Of a DNA stretch of 64,000 nt, positions 1 to 64,000 are shown piece after piece. How positions within the stretch are numbered: position 1 is the stretch's first letter; each line of letters starts with the position of its first letter. Under the pieces are notes generated by a model, which worked only from the letters and a program-made list of their open reading frames with translations, searched no databases and was not told where the DNA came from. The position numbers were made by a program, and so were the translations under genes. Source of the DNA: Fimbriosthenelais zetlandica (taxonomy: Eukaryota); contig OZ365114.1 of assembly GCA_977030845.1 (NCBI GenBank), forward strand, positions 26,164,001-26,228,000. Direction: 5' to 3'.

Positions 1-2034
1 AAGGGCGCCAAGGTGGACTCAGGGGATGTTAGGCTACTATGTGGGTTGTTTTCCTTCCTTGTGTTCCATTCCGGGGGGTTGTCTTGTCACTGCATCAAGA
101 AGATGCCATTGGGAATGCCAGAGGTCTTCCCCTCGTTGCCCCCCTGCAGACCCTAAACCGACAGAAACATGACCTCAGCCACCAGAGTGCATACTGTCCT
201 TCCATAACCAACAAAGCCCTGACAATCACAATCAAGTCCACCTTCTCATCCTCTATTCTTTTTTTACCTTGAAATCTTTTCCCAACTCAAAATTATCCCT
301 CAGAAAACTATAGAGGTTTTCCAGGAGGAGAAGTGATATATTGCTGTCATGAAAGCATTGGAATGCAATGCTCCGTTGTAATTTGACTTCAATTTTCTTG
401 TTTGATTTCCCCGCAGACATTCAATCAGCAGGAGGAAATTGGACTTCATTGTACACTTCCGCCTCCTCATATGTACACACATTCCTCATAATACATGTGT
501 GTTGACAAACCCCCAAACCCGGACAACTCTACCCACGCGGGTGTACCCTAAAACGCTGTTAATATTCCTACCCATTGATCACTACCTGTCTTCTGTGGCA
601 TTTCTGTTGCCAGCCAAAAGAAAATTAATCTTGTTTTCAGTTCAGCTATGCAAAAGAATGACTAGGGATATAACTATATTTATTTAATATTTATCATATA
701 TATTTCTCAATATCAGAAATTATTTCAGGTTTGTGATTTTCCACTGTATTACTCGGCCAATCCGTTTCATTCCATTGCATGAATCCTCGCTCCCTAAATC
801 TACTTAACAGGCAAGCATAGTTCATATATACAGCATTCTACCCTGCAACATAGGCTCCTCTCCAAAAGCCTGGAGCCTGAATGTTATTGAGTTGACATTT
901 GCGGTAATAGAATGACATGTGTTCCCTTTCCAGTGCGTCCGAATCAATTAGCCTCTGTCCCCCTCCTGTCCCCCCTCCTACTTCCCTCATACAGCTTATA
1001 TGGCTAACCTCCCACCATAACCTGGCCTTAGCCCCCCAACCTTCACTACCATGTCAACCAAAAACATACCTAAGCATTTATCGATCCATTGCCTGTATAT
1101 AGTGCCACTTAATACAAGGGGCCTATATAGGAAAAGGGCATTTGGGTGAAACTGGAGAAGTTTATCAGTTGTGTCAGTTTGTGTGATAGGCTAGTTTGTC
1201 TGTCGCCACCTATTGGTGAAGATTAGGGATATTGGTTGGCCGTGTTGGGAGGGGTATATATTTGCCATGGTCACGCTGCCTTGTCACGATTTTTCACTGT
1301 AGGAGTGGAAAAGCACTTCAGGACACGAGCTTCAGCATGTGGCTTGGGTGGCTATAAGTGGCTTCACTAAGTGGCCTGAGAACTGATGATTGCAACTGAA
1401 ATACATCCTAGTGGTTATAAACTTTCCATTCCAGTTCTCAACCTCCTAACATATGCCAAACAGTTCGCATCTGCTCATGATACTTCAAATTTAAATCAAT
1501 TAATAGATTTAACATTTGGTAGATTTATTCACTTACACTGTTACAGACAATATTGGTATAAAACGCGCGGTTAATACTAATTATAAGGACACAACTCTGC
1601 AGTGAATGAGTGATTTCGGGAAGAAAGCTTTCTCTCAGTTCCCATAGTTTGTCATCCAGCAATGCCCTAACAGGAAGAAAGCCCCCGCGCTAAAGCAACT
1701 ACCAATTAGTCTGACAGATGATAAGGAAAAATGTGTGAAAATAACGGGGTATTTATTAACGATGTGCCTTATGACGGGTGTGGACAGATTCACCCCGTCC
1801 CCAGGCCATGATTAGGCTTATTCCTCTCAATGTTAGAAGGGAACAGTTTGCTAAAGGGGCAGGGCAGTGAGAAGGGTCATTTATCTTAGTGGTCTAATGG
1901 TTAGGGAAGGTGGAAAGCGAGGTGGTTTTTTATCTTTTGGTGTGAAAATTGTACGATCTGAAGGGGTTGGTGTGGAGGGCAGGGGTGAAAGCAATTCAGG
2001 CTCATTTCTCTCAAGGGAAGGTCTCACTCGCTGG

Positions 2035-2116
2035 CCAATTGGAATGCGCATGCGCTGCCAATACCATACTAATCACCGTAATATGATCATTGCGCATGCG
2101 CGCCGAGTCACGTGAC
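2035..2116. promoter_or_regulatory. Promoter-like motif cluster: CCAATTGG, two TGCGCATGCGC (NRF1-type), CCAAT, GTCACGTGAC (USF/TFE E-box)
   Basis: TGCGCATGCGC at 2045 and 2091, GTCACGTGAC at 2107, CCAAT at 2035 and 2058, within 82 bp of a CpG-poor background. Confidence 0.45.
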
Positions 2117-2638
2117 CACTGGCCTCGTCTCCATATGACCTGCGGGGAGAAAGTGTGTATGATTGGGAGACAAGGGCCATAATTTACTGGAACGTGTGTA
2201 AAAAGGTCCTTGGCCCTTTTTGAATCATAGGGCGGTAGGGTATGGAGCATGATTGCCACACACCTAATCAGACAAGACCGATGCTGCTTGCTTGCATAAT
2301 ATATCAATGCTGATTTTGACTATTAATAGGAATGCCACTTTTTTCCTCCTTTGCACGGATCGGATTTCTTTGGTTCTGTCATTGAAGCCTGCACCTGAAG
2401 TGCTCCGAACTGCTTTTCTTTGTACAAGGGGTGAAAGGTGGCAGTTTATCCAGGCATTGCTGAGGTCTATATGAAGACACGTCAACTCCCTTATGACGTT
2501 TGTTCACACAAGTTCCCTAGATCTTGACATCAAATAATATTATATTTCCATCCTTGGTGTTAATAATGAAGTGATGATACAAATGTGTATACGTAAAAAA
2601 TATAGTATTTGCTACCAGTGACTTGGAGGTACATAACA

Positions 2639-3042
2639 TTCAATTTACCTTGGTATCCACCGACTATGAGGAGCTAGCGGACAGTAGTAGGCTCCTCAAG
2701 TTAGACATATCTTACGAGTTTGTGTAATTGAACATTGCTCCCTTGTAATTGGCTCACACAGCATTTTAAATTGACATGAACTGGCTGTGAGGCAATCAGT
2801 CAGAGTGTATCCTTGAGCCATAGAAGCCCATCTTGGTTGGTAGGGAAAAGGGGGTATTGGATGAAGGAGGAGAAACTAGGGCACAATGTAATAGTGGGGT
2901 TGGGTACACTCTAGTGCTATAATAAGTCAAGCAGCAAGGAGGCCAGTAGTTGGGGGCAGGCAATGGACCAACATTGACTTGGACAAATCCACTTAGAGCG
3001 ATCCCAATCTAATGTCTATACACTGGACCAAGGTAAATTGAA
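2639..3042. mobile_element. Candidate non-autonomous DNA transposon (MITE), 404 bp
   Basis: Perfect 16-bp inverted repeat TTCAATTTACCTTGGT (2639-2654) / ACCAAGGTAAATTGAA (3027-3042); no coding capacity; no target-site duplication seen. Confidence 0.5.
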
Positions 3043-3111
3043 GCTTTGTGCTAGGAAGGCAATATAATGAACATGGATATCTGTGCTATAGCGAGCGCAT
3101 CGAACTATTTC

Positions 3112-3183
3112 TCAGGAGCCTGTTTCAAAAGGAATATAGTCTATGGATACGTAGGCTCGTATTCGTTTGAAACAGGCTCCTGA
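3112..3183. repeat. Hairpin (MITE-like) element, family copy A
   Basis: Perfect 18-bp arms TCAGGAGCCTGTTTCAAA / TTTGAAACAGGCTCCTGA around a 36-bp spacer. Confidence 0.8.
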
Positions 3184-3836
3184 TCAGCCATTTTCCATTT
3201 CTGTGGAAATTCCTATAGATGCCAGTTAATGTGAATGGCCACGTCCAAGCAATTGGGAAAATGCCACATCAAAGCATGACTTAATGCCTTGGGATCATCA
3301 TGATTGTATCTTCTATGTTTCTTAACGTGATAAGGACGTATCACACTTATTGCCTTGTGATGACTCTCATCCTCAGGCAATCATTTGATAGACTGGAGAA
3401 TGTGTGTACAAACTGGAGCCTAACTGGGGGCTGGGTGTGTGTGTGTGTGGAGGTTAAGATAAACGATGATGATGAATATAGACAAGCTATCTCATTATCC
3501 TCGTGTCTGTTGTCTTCAATAATATTTGTAGCTGTCTCTTGGATGTGGGTCGGTCTTCTGAGACAATACCTCCAATAGTTGATACAGTGCATAAGGAATG
3601 CTAGTGTAAATACGTGGCTAGGGTCACCGTCTATTCTCATTGGTCATCGTGGGAGAGTGGGTCAGTTTACTGGAATGGAATAAACATCCAGCTCCTTTGT
3701 ACAAACATTTCCGTTTTTTTCCATGTGCTAATCTCTGAGCAAACACTGGTTGATTGCAGCAGTAGTTCTATTTAGCTTTTCCTCTTTGAACTTCGTTAAA
3801 AGTGAATCTATTTTTAAGATTCTTGAAGAGTGGATC

Positions 3837-3960
3837 AATTTATATGTACTTAGCAGCACTTCTAATATAGCACCTTAATATTTTAAGAGTTAGTACATTA
3901 AATTCAAGGTGTGAAGCACTCATACGATCAGTAAAATTTATATGTGCTTAGCATCAGTTC
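3837..3960 (+). repeat. Degenerate direct repeat, 26 bp x2, 98 bp apart
   Basis: AATTTATATGTACTTAGCAGCACTTC (3837-3862) vs AATTTATATGTGCTTAGCATCAGTTC (3935-3960), 23/26 identical. Confidence 0.6.
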
Positions 3961-4514
3961 GGGGTCTATTCTGCCTCCCAGGGGTCAAGCATATGTGCTC
4001 GACTATGTACAAGGAATGCCACGCTGCAAGAACAAAGTTCCAAGAGCGACAAAATCATAAGGAAAGCTTCCCCTTTACCCTCCCAAGCTACCAGCCTGTC
4101 TAGCGGTCCCTCACATGTATAAACCACATCTAACCTAGCTTAGATAGTAGGCGGGGCATTTTTCATTTCGTTTAGCCTCATCAAAGATAGGTTTAGTATT
4201 AACTGACCTCCCCTGATAAGACTATCAACACGGTCTGTGACCGGGAACGCGCCAGGCCTGCAGTTTTGTCACTGTAAGCGACTGGGCACAGTTGGTTACT
4301 GCCATCTATGGGCAGGCCTGATTCCCGGGGACCGTTTGCCTTATTCAATTTGTACAACTTTGATATGTGGCCATCCCTGGAGGTCTGGGCACTCTATTTT
4401 TCAACCAATCAGGAAGCATGATGGATTGAGTGCGGTGTTTGATGGCGTCCGCCGATAACCCTCATGTCAGAACGAGGCTAAAACTAATTCCGGAAGGGAT
4501 TTCCCAGCATTCTG

Positions 4515-4724
4515 TGACGTGAGGGAATCCCCAAGGAGTCTAACAATGCTTTCTATTAGTTGTTACAAGGCTAAACAATTAATTGTGCATATCACACTGG
4601 CTTTCCACTCAATTTCATCACGTCAACGCTATTGTTCTGTTGTTTGACGTTGCTATGACGTGGCGAGCACAGTCCTGTCATTGCTTTCCTCTTGAGATAT
4701 TCAGCCTGACGTTTTGGCACGTCA
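4515..4724. promoter_or_regulatory. Homotypic cluster of six TGACGT (ATF/CREB-type) sites
   Basis: TGACGT or its reverse complement at about 4515, 4620, 4645, 4656, 4707 and 4719. Confidence 0.45.
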
Positions 4725-5570
4725 TAAATCTCAATTTCAACTCAGTTCTGCATATTGAACCGTGGTTCTCATTAGAAGTTTCAGCGATGAACGTGCTACG
4801 GTGCTCATTTATGGATATTTGTTCATGAATACGTGCACTTTATATTATTGAAGTGATATTGTTCACAGATCGGGAATATTTTGTGACTAATCGCTTCATA
4901 ATACATGGGAGACGCCCGGCTAAACTGCAGGACATGCTGGGTACAAAATGTTCGTACGAAAAAGGCCCCGAGGCAGTTGGGAAATGGCGGCCGCTCTAGA
5001 TTGGGTGTCTGTCCTATTTATTTTGGATGCTGGGGGAAAAACGGCGGGCGACGCCCAAGGAAATCAGCCTAAAACCCCTACATGGGGCGGAGGTCGATGG
5101 AAAAGGGCATGTACTAGATTTATGTGACAGAAACTTATATTTAGCTACAATCATGTCGGGCCTATATCTATTAGTTTGTAAATCGATATGTGAATATTCT
5201 GACGTACTTTTAAATGGTCGCTACGGTAGTATATCTCCACCGTCTTATAGCATGACGTCTCGAAAGAATAATTATCTATATACACCAATCGCTTGATTGT
5301 GACATATATATCTCCCAAATGGAAGGTCTTCTGTCACAACCATGGTCTCTCTAGCCTGAACAGTCATGATTCGCCTGTCATTGATTGAAAGCCCTTGGGG
5401 CTAGTGCAGCAAGCATTTCATTAATTTCAACATCACTGTCCTTCCCGTCATAATCCCCAATCGTTGAAACCTCTATATATAACCATGGTTTTCGTATAGG
5501 AGCTCCACTTCTGAAACATTTGCACTCAGTGAAAATGTTCAGTCTCTCTTCTGAACACCCTGTTGGGGAT

Positions 5571-5640
5571 TTCTGAGGGCCGTTTCAAAAGTAACATTAG
5601 CAACGCTAAGTCTAATATCGTTATGAAACAGGCTGCAGAA
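5571..5640. repeat. Hairpin element, family copy B (degenerate)
   Basis: TTCTGAGGGCCGTTTCAAAAGTAACATTAG ... CTAATATCGTTATGAAACAGGCTGCAGAA; imperfect inverted arms related to copy A. Confidence 0.65.
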
Positions 5641-7893
5641 TGTACCCATTAATTTCGAGCTTACTTTGAGCTAAGTATATATGATAAGTGAAAGCATCAC
5701 TAAATATATTCCATACTCGTTGGTATGAATGAATGATTATGGTTGAGGTTGAGGTTTGTGGGTAGGAAATGACTTTCTGTTGGCATCTTCCATAAATACA
5801 CACTATTACAGGGAGTTATGGAGAGAAAACAGCATGCCAACCATCAATTCAATCATTCTACATAGACCCTCCTAGTAGACTGTAGACGTGCGGGGAGCCC
5901 ACCTCCAAGGCTTCATGAACCCCTCCCTATGGTCAGCTATATTAATGGCCTATAAGTGTGATGTACCCACCAGAAAGTCTGACCCCAGCCTTGACCTTAA
6001 GGTGAAGGTCAAGGATGAGGTAGGTCAAGGTGAGAGGGGTCAGGGAGTGGACTCAGCAGGGAGGCATGTCCAACTGGGATGTCCTGGAGCTGGAGGCAGG
6101 ATCGCCTACATATTATCACTACAGGAGAACTTTCCATGATGCTGGTTTCGCCAAAGGCTATATGGTGCAAGTCTGGCATTTGGTACTATTACAGCCCTCT
6201 GCCATTTTGATGGCATGACATGATATGCCAGAATAGGATAAAAAATAATACTTTATTGTTATATAGCGTGTGTTCTCATCCAGGTGGCTATTAATATTTT
6301 GTTGGCTTCTGCGGAAGAACTATTACCAATTACTACTCATCCGTAGAAAAATATTTGCGGTTTGACGATATCAATAAAGTTATTGTCATTGGTTTATTGG
6401 ATACTGAGGCACAATGAGTGGATTAGTGCTATAGATCTGAGCTTAGAGTAAAATGAATTACTCTAAGATCTGAGGATGTTACTCTAGCTTTAGTGTGACT
6501 GGCCTTGGGAACCTCCTGCTGTGTAAGAATCAGTCTCTCCTAGAGAGATAACTAATAGGGCGTGGTGTAGGTCCCACTTCCCTCAAATGTTGGTCCCCCA
6601 ACATGTTCATCATGTTAAAAAGTTACATGATACTCCCGGCCGGTGCATGCTAATCATGCATGCCCCCATCATCACACATCATTTACCGGTTAAGTGTGAC
6701 ATGCGCACTCGGTGAACACAGCTAGCTTATGGTGGTTACTCCATTGGTTCTCCCGGCGAGTAACGATGCCGCGAGAAGCCACGAGAAGCCACTCTCCACT
6801 CTCCACTCTCCAGGAATGAATGTATGGATGAGCTCATTTATCAGGAATTTCTATGTCTACAATTAATCTATAAGCAAAGGTAGATCTAAAAGAGATTAAG
6901 AGTTTTGGCAAGAAAGAGAGCTGCTCGCAGAGATATATTAAAACTCAACAGCTCACCAAGCGGGAGGTCCACAATTGCCCCCAGGCTTACCAAGGCCTCC
7001 TTGCCAGCCCGCCAGCCCTTGACCTGTGATATTTAAAGCCTGTCAGAAACACAGAAGATTGACCAGGCTGTATTGAAACTTACATTATCATGTCTGTCAA
7101 ACTTGTCAGAGGTTAATTGAAATGTTACCACTCGCAAATGGTAATATGATTTGCCTCGAGCGCACATTTTTAATTTGGCAACAAAACTTCTGTTTTTAAT
7201 TGCCCAATATAAATGTCATTTTCTAACTGGGGGTTGGCAGATTTCAGGCATTGCCTGGACCCGTGAAATTGACTAAAAACTGTTGGAAATTGGCTCACAT
7301 GTGTCATCCATACTGAACCCTCAGCAGTATCTGGGCTCAGGACCCAGCATGCATCCTCTTTTTGTGATTTTTTTCAACTGGGCAGCTGTTTCAGGAATGG
7401 ATCTTTTTAGACACATTACTTTGTTTTTGATCATGGGCCTCTGTGATTTAAACTTTCTGGCTCCTTTCAAAACCAAGTGTGAAACTTTATGTTCTCGTAT
7501 GGTTTGGATTTGATGCCAGATAATTGAGAGTAACTTTATGCACAGTTCCCATCCACCTCGCGGCTTGGTTCAGATTTCTGTCCTGTATAGATTGGACCAA
7601 ATATGCCAGAATCTGAGAGAAAAGGACAGGCTAAAAGTTGGAATTATGGACTAACTTTATGACCCATTGTCAGTTTTTAACATTGAATACACTGCTCCAA
7701 GTTCTCATAGTGGATCCGATCCCTAAGCCTATTCCCAAGGCCTTCAAAAAACCAATCTCCTCAAGCCTGGAAGGCGTCAAGTACTGATAGAACCTTTGTA
7801 CAGCAAAACTCTTGGGTGTAAATCGCGGAAAAAGTTTGGCAGGATAAAATGTTGCGGGGATGGTCTCTCAGCCCTCGCACACGTGTGAGGTTT

Positions 7894-7926
7894 GGGGCTG
7901 GGTGGGGTGGGGTGTAGGCTGGGGGG
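7894..7926 (+). other. Potential G-quadruplex
   Basis: GGGG-CT-GGG-T-GGGG-T-GGGG-TGTAGGCT-GGGGGG: five G-runs with short loops. Confidence 0.5.
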
Positions 7927-8436
7927 TGGTCCCCATCCACCCTACCATGGGGGCACATTTCTGACATCTCTACATGATTTTTCTACTTCTCTCCCGCGGG
8001 AGCCTATCAATCTCAATTTACAAGCGTGTGCCATTATCTTCAGAACGCCGGAAAATGACGTATGGGATTTTATTATAAAGATCCTGGTTATAAACCAAGG
8101 GGTTGGTCTAGAGGTGAGGGGGTTAGATTAAGGGGTGGGCAAGGGGGTGAAAATAACCCCCTGGTTCCCTGACTTGTACTAATTGGATACGCCGGAGAGA
8201 TCAGAGTGTAAAATTTTCAGTCATGTGCCATGATCTCGAGAAAGCATATCTGAGATCCTTTGAAGAGGGTAACGCGCCTTCATTAATACATACTTTCAGG
8301 GTGTGAACTCCCCAGATATCCCTTAATAGATGTCTTTAACGGCGTGTTGCCCAACACCTTGGAGGCAGATGGAAACATGCATTACAACTGAAGGCAGTTA
8401 GAAACAAGTTTCTCCAACCGGTTTCACTCGGTGGCC

Positions 8437-8461
8437 GGAGCCTGTTTCAAAAGCTATATTA
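8437..8461 (+). repeat. Hairpin element, family copy C (left arm only)
   Basis: GGAGCCTGTTTCAAAAGCTATATTA; the first 17 nt match the left arm of copy A. Confidence 0.6.
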
Positions 8462-8910
8462 CATTGAAAAAATTTATATTCCCGGTTAGAATAAAAGAAT
8501 CATTTGAAAAAAATTTTTTCAATGCATATAAAGTACCCCCCTAGTCCAGTCATCACCTTCTTAACTGGTACCACCCAACTGGCTCTCTCAATATAGACCA
8601 ACATGTCCATGACAGCAAAAAATCCAGTGTACAAACTATACATACATACATGACATGTACACTGGTGATCGCAGGTAACAATAATGATTATGATTAAATT
8701 ATTCATAATTATAAACAAAAAATTGGTACCTTCTGGTGGTCTGAGGAGGTCCTCGAGGACCGAAACCACAGAACTGCATCAGCCCACACATATATACATA
8801 GATGTGTATTGACCTTTAACCCCTAATGCAAGCAACATATGCTTTGCAGTACCTAGAAATAAACCCGCTGTGTACCTGGGGCCAGGGCTGTAGAATACAT
8901 TTGAATAGCA

Positions 8911-8970
8911 CATGCAAATGAGCAGTCACATGCCATGAAACATGTAAATCAGCTGTCACATGCCATGGAA
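8911..8970 (+). repeat. 30-bp tandem duplication (x2) carrying an octamer and a CACATG E-box
   Basis: CATGCAAATGAGCAGTCACATGCCATGAAA / CATGTAAATCAGCTGTCACATGCCATGGAA, 26/30 identical. Confidence 0.75.
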
Positions 8971-9062
8971 CAAAACATTGGCGCGAAAAATCACATATTG
9001 GAATCTCTATAGAGTCAGTTCTGCGGTCACCGAGCCAGGAGGAAGGTGAGATCTAGCTTTTC

Positions 9063-9100
9063 TCAAAAGCTATATTAGCCATAAACTAATATCCTTTTGA
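9063..9100. repeat. Hairpin element, family copy D (inner part)
   Basis: TCAAAAGCTATATTAG-CCATAAA-CTAATATCCTTTTGA; inverted arms; shares 15 nt (TCAAAAGCTATATTA) with copy C. Confidence 0.6.
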
Positions 9101-12100
9101 ATTCAATTCAATGTCTAGCATGTCTTATTCTGCTGTATGAGGATCTTTTGTTGTATATGCTGGTTGACCAACCAAGGTTTCTATCAATATCTCTCATATT
9201 CACCATGAATATATTTCATGCTATGTTTAAGAGATGGCAGGTCACTCTGGTCTTTTGAAGCTATGACTCATCTCATATAAAAATGTTACCCAAAAATTGA
9301 TAGATTGGTCCCTGGGCGCTGATCTAAATATAAGCCATGAAGGATGGAGTTAAAGAGAGATGTTAGCACCTAGATCCCCTCATGGGACTCTAACCACTGC
9401 TTCCCCTCTCCCCTACCCCTCCTCCACCCCACCACCCCGAACCCCCGTTCACCAGAGTGTACCGTAATCTTGTAAAGTCACGATTGGAAGCGACAACATC
9501 TTGGAGGAATCCAGACGTAAGATCTTGTTACTCTAATGATTATGGCAAGACAAAGACCGCTCGCCCCATCTACCGAGTGGTCTATGATTCAGACGAGCCC
9601 TCCCTCTGCTCGCGGCCGCCCTCGCAAATAACGAGATCACAGACGAGAGTTGCGAGCTGCTTCCGCCAGGGCCCCAATCACCATAGTAACGAGGATAATA
9701 ATCGTCATCACCATCATCATCGTTTTTCTTGCATAAATGTAGCTGCGAGGAGGTGTTAACATCCGGGTCGTTCAGCAGGGCCAAGATGGCGGTCGCTTGA
9801 CCGGTTACCATGGCAGCGAACTCTCCTCTGATCTTCCTGTGGGGATGCTTGGCTTGTTTAATACGTCCCTGGCAACCCACACGATCAAAGCTTAGTCCCT
9901 TAATTCAGTTAATCCCCTTTGCCAGAGTAAGACGTTTGCCAACTTGTTCTGACTCACTGCCTTGGATCCTTATTCTCCCCTAGAACGATCAGCCAGAATT
10001 CTATAACGACCCGAGTCTATTGGGAAGGACTAGACGAAGGGCAATATAGACACAAGTAGTACCTCTACCTCCCTCTAGGGAAGATCTGCTCTAGAAGAGA
10101 AGGGAATCCTTCATTCAATGACTGTATGTCATTAGATTCTATAGGCCTACAAGAGTAAAAAGAAAGGGAGTAAAAAGAATTTAAGTACTTCTTGAGATGA
10201 GAACCACTTTATAAAATGAATACCCGATTTACCTTCCTGTACATCACTTCCATACTGTGGTATCTACACCTGAGTATACATGTACATTATTCTCACTTTG
10301 TTTCCATAACCTCTATGCTTGTACTGAAGCAGGTATACTGAAGGAGGCTGAGGGCAGGGTGTGTAAAGGAATGCATAATGGCAACCATGAAGGAACCCTC
10401 TGAACCATGTGTTTACCTCAACACCTTATTGAAAAAGTGTACCCTGCCTGGCAACCCCCATCCCTCTAATCATCCATCCCCCAACTGGCAAGCCTATCCA
10501 CACATGAGCCCTCTGAGCCCCCCTTCCTTCCGCAAGCACATGCCTCAGCATCCTGGTGACAGTTTTCTGGAGGTATCCTCATGGGGGGTTCAGGTAGGGG
10601 GTCCAGACCACCCCTCAACTCCTGGCCTTTCATACCTCCAGCGATACCCTAAAACACAGGTAGGGATCTGAGAACATGGGGCTAGCTAATGGAGCTTAGG
10701 GGTTTAATTTGGTGGTGAATGAGCGCAACTGCCATTTTGATGGAAGGTCAGTTAAAGAAGAAAGCGCTACGGGAAATCCCGGAAGGAAGTCTGGTTTTGG
10801 GCGATAATAGGCAAAGTTATGGTTCTTGAATATCCAACATTAAAAGTCTAATAAGTTTAGAGTAAAAAAAACATTAGAGACATCAAGGCTGTTAATCTTC
10901 TAAAAAATAAAAAGGGAAATTTTGGAGTGTCGGTGCGCACCTTGGACTAAATGTTACGCATATTTGAGGGATGGTAAAAGAGCCTTTGATATAAAGGTCG
11001 CAATATTTTCATGACCAACCCGATCCGTCTACATGTACATTCTATCTCAAGACATCTAGTTATGTTTGGGGAGCTTTGGTCACATGCTCGGGTTACATGC
11101 ATAACATGGAAATTCCTGCAGGGGCCATGTCCACGGTAGGTCCCTCAACAATCCCCCAAACTAACACCCACCACCACTCACCACCACCGACCTAACACCA
11201 CCCCACACCACCACCTAAAGCTTGATGACTCACCCGCATTTTTATCAGACCTGAATAAGGAAAATAATCAATTCTATTCCTCCAAAGGCAAATAAGGAAA
11301 AAGCAAACCAAGCCCAAAATGAATACCCCCACTTCCTTTGATCTCTATTCATTAATACCTCGATCAAGTAAATGCAAGCATTTGCCCTAACAATATATCA
11401 AAAGACAAGCCTGAAAACCCGGGGTCTATTGGTGTGCCAGTACTATATGAACTGATACGAGGGCAAAAAAAGGTCGCTTTCATCTGATAACGGAGTGTAG
11501 TTTCATGTGGTGAGGTGAAATTTCATCATTAATTCCAGATTGCTTGCGGGGGCATTATTAACATGGAAAAATCATCTATTATCGCTCTCCCCTTAGACCT
11601 GCTGATATGAGCATGGTTTTGGATTTATTTAAAAATACAATATGCATAGGTCTGCCTTGGGCCCCCATGACTGAATATTTGGCGCCGCTCCTTGTGGCCG
11701 GGTGAGTGATGTGGCTGCAACAATCGTTGTCAGTCTAAGATTCACCGAGGGTGAGAGGTTGTCCATTCTGCTAATCCATTTACCTTCCATCCCACCTCCC
11801 CCTCGATCTGGATCTGTCAGCCAATCAACAGCGCCCCCACTGACCTTCACCTCTGCCCTTCCTGTCACCTGTATCACTCAGAACTTGACCTAATTCAGTG
11901 GTAAGGGTACTTGCCTCAAGGTGGCTTTACCAAGCAAGGTGTCCGAATGGAAATCATCAGTCCTCTAATCTATTTTCGGACATATAAAAGAACATGCTAC
12001 AAAATACATCTAATACACTCAAGACTCGATGTCAAAATTGTAATTAACGACTCCTATTTTAATGCTGATATCTCAAAGTTGACTGAAATGCTTTGGAATG

Positions 12101-15100
12101 AATTGACATAACCCGAACAAAGCTAAGATGGACGTATTGTTTCATTAATCCGTGGGATGACTTATCCATGAAATAGATTTCCCCCTGGGGAAGTAGCTGG
12201 TGAGTTAGTTGGTTTCCCCGTCATCCCTCATCATATCCTATCTACAAACAATGCAGGTAGGTGGAGGTCAGTGGGGGCAGGTGAGGGGATATGGGGTAAG
12301 CCTGAGCAAGGAATCTTAATGAAAATATGCGGATGAATGTCGTCTCCAGCAGCCGCCACTTCCGTTTTGGGATGTGTCTCAGTGGCTGGGTTCCCCACCA
12401 AGAAGATGTGTCACGGTGTCTGAGTAGCCTCCAGGGAAAGCAAATCCCTCCCGTTTGTTTCTCTTGTATTCTACAGGGGGCCCTGACCCCAGATAAACTA
12501 GAAAATTACGATGGGCGGTCTAGCGGTGGTCTTCCTTCCCAGTTGTGTGGTTTTATCCCAATGCTGGAGTATGTTGTCTAGTTGTTTATTTACACACTGA
12601 TCAGTATAAGCAAGGATTTATGATGTCCATCGAGGCAACCTTCGCAAAACCCTAGTAGTATTTACATTGGCCATTCCTATTTGATGTTTCAGTAGTTTAG
12701 CATTTTCACCAAAGTACCCATGATTAATTGTACCTAGATCTAGAACAGTTGAAAAATGGTCCTCTCCGGAGGGGGATCACTCCTCATAGACACATTAGTT
12801 TCAGGAGCAATAAGGGACATCATTGATTCTCCACACATACGGCCACTGGGTCAGGAAACCCAATCCTCACCCCTGACACCTGATGCCTAAATGTGGCATG
12901 GCTAAAGCAAAAAGTGCCTGCTCCAGGGGCTGGCCAGGCACTGCCCAAGAGCAACATGTGGCTGAGGAATTCAGCCTCTTCAAACTCATGAAACAGTGAC
13001 AAATGTCATGATAAAGTATGTGACCATATGTTCTTCATATGTATGCATCATCCACTTGACACCTCTTTGTACCTTTAGGTTTAATTGATTAAGATTTAAA
13101 GTACCTCATATATGAGAATAACTATATCATGTTTCTCGTACTCAGCAGTGCAGACCTTTGAGGCACATTCCTTCAGTGTAAATTCTATCCAAATTTATGG
13201 GGTTACGCTTCAACATTATATCTATTGAACACACCCGATTACCATTATTGTCTTAAAGGCCCTTGGCCTTCCATAGAACATGTGGTGCGAGCTGGCAGTG
13301 TTGCTTAGAAACGCTCATGTTACTTCCGGCTAAAAACCAACGGCGATGACCGCAACGCCCTGGTGCTGTCACACGCCATTAGTTCACTCGGCACTCACCA
13401 GAGGGATGCTGCCCCGAGGGTCCCTCACTCAGGTCTTAGATCAATAGCAAAGACAGCTTGGCATCTCAGCTGACCATCACACTCTCCACCAATGGGGGAA
13501 TGGATAACAAAATGGGGCACCAATAAAACGGAGCCTCACAAAAGGAATGGTCCGAGCTGAGATGCTCCCAGCCCGGCAGTCCTCTAACCTTAGCACTCTC
13601 CTGACGTCAGCCGGGGGACTTTTATTGTGCTTTTTCTCTGAATTCTACTTCTGTTGGAGTTTAGTTGATTGGTTGGGAGAACAGACGAGTATAACAAGGG
13701 AGCAAGTGAATGGCACCTCCCTTCAACATAATCCACTTTACTCGAGTCTCAGCCATGAGCTAATCTTGGTCAGCAAACGGAGCTCATTCATTGGCCTCGG
13801 CTCAGCCTCGTTTCCATAGCTTCTAGAGCCTCACTTCAAATGCAGACTCATTGCTGAGACTGCTAGGTCGATCCCAACATAAGCCGCAGTGAGAAGTTTA
13901 ATGAAATCCCGCCTGTTTAGTGTTACGAGGTGGCCCATCATCTGACGAAGGGTCTCAGACCAATTCACCTCTTGGCATCACTTATGCCAAATGGGGCACT
14001 ATCTGAGATCCACTTATTGTGGCCTCTATTTTAAGTGGCATCCAGCTCTGAATGTGCACTTATCCCCTCTCCGTCTGTAATTGCCCCCGTGCATTCCAGA
14101 CCAATACTAGTGAGAAGTTTCAAATGCGGGTCCAAACTTCTGAGAAGGTTTTTTCTCTCCTGGACATGCGTTCAAGCGATGAGGTGTCAAAGTTGAAACT
14201 TGGGCCTTAAAGCTGTAATTTTGAATGCGTGGTCACTTGACTGAGTTGTTGTCGTTGTAGACGTCATCTGAGCCCGTCTCCATGCCTGTGGGCAGCCTCA
14301 TGTCATCACCAGGAAGTGACACAATACCAGGCAAAATGCATCCAGTTCTCACTTCCAGCTGACAGTTGTAACAGGTACAAATTCCTGACCGGATGTTGGG
14401 ATCTTAGCTTGTGGCGCCACCTAGTGTAGCTGCTAATTGGTGGTCTTAACCCCGCCATAGTCAGTGATTGACCTGATGTTTTGGAGAATTGCGCGGGAGG
14501 GCTTCTGGACAAGGAGAGTTAATTGAGCTGGATCTTCTTGAGCAGCTCAGAGTGATTCAGTAGACTATGAGCAGGTTGAGAGGACACTATCCAATCAGAC
14601 TTCTGTATATCCATTAGCATTTTTGTGTGGGGAAAGTACAGACCCCTTCTCAGGAACCAATTGCTTGTATTTCTCCCATGCATTCAAACACTCCCTCAGG
14701 AATTTGTAATGCATTAAGTTCCAAGCAATTCGGATTTCTTGTTAGATTCTATATACAGATGTGCAATAGATACAGGAACATTTTCCCGAGTGTTTTGTCC
14801 CCTTTTTCTGGGATTAACTCAAAAGTACTTACTTCTGAAAGACATCTCGTATCTATAGATGCTATAATAGAGTTATGCCATCCATGCACATCGTTAGATT
14901 TTCCTCCTCATCCAGATATATCCGATCTGTCTGATTGCCCTCAAATCTTCTCTTTTTTCCCGAGCTAACACTCCTCTGATCATTTCCCTCCTCTTCCTGT
15001 GCGGACACCTTTCTCTTCCGACCATTATAGTTATTAATTTTTCAATCATATTCATTTGGCCAAGATAATGATTGGCCCTGCAGGCGCTAATTATTAGCCA

Positions 15101-17220
15101 ATTAAAGCATTAAGGACTGCCACTAGCTGACTGGAATTGTTTCAAGTGTCTTGGAATAGGAACAACCCCCCTGCTAGATTGACTAGCTTGTTCTTGTTCG
15201 AAATAGCATTATCGTATGACCAGCTATGTCCACACTGAACATGTCAGGAATGTGATTACATTTCCTGTATTAGCACTCATCTATCTGCTGCTCTGTTTTT
15301 CTTTATAATACATGAGTGTATAAAAATATTGCCATCAAATTTTCCCTGCTTGTGGTGACTAGAGTTACTCCAGTCTCTTCTCATTTCAGACTTTGATACA
15401 TATAATAAACTATGTCCATCATGTAGTTCTTCCTTTATGGATACAGTAGATCTGAGATCACATATTCATTGTATCATCTATCTATACTTCCCTTCCGTTA
15501 CTGCTCTTGCATCCCTCTGTTTCTCCCTGAACCATCCAAGCCAATCAAGTCTCTCAGACCGATGCCTAGTTAAGCCCCAAACATCCATAGGTGTCACATA
15601 CAAATTACGTGCCTTGTTCCCTGCTTGTCGCTCAGTGAATCTTGCATGAGGGTTAACTGTTACACCACCTTCCATATTCATTCCTTTCCCCCACTCCACA
15701 ACCCCGCATCCATCCTGTCTCCCTCCTCCCCACTCATTGACCAAAGCTGGGCTGACTAAACCCAGGGGTCTCAAGAGGTCAGCCAAGTGACATATTTTGT
15801 GTCCAATAAGGAACCAAATTGTTCAGCTCCAGCCACAAATGATGAAAGAGATAGACTTGTGAAAATTTGATGCTGCTATCCCAGCCTATGGTTTAAGCTG
15901 GCCTTCCCCTCGCCTACTCAGCAAGTAGAGCAGTTAAGGGAGCCATATCCAGTGTTTTGGGAATCTTCCATAGGGACGTAATATTGGTGCCAGTGATCTG
16001 CCTTGTGGGACGCCATCCCAGATAGACGAGTTAGGTGTGGGAGGTAGTGTGGACACTCCAAATCAGCAGAGGAAAATACCCAATAGCACTTTCTCACAGT
16101 CAGGAATTATGACATTAGCATCCAATATGCCTTCCAGCTACATCGTCAAGTATAGGGACTGCAAATTGGCGCCATTACTGAGAATGGTAGAGACTGCAGA
16201 GATGGCAAATTAGCCTTAGATATCAAGCAAGCATAGGCTCTCTTTCTCTCCTCCTCATTCTCAAGGCACAGAAAATATATTATACCATCAATTGGTTTCA
16301 GCAGCTGTACATAGATAAATATAGGGCTAAATTATTTCACATGCAATTACCTAAATGACGTTCGGTTTAAGATAAACTTCCTTTCAATATGTTACTCATG
16401 CTGTTTTCCATCTGTTTTCCTAATAAACATATTAAAGTTGCATGTCTATGCATAATAATTTCTCGGAAGCAGACAGTTTGAATGTAAACTGTTTAATCAC
16501 ATCTTCAGCTCTCGTTGCTGACATATATTGGCTTATTTGCCGGTTTTGAAGCAAATCAATGACAGTTCCTCTGGGCGTCCAATGATTTGCATATTTTAGT
16601 ACCACAGTGAATGACCCAGTAATCCTGGGGCGGAACCACTAATCCCCATTGGACTAATGAACTCTCTGGAGGGATTAGTGACAATTAGTGGTGATCCAGT
16701 GGTGAGAATTCCTGTTTTTTTACTCCACTCACCAATTGCTGGTGGCCGAATCTTGTCTATAATATAGAATCCTACCCCATAATATGGCATGTAATTGTAA
16801 ATGGATGAAAGTGGTAAATTATAATGAAGCCATTGTCACTTTTTTATGGTAATTCTATGGTAATAGGGGTGGTTGGATGGATGTTGAGGTTTATTAAGCT
16901 CATATTTTGTCCCATGTGGAGAAGTTTTAGAAGGATCGTATGGCTGTTTGAATTATAATACATGCCACCTGAACGATTGATACATCCATAAGATCCATTG
17001 TACTAATTTTACTGTGCCATCTATAATTTATATCTAAACATAGTCCCTCAGAGACTGTACATTGAATACAATTACACGCCTCTAATGAAAATATCACTGC
17101 CACTAATTCCATTAGGTCTTTGAATCATTTTCCATTTCACAATCCGGCCCATTCTTCTCTGTCTTCCTCCAGCCATATTATCGAGTATCCATTCCCTGAG
17201 ACTTTTCCTTCTAATTACAC

Positions 17221-17257
17221 ATTCTCATAATTACTCATTCTCATAATTACTCATTCT
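17221..17257 (+). repeat. 16-bp tandem repeat (ATTCTCATAATTACTC x2 plus partial)
   Basis: Read directly from the sequence. Confidence 0.8.
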
Positions 17258-19073
17258 AACCCAGGACTTGGGAATGATCGGTGTTCGCCGAAGTAATTCT
17301 CCAAGAGTCGCATTCCATTAGCGACTAATTTACATTCCATTCAAATCATTCACTGGAGATTAAATTCATGACGAAACCTGTTGCTTTGTTAGCCTCGTTT
17401 GCTTATAAGGCTGGAACGATGGGCGATAATAGATAAGATATAAGACTGTGATGGCTTAAGTATGCTAATAGCTGTGATTAACGGAGGAAGGGATTAGTCC
17501 TGGTGGTGGGACATGGAATAGGGTAGAAATGAAATGATGTAGTGTGATGAGGGGGTATAATAATCACCCCAACTAACGTATCACTCATATACACAGCTAA
17601 TCACACCCCTCATGTCATACACTCCTTGTTATTCCAACATCCATACCATGAAAACCTTATTATATGACGCCGGATGAATTTAAAATTTCATCACGGCTAT
17701 TATGGGGGAATGAATCATGGAGTCTTTTCACTGCTGGTGTGGCGGGGATGGGGCTTGATATGATTACAATGTTAATAGTGGGGAGGACTTGGGTTCCAGT
17801 GGAGAGCCCTATTCACCAGTCAGCCTAAGCTAATTAAGAGGAGAGCAATAAGGGTTGTTTATAATCCATAACCACTCATTACCCTGTAACTCTCCGCCAA
17901 TTTTCCCTTCATCTTGGCTACTTCATACATAATAATAACTAAAGATGTAATCTCCCGAACACGGGCTTCATTAGACCGTATTCACACCACATTCCGTTTT
18001 TATACTAATTTGCTATGTTTTGTCAGTTTGGGTTGGTGGGAGATGGGATATGGGTATCAAGGTTTGGAATAAACGCCTGCATGCTTCCAGACACAAATAC
18101 CCTTCATTTGGAAATTAAGGAAAATTATATCAAATAAAATATAAGAAAAACCATCCCATGAATATGTTATTAGTATCGAACTTAATAATCATGTAACAGT
18201 ACCCCAGAAAAACTCGTGAAAAAAGATACATAGATAAGTATCAGGGAGGGAGAGCAAGGGCGGTAAGTGTTGAAAACTCCCAGAATAAACTGTCTATATG
18301 TCTCATTTAGTGTCAGACAGGAATCTCATTATTGGCTCCACCAATGTCAGCTTTTTTGTCTGGTCCTCTCATTTAGTTTGTCAATGTATGTGGAAGCTCT
18401 CCAGTTTAAGAGCACACATGGAACGAATTGTGTTCAGAGATTTTCAAACCACCCAGACTCCCTGTCCACTGTTCCCCATCTTCCTTCAGTTCTCACCTCT
18501 AGTCACGTGGTTTCAAATACCGCGAGGTGAAACGAGAGTGACATTGTGATTCAGCGCCCCCTTTCGCCAAAGGCTCCAAACACCATTACCACATTGACAC
18601 GTGATTGACAAAGCTATAATTTTCCATGGCAACATGAAAAGTCTGAGTGACCTTGGGTTTGACCTTTAAGTCTGAAATGTTTGCTGATTCCAACATGTAG
18701 GCCTGGCTGCCGCTATCGCGCGAGATAATGTAGGAGGCCTGTAGTCCAATACACTACTAGATGCTTCAATGGTATTACATCGGGAAATTGCATTTTGGCA
18801 CGCAAATCTGACCGATATAATCGAGGAATAAAATAGCAATTAACTTTGACAAGTCCTTTTGAACTCTTATATCTCAACACGATTGCTGTGTTGAGCAGAA
18901 TGTTAATCTTTGAACGATTTGGAAGAGGAGTTGGAAACATAAAAAATACACCAGGCACATACCGTGAAGGAGATGCCTAGATGCATACAACCACAGATAC
19001 GCCTATTTAATTTTTTCTGAAAGCATTCTGAACTTCATCCAACACGTCGATAAGTTATCATCATTCAGTGTCT

Positions 19074-19420
19074 CTAGTTTTTAATAAAGCAGAGTTGGAA
19101 ACTATTATTTGAAGTTAGCCGTCCAATCTCATTCATTAGGCTCGCTTGATTATAACTGGATTTGTTTGTTCTTGAAGCAGAAGAACTTAAACCAGTTGAG
19201 ACATTCTTCACAAACAGAATTCTCATCAAAATTTTGCTGTCATCTTCAATTCTGCTTTCATAATAACTGTCCCTCTTCACTCTCTTTGACTTCATTGCAG
19301 ATCCCAAATCCAATTTTCCTTCGAGCTAGAATTCAAATAATCTCATCTATGATGAAGACACTAATGATTTTCAATTTTTCACAAGGTCCTTGTGAATTAC
19401 CAAGTTTCTCAAATGTTTAG
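19074..19420 (-). mobile_element. Possible decayed LINE ORF2 fragment (endonuclease-RT linker)
   Basis: Minus-strand peptides KHLRNLVI and KRVKRDSYYESRIEDDSKILMRIL resemble the CR1/L2-type linker pattern (K.LRN.V ... AKR.YY...I...D.K.LW). Pattern resemblance only. Confidence 0.25.
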
Positions 19421-22400
19421 TGAAGAACCCAAGAATCCCAAGAATCTCTTCATGCGGAGTCTGAAAGTCGAGAAACTTCCAAGAGCTTGGCAAAAAGGGA
19501 AGCGAATGAATTCCAATGCACAGAACAGGAAGTGTCTGAGCGCGCATGCGTTGTTGAGTAGAGTATCGCCCGTGGCGCCCTCTATTAATGGTAGCAGACA
19601 CCTGTGATTATGTCAAGGATTGTTGCTACCATGATACATCATCATTATGATCAGTTCTTCCTGATAGGCTTTCTGTCGAGTCGCGATTTTTTTGTGAGGA
19701 TGGAAGGTGATGGATATGTGGGAGGGGAGGGACTGAGGTTAAGTTGTTTAAGGCCTGAGAATGAGGGGTAATTTAGGCCTTAAGTTAAGTAGCAGCGAGA
19801 CATATCACCTCTAGCTAGAGTTCAGGAGTGAATGTCATTTCACTATGTTATTGAGTACGGGTCGATTCCATGTTTCACCCAACCATTATCTGTGAGATAA
19901 ACAAGCCTGAATTCTGCGTAATATCCATGGCCTTGTGCGCGCGTACGATCATTTCCCTTACTTGTTTTCCCTTGTGTTCTGAGGACACCCATCTCTGTAT
20001 GGAACAGAAAGGTTTGATAAGCTTTATCAAACAGTCAGTCCCTGCATACGTGTGTCTATAATGAATGGCTGTTTCCACTACGCAGCCTCTAGCTGATTAA
20101 TTATTAACTAAGTTTTTTTGGGAGAGTGAGGAAGGCAAAGAGAGCACGTATGGAGATGTTCGTGATCTTGAGGAATCACTGCCTCCGTAATGCGATCCCT
20201 CACGTACCGCACGTCCCCATGCAAGAATGAAAACACCTGCTGACTGCATTAAACTTGAATGAGTTTACAGAAAAATCCATAAGCGAGTTATGCATGATTC
20301 GCAAAATGATTGTAAAAACGCCCAACACTGATACGTCTTCATTGACATTACTAACAGAATCCTTGGATTTTGAAGCAACAAAGTTTCTTTTCTAGGAGAT
20401 AATGAATCTGCCTGTTGTCTGCGTCTACTGCATGTATTTGTTCTGAACTTGCTAACAGTAAAGTCTTTTTTCTTGATCTCAACACTGATTTACTGATCCT
20501 GGATATTTCTTTGTTCTTGTTTCAAGAGAGTTTTCTCTCGACAATCGCAGAAACTTGGCCTTTATTACATGTGTATCAAAAGCAGAGTTTACAATATATA
20601 TTGTATTTCAGTGTCATAAAGGAATATTATGATTCATCACAACCAGGTCTAAAATATAGGTCTGATACTTTATTGAACCAAGATCCCTGGATTTAAATCA
20701 TGTTAATAAGTTCCATATCAATACAGCAGAATTATGTATTCTTCTATAGTATCTTCATACTCCCAATGGTCGAGGAATGGGTCCACATCATATGGTAAGA
20801 GTAAGGGGTGTGTGAAGGGTGGAGGGGATGAAGTACTGATGCTGGCCGTCGTCTATTCTCCAGGGTTATGTTAGATCTTTGATCCCTATCTCTGTGAGAT
20901 CCATGACCTCCGTGTTATGAGGACATGCTATCTTCATGCCTGTACCTCCTCCTAGACCTTCTCGTTCTCCCGCGTTTAATGCTGGGGACATGTCCTAGCC
21001 TCCAGTTAAGTGTTCCCCCTCTTGTCTCCCCCAGGATTCCCATCCATGCGGCGACCCTGGGGTCTTTGGGAGTCGGGAGAGACAACCCTTTATATGGGAA
21101 AGTTAAGAAATAAATTCCTTTACATGTCATCCTCCTTGCAAGAGTCTTTTCATATTCATATTCTTACCAAAAATAGTCAGAAATACAATGCTACAAAAGA
21201 GTCAGAAATATAATGTTAAAATTCACATTTTATAATCTATTCCAAAGCTAAATATTGCATGTGATGTTAACAGCGTCTTCCATCGATATATCAGTTTGAA
21301 TTATATGTAACCTTAAATTCAGGCTATCATGCAAAACTTGTCAAGATCAATATCGCGATTGTCATGGCTTTTGCGCCCCGATGTCCCCGGGCCCGTATCT
21401 TGACATTGGCCTCCCAAGTCATCACCGCTGTATCCCCCTCCCTGGCCCTCTAGTGCTGCTGGGCCGCCCCCTCTTAGCCACTTAGCGAACTAAACAATTG
21501 CGGTTACCTCCGGATGTTGCTCTCCATTTGTCTTCCGTTGATGGATAGAAGTATTATGATGAACGCTCCCATTCAATGCGTGTTTCTCACCAACAATAGT
21601 CGCCCTTTCATCAAACACATTCTTGGCGAATCAAAAACTGTCCAAATACAAAACTTTCAAGTTAGAAATGATTTTATGTTTGAACAAACACGCTTCCTAC
21701 TCAGCTTTGGATTTGTCTCGAATTGAATTCATTTCCAAATATGGACACTTTCCGGAATGGGGTCGCATCTGTTTGTCAATTCTTTAATTAAGAATTTTTA
21801 TAAACTGATCAAATTCTCAAATGTAAGATCTTGTGAGCTATGATGAGGCTGGCATTCCTTGATACCTGATATTGCACCTAAGGCGGTATTAATGGTAACT
21901 ACAAACACGTTAATTTACAAACATTAAATGTTTGAGCAGTGATGCAGTCATCTCTTGCTGACCTTTGGCCTCCATTCTTTGTGCCTTGAAGGCTCGCCTC
22001 AATATCACAAACCGTGGTAATTCAAGGAAGAGCGTGGAGGATACCCTCATTACAATATGCGCAGGATGTGAGGGTTGTCGTATTTTCTGCGCATTATCAG
22101 AATGCACCAATGCATACTTGCCCCACGGCGGTGCACTGATTGTTATGTAACAAAAATGACCATCCAGACTTGCATTTCACAGAGCATTTCTCTCTGAAAT
22201 AACCAAATTTGCAACTTTAATTAGCCGTTGATTAGACTATTTAGTGCATTAATTACCCAGCCAATCGTGTAATTACACTTCTTACTTGGCCACTCTCCAC
22301 TCTTTGTGCCGGGGAGGCAGGAAAGGATGCTCAGTCAGGAGCACTTCCTGGGGCAGGTCGAGGTCGAAAAAATATCCACAGAAAGAAGCAACCTATCGAT

Positions 22401-23793
22401 GTCACACAGGGCTAGCGCAACATGACTTTCTTCTATTGTTTTGATACAAAAAATTAAATTAAAACATTGTTATTAATAATGGATGAATGGACAGATTGTC
22501 AGTGTTGTCAGACAAATGAAAAATGCCTGAAATCAGACCCTTAATAACAGCGCTAGTTATTAGAAAGTGCCAATCATCATTTTGTGCGAGTTTAAATTTT
22601 TGTGCATGTGATGCGGATAGAACTTGACAGGGCACTAATCAGGTAGTGTTATTGAACCCACTTCTGGCGCGTGTTACAAGAGAAAAGAAAATCAGCAACT
22701 ACTAAATGATCTCTGTTTGGGAAATTAGAGAGAGGATATCCGTCAGTAACTTTGCGAAGTATTCTATGACTATATTTTTGATGACAGATCTATAGCGTGA
22801 TGACAGGAGGTAAATGAAGACTCTGCTATACTGTATGCAGTCTTATTTTATATATAGAAGTATAACATGGGATCCATGGAACAAACATATAAACTGTTAT
22901 GCATCACCAACCTTGCTTTCCACTTAGCAAGGTTTCAGATGAAGACTTAACATTACAGAAGACAATATAATCCACTTCCGCTCAGTAGCAAAGCAAAGCG
23001 AGCTGTCATTCCGATGACTAGGCGCCCAAGAAAAGATAATATCTTGTAGACAAAACCTAAGAGAGTATATGTGGGGAAGGAGAGGAGGGAGAGGGAAGCG
23101 TGTGGGAAAGCCTTGACGCTCGACCACCTGTCTTCCCTGCCATCCCACGTTTGAAAAACATACTTCATGTAGACTGGGCATGAAAGGAAGCGCGTATTCG
23201 TTGTCGCCGGAGCGCAATGCTTATGAGAATGGATTCTGGTTGCATTTCAAAGGGTTTGGGCAGGGAAGAGGGCTTGGATTCAACCCACATGCTATGGGGA
23301 TAGAGAATCTGATTACTTAAGGCATACATTTGGGAGGGGCCTATATTCTGTATAGCTGTGCTTCATATATATAGATGATCTTCTCGTGAATTCATGAAAG
23401 CAGAATATTATTTCTATTAAATTAACGTCACAAAATCGATGTCTGGATAAAGTTCTCGGGACACAGCAGACAGATAAAAAGAGTATTGGAACATACTGCG
23501 AACATATTATCCATTTGTCAATTGGATTGTCAGACAATTATACTCAAGATTCCTATTTTTATGGCTGTTGGTAAAAGCCTTTACCAAAACAAGTATCGTG
23601 TTGCTATTCTCCTCTTACTGAGATAGTCCTACCTGCCTGGATTTCTGCGATTTTCCAGGTTATACTGATAATCTTGTAAAATGTCTAATGCCCTCATGTA
23701 ATTGATGTTCTCAGGCCACCAGTGCCCTCCTTCCCTCTCTCGGGGGAAGAGGGACAAGATGGAAGAATGTCGCCCTTTTTCCGTGTAGATAAC

Positions 23794-23807
23794 GTTGCCA
23801 TGGAAAC
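23794..23807. promoter_or_regulatory. RFX X-box GTTGCCATGGAAAC
   Basis: Fits the palindromic RFX consensus GTYRCCATGGYAAC-type motif; an identical 14-mer occurs at 58576. Confidence 0.5.
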
Positions 23808-23945
23808 AAGCCATTGTCTCCCCCTGACTGGATTATTCACTAATTATAGGGTCCATGATGCGAAACAAAGAACGCTAAGTGTTCATTAAGGGCGAGCGCC
23901 TTGGCCAAATGGTCCCTCCTTCCCGGGGGATTTGACAGGGGGCTG

Positions 23946-24254
23946 GGGGCGGGCCCCCCGGCGGGAAATTTCGTGTTGACAATGGCTGGCGACAGTGCCC
24001 CCAGGGTGGGGTTTGAAGGTGGGGGGTGAGCTGAGTGATAGACGGTAGATGGGGGTATTGTCATGTCCGGGATGGCTTATTTGTAACGTGCGATTACCCC
24101 ATGTCACCAAGGAGACAATTGACACACCAGAGTTGACAGGAAGTGTGTGAATTGCTCATTTGTGGGCGTGGTCTCTTGAGCAGTCAGGTGGAACGGTCAA
24201 GTCTCGAGGCGCTCGTGACTTGTGCCGAGAGTTGATGGGAGGAGGCACTTCCTG
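23946..24254. promoter_or_regulatory. CpG/GC-rich promoter-like cluster: GC box, E2F, two ETS, KLF
   Basis: GGGGCGGG 23946, GGCGGGAAA 23960, CAGGAAGTG 24137, GGGCGTGG 24164, CACTTCCTG 24246. Confidence 0.4.
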
Positions 24255-25825
24255 TGCTGGTTAGCCCGGGTACCAGGTGGCATGGGCAACGAGGAAACAG
24301 GGGACATGTGTAAAAGAATGATGACGATTACACTAATAGAGTCACTGATAGAATTTACATGTACTGGCGAGGAATGATAGAGGTTCAATACTAAATACCT
24401 ATACTTTGAAGATAAACTGGACTGGTTAGAACTGATTGATTGAACATAAGCTGTCACTGACACAAAGACCATGAAAATTGCGTTTTTAATAGAAATTCCT
24501 AAAATTCCCAAGTGGTCCAGTTGGGATCTAAGAACAATGCCTGCAGACACAATCAAGCCTCAGTCAGTCAAGCGTAAAAGTTGGTTCCGCAGAATAATTC
24601 CTGACTATGAGTCAAGAGTCAAGAGCGACGTTGTCATGACGACCTTATCCTCTAATGACATGTGACGTGCGGGCATTAGTTCGTCCTATGGCCACCGTGG
24701 CGCCCTAATAAGCAATTTGACAAGGCAGATTGCAATCTGATTCAGCTGAACTGTCTTGTCTCCCAATTGTCACCTTTAACAATCCGGGGTTAACTGAATT
24801 TCATGGTCTCCTGTCATGCTTTCTGAATCATTTCGAGATACATTCCATCAAAATAGACAAAATATAAATTTTCGTCATATGTTCTACAATGTTAATATAA
24901 TAGATTATTCTCTAAATTAAAATTGAGGTATTGTTACCTTTATTTCTTTATCAGGGCAATATGTTTTATAGCCCTCATATAGCCTCCCACCATAGGATCC
25001 CGTGATCTGGTGATGGGATGTTCATTATGCATTTGACAGGCGGAAAAACGATATCAAAACAATTACAGCAGCATCACTGATCGATGTTTTTGCTATTCAG
25101 AATTCACTCCCCTGTTTTTTCTTACATTAAGTAGCATCATAAAATCTATTGATTGGATTAGGACAGATGTGTGACATATACATCTGGGGGATTGCGGTGC
25201 TGCGAAAAGATGTGTTACAGACAGAAATGTTATGTAAAAATTACTTCAAAGATGATTCGATATTTTTTATCATATAGTTGCTTTTGCTTCGCCTGACATT
25301 GTCTGTCATTAGGTAAAAAGTTCAATTAGCCAGAATAACAAAAACATTTCAAAGAGACTATTGATGAAAGGACCATATGGCGGCAGATATATTTTCATTA
25401 CTTCCGAGTTAATTTTCTGCGGAATGTTTGCAGATCCTTTGCAAAGAATTATTTGTAAAGGTATTGCGACAATCATCTTTACATTTCTATTGTTAAAAGA
25501 TTGTAATGTATTTGACATTTTGAAACACATGAGCATGAAAGCACACATGAGGAACATAAGAATGTCAGTCATTCTTCTTCTCATTCATTTCTATCAACGC
25601 ATTCGTCTTATATTTTCATGAGAAAATTACCTCTAGCATTATCCTCTGCAGCCGTACTGATTGCATAAACACTTTTTCCATTTAATGGAAAGACACAAAA
25701 ACAAAATGATACTCAAATCAACCCTTTTCATCATGGAAACACCCATTTTATTATTTTGAGCTATCACATTAATGAACCCAGTTTCAATATTGAATACTAA
25801 TTAGTTGTTTCTCTCATTTTTGCAG

Positions 25826-25885
25826 TGTTTAAAACCTTGCGGACAACCGTTGGCGCCACTTGCACAATGTTTCCAGCTATGTCAG
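25826..25885 (+). CDS. ANOS1: Anosmin-1 exon equivalent to human exon 3 (Cys-box): CLKPCGQPLAPLAQCFQLCQ
   Basis: Acceptor ctctcatttttgcag, donor CAG|gtaagt, 60 nt, phase 0-0; Cys spacing matches human CLEPC...CQSFCE. Confidence 0.88.
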
Positions 25886-26550
25886 GTAAGTTTGTACAAT
25901 TTCAAGTAGTTTAGTAGAAAGAAAATCTTTTCCAATTGGAGTGATTCTCATTATCGAATCTTGGCAAACCAAATTGAGATCATTGCTTTTCATAGAGATT
26001 TTGAATGAGACGTACAACTCTTCTTTCGTTTCGTTTCACATTGTTTCGTCATTCCAAATTGTATTCTAGGGGATACATCACATGAACATACATACAATTT
26101 TCCTCTGCCTCGGGAGGAACGTGTTTATGGAAATTATTCTTTTCAAACATTCTATAAAACTTTCAGTTGTCCATTTTCTCTTCATGAATACCGATAATAA
26201 GGTATTCATGATTTCTATTTACCTCTGGGTCCTCCCAAGTCTATCGTCATTTCAGTAATCTTTATCCTGTTCTATGCCTTTTCAGGAGTCATCTCAGGTA
26301 TGTAATGTCATAATAGGTTGTAATCCTACATATACTAGATAAGGTGCCCTTCCTTCTCCCCCGGGAACCTGCATGAATAATCATTCCCACCTTATTCCCC
26401 TCATTCCACATCAATACTATGTATTCTAGGTCTAGTTCTATATAAACCTGATCATAGGAATGTTGTAGGTTTCACAAAATTAGTTAATTTTGTCGAACAC
26501 CTTTAAACCTTGCACCATTATCACCCCAACACACATTCCCCTGAGACTAT

Positions 26551-26586
26551 CCTTCCTTCATACCTTCCTTCATACCTTCCTTCATT
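26551..26586 (+). repeat. 12-bp tandem repeat CCTTCCTTCATA x3
   Basis: Read directly from the sequence (last base of the third copy differs). Confidence 0.85.
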
Positions 26587-26932
26587 CCTTTCTTCTCCTC
26601 ACCACATTACTTTTTTCTGATGTTTTTGCTAATTTTATATGGATTATCTCCTCAAACAAGTTCATGCGTAAGATCGTCATGAAATTTTTACTACAATCGG
26701 ATTGGTTATGGTTCTAACATGGATAAAGTTAGAGTAACAAGTTGATATTTTTTCCATTCCATTCATGTTTTGTTGTGTTCCTCACCCATTGGTATTACTA
26801 ATCATACATTTCAATAACTTAAGGAATTGATAATAGATGCTTAGATATAATTATTTTAGATTGAATAAGTGCTTCCTGGTAAAGGATTGGTGGCAGTTGG
26901 TTGTTAGTTGCCTTTAGCATTGGGATGTCATT

Positions 26933-26968
26933 TTCCCATTTAACTACAAATTCCCATTTAACTACAAA
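26933..26968 (+). repeat. 18-bp perfect tandem duplication TTCCCATTTAACTACAAA x2
   Basis: Read directly from the sequence. Confidence 0.85.
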
Positions 26969-29900
26969 AATCTTCCTAAATTAGCAAATTTGTCGACTGA
27001 AGCCGGGTGAATTATTGGTTATATAGCATTGATTTATCCTTGAGTCAGGCCTCTAGTCTGCTTTCACACTTTCTCTATATAATAGTAGATTCTCGCAAAA
27101 AGGATCAAGGCAGTGAGTGCCATCCCCAAGACGATAGGATTAGTGCCGCTGGCACACACTTAGTATCAAATTTTCTCTGCCTGTACTGGGGACACGAGGG
27201 AAACACAATTCCTGAGGAATACCCTCGCAATCCCTGGGTATGTGTTGTGGGGAAACATAATTCGGCAATGTGAACCCCTCTGCAGCTTGTGTCCATTCAG
27301 ATGTTTGGTTGTACTGGGGAACATGGCCTCTTGCCTCGCAAGACAGATGTGCTCGTTGTTTGGCTTGGGAGTGTGCCCGGCGAGGCAAGGCTTTCGTGGG
27401 GCTTCCATTTGGACGGGTCCCAAGGAAAACACCTTATGTGGGAGAGTGGGGTCTCGATGTGACAAGGTGGGGCCAGGGTTCCGGACCTCGGGTTTGCCAG
27501 ATTCACGCATGGACATCTTATACCTTTAAGCAAATACAATCCATCTTTAATGTATCCATGGTTTGGTTTCTCACACTTTTAGGCTTTCACGGTTGGCAAA
27601 ATATATCAATATGAAATCATGAGAGTTTATTCATACAGTGAAGTTCATGTAGGATGAGTTTGCATGCAAGTGTATAACCCCAGAACTAAACGCTGGGTTT
27701 TCACACATTTAAAAATGTCTTTTCCTCGTTGGACTGACCTTTAAGCAGTCTGGCTTCCTTTGTAATTTGCCAGCGACTTGGGAGAGTCTGAAGTACTTTA
27801 CTCTGTCCTTTGGTGGCCGCCAAATTTGCCGCAGGCCAATTATGCCTTCCCAATTTTCTTTCACAGTTTGATGGAGATCAACAAGTCTCGCAGTCCTTTA
27901 ATTTTACCCAGCACAACTATTGGCTGGCACTGCTCACCCGAGGAAATAAAACTTTTCCCTCTCTGTTCCCCCTTCCTCCCTTTGTGAAATTAAATACAAA
28001 AAGAAACAGAGGAGGCTGGGTCATGAAGAGGCTTGTGGCAGTGCAATTTGACATGCCTGGGAAATAGGACACCGGTTCTACACAATTCCGTTTCTTAAAT
28101 AGTGATACATCAGCAAGCCTTATTCCCTTCAGAAAACTTCCAATTGTAAGCTGTGCTTTCTCAGTAGCCCATCTCTGTCGACGCCTGTTGAAATTCTTTC
28201 AAGGTTGTCACAGATACAGGAATTGCTTTTCGCTCATCTGCCTTTTCAGAGTCTGATGGTGATGATGATGATGCGCATGCGTGTAGCAGTCACATGCTTG
28301 CTCGTGACCTTTCCTACCTTCACCGAGAGACAGAGTGGAAAAACGCGGTAGAGATTCTCTTTAGAAAATTATCTCTTTGATGTCTCTGGTAAAAAGATGT
28401 AAAGGAATGTCACAGTCAAATACTGCCTCGCAGATTCCATTGCAAGGACTGCAACCACAGAGGCCAAACTCATTTTTTGTTCAAGTCTGAACCGGTGATT
28501 TGATTAGGCCGAGTTACATTAACGTTGGCTGCAGTCAGTTTTCTTTATTAAATTTGTCCTTTTTCTCCTAAATTGGATTCGCTTAAGCTACTGGCGAATT
28601 TTGAGGAAATGTTTTAATCTTTCGTTAATAGAATTATGAATTCGTTGGAGGTTGTTATTTCCCTCGGCAAGAACCACAACCAAAGTCACTTGATCAACAT
28701 CAGATCGAAAAAGACAAAGGATTTTATAGGATGAAATAGCCTGTTATGGAATGCGACTTTGATAAGTCATCTTTATTCATTAATTTACTCGCTGACTCAA
28801 CATATATAGGGCATGCATATCTTAAATATAATTATAAAAGGACAAAGAAAACAGTACTCTGTTTTACAATATTGTAGATCTGAAACAGGCCATACACAGT
28901 AGTTTTATCTGCAAAAGTTACACGACTTGCAAAATCATTCAGACTGTGAACACAGTTCATACATTTTTCACTTGTGTAGGTATTGATGGAAAAGGTCAAC
29001 TGAAATGCTACCTTGCATTGACAAAAAATGTTTTTCATGTCTGCAAGAATTCCTCTTGGAGAATGAATTAAACTTGTGTAGAACTGTACAGCGAGACATG
29101 AGAAGTACAAAAACGCTTAAGTTTTTTAAATTTGCATTTGCTATGGAACAGCTTGGAACAAAAAAATAAGCTTCAAAGTTTGTCTCTTGAAAACGTACAT
29201 GAGATACTTTAAACATTCTCATGTTATATATGTACATCCTGCATATACTGAATGCAAAAACATTACAATATGTGATGGGAAACTTGCAGATGTGTCTCAC
29301 ACATTATCTGTGTGAGGATACCCTATAGGAATGTAACTTTCTAGCATTCCAAAATGGGGCTTTCTGTAGCTTTTCTGGAGCTTACATCTCCACCTATTGG
29401 GTCGTTTTTCTTGCTGTCTACAAGACTATCATAGTTGATAATGGCGACTGCCGTGTATTCAGATGAAAATATATGTGGCAGGGATTTTCCTGAATGTCAA
29501 ACTTAACAGTGCCATTTTCCTCTTACTGTGATTCAGTTGACCTTTATCGCTGGCAATTGGAAAATGACTGGCATACAAGTCTGCTTCCTAACGCTAAGAA
29601 AACGCTATGGGTCAATGACAGAACTCAAAGGTCAACAGAGAGTCTGATGAAAGTTGGCGGCCTTGTATCACTAACAGACCTGAGACTTTACTTTAGAAGG
29701 AGGGGCTGAGGGGGAGGTGGACTCGGGGATAGATAGCCTTATCTCTAGTCCTATCAGGCTTTTAATTCACAAAGGACATGTAGAGTGGAGACATGTGGGG
29801 CTGTGTATGGACTATATAAGGCGTCTGGTCAGGTCTCCTCTCATCCAGCCTATTGTCCTCACCTATTGACCAGTGGTCATCATCCCTGACCACCCTCAAC

Positions 29901-32900
29901 ATCAACCTTGGATCCCTGACCCTCACTCATCCCCCTAATGACCTTTGACCCTGCCTTGTTCCTCATTTGTAAGCAGAGCAAGGATGCCCTGAACGAGGAT
30001 CACTAATTATATCGGGTGGCGCCACCTTGCGTCTGTTGTTGCCTCGCGTCACAGATGCCTGCGGCATACATTTACCTCGTGACGCTGATGCATTGTCGGC
30101 CAAGATGTGCTGAATATTTCCTGCATCGCTTTTTCTAAGGGACACCTGATTAAATCAAATGATTCATCCTTACAGTAAAAGGAATGTCACAGACCTGGTC
30201 TTGTGGCTTGCCGAGCTTACATGGTTTAATCAAGCCAAGGATGCAGGCAGGAGCCGTGGCCAGATTAGCTTGCTTTCTTCTTTCCCTGTCGACATAACAT
30301 CACACCAATGAAAAGATCCAGGGGGATTATCCTTATTTTTACGGACCCATAAAACTAGATTAGCTGACAAGTCCTTCCATTAATCCATAGTGGATATTCT
30401 GCCAGGCCCTCCCTATCACGGTGACCAGGCCTGCTGGGAAAAATTACACCTTTTTGATGTAAATATTTACTTTTCTGTAATTTCCTCCTGGTTCCGCCAG
30501 AGACCGGGCAAGTTATCAGGAACTTAAACAAAGTTGCCTTATTCGTCATGTCCAAAAGTTGGCAATTCATGGATTTTATCCGCATTTGTGCTTCTATATA
30601 TCTTGCTTATAGGAGACAGAAGAGACTTTATGATGGATACTGATTAAAACTTTAAGCCGTCACTCTATTCTCAAGTAACCACTTTCACTGGTCTGCTGAG
30701 AGTAGTTTATGGCGATGAGGATTTTTCACTGGCCAGTGGTTTTAATAGAGGACAGTCACGTTGCCATCAGATGTTACTAATTAACTTGAGGGGAAAGTCC
30801 ACGGGGGAGAAGAATTGAGACCTAGAAAGCAGAATACAAATGACTCCCCCTCAAAGAAATCACCATCTCTAGCGACCTTCAATTCATTAGCAGGCAAATA
30901 ATCAACTACAAAGCTCTCTCTATTCCTCAACTCTTCAGCAATGAACAAATGTTCTGAGCCTATATCCGGCAATGTTTATTTTCCAGCATGCCTTTCAGTG
31001 CTGCTGCGTAGGTTATGACAAAAACCACTTGTATATTATTCAGGATAGATACATCCTCTGTTCATTAGAATGCAAACATGGACATGTCGATTAATTAGTA
31101 GGACCAATTAGACTTTTTGTCAATTGTATAAATGCTCATTGCCTGAGGGTGCTAATAGGAATTACTTTACTCTCTGGAAAGCCCAGAGGTATTCTCACAG
31201 GCTTTTTATCTCCTGCAGTAATTTACTATACTGCGGGAAAGGCAGTGTTTGCAATGATCTATTTACTGAGGGGTATATGTCTCCAGACAAAACAAAATAT
31301 GATGCCTTTTCAATTAAGAAAGTTGTTGACCCAACAAACACTTTCCATCCCAGATGTCCCGTGAACTTTGGGATTGACGTTTTCCACATTACCCTGGAAC
31401 TTTGTCCCAGAATCAGCTCCTACTATTCCTTCATTGTGGATTTGACTCTGATTATACGTAGTTAAAAAAGATGTGCTATAATATTTTCTGAAAATGTTAG
31501 TTTCAACTCAGACAGGTTGATGGCACATCAAAACATTGTGAAATGAAAAAAAAACGATTTTCATTGGTCAATTAGTGAATGAAGTCAATATACGGCATAA
31601 AGGTATATATTCGAATCATATGTCTATAGAGCGTTCTAGCCTGTGAAGCTATATAATCAACTCACTGTTGCTTGAAAGTAACTTTTTTGCTGATGTAATG
31701 GAAAGAAACCTTTAAGGCTTAATTATCACTTATTTGCTCTTCCCAGTGTTTCCATTCTGGTGAAGGGAAACATGCCTTGGCCACATTGAAAATCATAACA
31801 GCTGCCTACACAAAAGCAATAAAGCCATTACTTTTACTGAGCATTCAACAAAGAGAAAATCCACGCTCTCTTTAGTTGTCCTTTAAATACTGTCTTCAAA
31901 ATCTCGCTTTGCAGTCATGTCTTTCATTCCATTCCCGCCACCATATAAATTGGGAAACGGGGACTTCCTGCCTGATAAAAGGGTGCAAAGTATTTGTAGT
32001 AAACAGTAGTTACAACGCCCATCATGTTCCCCTGTAGACAATTCAGAGATTGCCACTTGGCAGGTTAGTCTGCAGTTGTCACATTTACAACTGTTTCTCT
32101 TGTCAATAAAGGGCCACAGGTGATACTTTGGTCTCTTTATAACACAAAAGTTGTCGAAAGACGCGTCGATAGTGTACCTTCAAAGGTAGCAAATGACACA
32201 ATACGACACTCAACGGGCATTGATCGGCCTTGAACCCCCACCAGGCAAAACCCTTGTTATCCTGGCGCTCAAAAAATAAACCATTCAATACATGCTGCAT
32301 TCTAAAACCTAGGTCAGAAGATTGTCTCACATATCTTGTAGCAGATACATGTAAGATAAAATATTGACAAGGGTGTGGCTTCTTCCTGTGCAGCTTCATG
32401 TGTCAACACGACAATAGTTTTCCATTAAAGTAGTTGAAGCTTATAAAAGAAAACAAACATAAAAGAGCTTAATTAATATTTTGCGATTATGTGAATCCTA
32501 CAGAGGTTAGCTGGATTGATATCGTCACTGTGCAAGCGCATTATGTTAAATGTAAGTATTGCATTCTGCTGTCAGCATAGAGAAGATTCAGTGAGTATAA
32601 ATATAACCATCCAGGGGCATGCTCAAGGTGTCTGCTCTATACCCCTTCTCTCTTTTTCACTCCCACTCTCTCTGGATAAAGAAGTGGCTTTGATCCTCGT
32701 GCCAAGGCCAGCTTATACACCTGTCTTACAGGTATAGCAGGGACACGTATTCCTATAGGCAGACATCAGTCACCGATCATATATAGACAGGCTGTCCTGG
32801 AAGTAAGACTAGATGACAGGGATACACTATTATTAATATTGGAAACTGATATGATATAATACAGAGGGATAGGGGAAATAAATTATCTATGATTGATTAG

Positions 32901-35900
32901 GAATAAATATACCTGATGAGAAATCTCTGTTTTAAAGTAAGATCTATCATATTCATCAGGAACTTTTGGAGTTTAATCGCATACATACGGCTTCAGAAAT
33001 ATTAAATTTGGCTTGTTATTTGATTTAAGCTAGAAAAACGCCTTGAATTTCCAAGAATTTTCATTATTGAATGTAAATTAAACATGAAAGCTTGTTAATT
33101 ACAACAGAAGAAATGGCTATCAAATGCTCTTGTGTAATGCAGAATGAACTTAGGAAGCCTTAGTACAAATAGGACTCAGAACATTAGCCACCCTGTGTAT
33201 CATTTTGAGGATAATTTTGAGGATAATTTAATTGTCTGACTTCCGGGCTGTAATTCAGAATCAGGTACTATTACCTTTGTCTGAAAAATGCCACAAACAT
33301 AATTATATCTTCACTAGGATAATAAGGGGTAGGATGTAATATAAAATTATAAATCAAATCATGTAAGTTATTACTTGAAGTTATGCAGTATATCAAAATG
33401 GGGACTATCGGCTTCATGAAGTTAAACTACCATGACCACCTCACAATTATTATTCCACCGAAGGCCTTCATGAAGAAATGACAATTGGATTGAGCTGATT
33501 GGCAATAATGGCCATAATTAGTTTCTAATGAGCTAATCTGCCATATCCAATAGAGACGTCGCTCCTGGGCCTTCAATTATAACACAATGATTTCTATTTA
33601 CACCTCAATCCATCAATTGCCTCAACACTGTGTTTGCCGGCCTCCAAATATCACAGTATTAAGTTTAATGAGGCAGGATTGCTCTCTATTACTCTATCGC
33701 CTCTGACTGGAACCTCTCCGGGAGGCACTGCACCATGTGCCAATAGAATAGGCTTTTATTGGGGCCAATGATGGTAAATTTATGGTTCCTAATGCCTTGT
33801 CAGTGACTATTACTTCCCTTAATGATATATGATCTGATCGGTGGCCAATAACATACAGCATGTCATAAACCACACGTTTATTGCTCTTAAAGGTCCAGAG
33901 GCTAAATGAGACTGTTCTGATATATGATATGTGGCAGAAGTTAGACCTGAATGAATGGGACCTCGTTCTTGCATTCTGTAATTATCATACTAATAATTTA
34001 ATAATCCTATACGTAAAGAGAAGAGTGCAAGGTCCTTACAGTTCAATGCTATAGACAGGCAGTCTGTGAGAGATTATATTCTAGAAACGAATTGGCTAGA
34101 CGATCACAGTAATTTGTTGCCAGAACTTTCCAACATGCAGTGACAAAGATTTGAAGTTGAGACTAAAGATTTTTTCAGAGTTACTTTTTCCAGAAGGGAA
34201 AATTATGGACAAAAATTCCTGATAAGTAGGGGAAATGACTGCTTATAAGCTTCAGACTTGTCTTTGATTCGATCTGCCAGCCTTGCCAGCTAACCCGCTG
34301 TCTGTGTGTGTCTTCATCTTGACCTGACTCGGCCCTGTTTGTCCACATCAATGCGGTTTGAAGTGACCTGCCAACATGGCCGAATAGCCTCCTGCCAGCA
34401 TGGTCAACCCGCCTAAAATGAAGCTCAAACCACTAATGGAGAGCCTAGATTAAAACTACCATCATTGATTTATTTCCTCACCATATTTGCCTCAATAACT
34501 CATTTTTTAGTGATGGTAAATTCGGGATCTGCTCAATGGCCTCACATGGCAATAGCAACCCAGATTTATTGAGAAAACACACTCCTTCTTGGAGACCCTG
34601 AGGCTTGAAGAAGAACCTGGAAAGTGGTCAGCAACATGGGAAACCTTTAAAAGAAAGGATGGGCGGGGGACTGGAGTGGATGGCTAGGGGTTAGGGAGGC
34701 GAAGAAAGCAGCAGCTTCTATTGGGATTGGAAAACGTGACTGAACCTTGCAGGAATCCAATGATGAGGCCGCGTTTTTTACTTTCTCCTTGTTGTCTGCC
34801 ATCTTATCAACACTTGTGTACCGAGGGCCCTCGGTGGTCAATATAGCATCAACCAGTGGCGGACGCTGCTCCTCAAATCCTCTAATATCGCCCACCCTGT
34901 GGTGCCTCTCTGAGGGCTCACAGGCTATCATATCCCACAGTCCTCTTTATGTTTATTCAATAAGATCAACATAGTACAGAAGCATGTTCCTTTCTTGTTT
35001 TATCAACCTTAAAGTAGAGAGAAAACTTCTGGGTTGATTCTGTACTCTTGTAAACTTTTAATGATCATGTAGCTGACTTTTATAAGTTCTCATTAAAGTC
35101 ACCCCTTCAACATTTAGAAGGGAAAAGTGGACGAAATGAAGTTAAACGATCAGCCATATTACCTGAATGTTCAGTATAGTAGCCTTCTGTCACAGTGGCT
35201 ATTGGTTTATGGCTGGCTGGAGAGACATAAATAAAGACCTAAACATTATCGTCCGCTCCTTCGTCACTTACGTCTTGACGACTAATGTCGTCGACAGCCA
35301 ACGAGGGTACCACAAACGCATGTCAGGGATAAATACATTTATTTTCTGGTAATGCCATCACTGTGCTTTCAGCGCCTGGGCAGCTCCATCCATCAACCGG
35401 TTGCCTTGGCGCCCCATTTTCCATTTCGGACATCTCGGGGTAGTCTGCCTTTTCATGACTTTGCCCCCAGAGCAGCTGGAGAAAATTAAAGTCATCTGCC
35501 ATGCAGTAACAATGTTTCTTACATTCATTGGCCTGCTGTGTCTACAAGAATGTTATTCTTCTTTCTCTTCTTACAATACATAATTCATGATTCTATATCA
35601 CAAAACAGGAGATACTCGGGTAGTTTTAGGATGGCAGGAAACTTGATTTTATTTGGTATGGAAACAAGGGTGAATACGGAGAGGATTGTCAGAGCTTCTC
35701 AAGTACTCCTTTGAAGTCTTGGTTTCTTTTGGACCTAATATGGTTAGCCCACCATCCCTTTAGTAGAAAACAAGGGAGAATCGCCTTAGCGCGTTTATAC
35801 AGACCTAAAGCCTGCAAGCCAGCACCCAGCAGCACGGGTAATCAAGTTTCCTCTGATTATTTCTATCACACACAAAAGCAATGTACGAAATGACTTTGTG

Positions 35901-38352
35901 TTCAAATAACACTAATCCCATTTACTGCCTATACCAACACTGTTTGGGGCGAGGCTAAGGGGCGTTGTGAGTGATGACATACTTATGATTAGATGGGACA
36001 CATGACGATGTCTGTAATGATACAGAATTACTCAAATCCAATAAATGTGCAGGGGTATTGAAGAGACAGAAAAAGCGAAAGTTCTCGTAATATGTGTTTA
36101 AAGGTGCCATTCCTGCAGGGAAGTGAACTCCGGTGAATACATCATGGAAATCCTTGTTTATTCATGATCATTTGGGCATCTTTTCAAATATTTTCCCTTC
36201 AATGAAGCAACAACAAAAGCCTTGAAGAGCAAATAAAGATGTTCTTAAAGATTGATCACAGTGACAAAAGACAAAATCTTTCTGATGAATATCGACTGAA
36301 AATCAAGTTTCAACCCATTTTTCATTCCGAGATTATTGAGGGGCCTGAGGAAGTTCCACTTTGGCCTGCCTGATGTGATAAAGAAACAATATACTAAGTG
36401 ATTTTTTGAAATGCAAAATGTCTTCCCCAGAGTGCCAAAGGCAAGATTTGCTGAGAAGAATTTCATTTTAAAGTAATTTGGAGATAGTTGCAGGAATCTT
36501 GAAGTTTCCAAACAAAAGTCCTCTCTGTAATTTGTATTCGGATCATCTCTGAAATTCTAATTCCATCCGGAAAATTGAAGTATAGGAAATAAATCTATAA
36601 ATATTTGTATCAGGAAATTTGTGTGAAAAGATGGCGTCCTGCTGATTACATTGTCTCAGCTCGTAAATGCCAGCGAAGACGAGTGTAAAAATGGATGAAG
36701 ACAATCGGTTGCTCGTGATGAAAAGGTTCCTTTCTTTAAACCTGAATGAAAAAGGTCTGGAGGCTTTCTTCTTAAGATCTGGATAGAGGAAAAAATGTTC
36801 CAGCGACAGGAATTCACTACTGCCTGAGAGTTTTCTTAAGGAAAAACGTGAGCTCTTTGGATGCTCTCCAGTTCACTCTTGTTCCTTTCTCAATCCTTCA
36901 TCTCAATTTTACATTTTTCCGAGAATTCCAGGAACTTTAGCTCTTCTCGATCCAAATCTCTTCCATCTTCCCTTCTCTTTGTTCATTGCAACTCTTCCTT
37001 CGCCTTTGTTTTTTCATAGATTTCCCTTTCTTTTCCCGCACAACATGTTCGTCTTCCTTTCCCCTGTACCTCTCTTCACATCCCGGTCTCCTCCTCTGCA
37101 TCACGCCCCTTCTCCATTATATCTCCCTGCCTTCTCAGTAGACCTTACTCATCCACCTCCCCTTTACTATAAGTCCCTAGCTTGTCATATCATCACGTTA
37201 ATCTGGTAAAACCATGGAGTAGGATCCCTCCACATTAGAAGTCATGTACAGAGAGCAGCTGGCAAAACCCTACCCGGATATGATCCTCATCCTGGTCGGG
37301 GACCTAACCGGATCCCTGCTGGATTTATCCAGAATTCTGGCACCAGTGTAAACAAACCTTAATGGGAAGGGATTCTCAGGCGCGTGAGCCAGAGAGGCCC
37401 AGGATAAGAGGCACCTCCCAGTGCTTGGCCACTATCAGGGTTTAGCCGTCTTATGTTCGACAGAGTAAATGCTGTAGAGCAGGCATGGGTTACCACCTTG
37501 CTCCGATAAGCACCCTACACCTTGGCAGGTCCATAGGAAACCACAGAGATTATAGGTCATATTATTACCGGGTATATAAGATCGTTTCTGTACCAGACCT
37601 TCAAAGCCCATGTTTTGACACTGCTAGTCGATGGTGTGATCCCTGAGCTTTGCCCTGGCGCCCAACGTTAAAGTAGGAAGAGATAGGAAGGATTAACGGC
37701 AGTTTGGTTGGGATTGATGTTCCTCTTAAATCATGTTGGACTGCTTCCCCAACATTCTACATGGACACGGGTTGGAGTCAAACCAAGGCTGAATTTTTAT
37801 AGGGCTTCAGCTTGGATTGGTCCTCCATAATCTTATAATTTGAATTTAAGAGGAAATGCTCTCTGAGTGGAAGTGAAAGGTGTTCTGGTAGTGTGAAAGG
37901 TTCTCCATTGAAAAATATCAACATTCCTTCAATCAATACATTACATTGATTGTGTCTTTTTTAGTTGAGGAAGGGTCTTTGTATATCTCTCATTCAGACT
38001 TGGCGATGTTGCTGGCATAAAGCCTGCCTGTTAAAAGGGGACTTAGGTATAGGATAGTGAGATAGAGAACATGGTTAGATCGCATGCACCTCAGAGCCTA
38101 ATCGCCCCGACCCTGGCTCTCCCCATCTCCTGCCTTATCCATCTTGTCTAAATGTTTTAGGGCTTGAATGGACAAGATGAGGTCCCCAGTTTAACTTGGC
38201 TCCATCGCCGCATCATGACCTTGGCATGATCATGATAAGACGTGGGTCTGGGTCTGATCAAGAAAGATGGCTTCCTCGATTAGACATGAGGTCCTCTGCC
38301 CCGAGTGAGAACGGGACATGCAAAAAGACATTCTCAGGAGAATGTGGGCTAA

Positions 38353-38426
38353 TGACGTCACTTGGGTTTTGAGTCATACGTCCTCTCTGCAGTGACGTCG
38401 GTTGGAGGAAGTCTTGAGTGACGTCG
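38353..38426. promoter_or_regulatory. CRE/AP-1 cluster about 0.5 kb upstream of the WAP exon
   Basis: TGACGTCA 38353, TGAGTCA 38370, TGACGTCG 38393, GGAGGAAGT 38404, TGACGTCG 38419. Confidence 0.5.
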
Positions 38427-38940
38427 CTACAATGTTGGGATTTGACAAATTGAGTAATTAGTAAAGTATGGTAGCATGAGACAGTGCGTGTGAAGATGTT
38501 CATGTTTTCAACACTATCTTATGTTCTCAGGGACCTCCTTGTTATCCTGCCAGTCCGAAATGACACCAAAGCGACAGCTGATGACAGAAGCAATTAACAG
38601 ACATCCTCACAAGGAAACCAAAGCCCAAATTGGGTCTTAATTCCCATGTTGTCCCTGGCCTTAAAATCCTTAATACTCAAGTAACATTTTAAATGGGATT
38701 TGCATTGGATTTTCATGCCAGGTTTAAAAATTACACGCAGACATTCCTTTTTTCTTTCGCATTCCTTCAAAGGCTCTTTTCATTGGTGCCAAAGATATTC
38801 ATCAAATCGCTTTATTTCTGTGCATCTTTCTTATCAAAGCAAAGTTTTATATTGATTCAAAAGCAACTTGTGGAGTGTTTGAAAGGCGATTGAGTGATTG
38901 TTAATGTGGATTTTCTTCCTTCTTCTTGTGTTTTGTACAG

Positions 38941-39157
38941 AAACAAGAGGATGATTGTGAACAGTCATGTCGTTTTCTCAAGCATGTGGAGACCGTCCGC
39001 CCAGGCACTTGTCCACCACCAGAAGACGAGAGTGGTGAAGGAAAGGAGGGTACTTGTATCGTCAACTGTGACGCTGATCCAGCCTGTGACGGGACCATGA
39101 AATGCTGTGACACTGGGTGCGGCTACACATGTCAGACACCCCTCAACATCAACATAG
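38941..39157 (+). CDS. ANOS1: Anosmin-1 exon (end of Cys-box plus WAP domain): KQEDDCEQSCRFLKHVETVRPGTCPPPEDESGEGKEGTCIVNCDADPACDGTMKCCDTGCGYTCQTPLNINI
   Basis: Long pyrimidine tract ending ttgtacag, donor G|gtcagt, 217 nt, phase 0-1; complete 8-Cys WAP pattern with KCC..GC...C. Confidence 0.97.
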
Positions 39158-42100
39158 GTCAGTGAAATATTTATAAATTCTCTATATAGAGAATTTATAA
39201 ACATTATATAATGTTCTTTTATACTATATTAACCCCCTATTTTAGTGTGGCCCTATGCAATAATGAAGGGATTTTGCTAAACAAATTCTCTATATTTTAC
39301 CACAAATGCGATGCATCATTTGAGGTTTGAAAATGAAACTGAAATGATCGTAAAATCCGCCAGAACACAATGACCTCTGCATGGCTGAAAGTAAACATAA
39401 TGAAATTACCTACAGATATATAGCTGAACGTCAATGTACAATCTTCATAAATCCCAATATGGACAGTTGACCTTTCATAATTGCTAATGGTGAAGATTCT
39501 CAGAGAGGATCTATGCAGCCTCTGAAGGGGTGGTTGATGGCATCAGCCGTTACGATTATAGCTCTCCATATATATATATAGTCGTTGATGGCATGTATAT
39601 CATCATAATATAGGCCTATATACTGATATCTCAGTATTGCTATTTGACGTGCAAAGAGCTCTATTCGACTCCTGTTTTCAATGTGGCTTTATATCGTCGA
39701 CCTAGCAATGTTATTGATATTGATCGGTACCTGAGAATCGTTTGTATTTTAAATCTGTTTCTATAGGTCTTCGGTGCCAGTTTAATTAACAATTAAACAC
39801 TGTACCTCTGTGTTTTGTACTTAATGAAAACTTATAGCTTATCAGTAGTAGGTGTCTATTCGAATCAACCACAAAAATCAACTAAGTCACCGCCTGATTG
39901 GAGTATAAGTCAATTGCCTTCTGGTATCAGAGTTTGTGCCAATCTAGGTCACCTCCGGCAGGGTAAAAAATGGCGGGAAATTACCATGGAAGTGGTGATA
40001 AATCGATGCTGATCCTACCCTAATAAACAGTGTATGGCCGCTCGCTCCCTGGCATAAAGTGCAATTAATGCTATTCAACATTATCACTGCAGCCTATCTA
40101 CCGACTAATTGCCATGAATGGGTTTATCCCCAAATGTTCTAAACATCCTTATCTCTCCTGGATTGATCAACTATTATGAGGTTGTTATATGCCTGTTTTC
40201 CTTCAAATTGACTTCGGGCGGCATTTCTTGATTTGATTCAAGGCTTAACTCCGGTCTTTTATCTTGCAATACTGCTGCCTTGCCACAATTGCATGACTTA
40301 ATGACCTGAGAAACTGTAGGCCTACAGGTTGGCATGCATGGATGGCAAACTCCTCACCATGTTTTCATTTAAGTGTTCTAAATTTGTATAAAGCCAATAG
40401 AACTATTCCTGGGATCTTGGGAAAATGCACCCACACAAATAATGACCAGAATAGTGAGATAAAGTTAGCGGTGGGATCCTGTTGACCCTCAGAAAGTCGT
40501 CTAGCAATATATTACTTTAGGCGGGCAGTCTAGTTGTGTGCTCTTGACATATCAGCATAGCGAACCAACAAATCCTCGGTTTGTTCATGACCTTATGGAA
40601 CACTGCACTCATGGAAATATTGCTTCTCTTTGCCGGGTCAACTTAGCTTACATTACAAAAGCACCGGCAAAGTTAATATGAATGTTTTTGTGGGAGTCGT
40701 GCAGTGATGTTGGCAAACAACTGCATTTCCATGTCTGATATGGTGGTTTATCGCATGAGGAATATATGGCATGCTGCATGGCAGCTGGACTCCTATTGTC
40801 CAATTTCATAGCAAGTCAGAGTACATGATAATATGACTAATTGGAAGCACAAAAGCATGTGCTTCTTGCTATGCATTGCCTTTCCTCCTATAGGAATGTT
40901 GGAATTGTTCACTGAGGTATCAGAAGAACAAAGGAATGAGCCCGTGATATGGAAGGATCAAAGCAGAGAAAGAATCTTGATTATGCTATTGATTTTCCAT
41001 GAACGACAAAAAAGATATGGCTTCTTCCATCTCGTTACTCGGCCCTTCTGTTGTATCTCAAGGTTGTTTGTGCCGCGCACACTTTATATCAATGCGTGTT
41101 AAGAAATACATTAATCGTGTATTCAGATTTCTCGCCAAGCGAGATCTACGTCATGATATCGCGAGAAGTGAACGTGATCTTGCAGTGGCCACACCAGCTC
41201 TTATGTAGCCAAAATCCTCGTACTCAATGCAACGTGTCAAGGAAAAGTAATGAACAGCCAGAACAAATGGTCCAAAACCAGCCGATAACTGAAAGAAAAA
41301 TGATGTTTTTTGTGGAGATAGACATCCCAGGAGGACCGCGCATTGGAATGCATGATGTTGCAGGGCTTACACATTGGGCAGCTCAGTCCCGAGGGATGCT
41401 GGAGGATGGTGATAAGAAACAAGAGTCATTAACACCTGTTAAGCTCAGGCCTATTCTTAATTATTGTATTTTAATTAATCTCTTCCCCACTTGACTAGTC
41501 GCTAGCTGTAATGCTTGGCTTACCAGGCTCAGTTGATGGGTGCATGGGCGGCCAAGTTAAGTCATGAGCCTCCATTACAATGATATGCTATTTATCAGCT
41601 TCAAAACAATAGAGAAAGCTGCCGCTGACTACTTCCAGAGTAGAAGCATGGAAGGGGGAAATTAGGCTCTCTCCTGGGGTGAATAGAAAGTGATTGGTGA
41701 ATCTAATGCCCCACTTGAATGCACACGCCCATGACACACTTTTTTCTATTGTGGCTGTTGACAAAAGAAAGTATAAAGTACAAGTTGCTAATTGATTGGA
41801 GAGGAACTTGAACAAGTTCATTGTGATTGTGCAAACTGTGGTTAGTCCATTCAAAATTGAATGAAATATAAGAATGAATCTTAGATAACCATGAAAATAT
41901 TTAGACATTGTCGAGGTACTATCTTGTCTATGTGCTCGCTTAAATTTCCCTGGGTAATAATAAAGGATTCATATAATCCAAATTGCAAATATTCCAGACA
42001 AAGTTAATAAAGTAATTCAATGTATTCATACTGAGAAACTGGCCCTTGATGACAAACATTGAGAATTACAGTCGTTTTCCCATTTCATAAAAAGGGACAC

Positions 42101-45100
42101 AGCCTCTTCATTGCCCATCCAAAATCATTGGGCGGAATATTTGCAAACAAGAGAAGTGTAACAAGTCTAATAATAATACCAAACAAGGAGCCGAGCATGT
42201 TGCAATGAATCAAATTTCCGCGCCTACATGATGTGAATGGCATTCATCATTGCCGTGGCTGATGGGGCTGCGGACCCTAGATTGTACGGGTTGTGAAGGA
42301 GCATGATTATAACCATGTTTACACTCACTTGGATGAGTAGGAGGCACTGGTCAGTTCTACATGTTAAAACAAGACATGGCAATCAGCTCTATGAAGTATT
42401 TTTGTCATATCAGTAAGTATTCTACGACAAGTATATGTATACCACATCACTTGCCACTAAATAAACATGTCATGGGCTATTTTAGACAATAAGGGTGTGG
42501 TTTCCATATTGGTCTGAATAGTGAGAAGGCCCGGAGAAGGCCCCACGGGAATATCAGGAACTTCCCACATCTCCTGAAATCTACTCCTTAAATGGCCAGA
42601 AAGACAAGATGAATGTTTGGTGATAGCCACTATATGGCCATCCCAGTTTGTAGGTGGTATTTTTTTTCTTGAGTTCCGTATGCATAATGTAACATGTAAA
42701 CCTATTACTGGGGCATTACGCCCCACCACGCATATGCTAATGCGGGGGGATTTGGACTCCTCCGTCTGCAATGTTACATTCCATCAATTCACTCTGACAT
42801 GACTCACTTCCCTCCTTTAATCCAATTAGTTTCACCCATCCCCCTTGATTTTCTCAGACTACTTGCCTATCTTAATGAATCCACAACTCTAAGAACCTTC
42901 AGAGTTGTGGATTTGAGGTGCGCAGTAGAAATTAGGGGAAGGATTATGTACTGGCTAAAATTGAGTTCATTTCATTACTATAACATCCAAGTGTATTCCC
43001 GAACAGGATTTTCATGTATAATAATTGAAAAATACCCATGCCCTTCTTGTAAATCATTGAGCTTTTGCCCGAAAATATTCATCAAGTTCTCGGCAGTTGA
43101 GAACTAGATATATTTCATATAGGCTAGATATATCTCATATAGTTAAAAAGGCAAAAAAGAGAAAGCTAAAGCCCCACATCAGCAGCCTCGTGATCAAGTG
43201 TACACCTTTCTCCCCTGTTGCTGTTCTCCGCCTATTTCCCCACATTAAACTAGACAATTCCCCGAGAAGTAGCGATACTTCCTCTCCCTGTCCCTATCAC
43301 GCATGCGCCGCCACCATTGGCTTCCCCTCCCACAAGGCAATGCGCCTTCCTGCCTCGCCGGAAGCTTGACAATGACCTCGCACTTGAGGCTTGCGTGATG
43401 CGTCGCCAGCTTGGTCTGCAGCTTTGCATGATGCGACAGTCGCCAACATTGGTGTTTTAATTGGCTGTCGTCGGCCTTCACAATCATTTCATTAGCTACG
43501 TCAGCCTGGCCCCGACTCCTCCTCGTTCCTCCTCTCGCTTCCGTTTTCTCTTGTGTCCCATCCCCTCCTTGTGAGAAACCAGTTTGTCTCTTGAGCGAAG
43601 ATTCAAGTCACAACATCATCGGCGTATATAGGCAACCTTCTGAACATGCCCTGACTTTATGGTTTCTTTAAATTATCACTTAACAATTTCCATTTAATTA
43701 TTGGTAAGCATTCCCTTCATTGTAACCATTTTAAGAATCCCCCATGAATTAGAGTTTGGAGATAGGTCCCATCCTTCCGTCAGGTGCGGATATTCCGCCT
43801 TGTGGTTCATTCTAAGTGCTTCCTGTCTCTGACAACTGCTTTTAAGGTAAAGTTGAGATGAACAGGTTAAGAGATTGAGCTCATCCTGCATGAACACTGA
43901 CTAGATGAGTGCTTCTATACGCCCGCTCACTAACTCACCCACAATCCTCCTCAAATCACGATTTATCCCGCAATAAATTGACCAGAAAATATCTACACAC
44001 ATGGCCCTCCCTGTATGCCCCTCACTAGATTTCCCCGTCCTCGTCGCCGGGCTCGCGATCTGGGAGAGGCAGCGATTCATATCCATAAAGTAGTACAAAA
44101 GGATCGCTTTTAGATCCCTGAGCCTATAGTTCCCTCCTGAGTGGCACAGGGGATTGGATCACGCGAACATACTTCAGGAACTACAAGCGAGACGTGGGTA
44201 CTTATAGGGCCCCATATAGATCTATATACAACATCCAGCTTCACTATAGAACTGGTTTGTTTTTAGTCTGCTATACAAACTTTAGCCATACATCCCAACT
44301 GATGATCTATTTTGAAAGAGTTTTCTATTGCTTTATAGCATCAACCTAGACTTTTATATCCCTCCTTTGTCCTTATCAGTTTGAACGATTATCCAGATCT
44401 ATCTTGAAAATAGTTTCAGTACTCGAGAGATGTAATCTTCATAATCCTCTGCACCCTTTGCCATTTTCTTATGGTGGAGGATTTTGTTTTATCCGATCAT
44501 CATAATATTATATCAGTGTTTTAAGGGGGAGGTTTGAGGGTGTAGTGTTATCAATAGGTCTTCATCCACTCCTTGTTTCTCTCTATCAAGTCCTCATAAG
44601 GAGATAATAAAGTAGTGTAGGATGGTGAATATTTCTATTAAGGAGATCGGGCATGTAATGCCTCTACCTCTTAATACGAGTCACTCTCTCCGTCTCTCGC
44701 CGGTTCTGGTGTTCTAGCCAATCATGATCCATCATGTAGCCTACGCCTTTCCCCTCATGTTTTAATGTGTTAACATCAACTCTCATAACTTGTTACTCCT
44801 TCCATAAATGGCCAATGTTTCCTGCTTTCCACGCCAGATGGGAGCTGTTGCTTCATTTGTCATAACCAGGATGGATAACCTGCGTGTTAGGAAGCTGCTT
44901 CCCTCAGCTAAATTAATGAGATAAGACGTCCATTTTCATCCCAATAACTTGCTTCACTATTGGCAAATTGTATAGTATGGAGTATACTTATAACAGATAC
45001 TTATACCAGTCTCCTGCTACAATCAGGTTCCTCCTTCCATGTAAACCCGAAGGATCTGGTATCGTTTTAATGAATTTGTAAAATGGCGCTCTCATGTCTG

Positions 45101-47843
45101 AGCTCATGGAGGCGCTATAGGGTGGCATTTTGCTCTTTCCCCTCACGTAAACCCACCCTGATGGATTGGACGATGGTCGGCTGATAAATACTATGCCGAA
45201 ACCTACATTCATGAATTTAATTAAACTATCTTCAATTTTCCTCAGGCAGACCCAACTGCCCCATGAGGGCTTAGGACAGGATCATTTTGTCCCAGCACTT
45301 CCACATGTTATCTCCCATAGCACAAGCCATTGATCAGCGCCTGTCATATATTTGACGAATCAGTTTGAGAATAAATGTTATCTAAATCCCTCTCACACTG
45401 AAAATGAAGGAGAAGGCTGGATTTTGGGGTGATGAATGAGAGATGTACGATTTTTGAGACTCACATATAGATATTGTCTACTTGAAGATGACAAGAGTCA
45501 GAAGTCGAGCTGATATATTTTATCGTATCATCTCTCTGTTCATGGTGTTCAATATTATCGATTAGAAGAGAGATTGAGGTCATGGAAAGCTAGCACCTCC
45601 TCCCTACAGACCTACTATTGTCTTTTGTACAAGGTCTATTAGATATTGATGTAGGGGGTAATTGGATGGTCTGTATTTGATTCAAGGTGACCCACTGGTG
45701 AGCGAAGGGCTATATTGAACAACTCTGTTCTAAAAGTAAAATATATAGAAAATATGTTACATTGAGAATGGCATTGGACTCAGTGACAAATTCTTTTCGC
45801 AACTGCAATTCAAAAACTGATTTATAATGGCCTAAATGTGGACATTATTATATGTGCCTGCGCTTTGTCTTACTTGGAAATTGTCACTACAGATGCTTTT
45901 TCAATTGCCTGAGAATGTCTCTTTCGAAATACATTCATCACATATTTTAGCACAACATCAAATATAAGTTATGCCTCTGTTCAATCGCTTAAAGGAGCAA
46001 CACAAAAGCTTTGAGCTTTCTTTGATCGTCTTTCTAATCACATTCTGATATTCTATAGTTCACGATCTCTGACCAGATCCTTTGCTTTCAAAGTACCCCC
46101 AACCTCGAAAGTTTATTGTCTCGCCAAAGTTTTCCCAGGGCTGGGTATATAATCCGCCTGTGTCTTAAGATAATTTCTGAAGAATTCCAAGGAAGGGTGG
46201 AAAAGGTAGTAAAATCTTAGTTTGTGATTTTAGGGGTGGGAGTATGTACGGATCCTAGCACCCCCTGACTGCATATACAAGCCCAATTTATGCTGGCCTT
46301 CAGGAGGCTGAATCGGACGGTATGTTTGATCTCATAGTTCCCAGCACTCATGGAATTTCGTCAACATGTCTGGGAAAATAAAGTATAGAAATCTAACTTA
46401 GTGTTTTTAAAGCAAAGAAATATGAGGAATTTGAAAATTAGATAGGGAAAAGTACCCACCCACCCCCTGCCTGGTGGCTGTCTTTTGATAGCCCCAGCCA
46501 CCGCCGGATCGTCTCCACATGGGAGGGGTAGTGTTCATGGCACACGAGGGTGACTGACAAAATAATCACCAAGTTGAAACGCTTCCCTCTAACTCACTGA
46601 AACGATACCAGGTGGTACGGATGATCCCCACCACATGTTGATCTCACCAGAGTTGCTTCTCAAAGTCAACAGATGACTTTAAAAACATCACTGCTTCTTT
46701 TGTCGCCTCGGTTGAAGGTTTCTGGTCTAAAATGTCCTTTGTGAAGACACCAATTTCCTTTGGAGGACCTCCTGGAATATGATCCATACGAATGGAAAAT
46801 GAATGGAAGACTATTTTTCTGTAGAGAGAGCGCTATATGTGTACAGCTAGGAAGTCATATTATTAGTCAGACGTCATTTAGGATGATCAGAAGCTAAAAC
46901 TGAGTTGGTAACACATGTTCTGATAAAATATTCCCGTAAACCCAGCCAGTTTACTCTCATATCACAGTCATGTATGTATTACCAATGCTAAGGGGTTACA
47001 TGCATGCAACCCATTACCCTAGGGATACTTTTTGTCAAAATCTTCCCTGATCCTTCATTTACTTTCACATTATTCTCACCAAAGGTCATTTTAATGTGGC
47101 ATATATCTGAATGTCTCATGTATTTTTAAGTGCCCAGTAGCCCCATGTCACCCACACATATCCTCTAACAGTTGAAGGTTAATTAATTGAGCCAGTGACG
47201 GGTATTTACATGCAGAATTTGTCAGGCATGGTTTGTTTATTTTGACCCTAACAACCCACCGCCAACAAACACCTCATGTTTATTGCTTTACCGCCCTCTG
47301 GTTTGTTGTGAAAACGCCCTTCTCTGCACCTGGGAGTCGTAGTGTGATCGCATCTCCTCCTTCATATGCTCAACACCAGATGGTGTATCATTCAATGACC
47401 TCCATTTCTTTACTGGATGTCAATTGGAGCTTGATTTCAATTCAGCCTCATCCTATGTTGTACAAAATTACAATCTTAATAAGTATTTTGATCAGTGTAT
47501 TATACTGATTGGCAAAGACAGGAGTTAGTCAGCATTTGTACCTTTCCGTTTTTGCAGCATTCATTTGAAATACTTTGAGGCCTAACTTAAATATCGTCCC
47601 AGTTGTCTAGTATATTTAGTTGGGTTCCTGGGTTGGGTTTGAATCTTTTATTTGAAACTGACGAGATTCAGAATACATTTTACATCGTGACTTGCAATTT
47701 TCTGTCCTTCCTGAATACATCAATAGTAACGTTTGATACAGTCAAGGCCAGGTGGGTGGGATGTATTGAAGGGTATCATTCTGTTTGACATAGCTAAGCC
47801 AGCAGGATTCTCATGTCTCCTTTCATGTCCTCTTTGTTGGCAG

Positions 47844-48028
47844 GTGTTCCAGACATCCCCAGTGTCCTGGAGATTAGAGAACGCTCTAAGGGTGGGTCAG
47901 TGGAGTTGACTTGGTCCCAGGTCTATATGAACTTCTCAGCACCGCTGCTCTACATGGTGCAGCACCGCTGGAATGTGGGAAGGCACCACTCAGAGCACCA
48001 CATGACACAATGGCATCAAGTGTCTCAG
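47844..48028 (+). CDS. ANOS1: Anosmin-1 exon, FN3-1 N-terminal half: GVPDIPSVLEIRERSKGGSVELTWSQVYMNFSAPLLYMVQHRWNVGRHHSEHHMTQWHQVSQ
   Basis: Acceptor ctttgttggcag, donor CAG|gtaagc, 185 nt, phase 1-0; aligns to human GVPLKP...[26 protein letters not shown]. Confidence 0.97.
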
Positions 48029-51000
48029 GTAAGCCAGAAATTCTCTTCAATATCTTTTTTCCAAAACTTTCAACTTAGGTTAATATAATAAACTAAAGGT
48101 AGGACTCAACTGCTGCGACAGTTCTTGGACCACCATAAGGCCTTAGACACTTCAAATGAAATTTATTAAATGCTGTAATATTTCTTGAATATTATATTTC
48201 TAGACTAGAAAAGAGAATGACATTGCACTGTGTCTTTTATATTATACATTTCATCTTCATTCCAAATGGTTGTTGAGGAGTTGAAATGTTATTGATGTAA
48301 AGGACGCCTTTACATCAAAAGCACCTTTGTTAGAGCCATACACGAGTAAGATGTATCCGCCTATGACCCCTGAGAATATTTACATGATCGGTACAAGTAT
48401 TCAAGTTGTTTCCCCAAACACCACACCCTCTCCCACCCCGCTTTTCTTCCAACATGAATGAATTGCCATGCATCTTTTCATCACTTCTTCACTTAGCCAA
48501 GCTTTTATGTCTACCGCCTATGGAAATGAGTACAGGTGATGCCATGGAAATGACGGATCAATATGCAAAAGATCACCAGCCAAGTGTCATACGGCACCGA
48601 TTGGTCCATTGCTGGACCAATAAAAATAATGGCAAGAGAGCGGCTGCGGACCTGTTCCTCTATCAAATGAGGCTGGCGGTGGGGCTGCACATATTTCAGG
48701 TGGTAATGAGAAGGGACAGGTGGGGGAGCCATGATACATGCCTCTACCATGTATATTCATGAAACTCCCGGCCATGGCTACCATCTCGCTGATGAGCCCT
48801 GTGCCATTTCATTCTCCTCCCCTCGTCCCATGACTAAGAGTCTGGGCCAAGGAAACTCATTACAATCCATAGAAAGATTGCAGGGAAACAGACTTCTTGT
48901 GGCTTGGCAAATATTCCTGTCAGCCCTAATGATGTTAAAAGAAGCAACTCTCTCAGCTTTTTGGTCGGGAATAAATTTGATTGCAGCGTTTCGGTGTTTA
49001 TCATCGTGTTGGGTGTTGTCATAACAGCAACATGAATTTCTGAAAGGCATGATAAAACAATTCTGAAATAAGCTCAAAGCTATTGATAATGGTTGATTTT
49101 TCAATATACAGCTTGTCATATATTCAATCAGCAAGGGAGAGTGAGAGGGTGTTAATGGTCGGGGATGTTTGGTGGGATGGGCTGATGATTTGCTTTATGG
49201 CCGCTTTGGGGAGTATATACTGGTAGTTTGGTGGGTAGATGACAGCCCGGTTATTGTTCATCTTTAGATACCAGCTGCGGATGATGTTCTCTGGCACGTT
49301 TAATGAGTTACTTACATGAGCAGATGCTCAACAGCTCACTCCATGAAGGTCAACTCACCAAAAATGGAATGATATATGTGAGGGTATAGAGTAACTGCAG
49401 GTGCCTGACTATATGGCGGCATTATTCTGCCATTATGCCATATACCGTCTATACTCTCTGGCTGAATAAAGGGTATAGGCAGATGTTTCTACAGTAGAGT
49501 AGGAATTGCATTGGTAAAAATTGTATTCTGCATTCATTGAAAGCGAAAAGGTTCGGGAGATTACTGCATTGTATTTGTGTATTGTCCACAAAACAATATT
49601 CAAATGTTCTGTAATTTATATGGTCAAGTTTAAGCTGTGTTCTGGTCTTAGTACAAAAATGGTTTGGTTTGTATCTTAGATTTTGATTTATGATTGAATA
49701 ATGTGCTGATTGCTTCTATGAGAACAATGCTCATAATCCTCTGGAATGCCTTGTCAGATTAAGTTTAGGAATGGCAGCTGGAAATGGTAAGGAGTAATGA
49801 CCATTTGGTGAGGAGGGTCAAAGAGAGGCATATAGATGTAAAAGAATGGAACGACTGAGATTTGGTTGTCTTCTAATTTGGTAATTTGTATCTGAGGTAT
49901 TGTTTTAGCTCCTCATAAAAGGCAAGCAACAAAATAGCCAAGGCAGATGTGCTGACAGTACATGGTTCTGTAAATCAAGATGGAAACTGCCGAAAGACAT
50001 TGGACAACGCCTCCCTGATACATAATGTCCGACAGTGTTGAACCACATAACAATTCCATAGATCATATTATATTGGAACTGTAAAAAATCATACATGTAT
50101 TTGCAACCAGAGTCTGTCGCTTTCCTTCGGAAAAAGGCTCTGCAAAAATTTGGAATATTTCATTCCGCAGTTATTGTAGTGCGTTTCCAAGGCTTTCCAA
50201 GTCCTGCTCTCACTGCAGCTGTTAGATGGTTACCATATGAGCTGTCTGCTATATGTAGGAGGTGTGTACTGGTAAAGTAATGGCCATTGGGTAACCTTTC
50301 AATTTAGATCTTGATGTACCGAGATGAAGCCCAGTCTGCCCTGCCATAAAAGGGTTTCAATTTTCAGCCTGTCTGAGGGTTTTGTTGGCAAATTGATAGA
50401 TTGCCACATGAGGTGGGAGCACCATTTCCCGATAACAGGATAAGGATCCTGGCGCGGGCTCTCAGCACATGCTTGACATGCAATCTGTTTAATTCATTGA
50501 AATCTGACATGAATCACCGGGAGGACTCCTTGCAGATCATCATCCTGTGTAGCTTTCTCTGGTTGGCCAGCCATCCTGCATGTTTCTATACTTCCGAAAG
50601 AATTAATGGGAGAAATGGCTGTATTGCCCGTGCTAAAGAAATCCAAGACATAAATCTGATACAGGGTCATTTAACTGGCACAATGCAGATGGTGGAACTG
50701 TGCATCCGTGTGATAGATTCTTAGCTTGTGGCTTACCACTGAAGATGTAAACGACAGTCATGTAACAATCAGACTCATTCACCATCCATTGGGTCATTGG
50801 CACATCTTTGTGAAAGCGAGCCATAACTTGACTGGTGGACCGGGTGGTGAATGCTTTGTAGCGTCTGGCCACAATACACTGGGTGATAATACCCATGTTT
50901 GCAGCTCTTTCCTCTATTCAGCCCAGTGGCACCATTCATCCCTGACAAATGCTACTTAATCATGGTTTACTACGCCGTCTCTCACGTTTGATTCAATGAC

Positions 51001-53118
51001 ATTTGTTTGAGGATTGTGTGAGTGATTCTGTTTGGCTGCATATCGGTGCTGTGCAGGGGGCGCCTTTCAGCAAATTCTCTCCCCGGCTGGTCGACCATGT
51101 GAGCTCTGAGAACAAACACCACCAGCCCATGGGGAGTTTGCCTCTTGGTATACCCACTGACAAATCTAGGAGATTAAGAGTACAAAACCTGATTGCTAGC
51201 ACAGTATAAAACACTTAATCATGTTAAGCCTCAAGCTTGAGTCGGAGCATTAAATGGATCTATACCATAGTTGGTCGTCTAAGCTCCATATATACTAGTG
51301 TGAATGGCTGGATCACACCTAATATACACACCTCTAATCTGAGCATTCATTGAAGACCACTCACAGGGTGGTTTACACTGGAGACAGGCAGTTGTGAGCA
51401 AAGTCTAGATTTGCTGCGACCAACTCCCCTTAATCCGTCAAGGAGCTATCTGTCTGGTCATAGATTAACACTTGACTGGTGTGGTGGAGCTCGCCGGTGT
51501 CAGATAACCAATATGTTCACATGCTGACTGATGTTTCATGGCATGGCTTATTGCGGAATATTTGCTTGAGATTTGCTCCAAGTACTATTGGAGCTAGAAC
51601 CTCCCACCCCCAACCCATATCCAGACTCCATCTCACGTTCAAAGGATACTTTTTAGAAATATTTAAATATAATATTACATTTTAATTGTTAGGAATATTC
51701 ATCATTATTTTGTGCTGTACTACGACTGTGAAGTTGTTGCCAGTAGATGATGAGGATCACTGCCAAAGCAGAAGGTCAGGAAGTGCTGCACCATTTGATG
51801 GCTGTGTGAAGTCAATGTTTTACCGCAACACTTTTGATGACTTGCCACAAATGTTCTTTTTAAGCTACCTTGATCAGTTTAATGACAGAGTCTAAAAATT
51901 GAACGATCAAACAGTTTCATATTGATGCTAACTTTTTGCTGCTGAGATAAGGAAAACACTAGCACCTCTGAACTTCTGTACTTTTCCAACTTCATGAGGC
52001 ATATTCCTTACCAACAATGCTTCTTCCATCTAGACCCTGGGTATATTTCTGGTCAATAGGCAAAAAGCCCTTTTATGCACATGCTTCAACCCTCATAACT
52101 CCACCCTCAAAAGCATATATACTTCGTTCCCACTTTTTCCAAAAGACATTTAGAATAATTAATCCCATATGGGTTTTAGGTCCTTTGCTTCAGCACTTCC
52201 CCTGCACATTGAAATTGTGTTTGTCCCTCCGGAGACAACGGCGTAATTGCAGCGAACGGGGACTGCCAACCGGAAGTGGGAATATCAGCGGAAGTGGAGA
52301 CATTATCTGAGGCCTTAACAACGGTTTTCTTATAATGCACGTTGTCAGGGACGATTAGTGCCTTGGCACGGCCACCATTAGCCACATGGTCCACTAGAAA
52401 AGCAGCTCTATATACCAGGGAGACTGCAGCCCCCGACAGTCCCATCATTATCACCGCCAAAAGCTGTTGATAAGCCATTTATCCCAGAGGCTTGCTTTTT
52501 GTAGAAGCAGTGATTTGCTTATCTATTTACCAATCGAGGTGTGCTGCAAAGTCCATTAGTGGCGATTCCACTCTTTGAAAGCTTATTGCAAGTACCGAGC
52601 TACCATTACCAACTGGGATTTAAGTCTTCTGGCCTAGGATGGCACCAAATTAACTGTGTCAATTTAGTCAGAAACTTTTGAATTGAAATTGCATGTCAAG
52701 TTAACTGAATAAAAGGAGGGAATTTGGTGAATATTTCTGTCCTAGTTAAGCTGATGGGTGGTTGAATGACGTGAAAGTTATGAGCACTAGAATCTGCCAT
52801 GCAGTATAATTTGATGAATTTGTCAAAATATTATTCGACTCTTGCTTTGATGCCTATTGAACTCCTCCAATCTATTGCAAGTATCAAAATCTCTCCAACT
52901 TGAAATCTGTGTCAGATTTAATTCGGTATCTAGTGCCCAATTCATCTACACATTTTGAATTGGGAGAGGATCTTATAAATCTTCCCTCATGAACAGCACC
53001 TTTCATTTATGCCACTCATGCTGCTAGTCTCAGCATTCGATTCTTTTCCTACCTGTATTAAATTATTATGCAATAACTCGTAAATTAATTAATTATTATT
53101 TGATTGACTATATTCCAG

Positions 53119-53248
53119 ACGACGCAGACCTCTACCGTACTAAGAGATGTAGGGCCCGGTCGATGGTACGAGTTTCGAGTCAGTGCCGTGTCGGTGAACG
53201 GAAGCCAGGGTTTCTCGGAGCCCTCAAACCCATTCAAAGTCTCCAAAG
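53119..53248 (+). CDS. ANOS1: Anosmin-1 exon, FN3-1 C-terminal half: TTQTSTVLRDVGPGRWYEFRVSAVSVNGSQGFSEPSNPFKVSK
   Basis: Acceptor tatattccag, donor AAG|gtaagt, 130 nt, phase 0-1; aligns to human [43 protein letters not shown]. Confidence 0.97.
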
Positions 53249-55496
53249 GTAAGTTGATGGGATGAAAGCATCCCTTTCCCTCTGAGAGATCCTTGTTGAT
53301 GTACCCAGAGAATTGTCCTCTAATTGCATCGTGCTGCTAGCTCATCGGTATGCCAGTCGGAGGGCGTTTTTTGAAAGGCTTTATTTGTGGGTGTAAGGCT
53401 TGTTATGCATGTCAGCTGGGGGGTGTTTGGCTGGGAGGAGTAGGGGATGCATGGCTCAGGGCTGTGGGAGGACGAAAAGGCAGAAGAGGAGGAGACGTAG
53501 TCTGGTTATCAAAGGAATATGGAAATCATTGGTTAGGAGCAACCCTCATTGTGGTCTCCACCCAATCTCGTTTTCCGTGCAGCTTCCTCGCACGTCAGGA
53601 GGAAATGTATTTTGGGAATTATCCCCCACCGAATCAGCCCGGCAAACATCTCTCCTCACAGGGAATGGAATTTGAGACGTTGTTAGTGGGGGAGGCCAGG
53701 CAAATACTCTTTAATTAAGATCCTACTCCACCCGGCCATTTTATAAGGGAAGCGAGTCGGTCCTTGAATATAAGATAGGTAAATAGTAAGGCTGGATGAA
53801 GGTGGTCAGTGACTAGAGAACAAAAGAAGACCTAGCTCGCTACAATGGTATTAGTGTTGGCATCTGACCTGAAGCCTCTGGCCTGACCCAGCGTTTAATT
53901 AGAAGCCCCAGGGCAAGTGGCGTACGAAGGCATCCGAAGGCTCAGCCAACTACTTAGCAGAAGCAACTTAGTAGGGGCGTCTGGGTCCACGAGGCAACAA
54001 TCAGACAGCAGCAGGTGTCTTGTGCACGAGGCAATCTGTCTGTGCCACATGACTGGATTAACCAATTAGCAGCGGCCTACTGGACAACGTTGGAGCACTC
54101 TGCCCCAGGGAGAGGCTCGGACGGCTGCCATTACCACACAGAATTCAATCACCAGGCTGCCTCAACACTGCTTCATCTCTTGTCTGAAGTCATTTTATTC
54201 CAAAATTTTAGCTTTCATATCGTTAGCCAGGGGTTTTTACGCTAGACGTGATATCCAGAACTTGTTTTTTGGGGGGAAATACGCAGCGGCTTTTCTGTTT
54301 TTGAGGCTGACGCAAATGGAAGATGTGATGGGGAAAAGTTGTTGAGGATTTGTCTTCCTGTTTGTGGACTGCTTTGTATGCCTGGCGCAGGTTGTAATTA
54401 CCTCAGGGTGTTTGGCAGTCTTTTACCGCAGCTATTTTTCTGATTCAGGCTGTTTTGACTACTTCCTTTAATGAAATTCCATTGTCCTGAGATTGCAAAC
54501 TTTTCCATCAGCATTTTAGGTGGAAGGCAGTTGTTCTTAAAGAAATGTTTTTTGATTGGACATAGCTTTTAAACACGAGTGCCCTTGATAACAACTGCAT
54601 CTTCTAAAGCATCCATAAATATCACAATAAGAGGGACGATTTACATTCCTAGATAAAGTAGGCCTCATCTTTCTGGGACCTACCAAGATGCACCCTCTTC
54701 CTCCTCCTTAGCAATTCACAGTTATCCTAAGGATTATGATTGGCTGAGAGTGGGGTCACGTGTAAGGTGAGGCATGCATGCAGCAGGCATGTCTGGGTGA
54801 GAAACACCTTCTCTTGACCCCTGATGACCTCTACATGCAGTATCTTCACAGATCAGTTGAGAGAAGCTGCACCAGCAGCTGAAAAGCTGTGCCAGCCATG
54901 TAGGCAGTGTTAAACTCCCGTAGCTGGTTCTCTGGTATTAGTACACTTACTTAAGAAACACCATGCAGTGGTGAAGTAACATCTTTACACCATTTTCCGG
55001 AAACATAACGAATCCATCGTACTTTATAATGATTTTATTGAGATAATATCAACCATATCAAAGTCATTGGCATTGGCAAGAAGCATGGAACAATGGATAG
55101 TTTTGACAAAATTTAGTCACATAGCTCTGGTGTGAAGGACATTTTTCACAGCAACACCTGTATGTGGGTTGGGAATAATTGACAGTGACTGGGTTATCCT
55201 CCCAGGGATTGGCACAGCAGGTGGGGGGAACACGATGGAACTAGGTGGCCTGCATCCTCAACACTGTCAGTGGTATCTTTCTTACTTATGTGTAATATGT
55301 ACAGCTAGACATCTTAGCACCATGGCTGCTTCTTCAACATTTTGAATGACATTGTAACTGCTCCATACCATCTACAGATGTGTTAGGTATTGAGAAGTGG
55401 TTCTGGTTTCACTGTTGGTTCAACTGAGGGTGTGCATGGAAGGGGTGCAAAAACATGCATAAATGAAAGATATGTGTTTTAGGGATAATTGTCTTA

Positions 55497-55523
55497 GATA
55501 TAACTGATATAACTGATATAACT
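55497..55523 (+). repeat. 9-bp tandem repeat GATATAACT x3
   Basis: Read directly from the sequence. Confidence 0.8.
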
Positions 55524-56329
55524 GTTGTCCTCCTTTCCATTGCTAATAGCATGAAGCTGCACTCAGTATTTTAACATTGTCCTATATAGCTACCATTTCA
55601 TATACCGTCCCTATAAACTCGATGTCTCTGGTGCTTTTGCAGTCTTGGATGTTATTAATTGTATGAGTTACATTAATATACTTTAGACCCATAAATATCC
55701 ATTAAAATGTTCATTGTTCCAGCTAATGCCATCATCATCATTTTCAGATGTTAACGTTTTCATGTTTGATTCATTCTCTCATTCACTGATTGCTGTTTAC
55801 TTACTCTTGCTTAGCATCAGGTAAGCCAGTACTGTAGGATATTGTAGTATGAATTAAGATGTTTCTCTTAATTTGATCTTTGGTTTTGGCTGAGTATTGA
55901 TAAATATAGTGTCATATTTTATTTTCAACTGTGACGTTCATAGTTTCTAAGGTTAATTGCACAGAAGATAAGTTTAAGTCATATTGTGTGCATAGTACAC
56001 ATTCCTTCACCTGGTCGATTCATTCATTATGTAATTTAAATGATATACAGACACATTGGACAGTATTTGGAGTTATGGAAAGATTCTCACGACACGTATA
56101 TTGTATTGTGTATGATTCAAGAAAGAGCATTCGTGGACATGAGTGCACATAAGAACACACACAAAGATTAGAATGTTGCACTAGATGTTTCTTGATATGT
56201 ATCGAGTGATCGGGTCACATTTTGTAAAAGCCTGTTGGTGTATTGCACTCAAGTTTCATTTCAGCAGGCATCAGCCACTCTTTAAATAATTTCTTGTGAT
56301 GGACAACATGCTGGACCCATGTGATGGAA

Positions 56330-56830
56330 CCAAGAACAGGTCCATGATAGCCTTGACAGTATTCCATTTAATGTTACCCGAGATATGACTGGGCAAGATA
56401 GCTGGTGTTCCCTGGCTGCATCAGATAAGGCATATCAAGATGACTCCCTCTTTGTCAAGACTGGGATCTTGGGGTTTCCCCAGGCGACCATTGTGGTACC
56501 TTAGGGATATTGGCCTGTAGGGTATTGTGACTCAATTGGTGAATTACCTTCTCCCCTGGTTCATGAAGGCAATCCTCCACCTATACCCATCATCTCACAT
56601 ACTTTTGACAGAACCAATCAAACCAGAAGCTTGTTCACTGCCAAGGCTTGACTGCTAACGTCGCTGGCCTTTTGGCGGTTGTGGCGGATTCTCAGGTTGC
56701 TTGAGTACGACCGTCTGTAACAACTGACATACACCATCTCCTGAGATTGACCTCAGTCAACCTCTCACACCACTCAATTTGGTGTTGTGCCTCCTGAATA
56801 TTGCCTTCTACCACCAGATGTGCAGATGTA
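56330..56830 (-). mobile_element. Possible decayed LINE reverse-transcriptase fragment
   Basis: Minus-strand SAHLVVEGNIQEAQHQIE..L....RRWCMSV...RTQ resembles the post-YADD RT region. With one frameshift, SYLGVTL....LSW resembles the KYLGV.LD..L.W motif. The two motifs are farther apart than is typical. Confidence 0.3.
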
Positions 56831-57702
56831 TTACACTTCACAGCATCTGTCTGGCGAGGTCAGCTATCTTGTCAGCTCTCAGTGTCGCTCGGCGTAGTCG
56901 CCAGCCGCAAGTTTGCCTCTGTTTGTCTCCTAGAATGAAATGAAAACAGTGGGAATGAATAAAGCAGCAGCAGAGCTGTGTGTAGGGAAATTGAAGCATC
57001 AGTAGGGCAATCCGCTGATGGGTTCGGTTTGAAATGGAATTACAGAGCAAGGATTGAAAAGAGTAATCATGACATGTATTTGTTCAGAGCTGGCCGGTAT
57101 TTGCTGGAGGAGGCAAGCGTAGGCTGAACACACAGCCCTGGCTTTATGCATTCTCAACCGGAATGCTGGATGAGATCAAGAGGAAAATTTTTCATGATTA
57201 TTTATCAACACTTGTTGTCATTGGCCATGCTGTCTGAAGTAAAGGTCAACACTTTTGGTCAATGTTCACCTGTTTGCCCATCATTTTTGACTCATGCTTT
57301 TTCTTTAAACATTCATAACCTTTGAAGTCCTCCTCGCTTTCCCAAGCCTGCAATAAAAGTAGAACCTGTAAATATGGATTAACTAATGGCAATAAGTCTT
57401 CATTGGGTCACACCCTATGATCCTATTTTGAGTATGTCCCATTAAAAGAATCCCTCCCGAAGAATGACTGACGGTTAGCATGAATGTATTTGATCCAATA
57501 TCTACTTACCCCACTCAATTACATATCCATTCATTTTCTCTTCTATATTTAAGCATAATTTGAGCAATGTTTGAGTATAATGATATTGTAAATTATATAA
57601 ACCTGGTACTTTTTTAATTAGATGGAGAGCTCTATATTGTAACCTAATTATATCTTATTTCATAATTTTTAGAAGCTTTCAATTCGTTCTTGCTCATTAC
57701 AG

Positions 57703-57830
57703 AACCTTCAGCTCCTGGGCCACCGCAGAATCTCTCTGAGGGGGAAACGAGGGTACAAAACAACAAAGTTCATGTCACGGTCACCTGGAGACCTCCCAAG
57801 AAGTCAGACCTTCCTGTCTCAAGATACAAG
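57703..57830 (+). CDS. ANOS1: Anosmin-1 exon, FN3-2 start: EPSAPGPPQNLSEGETRVQNNKVHVTVTWRPPKKSDLPVSRYK
   Basis: Acceptor ctcattacag, donor AAG|gtaaat, 128 nt, phase 1-0; matches human DPSAPPAPANL...VTIVWDLPEEPDIPVHHYK. Confidence 0.96.
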
Positions 57831-57958
57831 GTAAATACAGGCCTAACTTCTGGGAATTGTGCAGCACCTAAGGCAAATTCCACTTTCTCTGTGCTACTAA
57901 GCGAGCATTGTTACAAAGTACATGTATTAGATTGAGACTTTGTTCTTTTTTCATGTAG

Positions 57959-58036
57959 GTTTACTGGAGCAAACGATTGAAATCGGCTTCTGCTCAACTG
58001 GTATCTTTACGGGAACACAAGAAGGCTTTACCAGGG
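57959..58036 (+). CDS. ANOS1: Anosmin-1 exon, FN3-2: VYWSKRLKSASAQLVSLREHKKALPG
   Basis: Acceptor ttcttttttcatgtag, donor GGG|gtaagt, 78 nt, phase 0-0; VYWS matches human VFWS. Confidence 0.93.
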
Positions 58037-58100
58037 GTAAGTAATAGTAGCACCTCAGTCAATGATAAGTCAATGTTGCCATCAGACCACTACTTAATGA

Positions 58101-58289
58101 ACTGCTCACATCTGCTCAGAGATGATGAGATCTATTTTTAACTGCTCATGACAGCTCTTGACACCTACAACTGTTATATTTAATGCATTTTTACTTCCCT
58201 TCATCCTGGATCATGGCCTACTGGCTGCTCGGTCATTATCTGCTCACAACTGCTCAGAAGTGATAATAGTTCGTATGAACTGCTCATGA
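58101..58289 (+). repeat. Two 51-bp copies of a triple-CTGCTCA unit (58101-58151 and 58239-58289)
   Basis: Both copies read xCTGCTCACAxCTGCTCAGA-(19 nt)-AACTGCTCATGA with identical spacing but divergent spacers. Confidence 0.75.
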
Positions 58290-58311
58290 TTACTCGCGCT
58301 TCTGACCATTG

Positions 58312-58327
58312 CCCCCCCCCCCCCCCC
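58312..58327. repeat. Poly-C run (16 nt), G4-prone on the minus strand
   Basis: Read directly from the sequence. Confidence 0.85.
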
Positions 58328-58575
58328 TTCCCATTCCAATTTACTGAGGTATGTGATATTGCCCCTCACTATATGACAACTATCATCACTTTTAAGTTTT
58401 GTTGTTACTTTCATGGAACTTTCAGAAGTCAGTCTTTGACCAAGCTAATAAAACCATCACCCAGCACCCTCCTAACAAATCCTGGTCATTTCCATCTACC
58501 TATGGGACGTGCCGGCCCAAAGTGCTGGGCCCAAGTCCCGCCGTGTCGACGGCGCTAATTGGCTGTTTTAGCTCT

Positions 58576-58589
58576 GTTGCCATGGAAAC
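58576..58589. promoter_or_regulatory. RFX X-box GTTGCCATGGAAAC (intronic)
   Basis: Identical to the 14-mer at 23794. Confidence 0.5.
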
Positions 58590-59015
58590 TAAGTGCACAA
58601 GGTGTCACCCCTTCTGAAAATCCAAAGACCAGGAAAACGTGGTTTTGTGGTCTCTACGTGATGTACATTGTTCGCGGGGTTTTCCAATGGCATTGAAGTG
58701 GGGGTTGAGTGATGTCTATGTGCATTAGGAAGGTGCTTCGATACACTACTGATGTACTCTAGGTGCAGCGTCCATGTGACAGCAACCGGCTCCCCATTTC
58801 CCACAGAGAGAATCCCCCCTGTTAAATATTTGCTGCCTGACAAATATACAAACGTCAATCACACCATGTGTCTCTTAAACCTGTGTAGTTCCCTCTCTCT
58901 CTCTTGCCCAAACGGGTGGCACCGGAAGTTGAATATTTTTGGCCCAAACCCATAGTTCCTATTTTAGAGGCATCAATTAAAGTTTATTCAACTAAAAGTC
59001 TCCATTTTCTTTCAG

Positions 59016-59072
59016 GACCAGCTTTCCTTCGAGCTCCAAAACTTGATTCCAGACACTACATACTTTGTGCAG
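59016..59072 (+). CDS. ANOS1: Anosmin-1 exon, FN3-2: DQLSFELQNLIPDTTYFVQ
   Basis: Acceptor ccattttctttcag, donor CAG|gtatgt, 57 nt, phase 0-0; FN3 L.P.T.Y.V motif. Confidence 0.93.
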
Positions 59073-60022
59073 GTATGTTTCATCTATTTTTCTCTAATAA
59101 AATGATAGAGATGTGCTATTACTGACGACGACATTAGCTGCCTTGGCTTAGTTATCTCCTCAAGTATTTCTATTGCTGAATACACCCACAGATGTAGGAT
59201 ATTAGACATAGTAAGTGGGTGAATGAACATAATTGTTAAGCGAAAAAGTTGTAGCAAATACCGAGCAGATTGTTTGGTAGGAATACTGTCTGGGCTGTAT
59301 CCTTCCTATGCTAACCCAATCTGTCCCCCACAGAACCAATAATATACAGCTATGATTTACCATAGCCTTCTACCGGAAGTAAGCATATATCTACAGTAAC
59401 TCTGCCTAGCTATATATTTATTGTTGACACAAAAAGTTTTGTTCATTGAATAGTTTAAACGCAAGAACAGCTGAGAATGTGGCAGGCCCATAGATCCATA
59501 GCCCTTTCAAAATTAAGTTTGGTGCTGAACCCAAACTTCCTGGAATACTAGAACCATTTTCAGGGATCATTGGACTCCTGTAGAGTCATATAATTCACTA
59601 AACCAACTCTAATAGAATCATGACCTATTTCCATTATAGTTTCTCACCTTGTCTGCCACTTTGTCCTCTCTTTTCAACCCTCTGCCCCTTGTTAACCTTT
59701 TAATGAAAAAGGAAATTAGTTGGGAAAGGCAGAGCTGTGAAATCTGTATGTGTTTCCTATAAGGTTGCTAATGGAAACGACCTTGAAAGGATTCGGGCGG
59801 CCTTAGAGGTGTTGCTGGCTTCGGAAGCAGGGGGGAAAGACTATGCCTAAATATCACAGGAGATTAGGTCCATGAATAACTTCCTTCTTTTGAAATGTTT
59901 CCTTCCACAGTGATCTATAACCTGTCCTCAATCAACTTTCAAAAGTATATCCCGCAACTGTGAAGGATTTGGTCAAATAAAACGTTACATTTATTGTTGT
60001 GATTTGAATTTACTTTATCCAG

Positions 60023-60119
60023 GTGATGGCAATAAGTCAGTATGGTGACATACGATTAAAGGGAGAGAGAACGAGCATGTACATTACTACCTATGCCTTA
60101 CCGCAGGCCACACAGCATG
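60023..60119 (+). CDS. ANOS1: Anosmin-1 exon, FN3-2 end: VMAISQYGDIRLKGERTSMYITTYALPQATQH
   Basis: Acceptor tactttatccag, donor G|gttagt, 97 nt, phase 0-1; matches human [23 protein letters not shown]. Confidence 0.93.
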
Positions 60120-61465
60120 GTTAGTACGCTCTTCATCGTCAATCTTTACTTCTCGGGAATGGAATTTGTCTGCTCCATTCTTTATACCTCCACAATTGTT
60201 GTGAATCTTTTTACATTGTCTTTAAATTTAACCTCTAAGGCTTTGATCCTGCTGCCTCTTGTATATTTAGATATCTGTGCTCTCTCACACCTCACACAGA
60301 GAAGTGAGAAAGATCGGAGTTCCCTCCTATTTGTGCTTAGAATGCTGTGCTAGTTTTATCATCAGAAAAAAAGTAGCGACACTTAGATACGTTCATGTTT
60401 CACTTCTTATCTAAATCACATTTGCATCTTAATATTGCGCTTCTCTAATACATCTAAAAGCATTTGGAACAGCCGAAGTGTGAGGGACAAGAGTTTTGTT
60501 TGCACAGATTAAGAATTATTTCTGTAACTTATAGTAATAAGTGACTAATATTGACTAGAATCCATGGCATTACTTCTGTACACTTCCAAGCTTGCTTTTA
60601 CCAAGCTTGTGCTTTATACCTGTGTTTATCTCGCTTCTGAAATAACAACCTCTCCGTCTCCAATATAATGCCGTGTACATTACAAGCTGTTCATGTAATT
60701 AACTTATGCTTTAATATGATTTCCCATAATTATAATGAACCAATCCTTAGCCTGTCCATTTGTTTTAAACTCTTGTCTAACAGAGGGTCTCGCCAGAAGT
60801 TCAGGAGCTCAGTCACGTGTATCAGACGAACAGACAGACACAGAGTGTGAGTAAAAGTGTGAATGTGACCAGAAATGAAGGGAATTGATGAAAAATCTGC
60901 ACAAACACTTTCCAACCTAAGATATTATCGGCGATAGATTGTACGAAAGCTCAAACGAGAGCTAGAATCATCTTGGCTTTATTGAAGAGACCTTCAGCTT
61001 TACCCATGTTGTATTACCCAATCTTCCTGGTATCATAGTCAGTTCATAGAAGTGCATGGTGTGACTAAAAACTATTATAAGTAACAAGACAGTTCTATAT
61101 CATGTGTCGTTTAGATCAGAACATTCATTCTAGATTCTTGCATTTTTGCCATTCTGTGGAATATTATTATGATCCGTAGCTTTCTCGTTCGTATTGTATA
61201 TTGTTATTCCGGAATGGAGGTTTTGCCGGAAATTGGAGATGCAAATCATCAAAAAATTTCCATTTTCCGAAATTACCTTTGAACATATAATTATGCTAAA
61301 AGACATCATACTTTCATCAATGTTGAAATTCTATTATCCGGGTATAGAACGAACATCAATGATTTGAAAATCATGACTATTTCTCTTGTTAATTTTTAAT
61401 GTATTTCCTACTGTTTGTCAGATGTTTAGAGGGTTTTCATTAATTGTTTGTCAATCATTTTACAG

Positions 61466-61591
61466 CGGGAAGGACTGACAAGCCTGTGCCAGTCCGACCT
61501 CGGCCTCCCCCTGTACAGAACCTGACTGTCAACGCCCCCTACTTCCAGAACGGACTACTAAAAGCTAACGTCACCTGGGCGCCTCCTGCTG
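61466..61591 (+). CDS. ANOS1: Anosmin-1 exon, linker and FN3-3 start: AGRTDKPVPVRPRPPPVQNLTVNAPYFQNGLLKANVTWAPPA
   Basis: Acceptor tcattttacag, donor CTG|gtaagt, 126 nt, phase 1-1; matches human LEVGAPFYQDGQLQVKVYW. Confidence 0.95.
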
Positions 61592-61901
61592 GTAAGTAAC
61601 TGCATTAAGAACTGTACCTATAGTCACAAATAAGCCCCATCACTTGTACATGAGATTTACTGATAGGATATAATAGACATGTCAGTTACATTTTTACATT
61701 TATATTTATGTAACTTTCCCTTACTTTGCCTTCCGAAAAGTACTAGAAGGTAAGTATTGGCTTGGAAATGTTCCCTTTACATAATTATCACTTTTTCTGT
61801 CATCGACCAGTGATCAAGTCAGTGATCTATTTTGCCATGTCATATATCATGATTTACTTTTAATTAAAATGATGACTAATTGTTTATGTTGATTTTTCTA
61901 G

Positions 61902-62011
61902 GTTATGAGACGTGTTTTGACAAATCCCTCATCCATTGGACGGCTGAGGTTTGCATAGCTGATCCTGACGATGAGCAGACTTTGGCTAAATCCATGTCTG
62001 CGACAACACAT
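61902..62011 (+). CDS. ANOS1: Anosmin-1 exon, FN3-3: GYETCFDKSLIHWTAEVCIADPDDEQTLAKSMSATTH
   Basis: Acceptor gatttttctag, donor CAT|gtaagc, 110 nt, phase 1-0; W..E.C and terminal TH match human RWFPEAC...GMTH. Confidence 0.92.
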
Positions 62012-62184
62012 GTAAGCCTAGTCAATGCTTTATATTATACTATTAAATTTGTATAAGCTATTTAAGGTTATGTTACTTATCGTAACTTGTTCCTACAGTG
62101 GAACCTTCCAAATAAACATCGAAAACTCAAGTTCTTCTTATTATATACTTGGTATTTTAACCCAAGAATTCTTTTCATTTGCAG

Positions 62185-62356
62185 GAGTTCTTTTTCCTCA
62201 TCTACGACTTGCAGTTTGATTGCCGCTACTTCCTCAAAGTACAGCCCGTCTGTGAGGACGGTATGATTGGTCCCATAGCTCACGTGGGCTTCAAGACGCC
62301 ATCTTGTGGCGAGGTAGAAGTCCAGGGCACTGTCCAACCAGATTGTCCCACAAACA
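62185..62356 (+). CDS. ANOS1: Anosmin-1 exon, FN3-3 end: EFFFLIYDLQFDCRYFLKVQPVCEDGMIGPIAHVGFKTPSCGEVEVQGTVQPDCPTN
   Basis: Acceptor cttttcatttgcag, donor ACA|gtacgt, 172 nt, phase 0-1; matches human DLSFSCKYKVTVQP...FTTPPC. Confidence 0.96.
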
Positions 62357-62494
62357 GTACGTTTCTACGACCAACTAACATCCAATCTTGTTTTAAAAAT
62401 TAAACCATAACTTTTTCAAACCCAGATTTTAGTCTGGTTGTCAATCGATATATATATATATGCCAATTTCTGACAGATATTTTTTTGCTTCCAG

Positions 62495-62608
62495 TGCCAA
62501 GAGTGCCTGATGCGCCTCCTAGTCTAGCGTATACTTTCCTAATAAAACAGACCAATATTACAGCCAGGGTCAACTGGCGTGAACCCCAGTCAGATGCGCC
62601 TATCACTG
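62495..62608 (+). CDS. ANOS1: Anosmin-1 exon, FN3-4 start: MPRVPDAPPSLAYTFLIKQTNITARVNWREPQSDAPIT
   Basis: Acceptor ttttttgcttccag, donor CTG|gtgagt, 114 nt, phase 1-1; matches human [22 protein letters not shown]. Confidence 0.95.
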
Positions 62609-62724
62609 GTGAGTCATCCAAACCTTATTCACTCTACTAACTTCTAGATACTATTATACTTTTGAGATTTTCCATTGAAGCATATTGCCAGTAGATTGAT
62701 TTACTTTATATTATACATTTGTAG

Positions 62725-62849
62725 GTTATCGTATAGTGTGGGGTCAGGCAGTTGAGTCACAAGATGACACGTCTCTACTCCTGCTAGACCAGAATACAGC
62801 CCTGACTAAGGTCCTCTCTACCTCTGCTGCCCTCCAAGGAGGCTCCAAG
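62725..62849 (+). CDS. ANOS1: Anosmin-1 exon, FN3-4: GYRIVWGQAVESQDDTSLLLLDQNTALTKVLSTSAALQGGSK
   Basis: Acceptor tacatttgtag, donor AAG|gtaaca, 125 nt, phase 1-0; GYRIVW matches human GFQVTW. Confidence 0.92.
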
Positions 62850-63064
62850 GTAACAATCTAGCTCATGACAACCTCTCACCATTTATGCTTACTTTAACAC
62901 TTCTAAATATGTATATATAAAAGCTCAAGGTAATTAAAGATGAATATATCATTGTCACAAAGGCATTGCAGTAAAGCGAAATCAGTAGTTGTGAAATTTT
63001 TGGTTGTCAGTCGCTAAACAACAGCAGAACATAGGTTAATCTATATCTTATGTTTTATTTTCAG

Positions 63065-63206
63065 AATTATTTCTCATTTAATGTTGGGAGCCTGCTAGAA
63101 GCCACCACATACCTAGTTAAAGTACAAGCTATATCCAAGGCAGGCTCAGGGCAGGTGTCATCCATACAATTTACCACCCCCATGCTACAAGCACCGCCTC
63201 CATTAG
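63065..63206 (+). CDS. ANOS1: Anosmin-1 exon, FN3-4 end: NYFSFNVGSLLEATTYLVKVQAISKAGSGQVSSIQFTTPMLQAPPPL
   Basis: Acceptor gttttattttcag, donor TAG|gtaaga, 142 nt, phase 0-1; FN3 T.Y.V.VQA....G.G motif. Confidence 0.96.
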
Positions 63207-63354
63207 GTAAGAAATAAGTATATAATTATATTTCTTCTCTTTTCAGCTCAACTAATAATAGCGATGAATAATTAATTTATTACTGACATTCCGCATACAG
63301 GTATAAAGCTCCGATCTCAATTGTAATATTTGGAATATTATTTCACTTGTGCAG

Positions 63355-63566
63355 GTCCCCCTTACAAACAAGACCACCAAGAAAAGAAGAGTTCGAGCAG
63401 AAACAGAGGCAGTATAGAGGAGCCGGGGGAACAACCAGCTGCCAATGTAGTCATTTTAGGCGGACGTTCATCCTCTATATCCACCCCCCAACACCGTACA
63501 TCTATCGTCGTCTACTCAGTATTCTCCCTAGTATTTACTCAATTATTAAGTTTGTCATTAACCTAG
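63355..63566 (+). CDS. ANOS1: Anosmin-1 terminal coding exon: GPPYKQDHQEKKSSSRNRGSIEEPGEQPAANVVILGGRSSSISTPQHRTSIVVYSVFSLVFTQLLSLSLT*
   Basis: Acceptor atttcacttgtgcag 148 nt after the previous donor; phase 1 continues into the supplied ORF 63330..63566 and ends at TAG. No homology to the human tail, so support is splice signal plus frame only. Confidence 0.85.
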
Positions 63567-64000
63567 GAACAGTTACACGGTTGTTTAGAGCTCATGTAAC
63601 ATACATTTTAATCAAAAAAAGATTCTTTTGTTTATTTTCTTTGTATATGATAAAAAGAGAGTTCAATAATGGTGTTTAGACACTGCTGATGTGGAAAAAG
63701 GGAAGGATAAATGGTGAATACATGTGGGAGAGTAGGTATGTTTGTGTAAAAAATATATATAAGAATTGTACGATTGATTCATGCACCAATGACATTGTGT
63801 CTAACAATGATAAAGACACAATATATGTCCTGATGTACTACGATAAAACCACATTGCATATTACATGCAAAGATGATATATTTAACCAATAACAGCATCA
63901 AGGAGATGCCAACGATTAGCTAGATATATAATTATACCTGAGTATTACAAGTTGTAGAAATACATGAAGGAGTACTGCATCTAATCGGGTATTAAGTACA

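What the first reader, a model, noticed from the sequence alone, without database searches (positions are those of the whole stretch)
63355..63566. Four-FN3 anosmin-1 that appears to end in a GPI-anchor signal: a membrane-tethered Kallmann protein
Seen: the last exon encodes a polar linker, a small-residue patch (GGRSSS, 63459-63476), a 9-aa polar spacer (ISTPQHRTS) and a 20-aa hydrophobic stretch (IVVYSVFSLVFTQLLSLSLT) that runs to the stop with no cytosolic tail. Established: this is the standard GPI-attachment signal layout. Vertebrate anosmin-1 is secreted and ends in a basic His-rich tail, and from memory C. elegans KAL-1 (three FN3) was predicted to carry a GPI signal. Inference: this ortholog combines the vertebrate four-FN3 architecture and intron structure with surface tethering (omega site probably Ser at 63468). 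That would suggest anchoring is ancestral and vertebrates swapped the last exon to make a diffusible HS/FGFR1 ligand.
Basis: partly seen in the sequence, partly recalled or inferred. Interest (0 to 1): 0.75.

Follow-up and report, generated by a model that had tools for sequence, protein, structure and literature searches.

The report
Annelid anosmin-1 with GPI-type tail
The last exon of this worm's anosmin-1 (Kallmann syndrome protein) gene really does encode a membrane-anchor (GPI-type) signal, but similar tails occur in most non-vertebrate anosmins sampled here and have been predicted before in a nematode and a flatworm, so this is an ordinary member of a known pattern.

Summary
Exon 63355-63566 joins 63206 in phase 1 through a GT-AG intron. 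It encodes a polar linker, GGRSSS, the spacer ISTPQHRTS and an uncharged 20-residue hydrophobic end that runs into TAG.

The gene is a WAP plus four-FN3 anosmin-1. It belongs to a spiralian, probably an annelid, not a deuterostome.

A related species keeps the same exon: same acceptor and phase, same 70 codons, same stop position, the SSS patch, TPQHRTS and a hydrophobic end. By chance such a tail is rare: only 1 of 763 six-frame ORFs in the window, this exon, has the full layout.

Hydrophobic C-ends preceded by small residues also occur in annelid, nemertean, priapulid and amphioxus orthologs. Two of these come from mRNA contigs with a stop and a 3'UTR after the tail. Teleost, mammal and moth sequences lack the tail.

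Predicted GPI sites are already published for C. elegans KAL-1 and planarian Anos1a. This is therefore a new member of a known kind.

Three things are missing: no GPI predictor could be run, no RNA run was listed for this species, and exon 1 (signal peptide) was not found.

The parts
63355..63566 (+). Terminal coding exon (E16) of the anosmin-1 gene. It encodes a linker, the omega region, a spacer, the hydrophobic tail and the TAG stop.
   Evidence: It is conserved as a 70-codon exon with the same acceptor, phase and stop position in a related species (L001:10088-10300 and L002).
63459..63476 (+). GGRSSS small-residue patch, the candidate omega region. The omega residue is probably one of the Ser codons at 63468-63476.
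   Evidence: The relative has NGPSSSAS at the aligned position. A rule-based scan picks the third Ser (S-I-S) with a 7-residue spacer, but the first Ser also fits.
63477..63503 (+). Polar spacer ISTPQHRTS.
   Evidence: TPQHRTS is identical in the relative.
63504..63563 (+). Uncharged 20-residue hydrophobic C-terminal segment IVVYSVFSLVFTQLLSLSLT.
   Evidence: Mean KD is 1.83. The relative has TVTYSVLYLGIVLIARGLVT (KD 1.6) ending at the same codon.
63207..63354 (+). Last intron (148 nt, GT-AG, phase 1), lying just after FN3-4.
   Evidence: The relative has the same junction with a longer intron. Amphioxus has a phase-1 intron 5 alignment columns away.
63065..63206 (+). Exon E15, the second half of FN3-4.
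   Evidence: fn3 hit. It is 82% identical to the relative and matches orthologs by tblastn.
62495..62849 (+). Exons E13 (62495-62608) and E14 (62725-62849), the first half of FN3-4.
61466..62356 (+). Exons E10 (61466-61591), E11 (61902-62011) and E12 (62185-62356), the divergent FN3-3 (Ig_ANOS1-type).
   Evidence: The matching ORF in the relative carries PF28407 Ig_ANOS1.
57703..60119 (+). Exons E6 (57703-57830), E7 (57959-58036), E8 (59016-59072) and E9 (60023-60119), forming FN3-2.
47844..53248 (+). Exons E4 (47844-48028) and E5 (53119-53248), forming FN3-1.
38941..39157 (+). Exon E3, the end of the Cys-rich region plus the WAP domain.
   Evidence: PF00095 WAP with E = 9.8e-9.
25826..25885 (+). 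Exon E2, part of the Cys-rich box (CLKPCGQPLAPLAQCFQLCQ). One further upstream exon (E1b) lies outside the window at L005:5093-5173. Exon 1 was not located.
   Evidence: Exon 1 was searched for without result.
63567..63630 (+). Start of the 3'UTR, with a short motif (TTTTAATCAAAAA at 63606) shared with the relative about 40 nt after the stop.

Best explanation
The window holds most of the anosmin-1 (ANOS1/KAL1) gene of a spiralian, probably an annelid. Its layout is Cys-box, WAP, four FN3 repeats, then a separate last exon. That exon encodes a flexible linker and a C-terminal GPI-attachment signal. Inferred mechanism: the protein enters the ER. The GPI transamidase cuts at a Ser of the SSS triplet (63468-63476), removes the 28-31 residue spacer plus hydrophobic tail, and attaches a GPI lipid. 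The WAP/FN3 ectodomain is then held on the outer face of the cell that makes it, where it meets heparan sulfate and receptors. In vertebrates, by contrast, the protein diffuses. Shown here: the exon, its junction, the signal layout, its conservation, and its spread among non-vertebrate orthologs. Inferred: cleavage, lipid attachment and the exact omega residue.
For: 1) The sequence and frame are confirmed. 2) A related species keeps the exon with the same acceptor and phase, 70 codons, TAG at the same codon, SSS, an identical TPQHRTS, and a hydrophobic end whose sequence differs. In the 10 kb downstream, this exon is the only DNA conserved between the two species. 3) The chance rate of such a tail is about 1-2 in 763 ORFs. 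4) A maximum 15-residue KD of at least about 1.7 lying within 10 residues of the C-end, preceded by a small-residue or Ser-rich patch, is seen in Owenia, Lineus, Tubulanus, Priapulus, Branchiostoma and most of the unnamed transcript-derived annelid-clade orthologs. Teleost anos1b, a mammal and Galleria lack it. 5) Two orthologs sit on intronless 2.9-3.1 kb RNA-assembly contigs, with the stop right after the tail and 0.6-0.7 kb of 3'UTR. 6) The tail is only moderately hydrophobic (7 of 20 residues are S/T/Q/Y) and has no cytosolic residues. By established knowledge of GPI signals this is the GPI pattern rather than a stop-transfer anchor. 7) The genome has a Gaa1 transamidase-subunit gene. 8) There is published precedent: predicted GPI sites in C. 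elegans KAL-1 (PMC3580776) and planarian Anos1a (PMC12932670).
Against: No dedicated GPI predictor was available; my scan is a crude rule set. No RNA run was listed for this species, so use of this exon rests on comparison with relatives. Exon 1 with the signal peptide was not found within 90 kb upstream; ER entry is inferred from the hydrophobic N-termini visible in the orthologs. With the first Ser as omega, the spacer plus tail is 31 residues, at the long end for GPI signals. The stretch before the omega region contains a mildly hydrophobic NVVIL. Some orthologs have 10-18 residues, some of them basic, after the hydrophobic segment (Tubulanus, P0070). The Capitella tail is weakly hydrophobic. 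No anosmin has been shown experimentally to be GPI-anchored in the papers read.
Confidence: 0.65

Rival explanations
1. The hydrophobic end is an uncleaved C-terminal transmembrane anchor. The protein would then be a type I membrane protein with no cytosolic tail, tethered but not lipid-linked.
For: A 20-residue uncharged hydrophobic segment is long enough to span a bilayer. Some orthologs carry 10-18 extra residues with basic ends after the segment (Tubulanus ...SLSWRR, P0070 ...GYHNKR), which looks more like a transmembrane segment plus a short tail.
Against: There are no residues, and no positive charges, after the segment in the window or its relative. The segment is rich in S/T/Q/Y. A conserved small-residue patch sits 7-11 residues upstream, as in GPI signals. 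By established knowledge, proteins with this layout are normally processed by the transamidase.
Confidence: 0.12
2. The exon is used, but the tail does not anchor the protein. It might be clipped by another protease, or act in ER quality control or folding, so that the mature protein is soluble and matrix-bound as in vertebrates.
For: Vertebrate and Drosophila anosmins work without an anchor and bind surfaces through heparan sulfate (PMC3580776). The tail sequence itself is poorly conserved: about 5 of 20 residues are identical to the relative.
Against: The hydrophobic character, length and stop position are conserved while the sequence drifts. That is how signal-type segments evolve. The feature is kept across at least four phyla.
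Confidence: 0.1
3. This is a gene-model artefact. The main transcript ends elsewhere, in an alternative terminal exon or by intron retention, and the ORF at 63355-63566 is minor or unused.
For: No RNA data exist for this species. Only 434 bases of the window lie after the stop. There is no AATAAA within 1.6 kb downstream, only ATTAAA at about window+65167. If the last intron were retained, the frame would stop after two codons (GKK*), giving a tail-less form.
Against: The splice sites are canonical and in phase. The exon and a 3'UTR motif are conserved in the relative, and nothing else downstream is. The PPY start of the exon aligns with annelid transcripts that end in hydrophobic tails. The stop after intron retention is not conserved in the relative.
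Confidence: 0.08

Closest known systems
C. elegans KAL-1 (CeKAL-1), a nematode anosmin-1 with a predicted GPI-anchoring site
   Same: It has a signal peptide, Cys-rich region, WAP, FnIII repeats and a predicted C-terminal GPI site, and it lacks the His-rich tail (PMC3580776).
   Different: CeKAL-1 is described with three FnIII repeats, whereas this gene has four. CeKAL-1 was not retrieved in my searches, so the two tails were not aligned. Anchoring is a prediction in both.
Planarian (Schmidtea mediterranea) Anos1a, a putative GPI-anchored anosmin that partners RoboA
   Same: It is a spiralian anosmin with WAP and FN domains and a putative GPI anchor site (PMC12932670, figure 3d legend).
   Different: The planarian has four paralogs (anos1a-d). 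Only one gene was examined here. The planarian sequence was not compared directly.
Annelid, nemertean, priapulid and amphioxus anosmin-1 models in public databases (Capitella teleta, Owenia fusiformis, Paralvinella palmiformis, Lineus longissimus, Tubulanus polymorphus, Priapulus caudatus, Branchiostoma floridae)
   Same: They are 36-48% identical over about 600 residues and have the same domain order. Most end in a small-residue patch followed by a hydrophobic end. Amphioxus shares many intron positions, including a phase-1 intron before its tail exon.
   Different: The tail sequences cannot be aligned between phyla. The Capitella tail is weakly hydrophobic. The Paralvinella model runs 30 residues past the hydrophobic segment.
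Vertebrate anosmin-1 (ANOS1/KAL1 and teleost anos1b)
   Same: It has Cys-box, WAP and four FN3 repeats. Six intron positions and phases are identical in the window gene, amphioxus and a teleost, and more are shared pairwise.
   Different: Vertebrate proteins are secreted and end in a basic His-rich region (PMC3580776) or stop right after FN3-4 (teleost 1b). They have no hydrophobic end. Teleost 1b has no separate tail exon.

Membership tests
Anosmin-1 (ANOS1/KAL1) | WAP four-disulfide core domain following an N-terminal Cys-rich box | tested here: met
   PF00095 WAP hits exon 38941-39157 with E = 9.8e-9. Cys-box exons E1b and E2 show the ortholog spacing C-x5-C-x2-C-x3-C. PF17869 Cys_box hits the closest ortholog.
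Anosmin-1 (ANOS1/KAL1) | Four FN3-type repeats after WAP, the third being the divergent Ig_ANOS1 type | tested here: met
   fn3 hits fall on the exons of FN3-1, FN3-2 and FN3-4. The model aligns end to end with orthologs carrying 3-4 fn3 stretches plus PF28407. The relative's FN3-3 ORF is flagged Ig_ANOS1.
Anosmin-1 (ANOS1/KAL1) | Orthology: best hits and tree position among proteins named anosmin-1 | tested here: met
   The FN3-1 exon finds anosmin-1 proteins first. In the tree the window model lies inside a clade with 97/97 support together with the annelid sequences, and the chordates are separate.
Anosmin-1 (ANOS1/KAL1) | N-terminal signal peptide | tested here: inconclusive
   Exon 1 was not located in the window or in 90 kb upstream. 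Orthologs start with hydrophobic N-termini.
GPI-anchored proteins (C-terminal GPI-attachment signal) | Small residues at omega and omega+2 | tested here: met
   The SSS triplet at 63468-63476 offers S-S-S or S-I-S. The relative has SSSAS.
GPI-anchored proteins (C-terminal GPI-attachment signal) | Polar spacer of about 5-10 residues, then a hydrophobic segment that runs to the C-terminus with no cytosolic tail | tested here: met
   The spacer is 7-9 residues ((IS)TPQHRTS). It is followed by 20 uncharged residues with mean KD 1.83 and then TAG. The relative has the same layout.
GPI-anchored proteins (C-terminal GPI-attachment signal) | Positive call by a trained predictor (NetGPI, PredGPI, big-PI) | not testable with these tools
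   No such predictor is installed. Only my own rule scan was run.
GPI-anchored proteins (C-terminal GPI-attachment signal) | Transamidase machinery present in the genome | tested here: met
   PF04114 Gaa1 exons lie on G000 C19, with a best E of 2.1e-25, over the family cut-off.
GPI-anchored proteins (C-terminal GPI-attachment signal) | Release by PI-PLC, or a lipid-modified C-terminus | not testable with these tools
   This is an experiment.

The most novel reading that the evidence does not exclude
A C-terminal GPI-type anchor, encoded by its own last exon behind a phase-1 intron, is the ancestral bilaterian state of anosmin-1. It is kept in annelids, nemerteans, flatworms, priapulids, nematodes and amphioxus. 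It was lost independently in insects and at the base of vertebrates, where the protein became a diffusible heparan-sulfate-bound ligand. The original role of the Kallmann protein would then be contact-dependent, cell-surface signalling.
Probability: 0.5. Interest if true: 0.45.

Novelty: new member of a known kind. Interest (0 to 1): 0.3.

Why it matters
How anosmin-1 acts, as a diffusible matrix cue or as a cell-bound co-receptor for FGFR, heparan sulfate or Robo, is still debated. If most invertebrate anosmins, amphioxus included, are tethered, then results from C. elegans and planarians concern a membrane-bound form. The vertebrate secreted form would be the derived one. That should shape how invertebrate models of Kallmann syndrome are read. 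For this gene alone the result is an annotation: an annelid-type anosmin-1 with a probable GPI signal.

Tried and rejected
1) RNA evidence. Both run searches (on 61400-64000, on 62100-64000) listed no run, so read laying was never used.

2) Exon 1. I tried regex searches for the RCxxRCL motif, relaxed tblastn with ortholog N-termini, and a small HMM, over the first 26 kb of the window plus 90 kb upstream. Only E1b was found (L005:5093-5173). A weak hit, IMKARCRV at about -15 kb, was rejected because it has no upstream Met or signal peptide and no usable donor.

3) Alternative terminal exon. blastn of 10.8 kb downstream against the relative found nothing conserved except this exon. The idea of a tail-less isoform by intron retention (GKK*) was dropped because the stop is not conserved in the relative.

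4) The Pfam scan of the last-exon ORF gave no family, as expected for a linker plus signal.

6) Literature searches for anosmin with annelid or amphioxus found no paper on the tail's evolution.

7) Structure and complex prediction were not used, because they would not bear on the claim.

Full report
**Observation**

The exon begins at 63355 behind ...tgcag, and the preceding exon ends at 63206 before gtaaga. The junction is phase 1 (g + gt = Gly).

The frame reads PPYKQDHQEKKSSSRNRGSIEEPGEQPAANVVIL, GGRSSS (63459-63476), ISTPQHRTS (63477-63503) and IVVYSVFSLVFTQLLSLSLT (63504-63563), followed by TAG. The last 20 residues are uncharged, with a mean Kyte-Doolittle value of 1.83.

As a chance control I took all 763 six-frame ORFs of at least 40 aa in the window. 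Two end in an uncharged 20-mer that hydrophobic. Only one, this exon, also has a polar spacer and a small omega/omega+2 motif.

**The gene**

ORF inspection, Pfam and tblastn with orthologs define 15 exons in the window:
- E2, Cys-box: 25826-25885.
- E3, WAP: 38941-39157.
- E4-E5, FN3-1.
- E6-E9, FN3-2.
- E10-E12, FN3-3, the divergent Ig_ANOS1 type.
- E13-E15, FN3-4.
- E16, the tail.

Joined, they give one open 650-aa frame with GT-AG at every intron.

One more exon (E1b, HLGG...CFEDPACTA) lies 4.9 kb upstream of the window, at L005:5093-5173. Its cysteine spacing matches the orthologs. Exon 1, which should carry the signal peptide and the RCxxRCL motif, was not found in 90 kb upstream.

**Whose gene**

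The FN3-1 exon and then a full-length hit retrieve proteins named anosmin-1 from Capitella, Paralvinella, Owenia, Tubulanus, Lineus, Priapulus, Branchiostoma, teleosts and a mammal, plus unnamed transcript-derived proteins. Identity to the model peaks at 48%.

In a maximum-likelihood tree the model lies inside a clade with 97/97 support together with the annelid sequences. Chordates are separate. Other notes of this scan also call the genome annelid-like. The animal is therefore a spiralian, probably an annelid, and not an invertebrate deuterostome.

**Conservation of the tail exon**

Searching with the last-exon ORF found two ORFs on two large contigs of one ENA assembly. They have the same acceptor (...gcag|GG CCT CCT TAT), the same phase and the same 70 codons. 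TAG falls at the same codon. PPYKQDHQEK, EQPAANVV, SSS and TPQHRTS are conserved, and the protein ends in TVTYSVLYLGIVLIARGLVT.

The FN3-4 exons are 71-82% identical between the two species. The tail exon is 65% identical, and the last 20 residues about 25%, yet they stay hydrophobic. This is the pattern expected of a signal-type segment.

Within 10 kb downstream, this exon is the only DNA conserved between the two species. A short 3'UTR motif follows about 40 nt after the stop in both.

**Other orthologs**

A hydrophobic segment at or within 10 residues of the C-end, preceded by a small-residue or Ser-rich patch, is present in Owenia, Lineus, Tubulanus, Priapulus, Branchiostoma and in nearly all transcript-derived annelid-clade proteins. 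It is weak in Capitella. It is absent in three teleost anos1b proteins, one fish-like transcript, a mammal fragment and Galleria.

Two of the tail-bearing proteins lie on intronless contigs of 2.9 and 3.1 kb from RNA assemblies. In both, the stop comes directly after the tail and 0.6-0.7 kb of 3'UTR follows. In relatives, therefore, this kind of end is the transcribed one.

**Introns**

I mapped the exact exon structures of the amphioxus and a teleost anos1b gene onto the protein alignment.
- Six intron positions and phases are identical in all three genes.
- Four more are shared between the window gene and one of the other two.
- Three further introns have the same phase within 4-14 alignment columns.

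The window's last intron (phase 1, 12 residues after FTTP) has an amphioxus counterpart (phase 1, 11 residues after FTVP, 5 alignment columns away) in front of a 93-residue linker-plus-hydrophobic-tail exon. Teleost 1b has no such intron or exon.

**Mechanism**

The layout is a small-residue patch, a 7-9 residue polar spacer, and a moderately hydrophobic end with no cytosolic residues. By established knowledge this is the GPI-attachment signal.

I infer the following steps:
- The protein enters the ER.
- The transamidase cleaves at a Ser of the SSS triplet. The third Ser gives omega+2 = Ser and a tail start at omega+10. The first Ser also fits.
- A GPI lipid is attached, and the WAP/FN3 ectodomain is displayed on the producing cell.

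The genome encodes a Gaa1 transamidase subunit. None of the processing steps is shown here. No trained predictor was available and no RNA run was listed for the species.

**Comparison with what is known**

A predicted GPI site is published for C. elegans KAL-1, described with three FnIII repeats (PMC3580776). Putative GPI sites are stated for planarian Anos1a and C. elegans Anos1 (PMC12932670). Vertebrate anosmin-1 is secreted and ends in a His-rich region (PMC3580776).

I found no paper on annelid anosmin or on the evolution of the tail. The finding is therefore a new member of a known kind.

The wider pattern seen here is a modest but testable evolutionary point: tails in four phyla sampled plus two from the literature, and none in vertebrates or insects. 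It still lacks a cnidarian or ambulacrarian outgroup.

**Verdict**

My confidence that the protein is GPI-anchored is 0.65, and about 0.77 that it is membrane-tethered in some way. Interest is 0.3.

Noticed in passing
window 62609-62724 versus L001:7946-8197 and L002:7968-8198: The 116-nt phase-1 intron between E13 and E14 (APIT|GYRIVWGQ) is absent in the related species, where the two exons form one open frame. Amphioxus has an intron at this position and phase, so the relative appears to have lost it.
   Followed up: partly
window 61902-62260 (E11 and E12): The two cysteines in GYETC and KVQPVCEDG are shared with the related species (GYERC, KVQPVCDDG) but absent from the Capitella, Paralvinella and P0066 orthologs examined. 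The other four FN3-3 cysteines are invariant in all 10 aligned orthologs. This bears on the neighbouring finding s1-193493.
   Followed up: partly
window 63606-63618; L001:10337; L002:10340: A short 3'UTR motif, TTTTAATCAAAAA (within ATAC(A/G)TTTTAATCAAAAA), lies about 40 nt after the stop in both species, while the rest of the downstream DNA has diverged. Its function is unknown.
   Followed up: no
window 63207-63217: If the last intron were retained, the frame would end after two codons (…PPPLGKK*), giving a tail-less, presumably secreted form. This stop is not conserved in the relative, so it may be chance.
   Followed up: partly
protein P0003: The representative search with the 61-residue FN3-1 exon gave as its top hit a 2069-aa protein with 35 matching stretches, and two others with several stretches each (P0031 with 8, P0035 with 6). 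These look like proteins built from many anosmin-FN3-1-like repeats. They were not examined.
   Followed up: no
L005:5093-5173 (G000:C21:26159093-26159173), 4.9 kb upstream of the window: An additional Cys-box exon of this gene lies outside the window. The intron to E2 is about 30.7 kb. The first exon is still unlocated more than 90 kb upstream or is too diverged to detect, so the gene spans well over 68 kb.
   Followed up: partly
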